A DNA stretch of 64,000 nt. It comes from Antechinus flavipes. Its lineage: Eukaryota. Both the position numbers and the translations under genes were made by a program. The DNA lies in contig NC_067398.1 in assembly GCF_016432865.1 (NCBI RefSeq), positions 177,134,001-177,198,000 on the forward strand. Reading direction: 5' to 3'. Numbering within the stretch: position 1 is the first letter of the stretch; each line of letters opens with the position of its first letter. Under the pieces are notes generated by a model. The model worked only from the letters and a program-made list of their open reading frames with translations, ran no database searches and was not told the DNA's origin. Below are positions 1-64,000 of this stretch, one piece after another.

Positions 1-169
1 TTTAAATTCTTTTTATAAGGAAAGACAATTTTTTTTTGCCATGTCAGTTTGATTTACTGCTTTCTTTCCTAAAATTTAGTGCTATTTTATATACTATTTT
101 GGAAATATAGTGGCAATTACTTGATGATGGTTGCAGTCTTCATGATAAATATAAGACCATCACACAAAC

Positions 170-760
170 AACTGAAACTTATGTGCTAGCATCATTGGAA
201 GAGGATAAAGGAAGAAAGAAAAATTCCATGTAGAACTCAAACAGGATTCTATGGATGACATCAACATACTCTGTGCCTTGAACATATTTAATATTTCAAT
301 GGATCTGTGACCTAATGAATTTTGGAGTTCATTCCAATAATACAGGTCACAAGATGTAGTGTTTGTCTCAGATGTGTATGCTATGGGACAAACTTTGTTG
401 GATCTTCTTTCGGATGTATGGTGAAACCAGGCCACAAACATTAGTTATCCATTTGGTGTTTCCTGTGTAGACGAATAGATTAAGCTCCTTTGAATGATTA
501 TAGATCTTTTCTAAAAAGTTTTATAATATTTGGGGATTTGATGCATTCAGGATAATATTAGTGGCCAATACTTTTTGTTGAGCATTTATCTCCCTATCTT
601 CTGTTTCACCTGATTTTTTTTTTATCAGAGGATTATTAAACAGCATTTTTTGTTTTTGTTTTTTCTGTTACTACATCTTCTAAGTAATCCTGAAGTTGGA
701 TAGGAGGTACTTTCCCATAAAAGAACCTATAAAGCACTGTTCTGATCCTCTAAATCAAAT
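170..760 (+). mobile_element. Highly decayed non-LTR retrotransposon RT relic, possibly L1/Tx1 clade
   Basis: Manual translation gives TYVLASL, SMDDINILC (ATG GAT GAC at 251-259, YxDD-like), IKLL*MII and RIILVANTFLLS in RT order, with stops and frameshifts. Confidence 0.45.
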
Positions 761-900
761 GCTTTTCCCCATAATCAACAAATAATGAGCAAAATAGGAC
801 CTCATATTCTCTTCACCTCTTAATTGTGAAATATTATAGATGTGGACCATTATTATTTCTTGAGAAAATCTATTTATTCCTGATTTTTAACAACAATTCA

Positions 901-1131
901 TAGCACTGTGGATAGAGCACTGAGCCTAGAGTCTGAAAAACATTGGTTCAAATATGGTCTCAAACACTTAACTACCTGTGTGACCCTGAAAGTTACTTAA
1001 TCCTATTTGCCTCAATTTCCTCATCTTTAAAATAACCCAGAGAAAGAAATGGCAAACCTCTCCAATATCATTGCCAACAAAACCCTGAAAGGGATCATAA
1101 AGAGTCGAACACTACTGAAATGAGAGAACAA
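901..1131 (+). mobile_element. CORE-SINE, MAR1 type
   Basis: tRNA-like head (gtggatagagcactg...ggttcaaat), CORE (tgtgtgaccctg...cctcaatttcctcatct) and RTE-like tail (gaaatggcaaac...aagagtcgaacactactgaa). Confidence 0.85.
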
Positions 1132-1550
1132 TATCTTTGTTAAGAATGTTATTTGTTCACGTATAGATAACTTAATATACAGAGAAGAAAATGCTTAAGA
1201 ATTTGCCTATGTTTAGAGGATAATCTGCACAAATTGTAAGAGGCAGTTGGATTCTGTATAGATGATGGAGTCCTCCAGATCTCTATATATGAGGCTGACA
1301 TGAAGACTGCCTGAAATGCAATAATACAATAAGACTTTCTCTAATGAAATAACAGACTCTCAGAATCACAAAATTGGGAATTCAAAGAGAGAATCCAATG
1401 CAAACTGGAAAGGAATACCTGCTATAATATATGCAGCAAATAGCTACCTTGCCTTACTTTGCATGAAGGGTACTAACAAATCAATCTACCTTTGAACAGG
1501 TACCTTTGTCGATTCCTCTTTCTTTCTTTCTTTCTTTCTTCCTGCCTTTC

Positions 1551-1735
1551 NNNNNNNNNNNNNNNNNNNNNNNNNNNNNNNNNNNNNNNNNNNNNNNNNN
1601 NNNNNNNNNNNNNNNNNNNNNNNNNNNNNNNNNNNNNNNNNNNNNNNNNNNNNNNNNNNNNNNNNNNNNNNNNNNNNNNNNNNNNNNNNNNNNNNNNNNN
1701 NNNNNNNNNNNNNNNNNNNNNNNNNNNNNNNNNNN
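1551..1735. other. Assembly gap (N run) after a (TTTC)n tract
   Basis: 185 N. Confidence 1.
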
Positions 1736-1799
1736 AAATTTCATCTTACTTTATTTTTGGATCCTGGATGGATGATGTTATTTTTTTTTTCTAGTTTTA

Positions 1800-2450
1800 T
1801 GCCACTGGCAAATTTAAGGATCATGGCATCTTTGTCTTTATCAAAGTCATTAATAAAACTGTTAAATACCACAGATTCCTGGGATAATCCATTAGAGAAC
1901 TCATGATAAGTTGACATTGAATCATTGAAGATTATTCTTTGAGGCCAGGCATCAACTTTCCAAATTCATCTGATTGTTTTATTGTCTAGTACATATCTTC
2001 ATTTTTCTATAAGCATAGGATGAGAAACTTTATCAATGGTTTTTCTAAAATCTAGATTTACTATATTTATTAAATTCCCTATCTACTATTTAGTAATCTT
2101 GTTAAATAAAAAGAAAAAAGAAAAAGAAAAGCAAATAACTTTAAGCTGGTATAACTGTGTCCTTGATGAAGCCTTTCTAACTATTGGTAATCAATACTAA
2201 CCATCTCTTTAATAATCTATTTTAGAATTTCCCCATGTACTATAGGTTGTATAGCCTATATTCTCTTTCTTTCTTTGAAAATTATGGTCCCTATCATCTC
2301 TCCAAAAATATCTAGCTTTTTCTCTGTAATATTTCATATAATCATAATAGTGTCTCAGTTTCTATTCATTTAGTGTCCAATGAGACAGTTCATTTGGCCA
2401 GGTGATTTGAATTTATCAGGGTCAACTAAGTGCTTTCTTAATATCTCAAA
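1800..2450 (-). mobile_element. L3/CR1 LINE fragment
   Basis: Reverse complement near 2022-2058 translates NLDFRKTIDKVS, similar to CR1 YLDFSKAFDKVSH. Boundaries approximate. Confidence 0.65.
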
Positions 2451-2519
2451 AGAATTCCATAGAGGAAAATACATAAAAAGAAGAATATCCAGGTAATAGT
2501 ATGCAGCTGGATTATAGGC

Positions 2520-2860
2520 CATTGTCTCGGCTTATCTTGTGTTATTCTAATTTGCACAGGGATTACAGGTGTGCAGTGAGCTGAACCCCAGAACTGAATG
2601 CCAGAAATGGAATGAGTCAGATTGGCTTTTGGAAAATTTGTGGGATTTTTTTAATGATATCAAGTAATTGTTTGACCCCAAAATCCCATTTTTGTTGATG
2701 ATAACATTCTGATAATGCTATCAGGTTGTAAATAATAATAACACTACAATCTCTGAAGAATCAAAGCATTTATGACTTATTCACAAGCAGTGTCAAAGAA
2801 GACATTATCCAGGAAATGAATGATTAGAAAAGAGAATGGACTGGTCATGCAAATGAAAAC
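2520..2860 (+). mobile_element. Old RTE-clade LINE fragment
   Basis: gagctgaaccccagaactgaat...gattggcttttggaaaattt resembles the RTE ELGPELNRR..GWIAFGKL region; degenerate. Confidence 0.55.
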
Positions 2861-3039
2861 AAAAGATGACAGAATGTCTGAATACTATAGTGTTACCTAT
2901 AGAATGTTAAAAATAAAACAGCAACAAAAAAGGCCTTTATCATATTTATTTCTATAATCTATCTTCATGAGATCAAACATCCTCAGTGAAGACTGGCTAA
3001 ATATCTTCTTGACTCAGAGAATTAAGAAGTCTATAATGA

Positions 3040-3900
3040 ACAAACATTCAACATTCAATAGACACTTTTAAAGCATATATTATATGTGGACCACTGTTTA
3101 GGACTAGGAGAAATATAGACTCTAGTTAAGACACAGTAGCTGCTCTTATGGACATTACCATATAGTCAATATGTACTATATGTACTGTATATATACAATA
3201 CACATTATTGAAGATGTGAAAATGAGTAACTATGTAAAAATATTGAATGGCAATATATAAAGCAGAGTGCTATGAGAGTTGTCAAAAGGGAATAGGGGCA
3301 TGAGGATGAGCTTCATGGAAGAAGTAGCTTTGGTAGGAATTCACAGGGAAAGAATGAGGGAAGACTTTGGGGGAATAAGAAAAGGCATAGTTGAATGTTT
3401 TCACCTATGGAAACAGTGCATGCTCTATAAATAGAGCATGATATGGTTTGATTAGAGCTTACATATATGAAAGAAGAAAGTGGTAGGAAATAAAGTATAT
3501 TTTAGAGTTACAAAAGTTAAGTAAAGAAAAAGGAACTTCCCTTAATAGGCAATACTGAGCCATCAAAGTTTGATAAGCACTGCAGTGTTCCAACTAGATT
3601 TGCACATAAGGAAGATTGACTTGACCTTTAAATGGAACAAAGAGGAGAAAGTAAAGGTTGGAAAAAAAATTTAGGAGATGGTTGGGAGAGTCCTGGGGAC
3701 AATTATGAGGTTCCATACTAGGGTAGCTATAGGTGAAGTAGACAGGAGGAAACAGATATGAGAAATATTACAGAACTAGCATCAATAGGATTTGTTGACA
3801 TATTGAAGGAGAGATAAAGGAGAAGAAAAAATTACTAATCCCATGGTCTCAATCATGGGAGATTGGGAGACTGGTTGGATGGTACATTGAACAAAAATGA
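3040..3900 (-). mobile_element. L2 LINE 3' fragment
   Basis: Begins with an antisense L2 3' end (caaacattcaacattcaatagacac...), followed by purine-rich antisense L2 body. Confidence 0.65.
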
Positions 3901-4949
3901 AAACTATTAACAAAAGACATTGTATCATATTGCATATTAAAATATGACCACATTGTCTTAGATTTCAATCTCTGTTATTTTTATTACCTTGTTTATTTGT
4001 TAGCATGTTTTCTGCAGTCTGATAATTCAAAACATTTACCAAAAACATTTTTTGGGGGAAGAAACAATAACAGCAATAATAAATACCTCAAGAGATTGTT
4101 GATATAAACAAATGGTATATTGAAGGCTCATTTCTGATACAATATTTGTAATATACCTTCCAGATTAAGAATGCTTACATTAAAAATAGTATCTGCATTA
4201 GAGTTGGAAAGAAGCTTAGATGTCATCTTTTTCAACTCACTCATGTAGAGAGACAATGTTTTGTTTGTTTGTTTGTTTTTTAATTCTTTCCTTGAAAAAC
4301 TTCTCAATTTTTATAGCTTGGTTATTTTTGCATCATGTCAAGTTACCCATTTTTCATTTTAGACCAAAACATAAATACCAGAGGTATTTCTCTTCTAGCT
4401 CTGTCATGATTTTGTAACAATATTCCTAAGCTTTAGGGAATTACTATGTTTGGGAGAGGAGAGAAGCTATAGAGAGATAAAATTGCTCCATGGTTTTGAA
4501 AATAAAGTGGAAGTTCATTTTATTTTAATAACTTAGGGAAAAAATTTCATAACATCTGTTTAAATACCTGGAGACATCATCATAAACAACTAAAAACAAA
4601 AAATAGATTTTGGAATTAGTGCTTCAAAAGGTAAAGTTCATTGAATTTTTACACAACTTTAGATGGATTTTTTCATAAGATCAAAATCTTTCTGTCTGTA
4701 CTAAAGTAGTCAGTAGGTATATCATGGTAACATATTCTGCCTCTCTGAGCTGAATTTTTTCAACTATAAAATGGGAATGAAAATATTCAAGATCCCTTTA
4801 CTAGGCTATTGTGAGGAAAGCATTATCTTTTTAAGGTATCTCTCTGTGTCTATCTCTATCTCTCTCCCACTTTGTGTATGTGTGTACATATATAAAATAT
4901 ATTGTATTTTATATATTATATGGATAATTTAGGTTATAATTACTATTAT

Positions 4950-5171
4950 TGAGAGTGAACTAGATAAAGACCAGGCCTGGAGTCAGGAAAACTCATTTTT
5001 CTGAGTTCAAATCTGACCTCAGACACTTACTAGCAGTGTGACCCTGGGCAAGTCATTTACCCTATTTGTCTCAGTATCCTCCTCTGTAAAATTAGCAAAA
5101 GAAGAAAGAAAACTCCAAATAGAGTCATGAAGAGTTGAACACAATTGAAGAATAACTTAATAAAACAACAA
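4950..5171 (+). mobile_element. CORE-SINE, MAR1 type
   Basis: ctggagtcaggaaaac...gagttcaaatctgacctcagacacttactagcagtgtgaccctgggcaagtca; tail gagtcatgaagagttgaacacaattgaa. Confidence 0.85.
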
Positions 5172-5194
5172 CATTAACGAATACAACATATTAT

Positions 5195-5420
5195 TGATCG
5201 GATGTGTAGCATGATGGTGGCTAAAGAGCTGACCCCAGAGTAAAAAAAGACAGCTGTAGGTCTTGCCTCTGAAGTATACTGGCTATGTGGTCTGGACAAT
5301 TCACATAACCTTTTGGTACCGCTAAGTAACTCTCCAAGATAGCAGAATACAGAGTATCCCAATGTATACTGGTATAGAAAATTTCTCATTAGGAGCCCTT
5401 TATACCAATGAAATTAGAGA
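5195..5420 (+). mobile_element. Older marsupial CORE-SINE (WALLSI4/MdoRep1-like)
   Basis: tRNA-like head plus tail ...ggtatagaaaatttctcattaggagccctttataccaatgaaat. The same tail type recurs near 35460-35700 and 46480-46700. Confidence 0.55.
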
Positions 5421-5421
5421 T

Positions 5422-5423
<2 letters not shown>

Positions 5424-5454
<31 letters not shown>
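5424..5454. repeat. (TA)n microsatellite
   Basis: Direct reading. Confidence 0.95.
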
Positions 5455-5459
<5 letters not shown>

Positions 5460-5667
5460 GTTATCATATATGTGATATGATAAAGAGATTTGACATTATA
5501 ATATGATACCATTGCCTTCCTTTTTGTGGGAGCAAAATTATAAGCAAAACATTCATCATGATTACTTCCTGCAATTACAAAAAGTCCATGTTGTTTCTGA
5601 GAAAAATTATCCTTTCTTATTTTCTAATGTTCAGTAGCACGACAAATAAAATAATATAGACCAAATC

Positions 5668-6081
5668 TGTAATGGGCTGAGGCTTGAGTTGATGCACTGA
5701 GATCCCAAGCACATGAGGCTAAATAGTAATTGGATCATACTCTATTAATATATAAGCTTGGAGAAAGAATGGCCCCCACCAACTCTTTGTGCAAGTTCTG
5801 ATGTGTTGTATAGGAAATGCCGATTTTGGTGGGTGGAGGCAAGGGAGTGGAAAAGGAAGAAGGAGAAACTGTTTGCTTTTGCCATTGAGATGGTTTGCTC
5901 AGCTCAGATCTCTCTCTGTTAGCTAGCTTCCTGTCGCAGCTGCCCATATTGCTATCGCAATCTTTCTTGCCCATATTGCTATTGCAATCCTTATTCATCT
6001 CTTCACTTCAATAAATATTGAAGATTTTCCCCTTAACCTGAATTCCTGACTCCGGCTGATTTTAAATACGCGGTCATTATA
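5668..6081 (+). mobile_element. Solo LTR, 414 bp, ERVK-like
   Basis: Termini TGTAATG...CATTATA (terminal CA read as TA). Perfect 6-bp TSD CAAATC at 5662-5667 and 6082-6087. TATA-like aatatataag near 5747, AATAAA near 6010, and a 23-bp direct repeat at 5941 and 5968. Confidence 0.85.
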
Positions 6082-6239
6082 CAAATCTCCCCAAATCTTG
6101 CCTAATTCTCATAGAAAAGGATTAAGAGAAATGTATCATAACATATATGGTAAAACATAGAAACTGTAGAAAGCCTACAGATAATGTAGGCTAGTCAGTA
6201 TATGCCCCGAAACTTCCCTGAGGACTGCATTGCCTGTGC

Positions 6240-7490
6240 TGATCTTTTCTAAGAGTTGTTTTATTTTAAAACTAATAAGTCTAAGATGGTCATTGAGACA
6301 GAATGTGTGGTGACTAGTTGAATCATCCTTTCACTTAATCAGAAACCTGGGAGAAGAATCTGTGAAAAAAAAAAGGAGAATCTATCCTAAGGTATAAGGC
6401 AAAAATTGTATCGATCTGTAGCTAAAGAGATTCTTAATTTTTTAAAGTTTTTACCAATTTTATAGGTTAGTTATTTCACAGATGTAATAATAGCTTCTAC
6501 TAATGCCTATATCTATTCTTTGAGATTCTTCCTAACATTTTCCTGTGACATTGTTATAGAAGACATATCCAATAAGCTAGAGAGTTTTCTCCCATTCTGG
6601 GATGGCAGTGGGAATGCATCACTACATTAGTCAGGCTATCTGTTTATTGTCTCTTCTTAATATATGATTGACCCATCTCTTTCAGAGAGTTTTATTGCAT
6701 GCAGGTTGTCATTGACAACATGCTACAATCTGCTTTTGTCCACTAGGCACCTATTTGTTTTTCTTTGAGTTATTTGAAATTTTATTTCTTCCAAGATCAT
6801 GGGGTTTCTTGACTTGAAGCCATATAATATCACAGGGTGAAAAATAATTTTACTAAAAAAAGACTTTGCTTATTAAAGAATCATTGAACATAGTTCCATT
6901 TACCTTGTAATCCAGGCTGATATCCTCTTGCTACTGGCTTCTGGGCCTAATATTATATGTATATTCACCTTTCTAAATATATATATATATATTAATGGAC
7001 TATGCCAGCATAAGGACATCAACCATTCAACTCAATGTCATGATAGGTTGCATTTCTCAGCCATTTTATTTTTGTAGAGTGGATTCTCTCTTACATTGAT
7101 ATGGAATTCATCATAGAAGCTTTTCAGGGCTCCTAAAGTCAATGTAGAATGTTATTTCTCAAAAGCATATATCTAGATCCTATCAACAATCATTTTGTTT
7201 ACATGTGTCTTTAGAGAAATCTTTGATAATCATATCACATATTTACCACCTTGTTTAATAATGATATTCAGAGCATCATTGAATAGTTTTTTTCTGTAAA
7301 TGCAAATATCTGAAAATCCTTTGATATGTACATAGAAGATACTTTGTTGGTGGAGAGCCTTCAAAGACAAAGACAAAAAAAGACTTTTTTAAAATTGAGA
7401 AACAACAAACCCATTGACATATCAATAATTCATAATCAATTGGACACAATGAATGTAGTAAAGATTGCCTTGATCCTATAGAAAATCATT
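6240..7490 (-). mobile_element. Old RTE-clade LINE, RT region, decayed
   Basis: Minus-strand translations such as LKALHQQS...LFNDALNIIIKQG and ILGPEASSKRISAW match RTE RT/post-RT motifs, with many lesions. Confidence 0.65.
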
Positions 7491-7520
7491 TACAAAACTC
7501 TGCCTTGTTTCCTTTTCATA

Positions 7521-7695
7521 GGATAATAGATTTAGAGATAGCAGGAAACTTAGAGACCATCAAATCCAATCGATTTATTTTACAAATTGAGAAAATGAGA
7601 CTTAGGCTGCTTAAATGATTTGACCAGTCATACAGCTTGTGTCTGAGGTATGATTCAAACTCAGGTTTTTCAGACTTCATTTCAAACACTCTATC
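7521..7695 (-). mobile_element. MIR-type SINE
   Basis: Antisense MIR tail and core (ggaaacttagagaccatcaaatccaa...ttttacaaattgagaaaatgagact). Confidence 0.75.
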
Positions 7696-7719
7696 AGCCC
7701 TCTAGTTCACATTTCCATT

Positions 7720-7866
7720 TGTTGTTGTTCAGTTATTTTCAGGCATGTCCAACTTTTTGAGCCCCTTTCTGGGATTTTTTTGGGAGAGATGCTGGAATGG
7801 TTCGCCATTTTCTTCTCCATTCATTTTACAGATAAGGAAACTGAGGCAAACAGGGTTAAGTGACTT
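7720..7866 (-). mobile_element. MAR1 SINE, 5' truncated
   Basis: ctggaatggttcgccattttcttctcc...gaaactgaggcaaacagggttaagtgactt. Confidence 0.8.
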
Positions 7867-8959
7867 ACTCAGAGACATAGGGGTAGTAACTATCTATAGC
7901 CAGACAGATCTTCTCTAAGCATTCTTTCCAATGCTCCACCAAGCCTGCCACATTTCCTTTTAGGAAGAACTTAACATCAAGCATGTCCATTCTTATGCAG
8001 ATTTTATGAACAATGAAAAATATACAAATGATATGGATTTGGTAGTTGGCTACTTTCTGTTGGTAGCTGACTTTATTAATTTTTTTTTTTTTGGGGGGAA
8101 GGGACGTAAAAGTGCCATCCATGTTAAAGGCAACATAGTACAATGAAAGTGTGTTCAAATTCCAAGTCTGATATTTATTACTTCAGTGGTGTTGGGAAAG
8201 TTATTTCAATTCTCTGGTCCACTGTTTCCTCTTTTATACAATGAGAACATGTAATAGATATGCTATTAAGTCCTTTGCTTCTTTCTAGCTCTAAATTTAT
8301 GATCTTATGATTTTTTCCTGCAACTTTCAAATTATTCCCTCCTTGATCTCACAGTTTGCACTTTAAAATTCCTTATTCAATCAAAACTATGTCACCTCCA
8401 CCATGGCCTTCTTTCATATATACTGGTACTGAGTTAGCTGCTTTCCCTGGTTTTACCTAAGTAACCTGTGAAAGTTCGAGTCAGGGAGGAAGACATGGGT
8501 TCAAAGTTGGCTTCTTATTCATTTGGCAGTTTACTTTCATCTGCCTGAAACTCAATGTCTTCATCTATAAAATGTGGAAAATAAAATCTGTGTTACCCAC
8601 CTTACTTCTGAGCTTGAGTCTCAAAAGAAATTAGATGCTCCACGAACTTTGAACTCCTATATATATGTATATTTCAGCTATTGTTGGTATTGATATTTGT
8701 CCATTATACACAGAAAAAAAAAAAAAAAACTGATGTAGCAATCCCACTGGTATTCCTCATGGAAATACATTGCTATAAAAATTCTAGCAATCTGTTTCCA
8801 TAAGCTTGTTTTTTTGTTTTTTCTTCTATTTTTTTTTTCTTTATCACATTAATTTCTGGAATCTTAGTGTAGTGACTTCTGCATTTATCTTATGAAATCT
8901 CTAAACAAATCATGAATTTCATCTATAATAGTCTGGGCTAAAACACCTCCCACACAGAG

Positions 8960-9085
8960 AGATTACTACCCCATTCCAGGTTTAACAATTCTAATTGATA
9001 GAAAGATTTCTTTAGATTATATTAAGCTGAAATCTGCTTTTCTGTCACTTTGCTCCTTTGCTCCTTGGCTATCTTCTCATCTGCT
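8960..9085 (-). mobile_element. L3/CR1 3' fragment
   Basis: ccattccaggtttaacaattctaattgatagaaagatttc...aaatctgcttttctg resembles antisense L3. Confidence 0.5.
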
Positions 9086-10713
9086 GTCCTGCTGCTGCAC
9101 CTTTAGATCAGATGCTGTGCTCAGGAGCGCTTAACTTTGAATTGTGGAACTCTACCATGCTAATTGGTGAGTGCTTAATGTGGCATCAGCCATGCTTTAC
9201 TTTGATAGCTTGCCATGATTTTGCCAGATCTCATGTGCATACCTTATAGTTCTGTAAGCATAATCTAAACAATACTACTATGGTCATGGGAAAGAATGTC
9301 AGTCTACTCCCTACATTTTAGTCGCTGTTCCTGTAAATTTCCAAATCAAAATCTCTTTGTTGTTAGCACTTCCTTTTGTGTTTTATCTCTTCATTGGAAT
9401 GTAAGGTCCTTGAATCAGAGACTGCCTTCATTTTGTATTTGTACATAGTACACAGCACTTAGTACATAGCAAACACTTTAATGAATATTTTTTCATTCAT
9501 TCACTGCATCCATTGATTCCAATTCTAAACTTTGATGTGAAGTAAAACATCTAATTTCTCTTTTATATGACAAACCCTCAACATATTTGAGGCTAGCTAT
9601 TTTGTATTGACTGCATTTTTATTTCTCCTGACTAAACAACCCCATTTCCTTCCATGATCCTTATATGACTTGACTTCAAATTCCCTCATCTCTCATACAC
9701 ATGCTCCAGCTTGTCAATATCCCTTTTAAACTGTGACATCCAGAACTAAGTACTATATTCCATGATAAGGGAGTTGAGTAAGTGGGTGGCTGTGTGAATT
9801 AGATAGAAAGAGTCATGCTCCCAGAAGAATTCTTAATTAGAATTAGACAAATAACTAAGGACAAAATCACTTACCAAGTATTTCACTTTCCTATATAAAT
9901 ACAAAATGGACTGCTTCATTACTTACTTCTTAATCTGGCATTTAAGGAAATCTCTAAGATGATTCCAACTTAATCTCCCACTCTAATTGTGGAAGACTGA
10001 GAATAGGTTAATAGTGTAGACTTCATATGGTAAGCAACTCATTAAAAAAAAAAAAAGAGGGGTAAAGTAATGAGGAAAAAAGTGGCATTATTATAATTAT
10101 GATTTTGGAAGATTAATCTGGTAGTATTTTGTGGAGGAAGGAGAAATATTGAGGTACTGGTGAGTGCTGAGATATTGATTAGATGTTAGTTAACAGACTA
10201 TTGCAATAGTCTAATATAGAGGCACTAAGAGCTTGCATAAAAGTGGTAGCAATGGGAGAGGGGAAGAGGAAACAGATTCAACATATGCAGTGAATATAGC
10301 TCTCAGCAACTAAGTGGATGCTGAAGTAAGGAAGAAAGAGGGGTCATAGGACAGTGAAATTTTTGAACCTGAGTGACTGAGAGGATAGTAGTGCCTTTAA
10401 CAGAAAAAGGGAAATCAGGAGGAGCTGTTTATTTTGTATAGAAAAATGAGGTTATTTTATTTTGGCTGCAGCAAAGTTGAGATACAAGCAATACATTCAG
10501 ATGGATGTATTCAGGATATAGTCAGAGATGCATATACTACAATTCATGCTCTATGCAGCTAAGAATTGTTTTATTCATTGTATTTGTACCTCCAGCACTT
10601 AACACTGTGCCCATACATAGAAGGAACTTGATGATGTTTATCGATTAATTGATGTGAGCTTTGGAGAGATCATGAATAAGGATTTAGGAGTCATTTGCAT
10701 GGAGATGTTAATT

Positions 10714-10844
10714 NNNNNNNNNNNNNNNNNNNNNNNNNNNNNNNNNNNNNNNNNNNNNNNNNNNNNNNNNNNNNNNNNNNNNNNNNNNNNNNNNNNNNNN
10801 NNNNNNNNNNNNNNNNNNNNNNNNNNNNNNNNNNNNNNNNNNNN
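10714..10844. other. Assembly gap within L2-derived sequence
   Basis: 131 N. Confidence 1.
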
Positions 10845-11820
10845 ACTTAGTGTAAATTCATACTTACTTTACTTACATTAAGGGGAGGTAGAAGACGAGG
10901 AGCATATAAAGAAATGATGATAGGTAGTCAGAGACAAAGGAAAATAAAAAAAGTTCACAGTCATGGAAATTAAAAGTTAATACAGTTTCATAGAAGAGGA
11001 TTAAAAAAAAGACCAATTAATTTATGTGAAAAATATTATGAGAAACAATAAATATACTGCTCTACATTCCTATTATTTTTTCATATTTTTATAACTTGGG
11101 GCATATTACTATGCCCCAACCTCCAAAAAATCCCTATCAGGTTAAATGGGGCCCCCAAAAAAAGATTTTGAGGGAGTTTTGAGGTTTTGGTATATCTACC
11201 TTGCCTTAGAAATCTCCAAAAAGGCTGATTTGCTGAATACCAAACAGAAGAATAAACTAGAAAGGAGAACTAATATGCAACAAATTTTATTTTAGCCTCA
11301 TTGTCTGATTTCTAAGAGGTCAGATGACTATTTTAGTACCTTGGGTACAAGGACATGCACTTATATGTTTCTTGGCAAGTGACCACCATCATTGTTTTAA
11401 ATGTTTTCCCAATGCGTTGATTTAACACCTAACAATCCAAGCCAAGTGACTAGCACAGATTTCAAAATCAATGTGTTCAAGGGTTCTTCATTTCTTTCTT
11501 TCTTTCTTTTTTTTTTCTTTACTGTTGTCTGGGGGTTTGGGTTGCTGTCTGACTGAGATTGTGAGAACATTACTGAGAACACAGCTATAAATAAGTAACT
11601 TTGTTTACAGGAACTGACTGGGGAACTGGACTTGTACCACCTGCCATTGGGCTGATGCTGAGAAGAGGCAAGAAAGGGGTTTCATTCCCTTAAGGTAATG
11701 CAAATGAGTCAATCTACTGACCCCTTATTTTACTTCTGTGTTTTGTTTTTGTTTTTGTTTTTGCTTTTTTAAAAAACCAAAGCATATATATCTCTGTCCC
11801 CTCTGCTGGATATCTGACTA

Positions 11821-12075
11821 TTTTGGAACAAGCAGAATTGTTCCAGAATTACAGAAAGTCCCAAATAGAGATGTCCTTATGTCACACATAACAAAAAATT
11901 AAGAAATGTGTTTAAGAGATGAGGACAAACATGGAAACTTATCTAATATAAAACCCATTAAAAACTTAAGGGCTAAAAATCAAGGCTACAGAATGCTCTT
12001 CTCTATGACACCTGGTCATCTTGAATTCCTAGCTCTTTAAGAACTCTTATTGTATGAGAAATTAAAGAATTGGGT
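11821..12075 (+). mobile_element. Tc1-type transposase fragment (C-terminal part)
   Basis: Translates IVPELQK (from 11837) and GNLSNIKPIKNL (from 11933), similar to Tc1 GNSPDLNPIENL. 38/41 identical to 13555-13595. Confidence 0.65.
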
Positions 12076-12799
12076 AGGATGTACTGCAGAACTATATAAG
12101 GTAGCTCTGCTCAGGAGTATTTTTAATCAATATTAATCGATAAACATTTATTAAATGCCTACTATGTGCCTGAATTAAAAATAACTAACTGAAAAACTTC
12201 ATTCCTACTTTAGGATTTTAAATTTAAGCAAACTAAATTATTTCAATGCTGTGGGTCATAAAGTCTGGTATGGTTGGATTTCTCATTTGAAAGAAGGTGG
12301 GGAACGGGTAGAGCATTAATAAACCTATTTCAGTTTTCATTGTGTAAATTAATTTAGAAAAGCGATAATTTGGACATGTTTTATTTTGTATTTTTCCTTT
12401 TAAACTTAAATACAAAAGTATGAAAAAATACATTGGCATTTGCATAGCAGAACATGAGAGAATTCAAAATATAAAACATTACATTTCTATTTCAAGAAAG
12501 CTTATGAAATAAATATTAAATTTATAATGGAATATGTTCTTATTTTGTGATAGCAATGGTCATTCATATGCACTTCTAATGATACCAAGCTTACTTAAAA
12601 TGCCTAACCCTGACCAATTATAACTGGGTTAAGCTGGCATCCCTATAATTAGCTTTTTCATATGTTGGATTTTTGTGCCTTGAGATGTGCTACAGCACTC
12701 TTTTTATTATTTATAAATAATAAATATATTTATATTTATTGTTATGCTTATGTTTTAAAGCAACAATTCTGTTGCTTCTGAGCATGGATATGATCCTCA

Positions 12800-13816
12800 A
12801 GAAAATGTGCAAAGGTTATAACTTTTTTTATGTTATTACTTTTAAAGAATAAATTTCAAATGATTGATATTTGTGTGGCTCTTGTGAAGAAGTCAACTGT
12901 TTATAAGATTATTCAAGTCTACTATGAAACGATATCAGTTGTAACTAAGTGAAGAGGAAAATACAATTGAAAATTACAAGCTACATTAAAATCAACAAAC
13001 TGTTGCTGTGAACCAATTTAACTAATCCATAGAAAACAGGCAAAGGTCTTTAGAGAGATCTGGTTAGCAATAGAAGTTGTTATAGATTCGTCTATAGTGT
13101 GATATAGATTTCTTGAAGTTGTATTATTGCTTTGAAGTAAAAAAATAAAAAATAAAAAATTTGCCAAAGGGAAGACAATGCAAGACTAGAATGCTGAAGA
13201 TAAGAAAAAAAGATTTTTTTTTACTGATGAAAATTACTATTTCATTACCTCAAACCAGTATCTGTAGTTCACCTGAGTCTTTTACATCTGGGTATCTTCA
13301 TTAGGTTGTAAACAGACAACCCAAAATCTTTAGGTGATATATTTTTTTTTACTTTTTGTAAGCCAGGAAGTCTTACTTGTATTGAAAATATGCTGAATCA
13401 TGATAAATATATTCATGTATTGCTAAGCAGAATCATTCCAGAAAGTCATAAAGAGAAACATCATTATGCCATGTCATATTTTATAAAAGGTTAAGAAGTT
13501 TGTCCAAAAAGTGAAGAAAATCATATTTCATTGCTCAGGAAATTCATCTGATACAAAACTCATTAAAAACCTAAAGGCTAAAAATCAAGGCTACACTTGG
13601 AAAAATGAGCTATTTGTAAAAAGTTAAGTTTACTACTCAATACAATGTGTGGATTCATGATGAAAAATTAAAGAATGTGGCAAAATGCTTTAAAGTCAAT
13701 GTCAAATTATATAAAACATGTGAATTCACATTTCTTAACTATGTAAAAAGTTGTAAACTTTATTGTATATCAATAAATTTAATGATTTTACTTTGTCCCA
13801 GTTAATTCACACAATG
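12800..13816 (+). mobile_element. Ancient Tc1-type (DD34E-like) DNA transposon relic
   Basis: Ordered degenerate motifs: AED.KK..FFTDE (ACT GAT GAA 13223-13231), IENMLNHDKYIHVL..RIIPE, GNSSDTKLIKNL (13538-13573), HDEKLK. Right end ...cccagttaattcacacaatg followed by TA (13817-13818). Left end not defined. Confidence 0.7.
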
Positions 13817-14189
13817 TATCTTCCATGTCTAACCCACAAACCATTATTAATACCTAAATCAAATGGGCCAGAACAAAGAGAAAAAACAAAACAACAATAA
13901 AAAAAAAAAAAAAAAACTTTCCTCTTTCTTCTAGTACAGTCCTATTCACAGAGTGCCAGATCTGAAATCATTTGTAGTTACCTCTTTGATGAGGTAACTA
14001 ATTTGTACTAGTCTAAAACTAGATACTTGTTTCCTAGGATACATTTTCCACTGAAAATATCATTAGAACAAGGCTCTCTGCCCTATTACTAATTCAATAT
14101 CTGTTGAAAACCTTGTCATTGTGGCAACTAAGAAATGAGTGGGCAGAGTTTTCTGTACTTTGAGCAAAACATTAAGTAGTATGAGATAA

Positions 14190-14198
14190 TCTTTCTTT

Positions 14199-14263
<65 letters not shown>
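14190..14263. repeat. (TTTC)n microsatellite
   Basis: Direct reading. Confidence 0.95.
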
Positions 14264-14265
<2 letters not shown>

Positions 14266-15084
14266 ATCCACAATGCAACATTACACATTTTTTTTAAATC
14301 ACCCATTTTCATGCTTACCAGTGTTTCAGCAATAATGCAACCAATGACAGGGAATGTCAGGAATCTGAAGTATTAGTACAATGAATAATCATTTTTATTT
14401 TTATTCGTAAGTCTTATTTTCTGCTTCATTACTTGTAAACTCACTATGATTATCTTTTCCAGGTATCAACCCTTCTAACCCATTCCTCAGAATTACTAGG
14501 CACTCACTAGTTACCCCAGTTTAATGGTCACAACAACCACTGTAATGATAAAGCCAAAGTCTCACTGACACATCCTGGGACTAGGAATTGTGGACTTAGA
14601 GAAATAGACAAGCTTGCAATGTTTGACCACACAGGAGGGATGAGTAATAGAAATTGAAAATAATTTAAATATAGGCAAAAGAAAATGTTTAGAAACTTTC
14701 AGAAAAAAAAATCTATCAGTGCAAAAGATAAAAAAAGAATATAAAGGGACAAATATCAAATCATCTGCCTGGAACTGTTTCCATTAGCAATAAAAAGGAA
14801 GTGGATCCGGAAACAGGGCTGCAAGATACCAAGACAGTACAGTAACCACTACTTGCAGACATCATTACATTAACACTGTGTTTCACAACACTTCACACAT
14901 TGCAGATGTCACAACACTATTCTGGAGGTGGTTTTATTCTTCTTTTTGGCTAAAGAAAGCTTCCTCCTCCCCCTGCCCCCAACCAGAATCTCACATAAAT
15001 AATTTTTAAATAAGAGGCAAAATTGAACTTATTGGTTTCTAAAAAATATTTCACAAGATGGAGAAATTTTGCTTACATCATTAT

Positions 15085-15285
15085 GAAAATGACTTTGGAA
15101 AGACACTTATGACCTGTGTAACCCTAGTCAAGTCACTTAAACCTATTTGTTTCAGTTTCTCATCTATAAAATTAGCTGGAGAAGGAAATGGCAAACTACT
15201 CCAGTGTCTTTGCCAAGAAAACCCCAAAATGGAGTCAGGGAGAGTCAGACAAGACCAAAATGACTATATAATAACAATTACATAA
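15085..15285 (+). mobile_element. MAR1 SINE
   Basis: CORE plus tail ctggagaaggaaatggcaaactactccagtgtctttgccaagaaaacccc. Confidence 0.85.
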
Positions 15286-15930
15286 AGCTACCAAAATGGA
15301 AAATTAAAATAATTAACAATTTACATCAAGCCAAGTCTTCTCTCCTTTCCACACATAACACTTATTTATTCTCTGGCTGACTGCTTAATTTCTCTTTGCC
15401 TCAGTTTTTTCATCTGTAAAATGTGAGAGGTAGATTTGATGACCTTTAAGATCTTTTCTAACTCTAAATCTATCATTGTATGAATCACCTGTATATCTAA
15501 TTACATCAGGTCTCCACTTCACAATTCACATGTAGCATCAGCTAATGGGAAGGTCAGTGAAGTGGTAATTACAGCTGCTTTTACATCCAGTTCTGGAATA
15601 GCTTTATTTGGTGTTGCCATTAGCTATACATAACATCAAATGGCAAGACAATAAACTATCTCTGAAAATTAGTAGGGTCAGGAGTATCGTGAATCCCTAA
15701 GCAACAGCTGCATGTTAAGGTGATGAATAGCAACAAGGACAGAGAGAAAGATGAAATGTAGCCAGATACCATGTAAATTCAAGCAAGAAAAGATTAGTAA
15801 TGACTTCTGGGAATTGATAGCAACAACTCTACCATGGTAACTGAGTGACTCATTTTAAGCTAATGCATTGGCTTGTAAAGTGAACAGAGAAAGCCCCTAA
15901 AGGGCTAAGAAGTTTCTTGAGAAGGAAGTG

Positions 15931-16400
15931 AAAACTGAGCGGATGCCCATCAGTTAGGGAATGGCTATAACAGTATATCAGCATTTGAATGTAATGGAAT
16001 ATTCTTTTTCTTTTAAAAACGATCAGCAGGATGATTTCAGAAAAACCTGGAGAGACTTACATGAACTGTTGCTAAGTGAAGTGAGTAGAACCAAAAGAAT
16101 ATTGTACATATCAACAAAAAGATTATGTGATGATCAACTGTGATGGACTTGGCTCTTTTCAACCATGAGGTGATTCAAGGCAATCCCAACAGACTTTTTT
16201 ATGGAGAGAGCCATCGCCTTCCAGAGAGAGAACTATGTATGTTAAACATGGATCACAACATAGTATTTTCACCTTTTTTGTTATTTGTTTGCTTGACTTT
16301 TTTCTCTCTCATTTTTTTTCCCTTTTTGATCTAATTTTACTTGTGCAGCATGATATGTGGAAATATGCTTAGAAGAATTGCACATGTTTTTTAAAAAAAA
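15931..16400 (+). mobile_element. L1 3' fragment (end of ORF2 and 3' UTR)
   Basis: ORF track NVMEY...NDQQDDFRKTWRDLHELLLSEVSRT is the marsupial L1 ORF2 C-terminus. Confidence 0.9.
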
Positions 16401-17694
16401 AAGTTCTTGAGAACAGCACCAAAGGTGTTCATATAAGGACAAACAATGTTTCTTGAGAAATAGCACCCATTTTCTTACAATGTTTTCAGCTATATATGCA
16501 TATAAGTTTTGGTAGCATTGGGAGAGTTCATTTAAAAGATGAAAAACATAAATGTGGTATATATATATATGTGTGTGTATATATATATATGCTTTCAAAT
16601 GCATCCTTTAATATAATTCACTTCCTATTCAGTCCATGATCTTCTAAAAATATAAATTTAATGCTACACAAAAATTTCCTGACTAGATGATCTCTGAGAT
16701 CCTTTCTAGCTCAAACATTCCATAGTTGTAGCTATTAAGAGGCTAAACATGAACAAACTTTCTATTTCTTTGGCAACATTATACTTTCTTGAAAGAAAAA
16801 AAAAACACGCAAAATATTACTGTTCTCGTTTTGTTAAATTGATTTTCAAAGAAAACCAATAATTCATTCCCAAACTGGAACCTTGTTTGCTAACTTAAAG
16901 CCTGAAGCTATTTTTTTTCAGCATCAAATTATAACTCCTTGAAAAACAGGATTTGTAATGAAACTGTTACCCATATTACCTATGTTGGGACAAACCATAA
17001 CACTGAAGAAAAGACAAAAGAAGAAATAACAAATCAGACTTCATATCTAAAAGGAATTTAACATATATTATTTGAGTTTCAGTGAGAGAGTTCTTTCTTT
17101 TCCCTGTCTTCCACTTTATTATTAGGCCTGATTCATTTAGAAACTAGAATGACCTAGTTTCCACTTACAGTGCCAGTCTGGGCAGGGAGAGACTTAATTA
17201 AATGTGCTCAGAATTCTTGTGCAGATGAGGATGATGGTGATCATGGTAATGTGAAAGTGGTAATAAAGGTGATGGTGTCAGTGGTGATGATGATGATGGT
17301 AGGTTTGAACTCCAAGGAATGTGATCCTCCTCCCAGCATTAGCTGATCACTGGAAATCTCATCAGCATGAGTTTTAAGCCAGCTTTGAATACTTAACATC
17401 TTTGTAAACTCTTCAGCCTCCTCTCCTATCTGATTGAAGACTGGAGGGTGGAGCATTAAATTCCTGTCAAAGTCTTCCTTTATAGAGGGCTGGACCTGGA
17501 CTCTTCAGCTAACTGTCCACTTTCTATCTAGCTCTGCTTGGTTTGAACACCATGAAAAGGAAGTCCCCATGCTAGTTACCTCTTAATGCTTTCCACAACT
17601 TTTTTGTGTGCATTATCTTTCCCCATTAGAGTGTAAGCTCCTGGAAGGCAGGGGCTATCTTTTTATTTGTATTCTCAACTTGTGCTAAGTACAT

Positions 17695-17910
17695 ATTGTT
17701 TAATCATTTTCAGTCATGTCAGACCCTTTGTGACTCTATTTAAGGTTTTGCTGGCAAATATATTGGTTTGCTATTTTCTTCTCTGGCTCATTTTATGGAT
17801 AACAGGTTTAAGTGACTTGATCAGGATTACACAGGTCTTAAGAATCTGTGGCTGAATTTGAATTCAGGTACTCCTGATCCCAGGTCAGGCACTCTGTGTA
17901 CTTTGCCAGT
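17695..17910 (-). mobile_element. MAR1 SINE
   Basis: ttttcagtcatgtcagaccctttgtgactc...ggtttaagtgacttgatcaggattacacag...tttgaattcagg. Confidence 0.8.
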
Positions 17911-17939
17911 GAGGGGCTTTATTTAAATGTTTATTGAAT

Positions 17940-18133
17940 CAAAAAATAGTTGTGCTCATGTGCAAAAATGTTTGTAATAGCAAGAAACTGGAAACTGAGT
18001 GGATGCCCATCAGTTGGGGAATGGCTGAACAAGTTATTGTATTTTGAATGTAATGGAATATCATTGTTTTATAAGAAACAATCAGAAGGGTGATTTGAGA
18101 AAGGACTGGAGAGACTTTCATGAATTGATACTA
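17940..18133 (+). mobile_element. L1 3' fragment, left part (interrupted by pogo element)
   Basis: MNVMEY..IRNNQKGDLRKDWRDFHELI, ending at TA 18132-18133. Confidence 0.9.
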
Positions 18134-19481
18134 CCATGTTTCCCTGATAATAAGACACTGTCTTATTATTTTTTTGGACAGAAAAACACCAGAGGGCTTA
18201 TTTTCAGGGGAGGGCTTATTTTAATGAACATTGACAGCAATTTTAATAAACAGGTAAATGTGAACAAAAAAAGTACCTTTATTCAATAATGATCACGTCA
18301 TCTTCTTCAACGACATTGTCATAAGTGTCCATACTCTGAATTCTGTCCTGGATGTCTTACGCCTCTATTTCCTTCAGAAGAAGTGGACCCAATCTGTCAT
18401 GTCCAGCAATATAGCTCTCTTTAAATGAACGTGTCTTGTCCAGGTAACCTGCTCGTAGTGCCTTGGTGACACAGCTGTCAGTAATTTTATCCCATGACTT
18501 CTTCACCCAAGTCACGACTTCTTGCAGACAGGGCTTTACAAAGTTTCCATGCTGATTTCTTTCCATTCTATTTTCAATGTAGTCATTGACTTCCATGCAC
18601 AAATGGTCCTTGAATGGCTTGTTTATTGCAATATCAAGGGTGTGGAGATAGGCAGTTATTCCTGCAGGAATCGTTACTTGATCTATTCTTCTCTCTGCAA
18701 GGAAGTTCTTCATTTCTTTAGCGTGGTGAGTGCTGGCTGAATCCCAGATTATCAGACCTCTTTGGTTACCTTGCATAACAAGTGGCAGCATTAAATCAAC
18801 CCACTTTCTTATAACGGCTTGTGTATACCAGGCTTTTTCGGTTTCAAGAACGTAAATGCCTGATACATGTTCAATCTTATCTTTCTTGCTCTTACTGATG
18901 ATTAGAGGTGTGGCTTTCTTTCCATCCAAAATGCCAAAACACAGGTGACCCATGCAGACAGAATAATAAAATTATGACCATCAGTCCTTCTTTTTACTCC
19001 ATCATGCCCCTCAATAATGTTTTTACCCCATCATGCTCCCTGAGTGCTCCTTCTATTCTCCATGATGCCCCCTGAGTTCTTCTTTTATCCTCCATCATGC
19101 CCCTTTTATCCTCCATCATGCCCCCTGACTCCCGCTTACATACCGGGTTTTTATGTTGTCCTGCCTCAGCTCTCCTCCGCGGCACTGCTCTCAATGGCGC
19201 CAGCAAGCAAATCACTGGGGAAGAACAGGATGACGTGCTCACTGCTGCAGCTCTGATTGGATGCAGCTCGGAGCACGGCGTGCATTTCACCTGGGGTGTG
19301 TGTGTGGGGGGGACGGTGTATACAGAGGGTACCATAATGTAGCATGTAGCGCAGGGGATCACCTTCACTACAGTAGCAATCCCAATAGGGCTTATTTTCA
19401 GGGGAGGGCTTATTTTAGAGGAATCTTACACAGTAAGGGGAGGGCTTATTTTCGGGAGGTCTTATTATCGGGAAAACACGG
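18134..19481 (-). mobile_element. pogo/Tigger-superfamily DNA transposon, internally deleted, 1348 bp
   Basis: 23-bp TIRs CCATGTTTCCCTGATAATAAGAC / GTCTTATTATCGGGAAAACACGG. TA TSD at 18132-18133 and 19482-19483. Five AGGGCTTATTTT subterminal repeats. Removing it restores the L1 motif gaattgatac(ta)agtgaagtgag. Confidence 0.95.
18357..18953 (-). pseudogene. pogo DDE transposase C-terminal fragment (DDE_1-like, POGK/Passer-like)
   Basis: 198 open codons containing LIIWDSASTH, IPAGITAYLHTLDIAINKPFK and NFVKPCLQEVVTWV. 35 residues lie between the second and third catalytic Asp. The N-terminal HTH and first Asp are missing. Confidence 0.9.
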
Positions 19482-19930
19482 TAAGTGAAGTGAGTAGGAC
19501 CAAGAGAACATTATAGACAGCAACAAGATTATATAATGGTCAACTATAATGGACTTGCCTTTTTTCAGCAATGAGGTGATTCAGGCCAATTTCATTAGAC
19601 TTGTGATGAAGAAAGCCATCTGCATCCAGAGATCCAGTATGGGGACTAAATGTGGATCGCAACATAGTATTTTCACCTTTTTTAGTTATTGTTTGCTTCC
19701 TTGTTTTTTTCTTTCTCATTTCCCCCTTTTTATCTGATTTTTCTCATGCAGCATGATAAAGATGAAAATGGTTAAAAGAATTGCATGTGTTTAAACTATA
19801 TTGAATTACTTGCATTTTTGGGGAAAGGGGAAGGAGGGAGAAAATTTTGGGATGAAAGGTTTTGCAAGGGTGAATGTTAAAAATTATCTTTACATTTATT
19901 TTGAAAAATAAAAGGCTATTTAAAAAAAAA
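19482..19930 (+). mobile_element. L1 3' fragment, right part with 3' UTR and A tail
   Basis: Continues the L1 from 18133; G-rich 3' UTR, aataaa and A run near 19907-19930. Confidence 0.9.
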
Positions 19931-20366
19931 AGAAATAGTGTTGCTGGTGGTAGTACTGTTGATAGTGATAATAATGATGAACAATTCAACTATATATGTA
20001 GAAGATGTTATCAAACACTTCTTTTGGAAAATTGTAAGATGTCTCTTCAGTTCAACTTTCTGGATGTATATTTTTTTCTTTAGCAGCTTCTTAGCTGAAG
20101 GTTAGAAGAAAGCCAGGAAAAATTTTTTATCCCTGTTCCCAGTGTCCACAACCAAAGCTCAATGTATTGATTCTTTCTTCCAAGATATCTAGTCCTGAAG
20201 ATTTAAGCATACAGAATATGATGGAAAAGGATAGAAGTGAAGATTTTGCAGAACTTTGTTTACCATGAGATACACATGGTCAATAAATGCTTTTTCATTA
20301 TACCTAAAGAAATGAAATTGTTTTCTTTAACTTCCTTAGAGTTTCCTTTTTCATTCAGATATAAAT

Positions 20367-20540
20367 NNNNNNNNNNNNNNNNNNNNNNNNNNNNNNNNNN
20401 NNNNNNNNNNNNNNNNNNNNNNNNNNNNNNNNNNNNNNNNNNNNNNNNNNNNNNNNNNNNNNNNNNNNNNNNNNNNNNNNNNNNNNNNNNNNNNNNNNNN
20501 NNNNNNNNNNNNNNNNNNNNNNNNNNNNNNNNNNNNNNNN
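20367..20540. other. Assembly gap
   Basis: 174 N. Confidence 1.
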
Positions 20541-21279
20541 TATTAATAGATACGGATACATGTTTTCAGAGGAAGGTACCAGATTACACCTTCACAAAAT
20601 TCCTTCCCTGGACAATAGCTACTAGGCAATACTACTGAAATTAGGACCAGGGGCTTGGAAGGTATTCCTATTATCAGTGCACTTGAGTACTTGGTCATGG
20701 GCCAATCTCGCTATAATGCAAAATGATTCAAACAACTGTCTCTGACCTCAAGGAACTTACATTCTAAGAGTGAAGGCAGCATGCTGACTTGTAAGGAATT
20801 ATGCAATTCACACATGATAAAAGCAAAGTAACTTTTTGAAGTCTCTGTTAGCTGGGAGGGTAAGAAAATGTCACATGTAAGATGTGACACTGGAATTGAC
20901 CTTTGAAGGAAAACAGGAATCCTTTGAGGCATTGGTAAGAAAGGAATATATATCAGGAATTGAAGGAAGATAAAGAAGTTGGAGATGGAATGTTATGAAG
21001 AATTTAAAAGTAGACTGGTTTGGCTGGAGAATATTCAGAAGAATATTCTTAAAAGGTAGGTTGGAATGCTATTATGGAGGGTTTTTAATGTCAGAGGAGT
21101 TCATAGTTTGTCCTAGAGTAAACAAAAAACTCCTGTAGTTTCTTGAGCAGGGAAGTGTTATAGTCCAGACTTGTACTTTTAAAAAATATTGACTTTCTAA
21201 TTGTGTGGAAGATTCTTCATATAAGGAAGAGACTAGAGATAGGGTGACCAAGTTGGTGAAATGTCAATATTAATAGTTA

Positions 21280-21480
21280 ACATTTATATAACACTCTAAA
21301 ATTTTCAAATGTTTTTAAAATATAGTTTCATATAATCTCCATAAGAACTCTGGGAGGTAGATATTATTATTCCCTTTATAGATGAAGAAACTGAAGCAAA
21401 TCAAAGTAAAGTGACTTGCCCAGAGTCGCACAGTAAATATTTGAGTTTAGATTGAAACTTGGGCCTTCCTAACTGCAGTT
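21280..21480 (-). mobile_element. MIR SINE
   Basis: ctctgggaggtagatattattattccctttatagatgaagaaactgaagc...gtgacttgcccagagtcgcacag. Confidence 0.8.
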
Positions 21481-22129
21481 CCAGTTATTTTATCCATTTT
21501 GCCACTAAGGTGAGAGGTATTAAAGACTTGAACTAAGACATCAGCTATGTGAGCACAAAGAAGAGTTTGAATGTGAAAGATGTTGTAGAAATAAAATGGA
21601 TGAGATTGGACAACTGAATGAATGAAGATATGGGGCCAGTTAGAGTGAAAAGTTGTTGCAGGTGTTATAGGAGAAGGATTCCCTGTAGATTTAAAAGACC
21701 TCATTGGCCCTTGCATATCTTGGCATTGTTTCCTGGATATTTAAAAACATAAAAATCTCACCCATGTAGAATCAGATACCTCCAACTTGGTAGATGTCAG
21801 ATCACACAAAATGGTACAGATGAAATGCATTTCCATATGAAATCATGGGTGGGGAGAATCTGGAGAATTTAAATTCCATTGTAAGCTTGTTACCTATCTC
21901 TTCCACATTAGGACAAAATCTTTTGATTACAATTCAATGATTCTGTATACTCATTTTGTCTTAAAATTAAATCTAAACTAACAAAATACTGGTGATAGGC
22001 CTATCCCAAATACAATATTATGGGCTTGATAAATGCTTTTTTTTATTTCAATACAAGAGAATTAGGGGAAAAAAGCAAAAAGCAAGCAAACAAAAAACCA
22101 CCAAACAAGCAAACATATCATCCCTGCTA

Positions 22130-22950
22130 TCTCTAGTTCCTTACTATTTACCTTGCAATCTGTCTTTGGGCCCTACCACTCAAATGAAATTGTTCTGTCC
22201 AAGATACCTTAGTACTTTAGTCCTAATTATTAAATCAAATTATCTTTAATCTCTTCTAAATTCTTATCTCTCATTTTTCTACATTGTTTATTGCTTGCTC
22301 ACCTCCCCCATACTTTCACCTACTTTGATTTTTATTATACTTTCTTTAATTCTCCAATTTATCTGAGTGCTTGTTCTTGATCTTATTTGCTGATTCACTT
22401 TTTCTAGTCCCTAAAATGCAGACTCTCCAGGATTGTATCCTGAACTCTCTTTTCTTATTTCTGTATAGTATCTCCATTGTATATATTATCAGCCTATAGA
22501 TTCAATTATCATTTCTATGTAGATGTTGATGTAGGTAGATGTAGATGACTTCCAAATCTTTATGTCTAAGCCTAATCTTTCTTTGTAACTCCAATCTCTT
22601 GTTGCCAAGTACATATTATATACACCATTTGGATATATTTTTAGAATCTCCAAATCAGCATCTTAACAAAACAAAACAAAACAAAATAAAACACTAATCA
22701 TCTTCTCTTCTAAATCCATTCCTCCTAAGAAACTTTTCTATATTTTAGGGAAGCCACCATCCCCAGTCATCTATGTTTATGCATATAGAGCTTATACACT
22801 TTTATATATGTGTTTTTATACACTTAAAGTCAACTTTGATTCTACCCCATCTCTCATCCTTGTAACCCAATAAGTTGAATTGTGAATTCAATCTCAAGCA
22901 TATCATTTGCTGCCATACTAAATCAGGCTCCCATCACCTTTCACCAAGAT
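22130..22950 (+). mobile_element. L2 LINE fragment
   Basis: Pyrimidine-rich L2 body (ttcaattatcatttctatgtagatg...acttccaaatctttatgtctaagcc, YADD region). Confidence 0.7.
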
Positions 22951-22960
22951 AGTGGTAATA

Positions 22961-23460
22961 GTTTTTTGTTTGTTTATTTTCAGTTTTATTTATCCTATTC
23001 TGAATTTAAGAAATAAAACAAATCTAAAACATTGAATAAACAAAACATTTGAATATGTAATAAAGTTAAGATGTCATTTTCTTTTTCTTCTTTTTTTCTT
23101 CCCTCTCTCTCCTGTTCATTAAACAAAATTATCATTATATGTCTCTATTATACACAGAGACACACACACACACACATACACATATATGTATGTAAAAGCA
23201 TTGTGTATATACATCTATTTATCAATTCTTCCTCTGGATGCAGATGCATCTTCCTTCATATGTCCTTTGTACTTAATTTGGCTATTTATACTAGTCAAAA
23301 TTACTTAGTCACTTGAAGTTATTCTTAAAACAATATTGTTCAATTGGTTCTATTCATTTTATACTTTATTATGGTTTGTGAGAATATCCACGTTTTTCTA
23401 GCTTTCTAATTCCCCTCCTTGTTTGCCATCTTTTCTCTCTCCAATCCAACCTCTGGACAA
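22961..23460 (-). mobile_element. Old L1 3' UTR fragment
   Basis: Antisense marsupial L1 3' UTR-like sequence starting at a T-rich tail. Confidence 0.55.
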
Positions 23461-23476
23461 TTACCAAAACAATCTT

Positions 23477-23636
23477 TTTTTTTTTTTTTTTTTTTTTGGC
23501 TGAGGCAATTGGGGTTAAATGACTTGCCAAGAATCACACAGCTAGGAAGTGTTAAGTGTCTGCAAACAAATTTGAACTCAGGTCCCTCTGATTTCAGGGC
23601 TTGTGCTCTATCCACTGTGCCACCTCACTGTCCCCT
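23477..23636 (-). mobile_element. Young short tRNA-derived SINE (WSINE1-like)
   Basis: Poly-T tail, body ggctgaggcaattggggttaaatgacttgcc...ctctatccactgtgccacc. Perfect 12-bp TSD CAAAACAATCTT at 23465-23476 and 23637-23648. Confidence 0.9.
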
Positions 23637-23749
23637 CAAAACAATCTTAAGGTACAAATCTATAATATTCTCTGGCTCAAAAATCTTTAATACTTCCTCA
23701 TTATCTTTAAGATAAAATCCAAACTCTTCAATCTGGCATTTGAGGTGGC

Positions 23750-24456
23750 CCCTGAGAAGTCATGGAGGATGTGATCGCCCCTTTTTTGGTGTTTTCACCT
23801 CCCTTCCTCAGAAGTTAGGGAGGGCATGACCACCTGTGTTCTAAAACAAAAGAAAGCTGGAGATGTAGAGGGCCAGAACTCTGAAAAGGTGTACTTGAAT
23901 CAAGCACAGCAGGGTGCTTATAGTTAAAGCACCTACTCAGTGTTCTCTAAACATATACTTAAAAATGTGATGTAATGATGTAATCCAGGGGTCCTCAAAC
24001 TTTTTAAATAAGGGGCCAGTTTACTGTCCCTCAGACTGTTGGAGGGCCGGACTATAGTAAAAACAAAAACTTTGTTTTGTGGGCCTTTAAATAAAGAAAC
24101 TTCATAGCCCTGGGTGAGGGGGATAATCATCCTCAGCTGGTGCATCTGGCCTGCAGGTGCTAGTTTGAGGACCCCGATTGTAATCACTCTAGTTGGCATA
24201 TACTTAATGTGATAAGGTCATGTATTAGTTCCATAGTTGGCACATGCTCAGTGTGCTGTAGCGATGTAATTATACTGAGGTATTTAAGGGAGTCTCATTC
24301 ACAGACACAGAGAAGATTCGAGACTCCAGATTCCAGACTCCGGACTCCATTTTTGACCAGCCTCGTGGTGGCTGTCCTGCCTTCATCATTCCTCCATTAA
24401 GATCAAGAACTTGGGCTAATCCTGAGGTCCTCCAGAGAGCTAGTCTGGACATTACA
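23750..24456 (+). mobile_element. ERV solo LTR interrupted by hAT MITE
   Basis: Ends ...ggacattaCA (24456). TATA-like ggtatttaag near 24280 and a gactcc-repeat R region. Left boundary and TSD not resolved. Confidence 0.65.
23986..24177 (+). mobile_element. Non-autonomous hAT MITE (~190 bp, OposCharlie1/OC1-like)
   Basis: TIR CAGGGGTCCTCAAACT / AGTTTGAGGACCCC. 8-bp TSD atgtaatc (23978-23985) / ttgtaatc (24178-24185). Closely similar to the copy at 61042. Confidence 0.85.
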
Positions 24457-24985
24457 CTTTCCATTTGGGGAATAGTTAGGAGAGAGGAGAATGATATATA
24501 TAAAACCAGCAAGCATAAGGTAAAATATGACTGAAGAGCTATGACTTGTCTGGTATTGACAAGAATTGTAAAAAATAGAGATGAGGATGGTAGATATCCC
24601 TGACATAGAGGACAGTCTTTATAACTAGTTAGAGAAAAGAAAGGAATGATTTCTAGGAAGAAAGAGTCATTCCCTTTGTTAGCGTCAATAAAAAGATGTA
24701 AGGAAATAAAGCTGGACCCTAACTTTTGACTAAACTGCAATTTTTGTCTATACCAGACAAGTTTTAATTCTTCACTTATACTTTATCTTATACTGTTTAC
24801 AGCATCCTCTCTTTCCCAACAATATCATGAACTTGTGGGGAAAGTTTTATGCTTTTATAAATTTTTTACGTCTACAAATGCTGAGAACAACAAATGCTTA
24901 TGGGGGGTTAATAGGGCAAAAGGAAACTTCTTGGGATTCCTATCCCAAATATTACAATGAATTACTGAGATCTGAATTCATCAGG

Positions 24986-25586
24986 TGTAAGGGTCAAAGG
25001 ACAAAGGTCACCCTCAGTGCAAACAGGAAGTGAACAAGCAAGAAATGCTTGAAATTCCCTGAAGTAATTTCTGTGAGCAGAGACAGTCTTGTGGGTGGGA
25101 ACTCTAGCCATATTGAGATTTCTTTGTTAATAGGAGTGTCTCCTTCTATGATTGGCTGTGTGTGTGACCTCGTAGACCCTATTTAAGCTCTATGGAGGAG
25201 GAAGTCTCTCTCTTTCTCTCTTTTACCTGGTGTTCACCTGGGAGTCAACAAGAGGTCAGGGCAGAATGTGAATAAAAAACTTTAAGCTTGCATATGGCTA
25301 TTCTTGAGTGTGCTACTGGTTTTTAAACTACAGTTTATAAAACTGTAGCCAGAGACCTCTGAAAACCTCAGAAAGAGGTAAACTGGGTAAATTTGGTTTA
25401 TATAATGCAAAAGAGAGTGGCCAGAGGTTTCTCTGAGGGCCTGGGAATTAAGAGAGATTGGCAATGTAAAATGCTTGACCCTGGGCATTCACTTCATTTG
25501 CGAACACCCTAATACTACTCTGCATTTTATTTGCTTGTTCACTTCCTGTTTGCACTGAGCGTGACCTTTGTCCTTTGATCCTTACA
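24986..25586 (+). mobile_element. 601-bp TG...CA element with 56-bp terminal inverted repeats and LTR-like interior
   Basis: 24986-25041 matches the reverse complement of 25531-25586 at 54/56. Flanks ATCAGG (24980-24985) / ATCAAG (25587-25592). ATTGG 25151, TATTTAA 25180, AATAAA 25271. Confidence 0.8.
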
Positions 25587-26899
25587 ATCAAGTTTCACCA
25601 CATTGCACTCATTGCTTGTTGCTTAGTTTGTATCTCAAAATATTAGACTCTTAGTTTATATCTCAAAATATTAGGTTCTCAAATGCATATGTATTATTTT
25701 ACTTTTCAAAAAGAGACAAAAATGGTTTTTACAAAAGAGGAACACAAATATTCATATGTCTGGGAGTGTAGTTGAAATATAATAAGTTGAAATAGTAAGT
25801 GTATAATATTTGTCATGTAGAGATATGCTGAGCAGTGTCCACTTTTCCCATGTAACATTTAAAATACATTTCCAAGAAAACTGTAAGACTGATACTTTCA
25901 ATCTTCATGTTTTGCTAATCTTTAAATTATTATTAAGCTACATTTACTACCAACATGAACATTATGATCAATCGGTATTTATTAAATGCTTACAATGTCC
26001 TGCGCAGTGGATATAAATAAAAAAAGAATGAAACAGCCTAGGATTCTTGAAGAACTGGATTATAATTCCCATTTTACAGAGGAAGATGCTGAAAGATAAA
26101 GTTTCTTCACTCTGTTAATTCACTGACTGACAAGAATAAAAGACAGACATTATTTTACAAGTTGAATGCAATGCTTTTCAGTCTAGCAATTCCCAGGACA
26201 CCTTATAACATTTTCTTCCTAGTATTTCAGATCAGAATCAGTACAACAACCCACTCAGCTCTATAAATGCTGGTAGGTTACCACATCTCTTTTCCCTTCC
26301 TGCCACAGACTGAAAGAAAAGAAAAAAAAAAGTTTTTTTCTGCAGAAAGAAAAGTCTTGAAATCACCATAAAGGGCCACTAAACCCTTAAAATATTACTT
26401 CTTATCTTAGGTGTAAGCATTAAGCACACTTACTTCTGCCCAGATAGACACATTGGGGGAAAGTGATGGATTCCCCTTTTTGTCCAATAGAGATATTCAC
26501 TGATTCTTTATGCTACAGGCCCAGTGGAAGCCATAGATTTTGCTCCCACTCCCTCTTTTTTGAAATTCCTGTTTTCTCTCAATATTCAGCTCAGATATTA
26601 CCTTCACAAGAGGGTATCCTGATTTCCCAACAGCTGAACTTTCCCCAATGGTTAGATTCATTTTACTCTGTATGAATCAGGTATGTGTCCATGTCTTTAC
26701 ATTCTTTCTTCCACATTAGTGTGTAAATTCCTTCAGGGCATAGTGTATTTGTGTGTGTATTTGTGTGTGTGTGTTTGCCTTTTTTGGATCCTCACAGGGC
26801 CTGGCATAGAACTAGGGCTTACAAATATTTGTTGATAGATTGTTTAGGATATACAGTTCTGATTGGTGAGTGTTTTCATTAGATCCCCACTAATTCCTG

Positions 26900-27125
26900 G
26901 TCATTTCCTTTCCATAATAACTAGGTATTTACATAGTGTTTTAAAGTCTGCAAAAAGATTTACAAATATCATCTCATTTATTATGCCCACTTTATAGATG
27001 ATGAAACTGGGGTAGTCAGAAGTTAAATGACTTGCCTGGCATAACACAGCTAATACATGTCTCAGGCTGGATTTGAATTCCTTTCTTCCAAACTCCAGGT
27101 CCAACACACTACCCACTTGAGCAGC
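26900..27125 (-). mobile_element. MIR SINE
   Basis: cccactttatagatgatgaaactggggtagtcagaagttaaatgacttgcctggc...ggatttgaattcc. Confidence 0.8.
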
Positions 27126-29069
27126 TAGTTGGCTACATTTTAATGTAATCAGGCCATCATTTTAATTTTTACCCCTACTCTCATGCCTAATGGACAAACT
27201 TGGACTCTGCCCCTGATAAGTAAGTTTTTATTTATCATGGAACCAGGCCTACTAACCAATTCCTATCTATCTGCTGTATACATACTCCCCTTTCCAGTTT
27301 CCCTATATCTGTTATCTTCCCCTATTAAAATGTAAGCTTCTTGAAAGCAGTGACTATCTTACTTGTTTCTTTATATAATCTCATCATTTTATGGTGCCTC
27401 TTATACAGTAAGTGATAAATAAATGGCTTATTTATATACTGAATTCAATATAAATTGGCATTTGTTGCTATTTATTTTGCACTTGTTAAACTGAAAACCA
27501 ATGACAAATCAGAATGATGACTTGTTGACTTATTCACTTCTCTTGACTTAAATCTCTGACTATACCAAAAAGAAAGCATTCCTAGTATTATATACATTTT
27601 AGGTTGACAAGGCAGGGGACACACTTCTATCCCTTCTTCCATGAACATGTCTGCACAGAAGTTATAGAAACATTAAAAGAACTTCAGTCTAATTAATAAT
27701 TAGTGATAATAATTAGCACTAATATGGCACTTAAAACTTTGCAAAGTATTATACATATACTATCTCATTTAATCCTCACAAAACCCCTAAGAGTTAAGTG
27801 ATGAGGTTGGGGTGTAGCACCAAATGTTGGGATTGGGTAGCATTTCTTAGTTCAAATATAAAATTCAAAGTGTAGGACACTGTAAAGAATTCAAAATGGT
27901 TTTCTTGTTGCCTAAAATTACTTTTATTTATGAGAAGAGGTTACAGACAAAATGAAGAGGTAGGAGAGATACCAGGAGTGGTAACTATGAAATAGATTTG
28001 GGAGAGCTTATGTAGTTAGCAATAACAAGTGTTTTAGCAATGACAATGGAAAAGATAAGTTTCCCGTGGAGTTCACAATTTATCAGGAAAAAACGAATAG
28101 GCCATGAGATGGGAGTAATGCCATTTACTGCCAGGTTAAAACCACAGAAGAGTTTAGTATCCTAAAAGAGTTAGTTAGCTATAGCAAGGAGAAAGATACC
28201 ATGAGCTATGGAGATGGGGATGAGAAAAAAGACTCCTCAGCAGCACAGAGTGGAGGGCCAAACCCAGTAGGGATTCAGCAAAGATGAAATAGCTCATAGG
28301 TAGATGTATAGAGAAAATTTAATCTTTAAGGTTTTGATGTCATAACTTGGCTTTCTGATTAGATACAGAAAAGTGGGGTTTCCCAAGACCTGTGCAGAGG
28401 TGGGACTGTACAGCTGAGCTCATTCCCATCAGTGTCCTTAACTGCTTGCCTCCAGAATCATTATAATCTTATAGTATTTCAGGCTTTCTCTGCCAAATCC
28501 ATTTAGTTACCCAGGACCTCATCATTTGGTGATATTATTATCCTTATACTAAAGATGAGGAAACTAAAGTAGACAAAAGTTGGATGACTTGTCCAGAGCA
28601 ACATAGCTAGTAAGCATTGAAAATCAACTGTTCCTGACTGCAAATCCTAATATTTACCAAGCTGGATGCCTAGGATATAGGGCATAGATGAGGCAGGTCC
28701 AAGTTATGGAAAATCTTGAAAGTCAGAATAAGAAATTTCAACTTAATGAGAAGCAATAGTAAATCATTGAATATCCTTGAGCAAATAGTGTTTTAGAGTA
28801 AGAGAATCCATTAAGAATAGTCTGACATCAGTATAAAGGGGGGGTTGAAGGCATTTATGAATGTCTGAATTAGTGAAATATCTATTATAAGTTATTCAGA
28901 CTGGTTAAAATCATCATAGCATGTTATAAATGACTATTTTGATCATCTTTATATTGAGGTCTGCTTTTGCAAAAGTTCTTGTAAGCCAGCAATAGTTTCC
29001 CTTCCCCTCTTCCAATTCGGTGCTTTTGCCTTCAAGGCTTTTCCTGATCCAGGTAGCATTGCTCTTCCT

Positions 29070-29600
29070 CTATTAATCAATAAGTATTTACTCTATATCA
29101 AACACTGTGCTAAACACCAGGGATACAAAGAAAAAACAAAACAAAACAGAAAAGCCTTTGCCCTCAAGTAGTTTACACTCCAAAGGGAGGGACAATTAAC
29201 CTAAATATGTACATACAAGATAAATACAGAAGAAATGGGAAGTTACCTTAGAGTTATATACTGCGGAACCTAAAACCTAGAAAGACATTTTTGCTGGTGG
29301 TGCAAGTAAGTCAGAGATTCTTGGGAGGGGAGGGAGATAAGGAGGGAGAGCAGAGGAGATATGGAGGTCAGCCAGTAACATGAAGGTGAGAGATAGTAAG
29401 ACATGAATGAGGAAAGAAGAAGGCTAGTATGACTTGGATTTTAGGATGTATGGATAGAGGAGTGTAACGTGTGATTAAATTGGAAAGCCAGAGGCTGGTT
29501 AAGATATGAACAACTTAAAAAATCAAATAGGGCAATTTATATTTAATACTAGAAGTCATGGGGAATCCTTGGACTCTCTGGAACAGAGAAAGAGGTGGTG
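29070..29600 (-). mobile_element. L2 fragment
   Basis: ttaatcaataagtatttactctatatcaaacactgtgctaaacaccagggatacaaag antisense L2 3' end, plus body. Confidence 0.65.
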
Positions 29601-29604
29601 ACAT

Positions 29605-30254
29605 TGAAGAGGGGACCCTGAAACTCTAAAAATCCTTAAAAGAGAAAATCTCCTTCAACTCAGGGAGGGACCTCACCCCAAGGGATAAAAAGTTTCATCC
29701 TTGTTATCTGGGTGGTGTCAGCTCAGTCCTGAAACTCATTGAATTCAATTCAAATTCCAGCTCAAACTGAAAGCCATTGATGAGCCAACTTGGAACTCCA
29801 CCCATGAGTTCCTTTCAGCTAAAGCTCCCATTATAAAAGAGCCAAACTAAAACCCTCTCTTTGTAGAGGTTCCAAACATGCCAGCTATGCTATGCCATGC
29901 TATGCCAAGGAACCTCTGTCTACTGAAATACTCTTTCCAGAGCCATCCTCTCTTTATCCTCACCTATTTCCTAACCAGACTTTATGCCTCGCTATCAGGA
30001 TTTCTAACCTTACTTTCAATCCCCATAATAAACCCTTTTATCAATCAAGGTTTTCAGGTCTGTAAATTCTTTTACAGAGAACATCTGTGCCACCAGAAGG
30101 GAGTCTCCAAAACTCCCTACCCTTGTGCAGAATCCCAAGGGGTTGCAGTGGAGCCAAATCTATCCATTTGGTTCCCTGAACCCTGAACCTTCCACTAGAC
30201 CTTATCATTTAACCCCTTGACCACCAGAAATTCTAATCTATTTTTGGTTTCCTA
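29605..30254 (+). mobile_element. ERV LTR running into assembly gap
   Basis: Starts TGAAGAGGGG, with TATAAAA at 29832-29838 and AATAAA at 30027-30032. 3' end hidden by N run. Confidence 0.75.
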
Positions 30255-30503
30255 NNNNNNNNNNNNNNNNNNNNNNNNNNNNNNNNNNNNNNNNNNNNNN
30301 NNNNNNNNNNNNNNNNNNNNNNNNNNNNNNNNNNNNNNNNNNNNNNNNNNNNNNNNNNNNNNNNNNNNNNNNNNNNNNNNNNNNNNNNNNNNNNNNNNNN
30401 NNNNNNNNNNNNNNNNNNNNNNNNNNNNNNNNNNNNNNNNNNNNNNNNNNNNNNNNNNNNNNNNNNNNNNNNNNNNNNNNNNNNNNNNNNNNNNNNNNNN
30501 NNN
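30255..30503. other. Assembly gap
   Basis: 249 N. Confidence 1.
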
Positions 30504-32259
30504 TTTTGGCCTCTTTTAATCCCTATATTTTTTTATTTTATCTGTCATATTGTAATTGTTTAATAAGTGTTAATAGAACTGAATTGAATTGAAATTTTAT
30601 AGATCCAGTTTCAGCCATTGTGGGAAAATGAGTTTCAAACATTCAAATGAACTGTGATCTAGTCTACTCATTGGCATTCTGGGAGCATTGGTTTAAGACT
30701 TGGATTTCTACATACATGCTTGAAGCATAAGTCACTTGCTAAAATAGTATGGATAAAATTGTTCTAAAGTAAAAGTCCTAATTGTAATAAATTTGCTAGC
30801 TAGATTCTTTGAAGACATATATAAGTAAAAGTCAAATAATGAAAATGAATAGACATGTGCATAGTTAAAACATATGAATTGATGCAAATAAAGGAGAAAT
30901 TACTATGCAAAGATTACAATGAAAACGAAAAACAACAACAAATCCTTAAACACTGGAGTTATAATAGCAAACTTGGCAACAAAAAAAGAAATGAGAAAAT
31001 GCATTTTGTTGGATGCTTGTGGGTTTTGAGGTTTTGTGTTATTGGTCTGACTCAGTCAATGTGTTGATTGGGTTTACTTAATTGCTTTTCTTTTTTTCTC
31101 TCTTTAAATTTTTCTTTCTTCCCTTATTCTCTCCCTCTTATTTTTTCTTTTTTCTTTCCTTCCTATTTTCCTTCCTTCCTTGTTACATAGGATGGTTCTC
31201 TGGATAGGAAATAGGTAGAAATGAGGACTGTGAAATATATATATATATCAAATATCAAAAAAATAAAAAAATAATAGATTTTAAAAGTTAATAAACTAGA
31301 ATAGGAAGCTTTCAATGACTTTTAGTGTATGACAGAATTAGAACTATGAAATTAAAAAAAAAAAAAAACAACTTTCTATTCCCAATGTGACTTTGCACAT
31401 AGTAGGTCCTTCATTATATCTAATTTTTTTTTTAATTGAATTAAAACACTGATTTTCCCAGGAGATAAATCGCAACAGTTGACTGAGCCACAAAATGCGA
31501 TAACTACTGTAAACAGTGGTTAGTCTTTTTAAGCACTGGGGGAACTATACTTGTCACTCTTTGGGAGGAGACTTCATAATACATTAGTCTTATCAGTCAG
31601 ACTGTCCCACAGGAAGTCACACTCTGTAATGTGAAAAAACACATTTAAAGTAACAATAGTATCACCTTTAGCTTAAACGCCAACATTGTCCAACAGGTTC
31701 AAATTTGGCAGTTGAGTTCAATAATATTCTAAGGCACAGAAAATTCTTTTCTGCAACTTCTCAGGCTATAAGCAACTCATTCTCCCTGTCAGCCAACTAC
31801 AGGTGATATGCTACCTAAGAGGTAAAGAATGACATATGTTACAATGTTACATTGGCTAGATTATCCTGATACCTGTACTGAATCTTCTTCAGAATCTCAT
31901 CAGTCCCTTCTCAGTTGTTCAGACTATAACTTGGTTCATTACTCCCTCCACTTTCTTTGATCTGGGGAAGACAGCCTAAAAGACCAAATGTTTGTGGCAT
32001 TTTCTTAACCAAAGGATTACAGAGCTTCAAGACATGATTCAGAAGGCAAAAATGAATAATTAAAAGGCACCACTTCAGTGACATGTTATAAACGGAGTGT
32101 TTCTCTGTCTGCTGTAGCTACCAAAAGAATAATATTAAGGATTTTTCCACCCACTACTTTGTCTCATAATAAATTTTATTGGAGGGTTTTTGTAGGCTGT
32201 TGTCTAAAATAGAACACAAACTTCAACATTTCCTTAGCTGGGATGTTTATAACTTAAGA

Positions 32260-32263
<4 letters not shown>

Positions 32264-32298
<35 letters not shown>
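32264..32298. repeat. (CA)n microsatellite
   Basis: Direct reading. Confidence 0.95.
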
Positions 32299-32300
<2 letters not shown>

Positions 32301-34569
32301 TTAGGAAAGTGGTTTCTGTTAATTTAGCTTCCTGTCTCTACAAAAGGAAGAATATTGCTATAGCTGTTTGAACAACATGAGTTTGGATCATGTCTTGTTT
32401 ATCCATTTATCCTTTTCTCTATCTGTATCTGGAACAATGCAGCTGCACCTAGTAGGCATTTAGCAAATGATTGTTGCCTTCAAAATGCAGTACTTTCTAA
32501 GAAATATTAAATTGCAAAAATGACTATGGAATAAAAATCTGAAATATATTCTCTATCTAGGAAGTTGTTAATGTTCTTTCAAGATGCCAGAACTTTGGGG
32601 GCTAAAAAGTTTGCTGCAAATCCTATACTATTCACTGATAAAATGTCACATCGACACACTTTTGTCAATGTTTATTTTTTAAAAAATTAAACCATTATAC
32701 CATGCTATTTTCACTGGGGAACAAGGCAATTTTGAGAAATCAGTACTGTTTTGAAAGATAGAGCCAATGATAATATATTATCTTAAAATTTTGTGTAGAT
32801 CCATGATATAATTCTGCCTGAGATATTGAACTGGACTAAAGGTAGTAAAGGAGTTGGTATTGTTAAGTGATTCTCATGACTTGCTTTGAAACTAGTGACT
32901 GCCTCAGAAACTCACCCTACCCTGGCAGCTGACTGAAATTTTTAGCAGGTGCTAATCTAATTCATTATATGACTCAGATATATTATGAATCAAGCCAAGG
33001 TGGTCACGATATGCTAATGAACCAATGGCTCATTAGTATTATCAGCCCTATGCTATTCAGCCAACTGAAGCAGCCAATATAGCCCAACCAGAACACAGAT
33101 ATATGCATTAGATGTGTAATCTATACTCACATATTGTAATTTTCAAAGTTATAAAAGTGTGCTTGCTCCATTGCCATATCATGCCAATAAACTAAGTTAT
33201 AATATATAGGCTTGAGTAATCTTTCCAAACAGCAACCCAAAATCTGAAGGTCCCAAATGTGACTGGGCTCTGGTGACTGGTTTCAATAAAGCACTAGATT
33301 TTCATACATCCCATTTTTTTGCACTATTTACCAATAAGTGACTAAGCAAAGGATTCATGGCAGGTGATTCCACCCAGTACCAAATTTGTATTTTTGTGCC
33401 ATATTGTGGTGTAGAGGGAAACCCTGGTTACCCAAAAATTGTGATAGTGACTTTTGAACTAGAGTAAGTCCTATCAAACAACTAAGGTTTCATGTATGAT
33501 TCTGCTATTAGATTGGACAGCTGTCACCTGCAGATAAACAGCCTGATTTTAGAGAATCCCATCATCTGGTTGTCTTCAGGGGAAAGATTGACCGTAGAAT
33601 CTCATGAAGACCATCTGCTAGATAGATTGCAATTTGCATCAGTGGAGGAAATACCTACATTAAGGCAGTCACAAGTACTGCATGTGTTGCTATAAGAAAG
33701 AATACTTTATGTTGTTTCTTAAGGAGCTCATTGTACCAGCCTTGACCAGCATCTTTTCAGCTATGTGTCAACTAAAAAAATAAAATAAAATAACTTCTTT
33801 TTTTTTTTTTTGAATGATACAATATTTACTCTACCAGGGATCTTGGAAATTATCTCCTACAACTGTTTCATTTTAAAGTTGTTTGGAAACATGTTCAGAG
33901 AGCAAGTGACATTACCAGACCAACATATGGCTCTAGTCACATCTAAAGACTCTTGACTATAAATCTAAAAAATTTTAAAACATATTAATGTGGCTTAGTG
34001 GGCTTAACCACAGGCCAAGAATTAGATGCATATGAACTCTCTACCACCATCTATCACTGATAGAACTTTATCAAAATCTTTTGAACATCTAATGCTTTAG
34101 TTTCCCTAGAGTAGTACTCTTTCATTCTAGAGAAATTATACTTGGGGCAAAGTCAACCCTAAAGCTAAATTATATTGATAATTTAAAAAGATTTTTAATT
34201 TTCCTTTTTTATCTTTATAAACTTGTCTTTTATTTTTATAGGCTTGTTAAACACGAACATTTCCTCATATAAAGACCAAAAAGGTATTATTTGATATTAT
34301 AAATTACTATTATTATATATTGTTGTAACATATATATTAAATTTAACAGAGTTTGGTTTGATACTGCCTCACTTGTTTGTGTCTCTTTCTGAACTTTTTT
34401 CTACATATGTGTGTGTGTGTGTGTGTGTGTGTAAATTTCATGATATTCTTTTCTTTTTTGTGGGGGAGGGAAGCTGTCATAATCTCATTCTGAAAACAAT
34501 TTTTTGTTACCTCCTAAATTAAAAAAAAAAAACTTCTCTTGTAAAAAATAAGTATAATCAATTATTCTC

Positions 34570-35457
34570 CTTCAGAAAAATGCAAATTAAGACAACTCTG
34601 AGATACTACTACACACCTCTCAGACTGGCTAAGATGACAGGAAAATATAATGATGAATGGTGGAGGGGATGTGAGAAAACTGAGATACTAATATAGTGTT
34701 GGTAGAATTGTTTGTGGAATGAACGGATCCAGCCATTCTGGAGAGCAATGTGGAACTATGGCCAAAGAGTTATCAAACTGTGCATATCCTTTCATCTAGC
34801 AGTGTCACTACTGGATCAGTATTCCAAAAAGATCATAAAAAAGCAAAGGACTCATGTGAGCGAAAATTTTTTTTAGCAGCCCTTTTTGTAGTGGCAAAGA
34901 ACTGGAAATTGCATTCATGCCCCTCATTTGAGGTATGGCTGAATAAGATATGCATATGAATGTTATGGAATATGATTGTTCTATAAGAAACAATCAGCAA
35001 GATGATTTCAGAGAGGTCTGGAGAGACTTAGATGAACTGATGCTAAGTGAAATGAGCAGAACCAGAAGATCATTGTACAGATCAATAAGAAGATTATATG
35101 ATTATCGATTTTGTCTCTTCAACAATGAGATGATTTAGAGAAGTTCCAATGATCTTGTGATGAAGAGAGCCATCTATATACAGAAAGATTACTTAGGAAC
35201 TGAGTGTGGTTTACAATATAGCATTTTCATTCTTTTTGTTATTGTTTGCTTGAATTTTATTTTCTTCTTTTTTTCAGTTCAATTTAATTTTTCTTGTGCA
35301 GCAAGATAATGGTATAAATATATATGCATACATTGGATTTAACATATATTTCTACCATGGTTAACATATAGTGGATTACTTGCCATCTAGGGAAGGGGTG
35401 GGGGGAGGGGGGAAATTGGAATACAAAGTTCTGCAAGGCTTAATGTTGAAGAATTAT
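34570..35457 (+). mobile_element. L1 3' fragment (ORF2 C-terminus and 3' UTR)
   Basis: EMQIKTTLRY...; ERKFFLAALFVVAKNWKL; NVMEY..IRNNQQDDFREVWRDLDELMLSEMSRT; G-tract at 35391-35412. Confidence 0.9.
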
Positions 35458-35841
35458 GGCATTGAATGAGAGACAAAGTGGCATAGTGAGTAGAGAAACA
35501 TCTTCCAAATTGGGAAAGCTCAGTTTCAAGTCTTAAAGCTGATGTTTGCTGCCTTATGTAACCATGGGTAAGGAACTTAATCTCCAAGTACCCCCATACA
35601 ACTCTCTGAAATGATAAGTTGTATCAGGACTGAGCCACATTAATAAAAGAGAATTTTCTTCATACCCCTGATAAAATTACAGGCCTAAGGAGAGAAAAGA
35701 AATAAAGGGGAGTGACAACATGGTATAAAGGCCTAAGGAGTTGGAATCAAGAAGACTTAGATATAAGACTTATATCTGACACAATAGTGATTGTTTGATC
35801 ATAGGTGAATCATTTAACATTTCAGTGTCCTACATGGTACT

Positions 35842-36152
35842 CAGGGCTTCTTAAACATTTTTCCCTTATGACCCCTTTTCATCTGAGGAATTTTTACATG
35901 ACCCCATCTTAAATCTGAGCTGAGGTGTTTCTGAAATCAATTGTGCATGCACAGTGTAAAGTGAGCGCTTTGTGTGTTCAGTATCAAGAAAGCAGTGAAA
36001 TTATATGATACAACCTAGGCAAGAGCTGCCAGAAACACCTCAGATTCATTATGCATTTGATTTTCAATTAATTTTTGGTCACTGTGTTCAGACTCCCACT
36101 TCCAGTTATGCAACCCCATATAGGGTCATGATTCATGGTTTAAGTAGCTTTG
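35842..36152 (+). mobile_element. Older non-autonomous hAT-Charlie-type element
   Basis: Imperfect TIRs CAGGGCTTCTTAAAC / GTTTAAGTAGCTTTG and subterminal gcaaccccatatagggtc. No clear TSD. Confidence 0.6.
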
Positions 36153-36784
36153 CTCTAAGTTACAGAATTGGTTGCAGAAATACATCAATGGTAGAAGTCA
36201 TCAGAGCAGAATTTCTTCACAGATGAAGGCACAGGTCTGGACCAAAGAAAACAGTATTAAAACAAAACAAAACAAAACAAAACAAAATAAAATTTTATCC
36301 TGTACTGAAACTATTTTTCTCTGAGCATAGAACAAATTGTGGATAACATTACCTTGATTTGGAAATTGATCCATGGCTATCTCTCCTGAGGCAATTAGAA
36401 AAAACAAACAAACAAACAAAATAAAACAACCCAAATCCAACTCTTTAATATTGTTTGATATTAAAACTACTTCCTAGTGCATCGTCCTTTCATCCTCTTG
36501 AACACTAAGTCCTACAGGGAAACTTTCTCAAGAACTCAGGTAACTAGAGAAAGCAAAGCAAATAAAACTCAATTCAAAAGTTTATGACAATGAATCAAAT
36601 CAACAGATATTTATTAAATACCTTTTAAGCTACATGAATTGTTAGATGCTAGAAATATAAAGGTAGACATGAAATAATTCTTGTTCTCAAGAAGTTTATA
36701 GTCTTTCTGAGTCCAAAGTAAATAGGAATAATAATTATTAATTTTTTTAAAAGCTTTCATTTTAGCCACCCATGTTTGCAGGAA

Positions 36785-36975
36785 TCTCTGCCTCTGTCTC
36801 TGTTTCTCTATTTGCCTCTCTCTGTCTCTGTCTCTCTCTCTCTCACAGACACAAACACATATACACACACGTTTTTTCTCTCTTTTTCCCTTTTCTCCTT
36901 CTTCTCTTTTCTCTTCTTCTTTCTGTTTTTGTGCCTGTCTGTTTCTCTGTGTCTATCTGTCTGTCTGTCTCTCCC
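36785..36975. repeat. TC/TG-rich low-complexity tract
   Basis: (TCTG)/(TC)n runs that generate spurious ORFs. Confidence 0.85.
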
Positions 36976-37016
36976 TCCCATTTTCCTCCAAAAGACACAT
37001 GGCACATCTCATCTAT

Positions 37017-38826
37017 TTAGTGCTGATGGAGTAACATGATCCTGAAAAGATGGGGCAAACCATTAATGCTGAAGCCACTGACTGTTTACTTCAGGTTGAA
37101 GTCAGCTCTACAATAGACAGATTTCCAACTGATAAAGAGGTTTTGAATGCCATTAGGCATTTCTTCTGTGGCAAAGCACTTGGTGCTAATTCTCTTCCAG
37201 GTGCTATTTACAAAGTAGAGAATCCATTGCTCATACAAAAGCTGACTAAAATTTTCTGGGTTTTATGGTAAGAGGAAGTTATTTTTGCAGATCAGGGACA
37301 CCTCCATTGTCCATCTCCATAAAGGTAAAGGAAATAGGTTGTCATGTGACAGTTATAGGGGGTCTCTCTCTCTTAGTCATTCCTGGCAAGATCCTTGCCA
37401 GAGTTTACTTTAATAGGCTCATCTTTCATCTTAAAGATGGTCATCTACCTGAGAGCCAGAGTGGCTTCATAAAAGGTTGGTGAATGATCCATATAATATT
37501 TGCTGCCCAAAACTCCAGAAGAAATGATAAGAGCAAAGGTCTATACTCAGCATTTGCAGATTTGAACAAGGCTTTTCACACTGTCAAGCATGAAGACTTA
37601 TTGAAAATTATGTCAAAATGCTCAGAGAAGTTCATGAGTATTATACATCATTTTTAAAGGATAATGTTATGTGCTTTCCTGGCCAACAATGGAGTGAAAT
37701 GCAGTTGTGTGCTTGCTCTGATGAGTTTTCGCATGATGTTTTCTGTTGTGTTGTCAAATATCTTCAATGAGTATAAATATGGCATCAAGGTCAGCTACTG
37801 CACTGGTGGTAAATTCTTCAACTTGGAAAAGCTACAAAGTCAAAACCAGAGTAGAAGAAATATTGATACATGATGCTTTCTTTGCAACCTTGGAATGTAG
37901 CCTTGGAAGCTGGATGCTACGAAGATTGATTTTCTGTGCTAATTTTTACTTAACCATCAAGACCAAGAAAACAGGTACTCTACCAGACAGCACCTAACTA
38001 TTCATATGTGGAACCACCAGTTACAAGAAATAGAAAACTTTTGAATGCTATGGATAAGTATATTTGTTCTGTCAATATGCTTTCCAGGTTGTACACACTG
38101 ATAAGGAGATTGACACACACATAGTCAAAGCTAACTCAATATATGGGAGTCTACAAAGGAAAGTGCAAGAAAAGAGGTATTAGACTGACTATGAAACTGA
38201 AGATCTATGGTCATTATATTGACTCATTGCTGTATGGCCATGAAACATGGACTGTATACCAGTGCATGACAGGAAACTGAATTCTTTCCATTTGAATTGT
38301 TTAAGGAAGATTCTGAATATCACCTGGCAGGATAAGTTACCAGAAACAAAGGTCCTTTTCTTGAACTAAACTGCCAAGCATTCAGATTTACTGCAGAGAG
38401 TACAATTCTGATGGGCTGGTCATGTAATTCAAATGTCAAATGTATGCTTGCCAAAAAGAAACTATTTTATGGAGAACTCACACAAGGTGGTTAGAAAAAG
38501 TGATAGAAGGACACTCTCAAGGTTTCTCTAAAAAACTCTGGAATTGATTGTATGACATGGGAAAGACTGTCACAGAGCCACCCTGAATGGTGTGCCTTCA
38601 TTAGAGAAGGTACTGTGTGTGCTCTGTAAGCAAAACAGAATTGAAGTAGCCCAAATGAAACACAAGATGCACAAATTTAGATAATCTACCACAAATGTTC
38701 ACATGGATTATTTGTGCCTGAACCATAGTACAGCATTCCAAGCTTATATTAGTCACAGACCCACTGTGACTTGATTCTAACATGGTGATATCATTTTGGT
38801 TCTCTTCAAAATGAAAGAATAACTAC
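37017..38826 (+). mobile_element. RTE-clade LINE (marsupial RTE/BovB-related), 5' truncated, decayed
   Basis: INAEA..LLQVEV..PTDKEVLNAI...GKALGANSLP..IYK; LSLLVIPGKILARV; LPESQSGF; NGVK.SCVLA. Typical RTE 3' end (atcattttggttctcttcaaaatgaaag). Confidence 0.9.
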
Positions 38827-41800
38827 ATAATACATACATGCGTACAAACATATACATACATACATATATGTATATAGAAACACATGGATGAAAAATATCA
38901 TGCTAAAAAGCATGGAAGCAAGCATTCAGCCTTGTTTCACTCCACTGGGAAAGTTTGAGAGCATTGCCCATTGTCCAGAACTTGGGCAAGCATGCCGTAA
39001 TGAAATTGACTCTAACAAAGTGACTCTAAGAAAGTAAAAACATTATTATCCTCCGTCTCTCTGTCTCTCTGTGACACTCTCTGAGAACAAAGGACAACAA
39101 CAAGACACATACACATACACATGTATGGATATATCTACATATTTACATACACACATATACACATTAGTAACAGGAGAGAAAATTGTTCCAGGACTATTTT
39201 TATTCACTTTATTTAATTTTAATGAAATAACCAAAATGAGATAATAGTGATGATGATGATGATAGTACTGCTACTATAGCTGCTGCTACTTACTACTATT
39301 ACTACTACTAACCTAAGCTAAGCTTCAGTTTCCTCTTATTTAAAATGAAGAAAAATGATACTTGTGCTACCTATTTTATGAGGGATTGTGTGAAAGTGCT
39401 TTCTCAATCTTAAAAACCAAAAATAAAAGTTTATTTTTATTATCTTTGGCTAAGGGATATAACCACTTCCTTACTTTAAAGTCATGAGTCATTAGTCTAC
39501 TTTGTGCTCCTCCCTTCTTCAGTAAGGAATGCCAAAGCCTACACATTTTATCCATAAATATAAATAAATACTTCATAGGTTATTAGAAATATCAGCATTT
39601 TTTTTCCCCCACAGGTACTTCTACAGAGGCAGCATGGCATATCAGAAATTATACTGGGTTCAATCTTGAATTTGTCAGACAAATTCCTCTTGGATGTGTT
39701 TCTTTAACTCTGTTGGTGTCAGGTTTTTGTTTTTGTTTCTTTTCATCTATAATATAAGGACAGTTGACATCTAGGGTTCTTTCTGTCTCTAAATCTATCT
39801 TATGACCCCTTTCTCCCCTCATTACTTGGGCAAGACTAAAGATTTACTCTTTAGTGTAAAACACTTTAGAAAATTTCCAGTGTAGCAACATCTGAGACTT
39901 TCTCTAACAGCTTTCAGGGTATACTTACTCACTGTTCATTTTGGAAATTGTCAAAAGGAAATGACTTGCTTCATTCTTGAGACTAGTCCAGTTCTGACTG
40001 AACAATGTGGGCTTTGGTCATGCCTGGCCTAGATGAGAATTGCTCCAAACTTTGTGTTCCTTACTCCTTCTATTTTTGAGTCTTTTCATTAGGATTTTGG
40101 TCTGTTTGGGGTTCCACAGATGGGTGCTATTTTCTATTTTGAAGAACTAGGACATAAAGTAGGACCTATAAGGTTATTATTCCCACAAAAATAAAACAAA
40201 ATACAAAACCATTTGGCTTCCTTAAATTCTTCTGAGGATTAATCCAGATTCAGCTCAAAGCCTCAGTGACAGGAACCACTATAATTCAGGAAACCCCAGG
40301 CAGGGAGTGAAAAGGGGCAGAATCGGGTCACCCTTTAGGTGAAAGGAATGAGTCAAATATCTTTACTCACAACATTTGGCTCTGAAAGAAAGTAATGGAT
40401 TTATTTCCAGTAGTGTCCAATTACATTGTGGGTACTTCACTTCCCACCCCTCCTTCTTCATCCCCAATTTATTTTTTTTTTCCAAATTGGAAATTGAGCT
40501 AGAGCAAATTATATAGTCTGACCATCCTGCTACTACTTTTCTGTCGAGCCTAATGCTTTTAACTGAGGTTGGTCATTCAAAGAACAGAGCGTGATTTCCT
40601 ATGCACATCACTGAGTAATAGTTTATGGGAGACTGTGGAAAGTATGCAATATTGGCATAATAGATCAAGACTTTCATCAACATAAAAGGAAAGGAATTAC
40701 AAGGCACTTGCTGACAGGGTACTGTAGCTTGATAGGGCACTCTGGGGGCAGATACACTAAAAGCATTTTGGCACTGTGAAGTGTATTTCCTGGACAGATG
40801 TGTTCCATTCGTGATGGAAGTGTCTTGCTCTTCTCAAGAGTTCTAACATGCCAATTATAAGTAAACTGAATCCATGTTTTGTCAGATACTGTTATCACAG
40901 GAAATTCAAGGTTGTCACTGCCTTAAGGTGACATGAGATCAATAAGGTTAGAAGTTTTTTGCCTTATAGAAAAATAGGAAAGCTTCGATAATCATTTAGT
41001 CATTTCATTTCCTTAACTTTGGCACCCAAAGCTGCCTAATTAGATTAGGTTTAAGCTGGGGCTGTATAGTTATATAATAACACTGATTTTAATATACTCT
41101 TACCCTGGTATTTCATGAAATTTACCTTGATTAATGTTATATAGTAGTAGGCATGTTTACATTCATATGGGTTAAGCCAGAACACCTTCATACAGGAAAA
41201 AAAAATGAAAAGACAATTTGAATACCAGAAAGCAAAATCTTACAAATGTCTACATTTTAATAATAAATAGTTGAAAAGAATAATATGCCAATTCAGTGTT
41301 GTTGTTGTTTTTTTAAATAAAAGAGTGAATTAGTCATTTTGTACTGTAGTAGGGGATATGTGTGGGGAAGTCATATCAAGGTTATATAAAGATTGATATT
41401 TTCCTTCATTTTTTCCTTCCAGTATTCCTTCTCTTATTTTTATTAAAGTAAAATAAACACATTGAGAATATTCTCCAACCCATGGAGTCCTTCATCCCAA
41501 AGCCTCATCAGAAGGCTCCAGACATAACGGCAGTGTCCCAGACTGCCCTTTACACTAGACACTTAGACGAAAGGTAAAATGAGCGGATCAAATAACCAAT
41601 TCCAAATTGATGCAGGCATTGAGAACAGAAGCCTGGTTTTCTCCCCCTGTAATGTCTGCATAAAAGTGGAGAATATGGTTAAAAACATTGGCGGCAGCCA
41701 GTTACAGGAATAGCCAGCCCTTCCAGGAACAAATGCATGCCTAATGAACTTGTGGACACTGCATTTACCGCAACAACAGCAGGTTTTCTCACATATGCAC

Positions 41801-44529
41801 TTCTTTGCAGCCCTAGAATGTGCTGAGTTTATTGACCTCCTGTAAACACTGATGGAAGAGTCAGGCTGCCAAAAAGGGAACGGCAAAGAGCAATCCAAAA
41901 CATCTTGGAAAGGCCTCTGAGAAAAGGTTTTAATGTTAAGAAGACGCACTCTTCTCCTTCCTGCCAAATGCAATTTTTGTTAAAAGATCCATGGAATAAA
42001 AAATAAATAAATAAATAAAAGTTGGTCTCTCTAATGACCTAGTCATGTAATAGCTTCCAAGACTAACAGTACCTGCAGAGAGTTCTCCTCTGTCAGCCTT
42101 GCCGCCTGATTGCAATGTAAACACCAATTCAACAGGCTTCAGGGGATGAGGATGGAGATGGGATTTCCATCCCCCTTGCTCATTTACCAGACTTTATCAT
42201 TTCTGTGGATTAAACACTAATTCTAGCATGAAAGTGTATCTTTCCACAGGATGTAATCTGTTTAAATATAAAACAGTTTGGATCCTGGCATACATTGCCA
42301 CAAGAACACAAAGGATTCTCCTCACATCTGCCTCTAACTGGAAGAGCCAAATACTGTCAAAGTTTGTTTCACTCACTTTAAAACCACTAATCTTCCTCAG
42401 TGGATGGCAACTGAAAACAACAGATTCATTTTGTTTTTTGTTTGTTCTTTTGTTTTTGATAGGGATCTGTGATTTAGTTAATATAGGTAGGTCTGGGTAA
42501 GGAAACTGGCTTTGTCAGTACCAATCTACAAGTGTTTTTGAATTTAGTTTGTTAAGAAAGGAACCTGGGGGCATTGAGAGTTTAAGTCAAATCAAATTAA
42601 GAACTATTTATTAGACTCCTACTATGTGCCAGACATTGATCTAAGGACTTTACATATATCTCAATTGACTCTCATAACAATTGAGAAATAGGCTTTATTA
42701 TGGTCTCTATTTTATAGCTGAGAAAATTGAGGTAAATAGAAGTTAAATGAGTTTTCCAATGTCATAAGTCAAGCTTCTAAGGTTGGATTTTGAATTGTAG
42801 TCGGCTCCAGACCTTTTTATTCACCCACCTACCACAAAGAAAAAATGGGAGTGAGGGGAGTCTTTGCTTCCAAGAGCTCATGTTCTAATAGGATAGACAA
42901 TATGCAAACAACTATGCAAACAAGATATGGACAGAAGAAACTGCAAATAATCTCAGAGGAAAAATATTAAGAAAAAGGCCTGGGAATGCTTTCTTTCACA
43001 AAGTAGGATTTTAGCTGAAATCTTAAGGAAAGCAGAGAAGCTGGGGTTTAGCCACCCAGGTCCCAGTCAGTCAGAGGTGGAACTCATGAAGTCTTTCTAC
43101 TTACTATTCTATTTAGTTTCTCAGGATGGATTCCAAATATTTCTTTGCAGTTTTATGGTGGAAGAAGTTTCTTGTTCCATTTAAAATGGGACCCTACTTT
43201 CACATTTTAATATATTTTTGTCCCTGAGCAAATTGACTGGGTAAATGATGATTAAGAGCCTGAAATCCAAGCCTGGCTTTGAAAAACATTACCCTCTTTC
43301 TAGCCATTATTTAAACTTGATCTCACTCAAGATTTGCCTACAACCAGAAGTTGAACATTTCTAGTGAAATCCTGAGCAATAAAATGAGAAGCATTGGCCC
43401 TTTTCTCTACAAGTGTGCAATTAGAGTTAACTGAGCTCTTCGGGAATGTGTTAAGCCAAGAGGTATCCTATTTTGTGAACAATAAAATACCTGTGGTTAT
43501 ATTAGTTGCTAAACTCCAGGTAGATTACTCATAGCTGTCATCACCATTGGATTTCCCTTCCCCCACTCCAGCCCTAAAACAGCTATTTACAATGGTGCTA
43601 GGGATGTATTTGCAATCAAACATTCAATGCTCAAACAGCTACTCTGTATATAGATCTTCTGTAAGTAAATTATATAACTGCCCTGAATGCACATTTATCA
43701 TTTCATTTTCCCCGTGGTGTTCCTGAGGCAGCTGAAGACCACAAACAGTAAAGCCCTGTCTTAATGACCAGCTCCAGACATCCCATTCAGGCTTCTCTGG
43801 CTGCTTGTGGTTGGTGTCCTAACTACTGAATAAATGGCTCTAGCTTCAAAAGATCTGGCTGACCTGCTGATTTGAAACCGCTTCCCAACAGCAGTGAACA
43901 GTGGCCTCCCAGTGGAGATCAAAGGAGTTAAAGCAGGCCTTTTATAACAGGCAGGATGGGAGATGATCTCGGTCATGAAATCAAAACTTGAAAGCATCCT
44001 TGTAGCCCAGATCGGGAAATAACTGAGTAATGCTGCTCACCAAGAGTCCGGTCCCTACCCCAACCCCAGTACAAATAGCATTAATTGAAAGGCTTTGACA
44101 TTTCTTCTTTCTCCCTCTAGTCACATGGGCTTTTCCCCGCTCTCATTTCTCTAGTCAATAGCATCCTAGAAGAATAGCAATCAGGTATCAATCCATCCAC
44201 CTGTGTTTATTAAGCACCTATTATGAGCTAAGCATTATGTGTGCTGAGGATATAAAGAGAAGTTAAAAAACAAAAAAACAAACTAACCAAAATCAGTCCG
44301 CATTTTAAGGACCTTCCATTCTAGAATTCAGAGGAAATCTAGAAATACTTCCTCCAAAGTGTGAAATTTTCATCTGGAACTCAAAAGAAGTCAGAGAAAT
44401 CAGAAGGCTGAAATAAGGAAAAAGAGCATCCCAGGCCTGAGTTCAGCTAATGAAAAGGTACAGGCATCACTAGGAGATAGTGAGAATTTGATACTAGACT
44501 ACCATAATAAAGGGAACATTGAAATAGAG

Positions 44530-44665
44530 TCACAGAATTTTTTTTTTGGTTTCCTAGTTCATATAAAAGTTATATTTATTCCATATTATGGTCTATTAAG
44601 TGTGCAACAGCATTATGTCTAAACAAACAACATAAACACATTAATTAAAACACACTATTGCTAAA
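44530..44665. mobile_element. Charlie1-family hAT fragment
   Basis: catataaaagttatattt...gtctattaagtgtgcaacagcattatgtctaa...ctattgctaaa matches the recalled Charlie1 subterminal region. Confidence 0.55.
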
Positions 44666-45595
44666 GATCATGGAAGTTGTTGATTAAGGAGTTGATTTGG
44701 TCATGATGAGGACCTGAATAACTAGATGAGACTGACAGAGAAAGACTGAAGTATTAATAAGATTATTTCATGAAGAAAACAGGGACTGATGTGGATCAGT
44801 TCAATCTTATATTCCCACTCTCTGTGGAAGTCATGGATAGCCGGCCTTTCTGTGTCTAGTCAGAAACCCAAGTTATGTAAAACCCCAGAGCTTAAATTTC
44901 CCCTATAAATAAATAGATATTTCCTCTTCTCCTCCCACCATATCTCATGATGTCTTTTTCCTTCTTATAGTTAACTAATTATTTTGGAGTCTAAATTCCT
45001 CTATGTATTTAGTTTGCCAATTAAGAGCATACTCCCATGTCATGGCTTATTTCCTTTCTCCTGGTTAATTGTGAGGTCCAATGGGGAATTTGTCATTTTT
45101 ATTGTTAATTGTTATATGTTCTTTCAATTCTATTTCATATTTACCATTCCTACTGTTTATTGTATCTCTTCATTTTGTCTGTAACTTCTTCTCCACCCAA
45201 AAACTACCTTTTGCTAAAGAGAATGATCATGATACATTGAGATGTATAAGGTTGAAACATATTACATTGTGACCACATGATGCAATAAAATGTCAAGTGT
45301 TTAAAAAAAAATCCATGATAGCAATCATTTACACTTTTCTGGGTAAATTTAATCAAGTAACAAATATTAGTTTACTTTCCATATTTGTTCTCCCTCATTA
45401 GAATGTGATCTCCTCTGGACTAAGGGATTTCTATTTGTATACCCTGTGCATAGCACAGAGTAAATGCTTGATAAATTTGTCATTAATTAATTAATAATTC
45501 ATTATTTAATATCTACTAAACTCACAGCACTGTTCTAGGTGTTATATACAAACAAACAATAACATTCTTGTCCTTGATAATTTTACATTTATTTT

Positions 45596-45800
45596 GAGAA
45601 TTTTTTGTTAGCTGTTTTTTTAGTCATGTCCAATTCTTGTGGCCTCATTTGGGGTTTTCTTAGCAAATATACTGGAGTGGTTTCCCATTTTCTTCTCCAG
45701 CTCATTTCACAGATAAAGAAACTGAGGCAAACAGGGTTAAATGACTTGCTCGGTATTACACAGTTAGTAAATGTTTCTAGCAAGATTTGAACTCAGGAGG
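45596..45800 (-). mobile_element. MAR1 SINE
   Basis: tagtcatgtccaattcttgtggcctcatttggggttttcttagcaaatatactggagtgg...gaaactgaggcaaacagggttaaatgacttg. Confidence 0.85.
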
Positions 45801-48800
45801 GATTAAGCAGACATAGGTGCATTGGAAATAGAGTTATACATAGAATCAGGAAGTGAATTCAAGCTCTGTCCCTGGCATATACTAGCGTGTGGTGTCTTAG
45901 CAAGACAGGTAACCTTTCATTGAAGGTCCAGGCCATTTTCTAAGGATATGAAATCACAGAGTAGTTGGTGATCTACATTGGTAAAACTGGAGATTTTCTA
46001 TAATATTAACATCACTGATGCAGATGAAAAAAATACTGAAAATTTCACTATGTGATCCTAGGAATGTCCTAACTTTTAAAATGGGGGAAACCTTAAATTA
46101 TCTATCTATAAATTCTCTTCCAATTTAAATATTCAAAGTTTAAATATTCAGTCTGTCTCAGGATTAAGATGAGGGAGATGGTGACAATAAATGAGTTAGC
46201 AGGTGTAATGGTAGGTGTAAAAGTGATGAGCTTATCCTGGGAGGGATATCTTGTTTAGTGGACTTGAAATCAGTCAGAGCAGCAGAGTAAAAAGAGCAGG
46301 AAGATTCACTAGGAAGACAACGAATAAGCCAACCTTCCTCTTATTTTCAATCATATAAAACTACTTATTACCTCTCCACTTTATGTTGTTTTTAACTTAC
46401 AATTTATGACTAGGTTTATATAAAAGTACTTATTACTTCTTCATTTTATGCTATTTTTTACTAACAATTCATGACTGGGTTTATATCCTGGATAAAGGGT
46501 CAGACTTGAAGTTAGGAACACCTGGCCTCTTGACACATATTATCTGTGGGATGTTGGACAAGTCACTTAATCTTTCAATCTCCCAGGCAACTCTCTAAGA
46601 TTACAAGTCACATAATTGCTGATTTTCATTGACTGAAAGTCTATTTTCTCAGGAAGATCAACCTACAACAAGAAATTACTGAACCAGACCAGAAACATGA
46701 GACAAACAAAATAAAGCAAAACAAAATCACAATGATATGATGATGATGATGATTTTAGATAGTTACATAAATTACAGTGCCTAAAACAATTTGTTTCATC
46801 ATTACTAAACATCTGGTAATGAGTTTCTCTGAAATTAAGTGGTCTGATTCTTAGTTGACAGATACAGTTCATCTCTGAATACATATTGATGGCTTTTGAT
46901 CTAGTTAAAACTATGATAATTTTCTAGAATTCAGTTCATCTTCACCTTTTACTGATGTTCTAATATTTATCATGACCACAATAAACATATTTCCCCCCCC
47001 TATCTTCCTTAGGGACTGTGATATTTTAAAATAAATTGTTAAAAATATATATGTATACACATATATATTTTTAAATACAGTGAGCTTTTTCTTTTGCCAC
47101 CAAAGAACTGGAAAACATGTTTGTCTAGAAGGGAAAAGGAACAGGGAGGGTGTGAGGTGAGGTGTGTGTGGGGATAACCGATGAAGGATTTTCTAGGCAT
47201 ATCTATTCACTCCATAGATGGATTTGTGGAGGTCTGGACATGTGATTTTCTTAGTGGAGAGAACTCTTTCAATGAGGAGAATCTCTCTAACCACACCACT
47301 ATATCTTAGAGAGCTATCTTTGACACTAAGAGGTAAAATGATCTATCAAGAATCTCATAACCTGTATATATCAAAGACAGGACTTTATCATTGGTCTTTC
47401 TGACTCCTGGACCAGGTCTTTATTCATTTTACTGAGCAGCTTCTCACAGACTGGTTAGTCTCCTAACTCACAGGTAACTTTCTTCTTTTTAAAAGGAGAT
47501 AATCATAGTTCTGTCTCTTTCTGATGAAAATCAAATCTGAACCAAAGAACCTAGATGATTATGCTTACAAGCATTTTGCTATCAACAGTTACAGATTGTA
47601 GTTATGTCTGAATAGGGCACTCCTACAATTTTTCTCTGAGTTGCTAATTTAGCACAATTCAATATTGGATCATCAGGACCTATCACTCTTCAGGCTTCTG
47701 GATAGTGATATACTTCCCTATCAGGAGGTGTGGGGCTGAGTTTTGGAGATCTCTGAGGATATCAGCTTTTTGGTTGGGTAGGAAATGGGAATATCAGAAT
47801 AGCATTCAGTCCTATATTTCCAAGTAGGAGTTGTGAAATAGAATTAACCCAAGTGGTCAAATGAAGGATGGAGTAAACTTATTTTTGGTGGGACAGCCAT
47901 GCTCACCTTTTGACAGTTTACAAGATTGTGCGAGCCAGAGGGAAAATAACTTAAATTACACTCATTTACATTCCAGGGTTTGCCACAACTAACTTTGAGC
48001 CATTTCTTTCAGTTGTCCCCCTTGTCTGGCTCCCAGATGAATTGGACTTTCCTGTGCTGCCCAGGACTCAAGGTGTGGATCATAAATAAAAATCAATGTG
48101 TACAGTATTTTTGCTGCCCACTTCTAAAGTTTCCTGCACACCACTGGCCTGAAATACTTTTGAGACATAGTGTTTATTCTTGCTTCATGGTATTTTTATT
48201 TGTGTTATGCTATAAATATTGGAGTTCAAATGAATTTTTTAAGGGAGCTGATGAATAATACCGCCTAAGCATTTTGCATATTGGTTTTAAAGAGTTAGAT
48301 GTCAGAGTGTGGGGGATAGTAGCCAAATCTGGTTTGTAGGAGGCAGTAAGTGAAAATGAGTAAGGCTTTTTTTTCCCCCAGAGAGAACTATCTAAATGAC
48401 GACATTATTATCCTGCTGTGTCCCCATTTCTAAGCTTCGCAAAAGGCTTGAAATTATGTTGCTGGGGCATTTTTTACTTTGTCAACAAAAGATTTGAATT
48501 CCTTCCCTTGATGGTTGACTGGTACTTCTGGGATCACTATTTGTATCCTAAATGTGTTATACCAGAAGCTTCTAAACATTTTTTAGTATATGAGTATAAT
48601 TTGCTTATTTATAAATTAGACAAATGTACTATTACACTAATGTAGATGTACATTATCATACTCACAAATACATAAATATATACATACATAATAATAATAT
48701 AATAAAAATGAGATGATATTTGATCCTCGAACCCATAGGGAGTCATCATCCATATATAATGAGTAGAGGAAACATTTTTCGGGAGTCATTTCAGCAGCTA

Positions 48801-49749
48801 TGGGATATATATTGGAGTAGGGAGAGAAACCAATGAAGAGACTATTAAATGAGCTTTGGTGATGGCAGTGTGAGTGGACCAAAAATATGCCTAGATTAAG
48901 ACATATTGTGGATGTAGAAATAATAAGATTTGTCAACTAATTGGAAAAACAGGTTGAAGGAGAGTGAGTGAGGAGTCAAGGATGAAATCAAGGTGGAAAA
49001 TCCGTGAAATTCTGCTCCACCAAAATAGAGAAATTTAGATGAGGGGATGATTTGTGGGGGGTGAGAAAGGGAAATTATGCAATAAATTTGAACAGAACAA
49101 TTTTGGGAGAACATGAACTTATTAGGACTAGCTAAAACCTACATCCACCACAAACCTAATAGTAAAACTCTAAAAAGTCAACAGAAGACCTAATGTTATA
49201 TATTTTTTTAAAGGTGGGAGGTGTAGACATCTATAAGCTCTTTATTTAGTCAAGAATACATAAAAAGTCTGACAAAATTCTGAAGAACTTCTGAGCAGAG
49301 ACAAACTAAAGTACATAAAAGGCAAAGAATGTAAGCAGTGTAGGACCAGACCAGGAGATAGGCCTGGACTAGTGTCCAGAACAAAAGGGCTAAATCAGCA
49401 CCTGTATATTTAACTAGCAGGACAGCTTTTAAAGTTACATGTTGAATTTATTGTATATTTTAAAATAAAAGCAAGGTACATACTGTAAATTTCATGTACA
49501 AATTGCCTTATTTGCTATTTGTTCAATTTATAATTAACATAATTTTTAAGTAATGAGGTTTTCATTGAAGATTATAATTTATCAATGCCTACGTATCTTA
49601 TGTGGCTAAGTCTGTCCTAATTAAATTATTAAAGAAATTAAAAATTAAAGAAATTAAAAAATATCTTTAATTATCTTGGATATGGGTGAATTTTCCCAAA
49701 ACACCCTCAGAATTTATATAATTGCCTTGAAATGCCAATACCTAGGACA

Positions 49750-49995
49750 ATTAGGTGGTACAGTGTACTGAATTTGCAATCAAGTTTGTAAACTCATGTT
49801 TAGGAGTTCAAATCTAGACTCAGATACTTACAAACTGTGTGATCCTGGGCAAGTCACTTATCCTTGTTTGCCTTAGCTTCCTCATTTGTCAAATGAGTTG
49901 GAGAAGGAAAAGGAAAACCATTTCAGTATTTTTACTAAGAAAATACCAAATGGGGTCATGTAAAGTTAGACATGACTAAAAATGACTTTTTGAAA
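49750..49995 (+). mobile_element. MAR1 SINE
   Basis: Head, CORE (tgtgtgatcctgggcaagtcactta) and tail (ggagaaggaaaaggaaaacc...catgactaaa). Confidence 0.85.
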
Positions 49996-50599
49996 CAACT
50001 CCCACAATTGGCTATCAAGCAGGAAATTTGTTCCATCCTCCTCCTTATTGCTTCCACTCTTCTGGTCAAGTGATGGAGATCATTATGAAAAAACAGACTC
50101 TACTTTAAAAAAAAAAAGATCTATATTTCATTAACATGAAGTAAAAATATGACCAAAATAGGATACTTGGAGTTAAAGTAAGACCTGAAAGTAAGGTACA
50201 ATAATTCAGAATTGAGATAGGCAAGTAATCATTCACACACACAATACATTACAAGGGAAGGATTAGCTGCTAGAGGAGGATGAGAAAGATATTTGGCAAA
50301 GAAACTGAGTTTTGAAGGTAATATGTTAAAAAAAAAAGTGAAGTTGAGTAAGGTTAATTCCATTCCAGAAGACAACCTGTGCAAAGACATGCAGATGGAA
50401 GACTAATAATATCTACCTCCTAGGGTTTCTGTGATAATTGAATTACATTATTAATTTAAAGCACTTTGTGAATCTTACTGAGATATGTTATTTTATCATA
50501 CTATTACAGTCATTATTATTATAGTCCACTAAAACCCTAACCTTAACAGACTCTACATCCTCTGTTCTATACTTATGCAATTTTTTTTTAATATAAGTG

Positions 50600-50765
50600 A
50601 AAATCTGCCATTTATCCCTATCACCTTTCATTTTAAAAGTTTTCAGATCCTCCTTCTATCTTATCAAGACAATTCAACTCCTTATTTCTGTCTTCCCATG
50701 CCTGGAGCCCTACCAGTTTAATGTCACTCACAAACTTGACAAATTTGTGGACTTGAACAATCCAG
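50600..50765 (-). mobile_element. L3/CR1 RT fragment
   Basis: Minus strand VKFVSDIKLVG...EDRNK..LDKIE...KMKGDRDK, similar to CR1 KFADDTKLGG...KMKFNRDKC. Confidence 0.65.
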
Positions 50766-52229
50766 TTGAATTCACTGAGTCTGAGATCTCATGCGAATCC
50801 AATCAGTGTACATTCCTGTGCTTCCTTGCACTTTTATGAAAACTCTACCAGGATTCAGACCAGCTGAACATTCTTGTTCTTGTATGATTCAGTCGGTGCT
50901 ATATACACATAGTCAGAGAAGCAATAAGGCCATTTCTTGCATTGAAGATATATTCATAGCTGATGTTCATGTTAATAAAGATAATATCCCACCCTGAAAA
51001 TGAACTCACAATTCAAAAGTCATAAGTCATTTTTTGGTTATTGGGAATCACTACCACTGAATATAATTTTGTTCATAGGATTTATGACTGATAAAAGGCA
51101 AAGTAGTAGAGTAGAAAGAAATCTGAACTTAGAGGCACAGAAACTGAGTTTGGATTATAATTCTGATCCATTAATTTGCCCTCAGCAAGACACAACTTCT
51201 CTGGTCCTCAATGTTTCTTATAAAACAAGAAGGTTAGAAAAGATGAACTTTAGGTTCTTTCCCAGTTCTATTTCCCAATATCATACAAGGTATGAATGTC
51301 TATAGATGCTGTTTGGTCACTCCATTGTTCATATTACAAATCGTAGGTCAATGTAACACTCACCTAATTAGTAAGTGACAAAGCTAGAATTAAAAACCAA
51401 CATTTCTCATTGCAGAGCTAATGCTTTATCCCCTATGACGCATTGCTTATTTAACATTAGTTAATGTTCCTAGTAGACTCTGGAATTTTTCTGGTTAACA
51501 AACATATTTTCCAGTTAAAAAATAAGGCCCCAGTAATTCCAATTCTGGATGCCTATATCCATAGGATGATAGCAGATGACTATGGCTAATGTTATAGATG
51601 TGAATCCCATTCGTTATGGGATTAATTTCATTTTGATTCAATTCACCATATATCTCTTAAGTCTCTGTTGTGTACAGTGAACTGTGATGTGGCTAAGAGA
51701 GACACAAAGTTTATATTGAAATAGTCTTGTTCTCAAAAAGCTTAAGGACCCCAAAATAGCAATGCAGTCACATCTATAATACAAAACAAGACATGGTAAG
51801 TGCTGGAAATGGCAAAAATATTTTTCTTGCTTAATATCTTCCAGATAAGTGGACTCTATTTCTTTTTCTTCTGAACTTCTTTCTTGAGATAAGTTACCCC
51901 AGGTAAACATGTGAAGCAGGTAAAGAATGTTTTTATTGTTCTTTTCCATTGATAACTTTTGGCAGTCCTGTCTTTCTCTATCGCCTGTTTTATGACTTAC
52001 CCCATTCCTTTTCCCCTATCAGGCCAGTCACTTATTTTCTTAAAACTCTGATAGAAGAATGACTTAAGAAAACTAAATTGAAAAGAAATTGAATAAAGTG
52101 ATCAGAATCACACAATTAGTGTGCCTGAAGTAGGAGTTAAATTAAGTTCTTCCCAAATTTAGGAATTTTTACTCCAGGTTCTATTCTCCAACAATGACAT
52201 ATAGTACCAGCTAACTGACTCAATAAAAA

Positions 52230-52400
52230 TAAAGAGTGTGACATGGTGTGACTCTCCTAAGGTTATACTACATCTGTAATCCTGTGTTCAGTTCTGAAAA
52301 AAAATATTTTAGGGTTAGAGGAGACCAACTAAGATGACAAAAAGGACTGGAGGCCATATCAGCTGAGGATTTTTGAATAAATTGTAAAAATCATTATAAT
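52230..52400 (+). mobile_element. L3/CR1 fragment
   Basis: gagtgtgacatgg...ctgtgttcagttctg...caactaagatgacaaaaaggactggaggcc. Confidence 0.55.
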
Positions 52401-53849
52401 GGTGCATGTATAATTGCACAATTATTTACTTCAGAGTGTTGTCATAAAATATTTTATGAATTATAAAATCTTATAGTGTAAAGTATGTAAAATAGGTATT
52501 TTAAAGGAATTTTAAGGAATGTTTTTAAAAGATTTTTTTAAAGGAATATTTAATATAATTAAATTCTACTACTTCATAATGAAATTCTTTCTGCCTCTCT
52601 CTATCCCACACATCACTCCTGAAATGTATTGTGATAGAATGATTTGATGTTTATTTAATTATATCTGAACTAGAATTCATGATTTTTTTCCTTCAATTTC
52701 ATCAATGCTTCTTTTTTGAGTTTTTTTTCTTTTTAAAGCTTTATCTATTTCAATCATCCCACCAGGACACCAGGACTTAGAGAGTGTGGGTATCTTGCCA
52801 TTTACCTTGCTTCCACTCTTCACTAGGAGCAGCCACTCCCTGATTCTCCAGCAATTTGTGCTTCCTGCCTATTCTGAGAGAGTTAAAATACTATTTTGAG
52901 ACTTTTCCTGAAGTGTAAGTGCCCTCACAATAGGTTTAAAGATAGGTAAATCAAATATTAACTCAATATTTTCTGTTGAACAATACCAATGGAATTAATT
53001 ATAGTAAACTACCAAAACACTAGGAAAGGCAAAGAGTGCAGGTGCCATTTTCCCAGCCACCCCAGATCCAGCTTCATTCTTCCCAACCATCTTACTAGGA
53101 CACAGACTTCACCAGTTTGAGCATTTTGCTATCTGCCTTATCACTCTTCCTATACCATGCCTAATTTCTCCTCTTCCTTTCTACTTTTTTTTCTCATGAA
53201 ATAATAATCACATTATCATTGAAATTCTTTCTGTAAAAGGGTATGCCAATATGTTGTTTTATATTTTAAAAAGCTCTTCTTGGGAAGTATGTGTTGCTAC
53301 TCCATACATACTAATCTCCTGTAGGACCCTTCTAAACAATCCTTACAAATGTTCATTCTTCCTAATGATATGTGTGGGAAAGTGCCTTCTTTACTGTGTA
53401 GGGGAAAGTATCCTACTGCAAATTAATTGTGTCTATTGGATGATTAGAATAAGAAGTACATGAATCAATGGGGACTTGTAAGTTATTCTTTTGAGTAGAT
53501 GTGTAGAACTGAAGAATACATTAAATCTGGGAAGGCTATTCTAATGTGTTCACATATTAAAAGAGTATATCTTATTTTCTCTATGATGGGTATCCTAAAA
53601 CAGTGAAAAGATTACTGGATTTGGAGTCAGTTTACTTAGATTCTAATTCCATCTCTGGTCCTTCGTACTTGTGTGAACTGCAAAGTTACTAACTTCTCTG
53701 GGTCTCAATCTTTCATCTGTAAAATAAGCAGGCTGGATTATTTAGCTTCTAAAATCCCTTACAGTTCTAAATCTATAATCCTGAAACCGCTCCACAAATT
53801 TGACATTTCAAATTATCTCATGATCATCCTCTTTGCCTTTTTCTTCTTT

Positions 53850-54962
53850 GGTTGCAGAAAATAACATGGTACTTCTTGACAATGTCAGTCTTTTACTCTG
53901 TGTCCTTGATTCTACTATTCTCTTTCTTTCCAGAAAACTGCCATGGAAATAATCCCTTCTATCTCCTTGATTTCCTACTTCTCATATGCTCTAGTTTCTT
54001 CCTTGATGTCTTCAGACATAGCCAGATCTCACCCATTTTTAAACCGACAAAAATTCTTCACTTGGCATTATATACCCTAAAGCAATCATCCTAAATTTCT
54101 CTTCCATTTCGAATTCAAATTCCTAGAATAAAATAGGGCCAACTCAATGCCTCTACTCTCCTACCTTCCACTCACTTCTCACTCCCTTACAGTCAATGAA
54201 ATGAAACTATTTATTTCAAGGTCATCAGTGCTTTTTGTATTGTTAAATCATATTGCATTGATCTTATCCCATCCTTCTTGTTTTCTCTGAAGCTTTTACA
54301 CAGTTGAGAACTGGATTTCTCTGCTCTAGGTTTTCATGATTTTTATCTTGTTTCTCTCCCTATTTGCTGAATTGGTCTTTCCCCACCTCCTTTGCAGAAG
54401 CAACATCCTTGTCCCATCCTCTAAGGTTTTGTCCTTAGCTTCCTTCTGGTGCTTATTTCATCAACTTTTTTGGATTCATCTATCATTTCTATGCAGATGA
54501 CCCTCAAACATACTTATCTAGTCTTCATCTTTCTTTCAATTTTTACTCTTGCATGTCAGACTACTTGTTATCATTGCCAACTGGAGACACGTCAATCTAC
54601 ATATCAAGAACTGAACTTAGCATTGTCCCTCAACATATGTCTCCTCCTAACTTCCCCATACTTGTCAAATATAATTCAATCATTCTTCTAGTCACACAAA
54701 TTCTTAATCAAAGAATCATCCTTGATTCTTATATCTTATGTCACCTGTATCCAAATTGTGTCAAGTATTACCAATACCATTTATTCACTATCATTTGCAT
54801 CTCTTCTACAACAAAAACCAGGTCCTTTTTATCTCTTACTTGAACTGCTGCAATAGCCTCTTATTGCTTTCCCTACATCCAATTTCTCTTCTCTAAATTA
54901 TTATCTGTGTAGTTGATAAATTGATATCCTGAAAATTCAGGTCTATTCATGTCACTTCTTTT
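53850..54962 (+). mobile_element. L2 LINE body, interrupted by L1
   Basis: catttctatgcagatgaccctcaaac (YADD region) and typical L2 pyrimidine-rich body. Continues after 55533. Confidence 0.75.
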
Positions 54963-55532
54963 TTCTTTCTTTCTTTTTTAATTTATTTTATTTTATAATA
55001 ACTTTTTATTGACAGAGCCCATGCCAGGGTAATTTTTTACAACATTATCCTTTGTACTCACTTCTGTTCCAATTTTTCCCCTCCCTCCCTTCACCCCCTT
55101 CCCTAGATGGCGAGCAGTCCTATATATGTTAAATATGTTGCAGTATATCCTAGATACAATATATGTGTGCAGAACCGAACAGTTCTCTTGTTGCACAGGT
55201 TGAATTGGATTCAGAAGGTATAAATAACTCGGGAAGAAAAACAAAAATACAAATAGTTTACATTCATTTCCCAGTGTTCTTTCTTTGGGTGTATCTGCTT
55301 CTGTCCATCATTGATCAATTAAAACTGAGTTAGATCTTCTCTTTGTCGAAGAAATCCATTTCCCTCAGAATACATCTTCAAATAGTATCGTTGTTGAGGT
55401 ATATAATGATCTCCTGGTTCTGCTCATTTCATTTAACATCAGTTCATGTAAGTCTCTCCAAGCCTCTCTGTATTCATCCTGCGGTCATTTCTTACAGAAC
55501 AATAACATTCCATAACATTCATATACCACAAT
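54963..55532 (-). mobile_element. Young 5'-truncated L1 (570 bp)
   Basis: T-rich tail, then antisense 3' UTR and ORF2 end. Perfect 17-bp TSD TTCATGTCACTTCTTTT at 54946-54962 and 55533-55549, with a TTTT/AA endonuclease site. Confidence 0.95.
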
Positions 55533-55597
55533 TTCATGTCACTTCTTTTAAGGTGACTAATGACATGAGCCACTTTTTAACATTTAAAATTCTTTAT

Positions 55598-55735
55598 AGG
55601 GGCAACTAGACAGTGCAATGGATAGAGCATCAGCTCTGGATTCAGGAAGAATTGAATTAAAATCTGGTCTCAGATACTTATTAGCTCTATGACTCTAAGC
55701 AAATCACTTAACTCCAGTTGCATCCAAATTAAATA
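55598..55735 (+). mobile_element. Short tRNA-derived marsupial SINE (older)
   Basis: ggggcaactagacagtgcaatggatagagc...gcaaatcacttaactcc plus A-rich tail. Confidence 0.75.
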
Positions 55736-56138
55736 AAATCTTTCATAGTCTATCTCCCACTTATCAGTCCAAATTGATTATACATTATACCCCACAATAT
55801 ACTCTACATCATGGCCAAAATAAGCTACTTATTCTTTATCTTAATACTATATCTGACTTTCCTATAAACAATTCCTCTTGCCTATAATGCCCCTCTCCTC
55901 ATTTCTGCTTTTTGGAACCCTAGATTCCTTTCAAGGGATATAAGTTCCTCAATGGCAATAGTTAACTCACTTTGTCTTTCTTTCTTTAGGGCCTAATATA
56001 TGCTTATCATGTATTAAGTACTTCTTGATTGAATATACCTTCTAGTTGTGTTTAATATATACATATATACTAGTTTACTGATTGAAGGGTAATTAAAAAC
56101 ATATGAGAATTATAAATAGTTTTGCTGCATGGATTTTT

Positions 56139-56287
56139 TTTTTTTTTTTTTTTTTGCGCTGAGGCGATTGGGGTTAAGTGACTTGTCCAGGGTCACACAG
56201 CTAGGAAGTATTGTGTTTGAGGTCAGATTTGAACTCAGGTCCTCCTGGCTTCAGGGCTGGTGCTCTGTGTACTGCACCACTATCCCA
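56139..56287 (-). mobile_element. Young short tRNA-derived SINE (WSINE1-like)
   Basis: Poly-T tail. 12-bp TSD GCATGGATTTTT at 56127-56138 and 56288-56299. Same family as 23477. Confidence 0.9.
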
Positions 56288-58601
56288 GCATGGATTTTTA
56301 AAATATAAGACCAGTGAATATAACAATAACAGCAAAGATAACTCAATTGAATCAATGAAATATGAATTTTTGTTTTTTATAGAATTAAACAATCGTTTTG
56401 ACTGAATTGATCAAATGAATCAACCCTTTTGTTTTAATATGATGAGAATAACCTCTCACCTGACACAGTCCTGAACAGAAATTTGAATATGGATTTGCTT
56501 CTCTCTTCTTTGTATTTTTAAAAATTTATTTCTCTTTAGTCAGGCACAAATCTTGAACTGTTACTCATTATAAAGAATTTCACAAGTTTTTCAAATGATC
56601 AAAGATAAAATGTGAAATTATAGGTGTTTATAAATTAACAGATCCAAAAAGTTATACTTAAGTTTTTTTTGTTCATTTTTTAATAAATAAAATACTTTGA
56701 AGACCCTATCATTCCATCACATGCTGGGTACTTCTCTCTACAAAGAACAAATTTCTCCTATTTTATTCCAACTTTTGTGATCCTGGGCAATTCAGATGCC
56801 TAATGTAGTTTGGAGGGAAACCTGGATACTCAAAGGGGATGCAAGTTCTGGAAGCCTCCTTCTTTCCCCAACCTCTTGCATCCACAACAAGGAAAAAGTT
56901 CCCAACATTTGGTCATTGATAGACCATATCTCATTTGAAGATCAGACAGCTATCTAAGTCAGGAAAAGTTCATCATTAGAAAGTTGGCTAGCCAGAAAAA
57001 AACTTCTTTTTCAATAAATAAACATAAAATAATCCAGAAAAATGATGCAGAATTCCTATAAACACCAGGATAGATAAATAATAGTTATACAGAAAGATAG
57101 ATAATGTACGAATAGGAGATAGATGGGAAGACCGATCTGTTTGGAATACTAGAAAAAATAAAACTATGAGTTGAATTAATCTTTTTCTCAGAATTCTTTG
57201 TAAACCTCTACTACTTTTATTTTGAAATAATAATTTATAGTAGATATGAATTCAAGTGGAAGTTTGAATTGTAGAAAAAAAAAAAAACAATTGTCTACCT
57301 ACTCTTTCCTTCCTCTTTTCTCCCATTTTGCTCTTCTTCTTTTGTTTATTCTCCTCTTACCCACTCCATGTCCCATGATTGATTCAAGATCAGAAACCCA
57401 ATTCAAATAAAGAACTTATTCTTAGTTTATCATTTACCCAGAATGAATTAATTCCTATGTATAACATAGCATCAAACAAATCCTGCCTCATACATGAAAT
57501 GAAATTCTACCTTACCTCTATCAAAGAATGTAGAACTTCCATACTAAGTACAGTTGTAAAGACATTTTTTCCTATAATCTTTCTTTAGAAAATTTTAGTT
57601 CTTTCTTGGTTTTTATCTTGCCTCCTATTTACTTTTATTTAAAAAGCCTCCTATTAACTTTTATTGGTGTTGTAGTTATTTTTTCCATCTTCATGTCTAT
57701 CTAAATCACTTACTACTGATCCTGGTCCCATAATACTCCAGTCTCTTAGTAAATTCATTTACATCAATTTTCTTTCAACACATGTTGAATGTCCTTTCTC
57801 TGCCTATTTTCCAGCTGTAATGGTTGATGCATCTCTATGATATTTGGAAATACCTAAATGACTAAAATTTTCATTCTTTCTCCCTCTCTTTCATTTAGAC
57901 AGAACCTAAAATTAAAGATGTGCAAATTGGTCTGTGTGACAAGATACTATTATGAGAAAGTATTCTGCAAGTATACAGACATAAGGTGTTCTCATAAATC
58001 CTTTAGTTTCTTGTGGGAAAATAATGTTTGTTTCCTCATATCAAAGCCTTCCACAGTATCTATTTTGTGGTTGTCTACATGACACCAGAAATCTGGATGA
58101 AAAGTGAAAAACAAAATAAATAGCCCTATTCCATTTTCATAGTGCCGACACAGTCTGTTTTTTGTTTTGATTTCAGATGAACACTGAGCAATCAGACCAG
58201 CAGAACCTTGCCTTATGCATGCTGTGTTTTACCTCAGTTATGTCTACATGGCTGAAGCTGAACTAGAAGCAACCGAAATCTAGAGGTGAACCAATTAGCC
58301 ATGGCTGGTTTCCACATCTCCACTAGATCTGGTATTAGCACTTCTGGACTCCCTGCTGCCATAACTAATCAGCTTGACTGAATCTTTCAGTCACATCCAA
58401 TTTGGCCTTGACTATGGAAAACGTGGCCTCAGAGAATAAAAAAGAATAAGCATTTTATGTCTAATGTCCACATATTTACAATCCATGACGAGTGCCATCC
58501 TCCTGGCAGAGTAATGATCAGAATGGGTAGTTATTCCTTTGTAATTCTTTGCACTCTAAATTCAATTGTAAATTTCTCACAGCTTTAAGAAGCCTCTAAA
58601 T

Positions 58602-58795
58602 CAGAGCTTTTAAAAATTCTTCCACTAGTGACCTCTTTTTACCAGAGAAATTTTCACATGAATTCAGGTATATATATACATATGTAAAACAATATACAAA
58701 TCAAACATTTACTGATAATACATCATAATTTTGCAACTCCCCATTCAGTTATGAAACTCTATATTAAGTCACAACCCTTGAGTTTAAGAAACTGG
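58602..58795 (+). mobile_element. Older hAT-Charlie-type MITE
   Basis: CAGAGCTTTT... / ...GTTTAAGAAACTG termini and gcaactccccattcagtt subterminal block shared with the 35842 element. Confidence 0.55.
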
Positions 58796-59689
58796 ACTCT
58801 CGATAACTTAGAGAAAGATCTAAAAATTCCTGTCTATAAAACTATCTGATATGACTCACAAGCAGTCTTATTTCTATCAGATTATAATTATTTTGTGCTC
58901 TAGGTGATCAGGAAAGATATAAACAATTTCCAGTCAAAATTTTATAAAGTTAAAAAGTTCCTTCAGGGATTATTGTGCAAAATGACCCCTGAATAAGCTT
59001 TATTGGTGGTTAAACTAGGCAAGCAGTTTCTTAATTTATCTTTAAGGCATATTAGTTTCTCTTAGCACAACCATCCTGGCCTCCCACTACCACGGAATTT
59101 CAATCATAGGATGGTTCAGTGAGAAACAAAGTGCTCACCTCCTTCCTCTCTCAAACTGCTAAAACTAAAGTCTTGATTCTCTTTTGACACAGTTTTTAAA
59201 GAAAACTACATCTCTGAGGGAGAGGTGAAGAGAAGGTCAGTGGAATTTTCCTTCATGTGTGTCTGTTTATCATTGGAGTAAGTTCCTGTTATGTAGAGGA
59301 CCTGAATATTTTTGAGTTTTTCTATGGTCTTTAAGTAAGACAGTTATGAATTATGCCTTCCAAAGGTTAAAGTAATAATCAACTTAGCCAATTTTCAAGT
59401 TCTCTCCTCATTCAGAATTTTTTTTTCAAACTGACACAAATTCTTCTCCATTCCTAAAGATGATCAGTTTAATTACAGATTGTCCTTTGACCTAACTGAT
59501 TTTCAAAATCCCAAATAACACTAGCCCTTTAAATAGAATTGGCAGCCAGTGAAATGTGGACAAAATCAGCGCTGCACTCCTTTTCTCTGGGGGTTAAGGA
59601 ATGATTCTTATGTCCATTCCATATTGCATCTTTATGCCCTTTACTGGATTCTTCCTGTGGATTCTAAACACATGTTCTATAGTTAATCT

Positions 59690-59940
59690 GTTCATTTAAG
59701 TAAAAAGATGGTGTAGGAGACAAAAAGTTGAACCTGAAGTCAGGAAAAATGACTTCAAATGTGACCTCAGACACTTACTAGCTATGGACTAATTTTTGTT
59801 TGTCTCAGTTTCCCATCTACACAATAAAAATAGTAATAGTGTCTATTTTCTAGGGTTTTTATGAAGATAAATTGAGATATTGGTTGTAAGACACTTTGCA
59901 AATTTTAAATTGTTATAGAAATGCTGGCTACTAGCTGTTA
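59690..59940 (+). mobile_element. MIR SINE
   Basis: gtgacctcagacacttactagc...tctcagtttcccatct...gggtttttatgaagataaattgagat. Confidence 0.75.
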
Positions 59941-60549
59941 TTCTCCCTTCCCCTGCCCTGCTCCAACCTCTACCACTTCTTACTTTCTCTCTGACACTAA
60001 GAGCAGGTCACAAAAGTATACTGGAGAATAAAGGCAATTATTCAGACCTATTAGGCAGTGGACAATAGGAAAAAAAGAAAACAAGAAAACAAGCAAACAA
60101 ACCAACAGCAACAAAAAGCAAAATACCCCCGTTAACTTTAGCATTCAGATTTTTGTAGACTTTAGATAAAAATGCTTTCATTCTCCACTTCATTTGGCAA
60201 GTACTGATGGGACTTAAATTTGCTGATTAGTTCATCAAATTAATACTTGCCTTGTAGGATCATAGATTTAGATCTAAAAAGTATTTCAAAAGTCACCTAA
60301 TTCAATAACTCCTCTTTACTGTTTTTTTTTTCTTTTTTTACATATGAGAGAGCTCAGTTATAGAAACAGTAGAAGGACCTTATTTTAAAGCAATTTCCTT
60401 TTAAGGCAGAGTCACTCTATTGAGACCCAAGTGATCTTGCAATAATGCCAAAATATGCTATGCATACATTAACATGTATGTGTCTATATATATATAGATG
60501 TATAGATGTATATGTATATGTGTGCTATCTTATATGCATATTTCTATAT

Positions 60550-60790
60550 TGTTGTTGAGTCATTTCAGTTGTATCTAGCTTTTCATGATGCCAGTTGAGG
60601 TTTTCTTGGCAAAGATACTCCAGTGATTTGACATTTTCTTCTACAATTCATTTTACAGGTGAGGAATTTGGGGCAAGCAGGGTTTGTGACTTATTCAGGA
60701 TCACACAAACAATAGGTATTTAAAGTCAAATTTGAACTCTAGTCCTTCTGTCTCTAAGGATTCTCTCAACTGTGTCACTTAGCTGTCTCT
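60550..60790 (-). mobile_element. MAR1 SINE
   Basis: ttgttgagtcatttcagttg...gttttcttggcaaagatactccagtg... Confidence 0.8.
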
Positions 60791-61041
60791 ATACTTATGT
60801 ATACATATATTTATTATATATGCTTATATAATACAAACTTATATATTCATGTGTGTCAGAACTTTTAAAAAGAGAATTGGCAAATGAAGGTGGCCTAGCT
60901 GTACCAAATCTAAAATTATATTATAAAGCAGCAGTTACCACAACCATTTGGTATTGGCTAAGAAACAGACTAGTTGATCAGTGGAATGGGTTAGGTTCAA
61001 AGGACAAAATAGCCAATAACTTTAATAATATAGTGTTTGAC

Positions 61042-61232
61042 CAGGGGTCCTCAAACTTTTTAAATAGGAGCCAGTTCACTGTCCCTCAGACTATTGGAGG
61101 GCTGGACTACAGTAACAACAAAAACTTTGTTTTGTGGGCCTTTAAATAAAGAAACTTCATAGCTCTAGGTGAGGAGGATAAACGTCCTCAGCTGCTGCAT
61201 CTGGCCCACGGGCCATAGTTTGAGGACCCCTG
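61042..61232 (+). mobile_element. Non-autonomous hAT MITE (OC1-like), second copy
   Basis: Perfect 16-bp TIRs CAGGGGTCCTCAAACT / AGTTTGAGGACCCCTG. Flanks tgtttgac (61034-61041) / tgtatgac (61231-61238, overlapping the terminal TG). Confidence 0.9.
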
Positions 61233-61699
61233 TATGACAAACCCAAAGACCCCAGATTTTGGGATAAGAACTCACTGTTTGACAAAAATTGCTGGGAAAA
61301 TTGGAAACTAGTATGGCAGAAACTAGGCATTGACCCACACTTAACACCGTATACCAAGATAAGGTCAAAATGGATTCATGACCTAGGCATAAAGAATGAG
61401 ATTATAAATACATTAGAAGAATATAGGATAGTTTACCTCTCAGACCTTGTGGAAGAGGAAGGCATTTATGACCAAAGAAGAACTAGAGATCATTACTGAT
61501 CACAAAATAGAAAATTTTGATTATATCAAATTGAAAAGTTTTTGTACAAACAAAACTAATGCAGACAAGATTAGAAGGGAAACAATAAACTGGGAAAACA
61601 TTTTTACAATCAAAGATTCTGATAAAGGCCTCATTTCCAAAATATATAGAGACTTGATTCTAATTTATAAGAAATCAAGACCTTCTCCAATTGATAAAT

Positions 61700-62227
61700 T
61701 GTTGGAATCTGTACAAACTGCTAACTAATTAGAGTTGATCTAATCTTACAAGAAGATGTTTTGGGCCAGAACCTGAAACAAGGTACTAAGAAGAACTAAT
61801 GAGTACAATGCTTGTGTTTACATCTTTACTCATTGGAGTTCACAAGTATGCCAGCTTCACAAAGTAAACTTTGTAACTTGGTGAATTCACACCTCCCTTA
61901 AAGCTCTTTGGGCCAGAGAGCACTATGGGAGAAAACCCATAATCCCTTTCTCTCGTATCCCACAATTCCTCCCTCTTGTATAAAAGAAACAGACAGAGGC
62001 TCTCAGTCAGATTTTTCACCGGAATGACATGAAGAGTGGAGCTGACTGGAGGCTGAAGAAAGCAGAGGCAGAGGCTGAAGGACAAAACCTTTGGATTTGG
62101 CGACATTCGGAGGGAGCTCTTGGAACCAAGCAGAGAGATAGACCTCTAAGCTAACCGGGCTATATTGGAGATAATAAAAGATCTGAATTTTTATCACCTG
62201 GATGCATTTGGGAAGAAGATCACCACA
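61700..62227 (+). mobile_element. 5' LTR of class II (betaretrovirus-like/ERVK) provirus, 528 bp
   Basis: Starts TGTTGG immediately after L1 ...gataaat. TATAAAA 61979-61985, AATAAA 62173-62178, ends CCACA followed by ttt and a PBS. Confidence 0.9.
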
Positions 62228-62230
62228 TTT

Positions 62231-62270
62231 TGGCGCCTGAATAGGGACTTGAACCCTGGACCCTCAGATT
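62231..62270 (+). promoter_or_regulatory. PBS 1: 40-nt complement of the tRNA-Lys(UUU) 3' half
   Basis: TGGCGCCTGAATAGGGACTTGAACCCTGGACCCTCAGATT, 38/40 to the recalled vertebrate tRNA-Lys3 positions 76 to 37. Confidence 0.9.
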
Positions 62271-62299
62271 TGAACCCCAACATTTGAACTCCCACATTT

Positions 62300-62318
62300 T
62301 GGTGCCCAACATGGGGCT
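62300..62318 (+). promoter_or_regulatory. PBS 2: tRNA-Lys(CUU) type
   Basis: TGGTGCCCAACATGGGGCT versus TGGCGCCCAACGTGGGGCT; both mismatches are CpG transitions. Confidence 0.85.
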
Positions 62319-62421
62319 AACAGACCCCTCAGTGGATTTCAGTGGAAAAGCTCCGATCCTGATTCAAGTGGAAAAGCCTTTGATCCTGATTCAGTGGAAA
62401 AGTCTTCTTGACCCAGAAATT

Positions 62422-62430
62422 CGGGTGAGT
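62422..62430 (+). promoter_or_regulatory. Probable proviral major splice donor
   Basis: CGG|GTGAGT between the PBS and the gag ATG. Confidence 0.6.
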
Positions 62431-62478
62431 GCAACAAAGAAATTTTGTTAGAAGAGTTAAAGTAGAATTTCAGCTAAG

Positions 62479-62948
62479 ATGGGACAGATATTTAGAAAAC
62501 AGCCTATTTCTGTTCAAGGAAAATGTTTAGAGAACATTGTCAAAGTTATGGAAAAGCCAAGGTTTAATTATAAATTTGGAGCAGATCACTGAACTTTTAG
62601 AAATTGTTAAATACATATGTCCTTGGTTCTCTACAGAAAAGGAATTAGATTTAGACAAATGGAAATTAATCGGAGAAAAACTGGGTGAATGCTGCAGATC
62701 TAATTCATCTTCTAATTCAAACTCAATGCAGTGGACATTAGAAAGAGAGGCTCTTTTTTATAATAGAAATGGACCTGACTCAATTTCCAAAGACATAATT
62801 AATACATATAATGTAATACAATTGGCTATAAGAAGTTATTTAAGTGATAGAATGAAGAAAAGGAAAGTTCAGGAGGAAGAAGTGCCAACTTTACTAGGTG
62901 AAAAGGAGCAAGAATCGGATAAGAATGGAGTTAAGTACAATTCTGAGT
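62479..62948 (+). pseudogene. gag: Betaretrovirus-like Gag matrix region, frameshifted and truncated
   Basis: MGQ start (62479). After a +1 frameshift it reads EQITELLEIVKYICPWFS..KELDLDKWKLIGEKL, the betaretroviral MA CPWF...W motif. Joins L1 at about 62949. Confidence 0.85.
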
Positions 62949-62961
62949 ATGGTCAAAGGAT

Positions 62962-63561
62962 ATGAACAGAAAATTCTCAGATGAAGAAATTGAAACTATT
63001 TCTAGCCATATAAAAAGATGCTACAAGTCATTATTAATCAGAGAAATGCAAATTAAGACAACATTGAGATACCACTACACACCTGTCAGATTGGCTAGAA
63101 TGACAGGGAAAGATAATGTGGAATGTTGGAGGAGATGTGGGAAAACAGGGACACTGATACATTGTTGGTGGAATTGTGAATACATCCAGCCATTCTGGAG
63201 AGCAATTTGGAACTATGCTCAAAAAGTTATCAAACTGTGCATACCCTTTGACCCTGCAGTGTTACTACTGGGCTTATATCCCAAAGAGATCTTAAAGAAG
63301 GGAAAAAGACCTGTATGTGCTAGAATGTTTGTGGCAGCCCTCTTTGTAGTCACCAGAAACTGGAAACTGAGTGGATGCCCATCAATTGGAGAATGGCTGA
63401 ATAAATTGTGGTGTATGAACGTTATGGAATATTATTGTTCTGTAAGAAATGACCAGCAGGATGATTTCAGAAATGCCTGGAGAGACTTACATGAACTGAT
63501 GCTGAGTGAAATGAGCAGGACCAGGAGATCATTTATATACTTCAACAACAATACTATATGA
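62962..63561 (+). pseudogene. L1 ORF2 C-terminal (Cys-rich) fragment, 199 open codons
   Basis: ORF track: CWRRCGKTGTLIHCWWNC, PFDPAVLLLGLYPKE, MFVAALFVV. Confidence 0.9.
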
Positions 63562-64000
63562 TGATCAATTCTGATGGACCTGGCCATCTTCAGCAATGAG
63601 ATGAAATCTCATTCTGTTCCAAATCAGTTCCAATGAAGCCGTAATGAACTGAACCAGCTACACCCAGCAAAAGAACCCTGGGAGATGACTAAGAACCATT
63701 ACATAGAATTCTCAATCCCTATATTTTTATCTGCCTGCATTTTTCATTTCCTTCACAGGCTAATTGTACACTATTTCAGCGTCTGATTTTTTTTTTTTTG
63801 TACAGCAACATAACTGTTTAGATATGTATACTTATTTTGTATTTAATTTATACTTTAACATATTTAACATGTATTGGTCAACCTGCCATCCAGGGGGTGG
63901 AGTGGGGAGGAATTGGAACAAAAGGTTTGGCAATTGTTAATGCTGTAAAATTACCCATGCATATAACTTGTAAATAAAAAGCTATAATAAAAAAAGGAAA

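Follow-up and report, generated by a model that had tools for sequence, protein, structure and literature searches.

The element at 24986-25586 of the window (the whole stretch of 64,000 nucleotides that was analysed) raises the question of how an LTR-like sequence came to be bounded by long terminal inverted repeats. Recomputation confirmed the structure described in the initial annotation: a 601-bp element, TGTAAGG...CCTTACA, with TG...CA ends, carries two inverted arms of 56 nt each (24986-25041 and 25531-25586) that match at 54 of 56 positions (96% complementary), and it is flanked by ATCAGG (24980-24985) and ATCAAG (25587-25592). The two arm mismatches lie at 24993/25579 and 25012/25560, and the resulting arm divergence is 3.6% (95% interval 0.4-12%). 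Exact inverted matching extends over 29 nt at its longest, whereas 500 shuffles gave no more than 18 nt, and the fold z-score of the element is -13.8 (20 shuffles). The flanking hexamers are identical at five of six bases, and no match was obtained in the 4-bp and 5-bp duplication registers. The composition-based chance of a flank match of at least 5/6 is 0.009, and 968 of 61,582 window positions (1.6%) satisfy a 4/4, 5/5 or 5/6 duplication rule; the 6-bp target duplication is probably real, though imperfect. The CCAAT-, TATA- and AATAAA-like signals claimed for the interior were also found, on the plus strand and in the order of an LTR: ATTGG (reverse CCAAT) at 25151, TATTTAA at 25180 and AATAAA at 25271. 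The description of the element as an LTR with two U3-type ends was right as anatomy; the initial annotation had missed the inverted 3' terminus at 25465-25529, a feature central to understanding the structure. The features of the element are as follows.

24980-24985, plus strand: left copy (ATCAGG) of the probable 6-bp target duplication, a 5/6 match to 25587-25592.
24986-25041, plus strand: left arm, the usual 5' (U3-type) start of the LTR family, from pieces beginning at 24983-24986 and from arm comparison.
25038-25052, plus strand: short homology where the arm meets the interior; here GCAA-G-AAATGC is like 25461-25474 and 25043-25052 equals 25469-25478 (10/10).
25042-25464, plus strand: interior of the LTR, present in many copies (16-430 times the flank depth) and containing the reverse CCAAT, TATA-like and AATAAA motifs.
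25465-25529, minus strand: 3' (U5-type) terminus of the family, inverted, from the joints in other copies, an 8-bp inverted repeat and a predicted hairpin.
25530, no strand: junction base between the inverted terminus and the right arm, at single-copy depth in four of four genomes.
25531-25586, minus strand: right arm, a second, inverted copy of the first 56 bases of the LTR, joined to the interior at this locus only.
25587-25592, plus strand: right copy (ATCAAG) of the probable 6-bp target duplication, from flank comparison.

Outside the arms, the two halves of the element showed no homology to each other (global score 4 against a shuffle mean of 6.7), indicating that it does not consist of two full LTRs joined tail to tail. 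No further copy was found within the 64-kb window. An Rfam search of 20000-30000 and a tRNA scan of the whole window gave 0 matches each, as did a search of viral and metagenome contigs with an exact 25-mer of the arm, which is a weak test for a mammalian repeat.

Judged by its repeats, the window would come from a mammal, probably a dasyurid marsupial. A search of sequencing runs gave 20 holders among the 24 runs listed, representing seven organisms and with no RNA run among them on record. Contigs of four of these 24 runs (X1, X7, X8 and X11, from organisms A, D, E and G and from three studies; B, C and F were left out) were aligned to 24806-25765 at a likeness threshold of 80%, with 93-96% of the data of each run included. 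The family evidence derives from the 15 of 79 joints, 24 of 717 loose ends and 32 of 2,521 pieces that were listed, and summed contig depth served as a rough guide only to copy number. The interval 24986-25529 belongs to a multi-copy LTR-like family of about 540 bp, with a depth 10-430 times that of the flank. The same range of 10-430 times was obtained over 24998-25541 in all four runs, and the right arm reached 0.8-12 times, a small excess to be expected where ordinary 5' ends can align with both arms. Of the 32 pieces listed, five (records 2, 10, 11, 26 and 27) begin at 24983-24986 and continue into other DNA, so that the left end of the element is an end of the family; other family copies have this left end in common and are without the right arm. 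At the opposite side, 25444-25474 is joined in other copies to 25521-25529 on opposite strands (seven of the 15 joint rows listed, with all four runs represented), and the loose ends behind 25527 (14, 10 and 13 contigs in X1, X7 and X8) resemble by eye the reverse complement of 25440-25467. The loose ends before 25469 (10, 11 and 8 contigs in X1, X7 and X11) are long and have an agreement of only 0.47-0.51, a poor value that indicates unrelated flanks. Together, the joints and loose ends of these other copies establish 25465-25529 as the normal 3' terminus of the family, which is inverted in the present element.

The family is heterogeneous in several respects. Some copies stop aligning at 25463-25465, where they have another and apparently shorter end, others match only from 25022-25024 onward, and these alternative ends and starts indicate that subfamilies exist. 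In each of the four runs, 25126-25189 and 25414-25477 reach 130-430 times the depth of the flank and stand well above the remaining LTR; these two segments are modules common to a much larger repeat group. On the minus strand, CCAAT is followed about 55 bases on by TATATAA (25399-25404, 25457-25461), a promoter-like pair reversed in the LTR that may be due to chance.

The label "LTR" is used because of the ends, the signals and the copy pattern, no PBS or internal region having been seen for the family. On these features, the family is likely to be the LTR of an endogenous retrovirus (ERV) and the element a solo LTR copy. The initial annotation could not assign the element to a standard class; one can now be given tentatively, as a solo LTR that probably belongs to ERV class II, because of the probable 6-bp duplication. 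Target duplications measure 6 bp in ERV2, 4 bp in ERV1 and 5 bp in ERV3, with lengths inconsistent within classes, according to part of the text of PMC4299795, and class II RT frames are given as the commonest ERV type of the Tasmanian devil in sections of PMC4408412. Like class II (betaretrovirus-like, ERV2) solo LTRs, the element has TG...CA ends, a family length of about 540 bp, the same signal order, many dispersed copies and a probable 6-bp duplication; it differs from them in the inverted 3' terminus and in the added inverted first 56 bases. The dasyurid ERV1 LTRs of Gallus et al. 2015 (types 1a, 1b and 2; 226 copies of 589-711 nt, dasyurid-wide, with 4-nt duplications, as given in sections of PMC4408412) are also solo and of similar length, but the 4-bp register matched at 0/4 positions here and the sequences of Supplementary Data Set 2 were unlike the element in a by-eye comparison. 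Neither this element nor an LTR family bearing long terminal inverted repeats was found in the titles and opening abstract lines of the literature searched, in which subscription papers and Repbase Reports were sparsely covered; the family may well already be named in Repbase or Dfam.

The two-armed form was then located in the related genomes. Position 25530 is covered in all four by one contig at single-copy depth, each at the same locus (30.1, 15.5, 36 and 31.1, against 27.9, 13.5, 32.8 and 31.9 in the left flank), and the contigs crossing it (records 8, 24, 32 and 16) run into the right flank of the element as present in the window. The left junction is bridged by records 17, 25 and 9 and also by record 1, which reaches only 23 letters into the element. 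Both element-flank junctions are present in all four genomes, and the whole element is not spanned by any single contig of any run. The contigs of X8 and X11 additionally bridge 25474/25475 in the same orientation as the window. The bridging contigs bear substitutions of their own; compared with the window, the orthologous pieces are 0.8, 2.1, 3.4 and 5.5% divergent. Since 25530 is single-copy at the same locus in all four genomes, the two-armed form represents one event; it is one locus, arising from one old event inherited by all four organisms, and has no family of its own. The initial annotation had reasoned that, if no other two-armed copy existed, a local inversion would be the explanation, and the contigs of the related genomes bore this out. 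The orthologous empty site that it had proposed to inspect in related genomes was seen in none of the four, and neither was an unrearranged LTR at the locus (among the 15 of 79 joints listed). The divergence of 5.5% from organism G corresponds to about 6-12 Myr (per lineage or pairwise) at the WSINE1 rate of 0.0045 per Myr, taken from an excerpt of PMC3403934; the rearrangement is several million years old or more.

The right arm is most likely a copy of the same LTR's own start, because the arms are far more alike than most of the family copies listed and because orthologues are without one of the mismatches. Among the 24 interior pieces listed, 22 differ from the window by 12-18%, and the other two (3.5 and 6.7%) may be orthologues. 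At a divergence of 15%, the probability of two or fewer mismatches in 56 positions is 0.007. The orthologues of X8 and X11 have C at 25579, which matches the left arm, so that one arm mismatch is gone; that of X11 (organism G) also has C at 25530, a base that pairs with 25042 as well as with 25466. In each run, 15-31 aligned records are at least 99% alike, and close paralogues may exist.

Short homology was found at every junction: a hairpin-forming terminus, a 10-base match and five common terminal bases. The inverted terminus is bounded by an 8-bp inverted repeat (25467-25474/25522-25529). The hairpin predicted for it, with the terminus at the hairpin base, has -7.9 kcal/mol as DNA (z -2.5, with 4 of 200 shuffles as good, a modest result) and -19 as RNA (z -3.7, 0 of 200 shuffles as good). 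Beside the arm, 25043-25052 and 25469-25478 are identical at 10 of 10 bases, and, with every start in 25060-25459 scored, the 11-mer 25038-25048 has its best place at 25461-25474. The LTR up to 25464 contains the five initial letters of the terminus at one site only, its own start (24986); two more such sites are in the flank, 290 and 420 bases away.

Based on these results, we propose that the right arm probably arose once, after integration, when host template switching copied the LTR's own start by folding back. We infer the timing, and the state that preceded the event from the paralogues. Two routes could have led to the present arrangement. In route 1, which we favour, the 3' terminus would have paired with the inverted repeat about 50 bases upstream, forming the predicted hairpin, and the folded terminus would have primed synthesis back through the LTR, with roughly 480 bases copied. 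On reaching the LTR start, synthesis would then have switched back to the normal template via the five bases common to both LTR ends. A return at this point would have kept the old 6-bp target duplication and made the arm end exactly at TG/CA without an integrase. The palindrome of about 1 kb would finally have lost the interior of one arm by deletion between the homologies 25038-25048 and 25461-25474. Long palindromes are unstable. On the minus strand, the element shows 56 bases of LTR start, then, after the missing body, the LTR terminus, followed by the body and the start in inverted form; this is exactly the order predicted by this route, and such a long fold-back followed by deletion is a serious possibility, close to an even chance. 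In route 2, the terminus would have paired with the 10-base match 25043-25052, copied only 56 bases and returned via the same five terminal letters, and the 47-base loop would have flipped in a separate event; a short copy of this kind with a loop flip is possible, at a chance of about one in three. Both routes yield an identical sequence, and each leaves one 4-base match over, TTGA in route 1 and GCAA in route 2. The product has been inherited passively, and any function would be putative at most.

Events of this type have precedents. According to parts of PMC7954356, template switches of order 3-2-1-4 produce inverted repeats, are a main source of single ones in ape genomes and range over tens to hundreds of bases. 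Fold-back inversions in yeast are reported to arise at single-stranded DNA hairpins and to be stabilised by secondary rearrangements (PMC7467729), and microhomology fold-back insertions at yeast breaks are mostly 5-34 bp (PMC11724301). The element resembles such template-switch mutations (four-point, 3-2-1-4) and fold-back inversions in its inverted nearby copy, its short-homology junctions, the hairpin of the first switch and the secondary rearrangement, as far as these are described in the same three sources. It differs from them in needing three junctions rather than two, and its copied stretch stops exactly at the LTR terminus, thereby mimicking a TIR transposon with its target duplication. 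The events documented in those parts of PMC11724301 and PMC7954356 are also mostly shorter than the roughly 480 bases of route 1. ODIRA, which generates inverted triplications via an origin-bearing intermediate according to part of PMC4689423, was considered as well and is not needed here.

An origin of both U3-type ends before or during integration is a different account of the same arms. Viral DNA folded back on itself, or two viral DNAs each giving a U3 end, would have been inserted by retroviral integrase, and repair through the short inverted repeat would have closed the centre. Integrase is able to join two U3 ends in vitro. Such an origin would agree with the exact stop of both arms at TG/CA and the 6-bp duplication directly outside; a single infection would also be expected to give arms identical at origin, and all four genomes show the final form and none an intermediate. 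Part of PMC2857682 describes aberrant integrations in which an end was damaged. However, the five bases common to both LTR ends explain the exact end equally well, a folded-back strand would have one free duplex end only, so that extra steps would be needed, and a literature search that included the available part of PMC2857682 found no described case. On this evidence we consider an origin before or during integration unlikely. A version as a germ-line fossil, in which viral DNA was primed by its own U5-terminus hairpin, or a single integration brought together two viral DNAs, and the product integrated with a normal 6-bp duplication, appears improbable to the same degree. If integrase did join both ends, the element would provide in-vivo evidence, from the germ line, of two U3 ends integrating together, and would represent a natural path by which an LTR becomes a MITE-shaped unit bounded by TIRs, preserved here at a stage before any spread.

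The remaining explanations were raised in the initial annotation. Fusion of two opposite LTRs comes close in form, in that the minus strand from 25586 to 25465 corresponds to an LTR with an internal deletion that brings start and terminus together and the plus strand to an LTR without its end, and the family is abundant. Nevertheless, both arms most likely come from one LTR: they are 96% alike, with a still better match in the orthologues, and 22 of the 24 interior pieces listed reach only 82-88%, although later gene conversion between the arms could mask their independence. Moreover, independent insertions should not have one common outer target duplication (5/6). It is therefore very unlikely that two family members inserted nearby in opposite orientation and that a deletion or recombination event at the short inverted repeat then united them. 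MITEs and integrase-type DNA transposons (Ginger, Polinton) have TG...CA ends, long TIRs and a target duplication, and the perfect-looking TIRs and target duplication of the element (54/56, at this copy only) would suit a low-copy MITE-like element moved as DNA by an integrase-type enzyme. Against this, the TIR is no family trait, the interior and left arm are LTR-like, and the single contig over 25530 places the two-armed form at one locus in all four genomes. The right arm also has only 0.8-12 times the flank depth, versus 16-430 times for the interior, and the lack of a second copy in the window and, as a weak test, of the 25-mer in viral and metagenome contigs point the same way; the mobile-element interpretation did not survive these comparisons and is extremely improbable. 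Misassembly of a repeat in a draft genome might be suspected from the N gaps present in the window, but in four of four runs (three studies) independent contigs with their own substitutions cross the right-arm junction into the same flank, and those of X8 and X11 bridge 25474/25475 in the window orientation. An artefact is thus scarcely credible.

Host template switching within an integrated LTR is the explanation that we prefer, and the element is probably a one-off mutation in one repeat copy, an old accident and not a new kind of mobile element. It constitutes a presence marker common to at least four related genomes. It is also a clean example of how template switching makes a solo LTR resemble a TIR DNA transposon, which calls for caution with signature-based MITE finders; a high false-positive rate is ascribed to these programs in part of PMC9025800.

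Several other repeats were observed in the window. An older inverted-repeat element lies 190 bp to the left, at 24512-24794; its 57-nt arms are 81% complementary and 169 nt apart, and it may be a decayed MITE. Two copies of a short element, 88% alike, are found at 24002-24175 and 61057-61230, which is a candidate hAT-type MITE resembling the OC1 non-autonomous elements. Directly after the first of these copies, 24179-24456 is a TG...CA LTR-like piece of about 280 bp. The element showed no blastn likeness (E below 0.05) to this piece or to the other LTR-like piece of the window. The latter is part of 61702-62965, where it is followed by a PBS-like site beginning TGGCGCC and by a frame with Pfam Gag_p10 (E 4e-12); a 6-bp duplication and the rest of the provirus are absent there. 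This segment lies inside an L1 ORF2 3' fragment whose halves seem by eye to resume in register, with about one base repeated. On the minus strand, 18357-18971 is an open frame of 204 codons with Pfam DDE_1 (E 1e-16), which identifies it as a pogo/Tc1-mariner-like transposase fragment. Finally, the right flank of the element contains a 28-bp tandem duplication (89%) at 25622-25677.

Follow-up and report, generated by a model that had tools for sequence, protein, structure and literature searches.

The plus-strand primer-binding site (PBS) of a retrovirus is templated by the primer tRNA, the minus-strand PBS by the genome, and the two strands can segregate unrepaired. Variant primers leave their own sequence in the plus-strand PBS, and a T at PBS position 8 is ascribed to tRNA-Lys5 (PMC4549124). 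Plus-strand synthesis normally halts before m1A58, and a second stop lies at m5Um54 (PMC8599865, PMC11251516); PMC11251516 supports the stops at 58 and 54 only, and PMC3185550 holds nothing on stops of reverse transcriptase (RT). Without the 58 and 54 stops RT copies more of the tRNA, product extended beyond position 54 no longer pairs and is said not to integrate, and position 37 of tRNA-Lys3 is ms2t6A (PMC8599865). Betaretroviruses use Lys primers; the KRAB proteins described as binding both Lys PBSs are from mouse and human, with no mention of marsupials in that paper (PMC8931336). Tailless tRNA retrocopies go into sites that can pair with 2-18 nt at the end of the RNA (PMC5322556).

The locus described here carries two PBSs in tandem, behind a single long terminal repeat (LTR), in the 64-kb stretch of Antechinus flavipes DNA that was analysed as a whole (the window). 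The element begins with its 5' TG at 61700, where it interrupts an L1 ORF2 frame. Its LTR (TG...CA, 528 bp, 61700-62227; plus strand, as are all parts of the element and of the host L1 below unless noted) ends in CCACA at 62223-62227 and contains a TATA-like box at 61979, AATAAA at 62173, and a U5 region at about 62196-62227. The leader (62318-62478) carries three AGTGGAAAAG repeats and a splice-donor-like GGTGAG at 62424. It is followed by the 5' part of gag (matrix; 62479-62950), which has an early frameshift and is truncated at 62950. The AGTGGAAAAG copies stand at 26-nt spacing within 62341-62402. CpG is depleted across the whole element, with an observed/expected ratio of 0.18-0.25.

The gag fragment matches Pfam family Gag_p10 (E 4e-12). 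It is 62% identical (E 4e-38) to P0001, a protein named in its source as from Antechinus flavipes and the one match among 402 candidates, a set restricted to longer proteins; this relative by itself makes a dasyurid marsupial the likely host. P0001 in turn matches Gag chains of M-PMV (matrix, capsid) and HERV-K. Relative to P0001, about 22 additional in-frame Gag residues, of low complexity and rich in Ser and Asn, occur at about 62680-62760. The betaretroviral Gag matrix, together with a tRNA-Lys PBS after a TG...CA LTR, supports classing the element as a class II (betaretrovirus-like) endogenous retrovirus (ERV). The two LTRs and 4-6 bp target-site duplication of that class were not found, since there is one LTR, and the bases at the expected duplication agree at 2 of 6 positions. 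No second LTR copy, pol, or env occurs within the 64-kb window. The element, called a provirus when the sequence was first read, is a fragment consisting of LTR, leader, and about 470 nt of gag.

Because the window contains no second LTR copy, the 3' boundary of the LTR is set by the succession CA-TTT-PBS by itself. CA dinucleotides at 62282 and 62296 provide alternative LTR ends. The one at 62282 would form a perfect 6-nt terminal inverted repeat with the LTR start, compared to 3 nt each for ends at 62227 and 62296; 6-nt matches are frequent here, with about 22 expected by chance.

In the upstream PBS, CCACA at 62223-62227 is followed by TTT and then by 40 nt, 62231-62270, that match the complement of tRNA-Lys(UUU) positions 76-37 at 38 of 40 positions in the assembly sequence. 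The region was proposed as such a copy in the sequence-only reading, with the same coordinates, and the extension of the match beyond 18 nt is borne out against human tRNA-Lys3. On the minus strand, the region reads as a copy of positions 37-76 of a mature tRNA-Lys(UUU), with its CCA end, a B box at tRNA position 53, T54, T55, C56 and A58 in register, and four of five T-stem pairs intact; on the plus strand, it is an upstream PBS extended to 40 nt. The combination of a CCA end and an in-register B box is unique to 62231-62270 among the 126,130 40-mers on both strands of the window. A by-eye comparison of positions 37-66 with human tRNA-Lys3 (Table 4 of PMC3832253) gives 29 of 30 identities, including an exact run of 28 nt. 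The mismatch, at tRNA position 65, is likely a later mutation, because it breaks T-stem pair 49:65. PBS positions 1-10 were judged against a published Lys1,2 PBS and the 5-nt Lys3 core in PMC8931336; the single difference is a T at PBS position 8, which the tRNA-Lys5 variant (PMC4549124) and CpG decay explain equally well. ARAGORN finds no tRNA gene in the window, and an Rfam search of 61600-63000 returned two matches at chance level, neither a tRNA. The copy shows what a primer read-through product would have: a mature tRNA 3' end with CCA, in PBS register, that extends past position 58.

The match to the tRNA stops at position 37, and the base that follows does not continue into the anticodon. 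Because base 62270 also serves as the first base of an 8-nt repeat of 62249-62256, the copy ends at either A38 or A37. Of the 40 nt proposed earlier, the last base, given then as A37, is therefore ambiguous. Papers from 1999 reportedly describe an RT stop in the anticodon loop, and such a stop may lie at 37. An end at 38 or 37 may be compared with the ms2t6A37 listed in PMC8599865. The same source assigns the second stop to m5Um54, contrary to the earlier claim that A37 is the next block after m1A58, and a stop at a modified A37 would leave A38 as the last base copied.

The second PBS, of tRNA-Lys1,2 type, occupies 62300-62317 and runs directly into leader and gag. The sequence-only reading was right in assigning it to the Lys(CUU) type and in noting CCACA-TTT before it. 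Compared by eye to the PBS of the marsupial endogenous betaretrovirus MEBrv1 (PMC11334065 supplement), it is identical at 16 of 18 positions, both differences being CpG transitions, and its core fits the Lys1,2 type given in PMC8931336. The two PBSs of the locus are today 11/18 identical to each other. The duplicated LTR end and TTT spacer at 62292-62299 provide eight identical bases upstream of both. With the first 3 nt of the PBS they make an exact 11-nt direct repeat, 62223-62233 and 62292-62302, that brackets 69 extra nt. A repeat of at least 11 nt arose by chance in 1 of 300 mononucleotide shuffles.

A filler of 21 nt (62271-62291) separates the tRNA copy from the second LTR end; in it the T-loop complement appears again, followed by pieces resembling the LTR end and the second PBS. 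Exact 8-nt matches connect the filler region to 62249-62256 and to 62305-62312, and one 8-nt piece of the filler agrees with the second PBS as it reads today, CpG decay included. Four repeats of at least 8 nt occur in 62195-62345, compared to a shuffle mean of 0.12, and none of 300 shuffles had as many. Two LTR-end-like units had been reported here; they are present, but are really parts of a 14-nt tandem pair (62269-62282 and 62283-62296, 12 of 14 positions identical), each unit joining T-loop complement to LTR end. The filler can be read as that tandem pair or as the product of successive short jumps, along more than one path. A stretch of 7 nt that the tRNA copy shares with the leader (62261/62326) was discarded as chance level, the shuffle mean being 0.45 repeats of at least 7 nt.

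Two 6-nt pieces flanking the filler, 62265-62270 and 62277-62282, with 6 nt between them, are inverted complements, in order, of the first 12 nt of the LTR (61706-61711 and 61700-61705, respectively). They may reflect a fold-back or chance. A fold-back of the 3' end onto the LTR start was noticed post hoc, with about 22 such matches expected by chance, and is not counted as support for any reading.

A duplex of -30.0 kcal/mol is predicted between U5 (62196-62227) and a stretch of the leader at about 62393-62427, and 2 of 500 dinucleotide shuffles gave one as strong; for three control targets, 498, 301, and 39 of 500 shuffles were as strong. The predicted pairing suggests that LTR and leader belong to one element. 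Because the partner of U5 lies beyond the second PBS, that Lys1,2 site, continuous with the leader, is likely the native PBS. In the predicted fold of the native leader, neither PBS stands out as open (mean unpaired 0.24 and 0.34). Recombination between two LTR families was considered and set aside, as local motifs explain the second "LTR end" and U5 pairs with the downstream leader.

The element sits in a host frame, which we take to be L1 from its ORF2 motifs; Pfam returned no significant match for this frame. The left piece spans 60870-61699 (start approximate), its frame ending in ...RPSPIDK plus one base. The right junction and the resumed L1, as far as its A-rich tail, span 62949-63980. 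The frame interrupted at 61699 is taken up again at 62950-62951, reading WSKDMN... from 62950, and 2 nt of microhomology (62949-62950) are shared with the end of gag. No normal target-site duplication is present. Similar L1 pieces occur elsewhere in the window, whose surroundings have the character of an AT-rich, repeat-rich animal scaffold. Within the L1, 61042-61232 is 90% identical to 23986-24175; these are two copies of a 191-bp element with 16-bp terminal inverted repeats, presumably a hAT-like MITE. Elsewhere, inverted arms of 56 nt at 24986-25041 and 25531-25586, 96% complementary and 489 nt apart, possibly mark a young DNA-transposon-like element.

A later deletion would have had to stop only a few bases from where the element first went in, an unlikely coincidence. 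Normal joining at the U3 end, with repair-mediated joining of the broken other end, would explain the right junction, which makes the locus a candidate one-ended integration. One-ended integrations of this kind are documented.

Taken together, these features are best read as the scar of a single faulty round of reverse transcription, which would have left both the 40-nt tRNA-Lys(UUU) copy and the repeated LTR end; we put the probability of this reading at roughly 0.55. Read-through of the primer as the origin of the copy, whether or not a family later inherited it, is probable. In the proposed sequence of events, a co-packaged, non-cognate Lys(UUU) tRNA would prime on the Lys1,2 site, and the poor match of the PBSs (11/18 today) would stall the second transfer. 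Plus-strand synthesis would pass m1A58 and U54 and come to a halt in the anticodon loop, either at the modified A37 or just short of it. The resulting 40-nt tail would be unable to pair with the minus-strand PBS, and its 3' end would slip by way of short matches and resume on the end of U5, duplicating the LTR end and keeping the genomic PBS. The defective DNA would then be joined normally at its U3 end only, and host repair would link the broken gag end to the target. The element would thus be a dead, locus-specific relic and not a working two-primer design.

Several features argue for read-through. The copy has the CCA end, the PBS orientation, and the exact PBS register after CA-TTT, and the foreign tRNA is the other Lys isoacceptor. 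The filler was built from local templates. The L1 picks up again no more than 2 nt from the insertion point and lacks a normal duplication, a second anomaly that one faulty replication would explain. Read-through with aberrant second-strand transfer had been suggested from the first reading of the sequence. It stands as the best reading, with added support from the 11-nt repeats, the filler built of local motifs, the pairing of U5 with the leader, and the one-ended junction, but the suggestion had overlooked a rival in L1 activity or break repair. Other considerations weigh against it. Two documented stops had to be passed, and PMC8599865 states that such products cannot integrate. PBSs identical at 11 of 18 positions would make for poor priming. 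Truncation may also have come later, in an event of its own, and a single LTR leaves the LTR boundary unfixed. An L1-type insertion yields the same layout, namely a repeat of 8-11 nt, a T-rich nick-like site, a 5'-truncated RNA copy, and filler.

In that rival account, a 3' piece of tRNA-Lys(UUU) entered a resident element through target-primed reverse transcription by L1 or through break repair templated on RNA, the tRNA's 3' end pairing with the resident Lys PBS. We consider this unlikely, although several details fit. The direct repeat on either side, 8-11 nt long, has the look of a target-site duplication, is within the 7-20 bp usual for L1 retrocopies, and is expected under faulty reverse transcription as well. 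The TTTT/GG at the junction resembles an L1 nick site under a relaxed consensus. Such an insertion would also suit the filler, which lies at the far junction, and the filler piece that reproduces the second PBS in its decayed form would fit an event that followed the decay. On the minus strand CCA is followed by three A residues, which may be a short tail or the spacer that belongs to the element. The 2-18 nt of target complementarity described for tRNA retrocopies in PMC5322556 also agrees, but that class is 3'-truncated, whereas the copy at 62231-62270 is not, keeping its CCA and lacking the 5' half. Landing exactly in register at the LTR-PBS junction would require hitting a small target, and the one-ended right junction would be left as a coincidence.

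It is quite unlikely that the accident happened once in a founder and that a family then copied the result, whether as a PBS lengthened to 40 nt with a spare one behind it or with U5 having taken in the tRNA piece and the LTR ending at 62282 or 62296. The perfect inverted repeat offered by the CA at 62282 favors the form with the tRNA piece in U5, but 6-nt matches are common here. A 40-nt site would, for its part, pair fully with read-through DNA. Against a stable family stands the tendency of two-PBS vectors to delete the stretch between their PBSs. Each of the four MEBrv lineages inspected, out of five with representatives, has one PBS, of Lys1,2 type in MEBrv1, 2, and 3 and of decayed Lys3 type in MEBrv4 (PMC11334065 supplement), though these are other lineages than the one studied here. 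The main text of PMC11334065 contains no occurrence of PBS, primer, or tRNA. In scERV5476, an intact MEBrv1 representative in the supplement, a stretch at about 477-494, just after the Lys1,2 PBS, resembles by eye the second half of a Lys3-type PBS plus T-loop complement; it may be no more than the usual leader motif of type D, or else a second site that has worn down. Searches for related DNA found no locus in viral contigs and none in metagenome contigs, collections in which such DNA is not expected and which are silent on family size.

A chimera of assembly or library is highly improbable: the evidence is from the assembly only, the stretch sits in nested repeats, and the window has four N gaps, but the nearest gap (30255-30503) is more than 31 kb away, the junction overlaps of 1-2 nt and 11 nt would be far below what an assembler needs, and transitions typical of aged DNA occur in the tRNA copy, both PBSs, and the tandem units of an element whose CpG is depleted throughout. 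In a sequencing-run index, 20 of the 24 rows listed contain part of 61650-63000, with a best share of 0.58 and at least half of the region in four, figures uninformative on the junction or on orthology.

If a single faulty round of reverse transcription did produce this locus, it is a natural counter-example to the view that DNA copied past tRNA position 54 does not integrate, and it records non-cognate priming and an anticodon-loop RT stop in a germ line of the past. Tallied genome-wide, the lengths of PBS extensions in ERVs would then map, from existing assemblies, in vivo RT stops on primer tRNAs and the frequency of isoacceptor swaps. A single dead fragment has no likely function, and nothing found points to a role in priming or silencing; the earlier suggestions of a family-wide design and of silencing through tRNA fragments or KRAB-ZFPs gained no support here. 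The layout would be of much greater importance if it were family-wide. A bolder possibility, distinctly unlikely, is a dasyurid lineage of betaretroviruses that acquired the 3' half of tRNA-Lys(UUU) through primer read-through and went on replicating with it. Its primer site would then be 40 nt long and cope with read-through beyond m1A58, next to a spare Lys1,2 site, or else its U5 would include a tRNA half that its LTRs spread. Such a lineage would be a natural retroelement of two isoacceptors, and its LTRs a means of scattering antisense tRNA halves.

The individual steps proposed for this locus are known from laboratory systems; what is unusual is a seemingly inherited germ-line copy. Laboratory work by Voronin and Pathak; Li, Kang and Morrow; Colicelli and Goff; Pulsinelli and Temin; and Mikkelsen and Pedersen reportedly yielded PBSs in tandem, additional tRNA sequence, and second-strand transfer mediated by U5. 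Read-through of the tRNA primer when m1A58 is missing was reportedly seen by Renda 2001, Wu 1999, and Auxilien 1999. Engineered two-PBS vectors, cloned circles, and deletion mutants are products of the laboratory or of cell culture, whereas the arrangement here appears to be an inherited locus. In the literature searched, where older virology is thinly covered and absence from print is not established, no natural ERV with tandem PBSs or a 40-nt primer copy was found.

The marsupial ERVs MEBrv1-5 (PMC11334065) likewise have a Lys-type PBS, a short leader with a splice donor, and a betaretroviral matrix. By eye, the Gag of MEBrv3 is the most similar among those compared (MEBrv1-4), but LTR and Gag here clearly differ from those of MEBrv1 and MEBrv3, and none of MEBrv1-4 is of the same family. 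The tailless tRNA retropseudogenes made by L1 (PMC5322556) share a tRNA piece without a clear A tail, a short flanking repeat, and a target complementary to the RNA end. Those are 3'-truncated and 5'-complete, whereas the copy here is the opposite and stands in PBS register. In the tRNA-Lys3/Lys5 PBS heteroduplex of HIV and SIV (PMC4549124), as proposed here, the plus strand is the record of the primer and the minus strand holds the genomic PBS, and the T at position 8 of the present copy corresponds to the Lys5 variant; the heteroduplex involves one alternating 18-nt site, in contrast to two tandem sites of different isoacceptors. A further parallel is the read-through of HIV-1 and MLV in the absence of m1A58 (and m5Um54), in which plus-strand DNA likewise takes in more than 18 nt of tRNA-Lys3; lentiviral PBSs in nature reach as far as the U54 stop (PMC8599865). 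Compared to these, the copy at 62231-62270 reaches position 38 or 37, is found in a genome assembly, and has the genomic PBS kept behind it.
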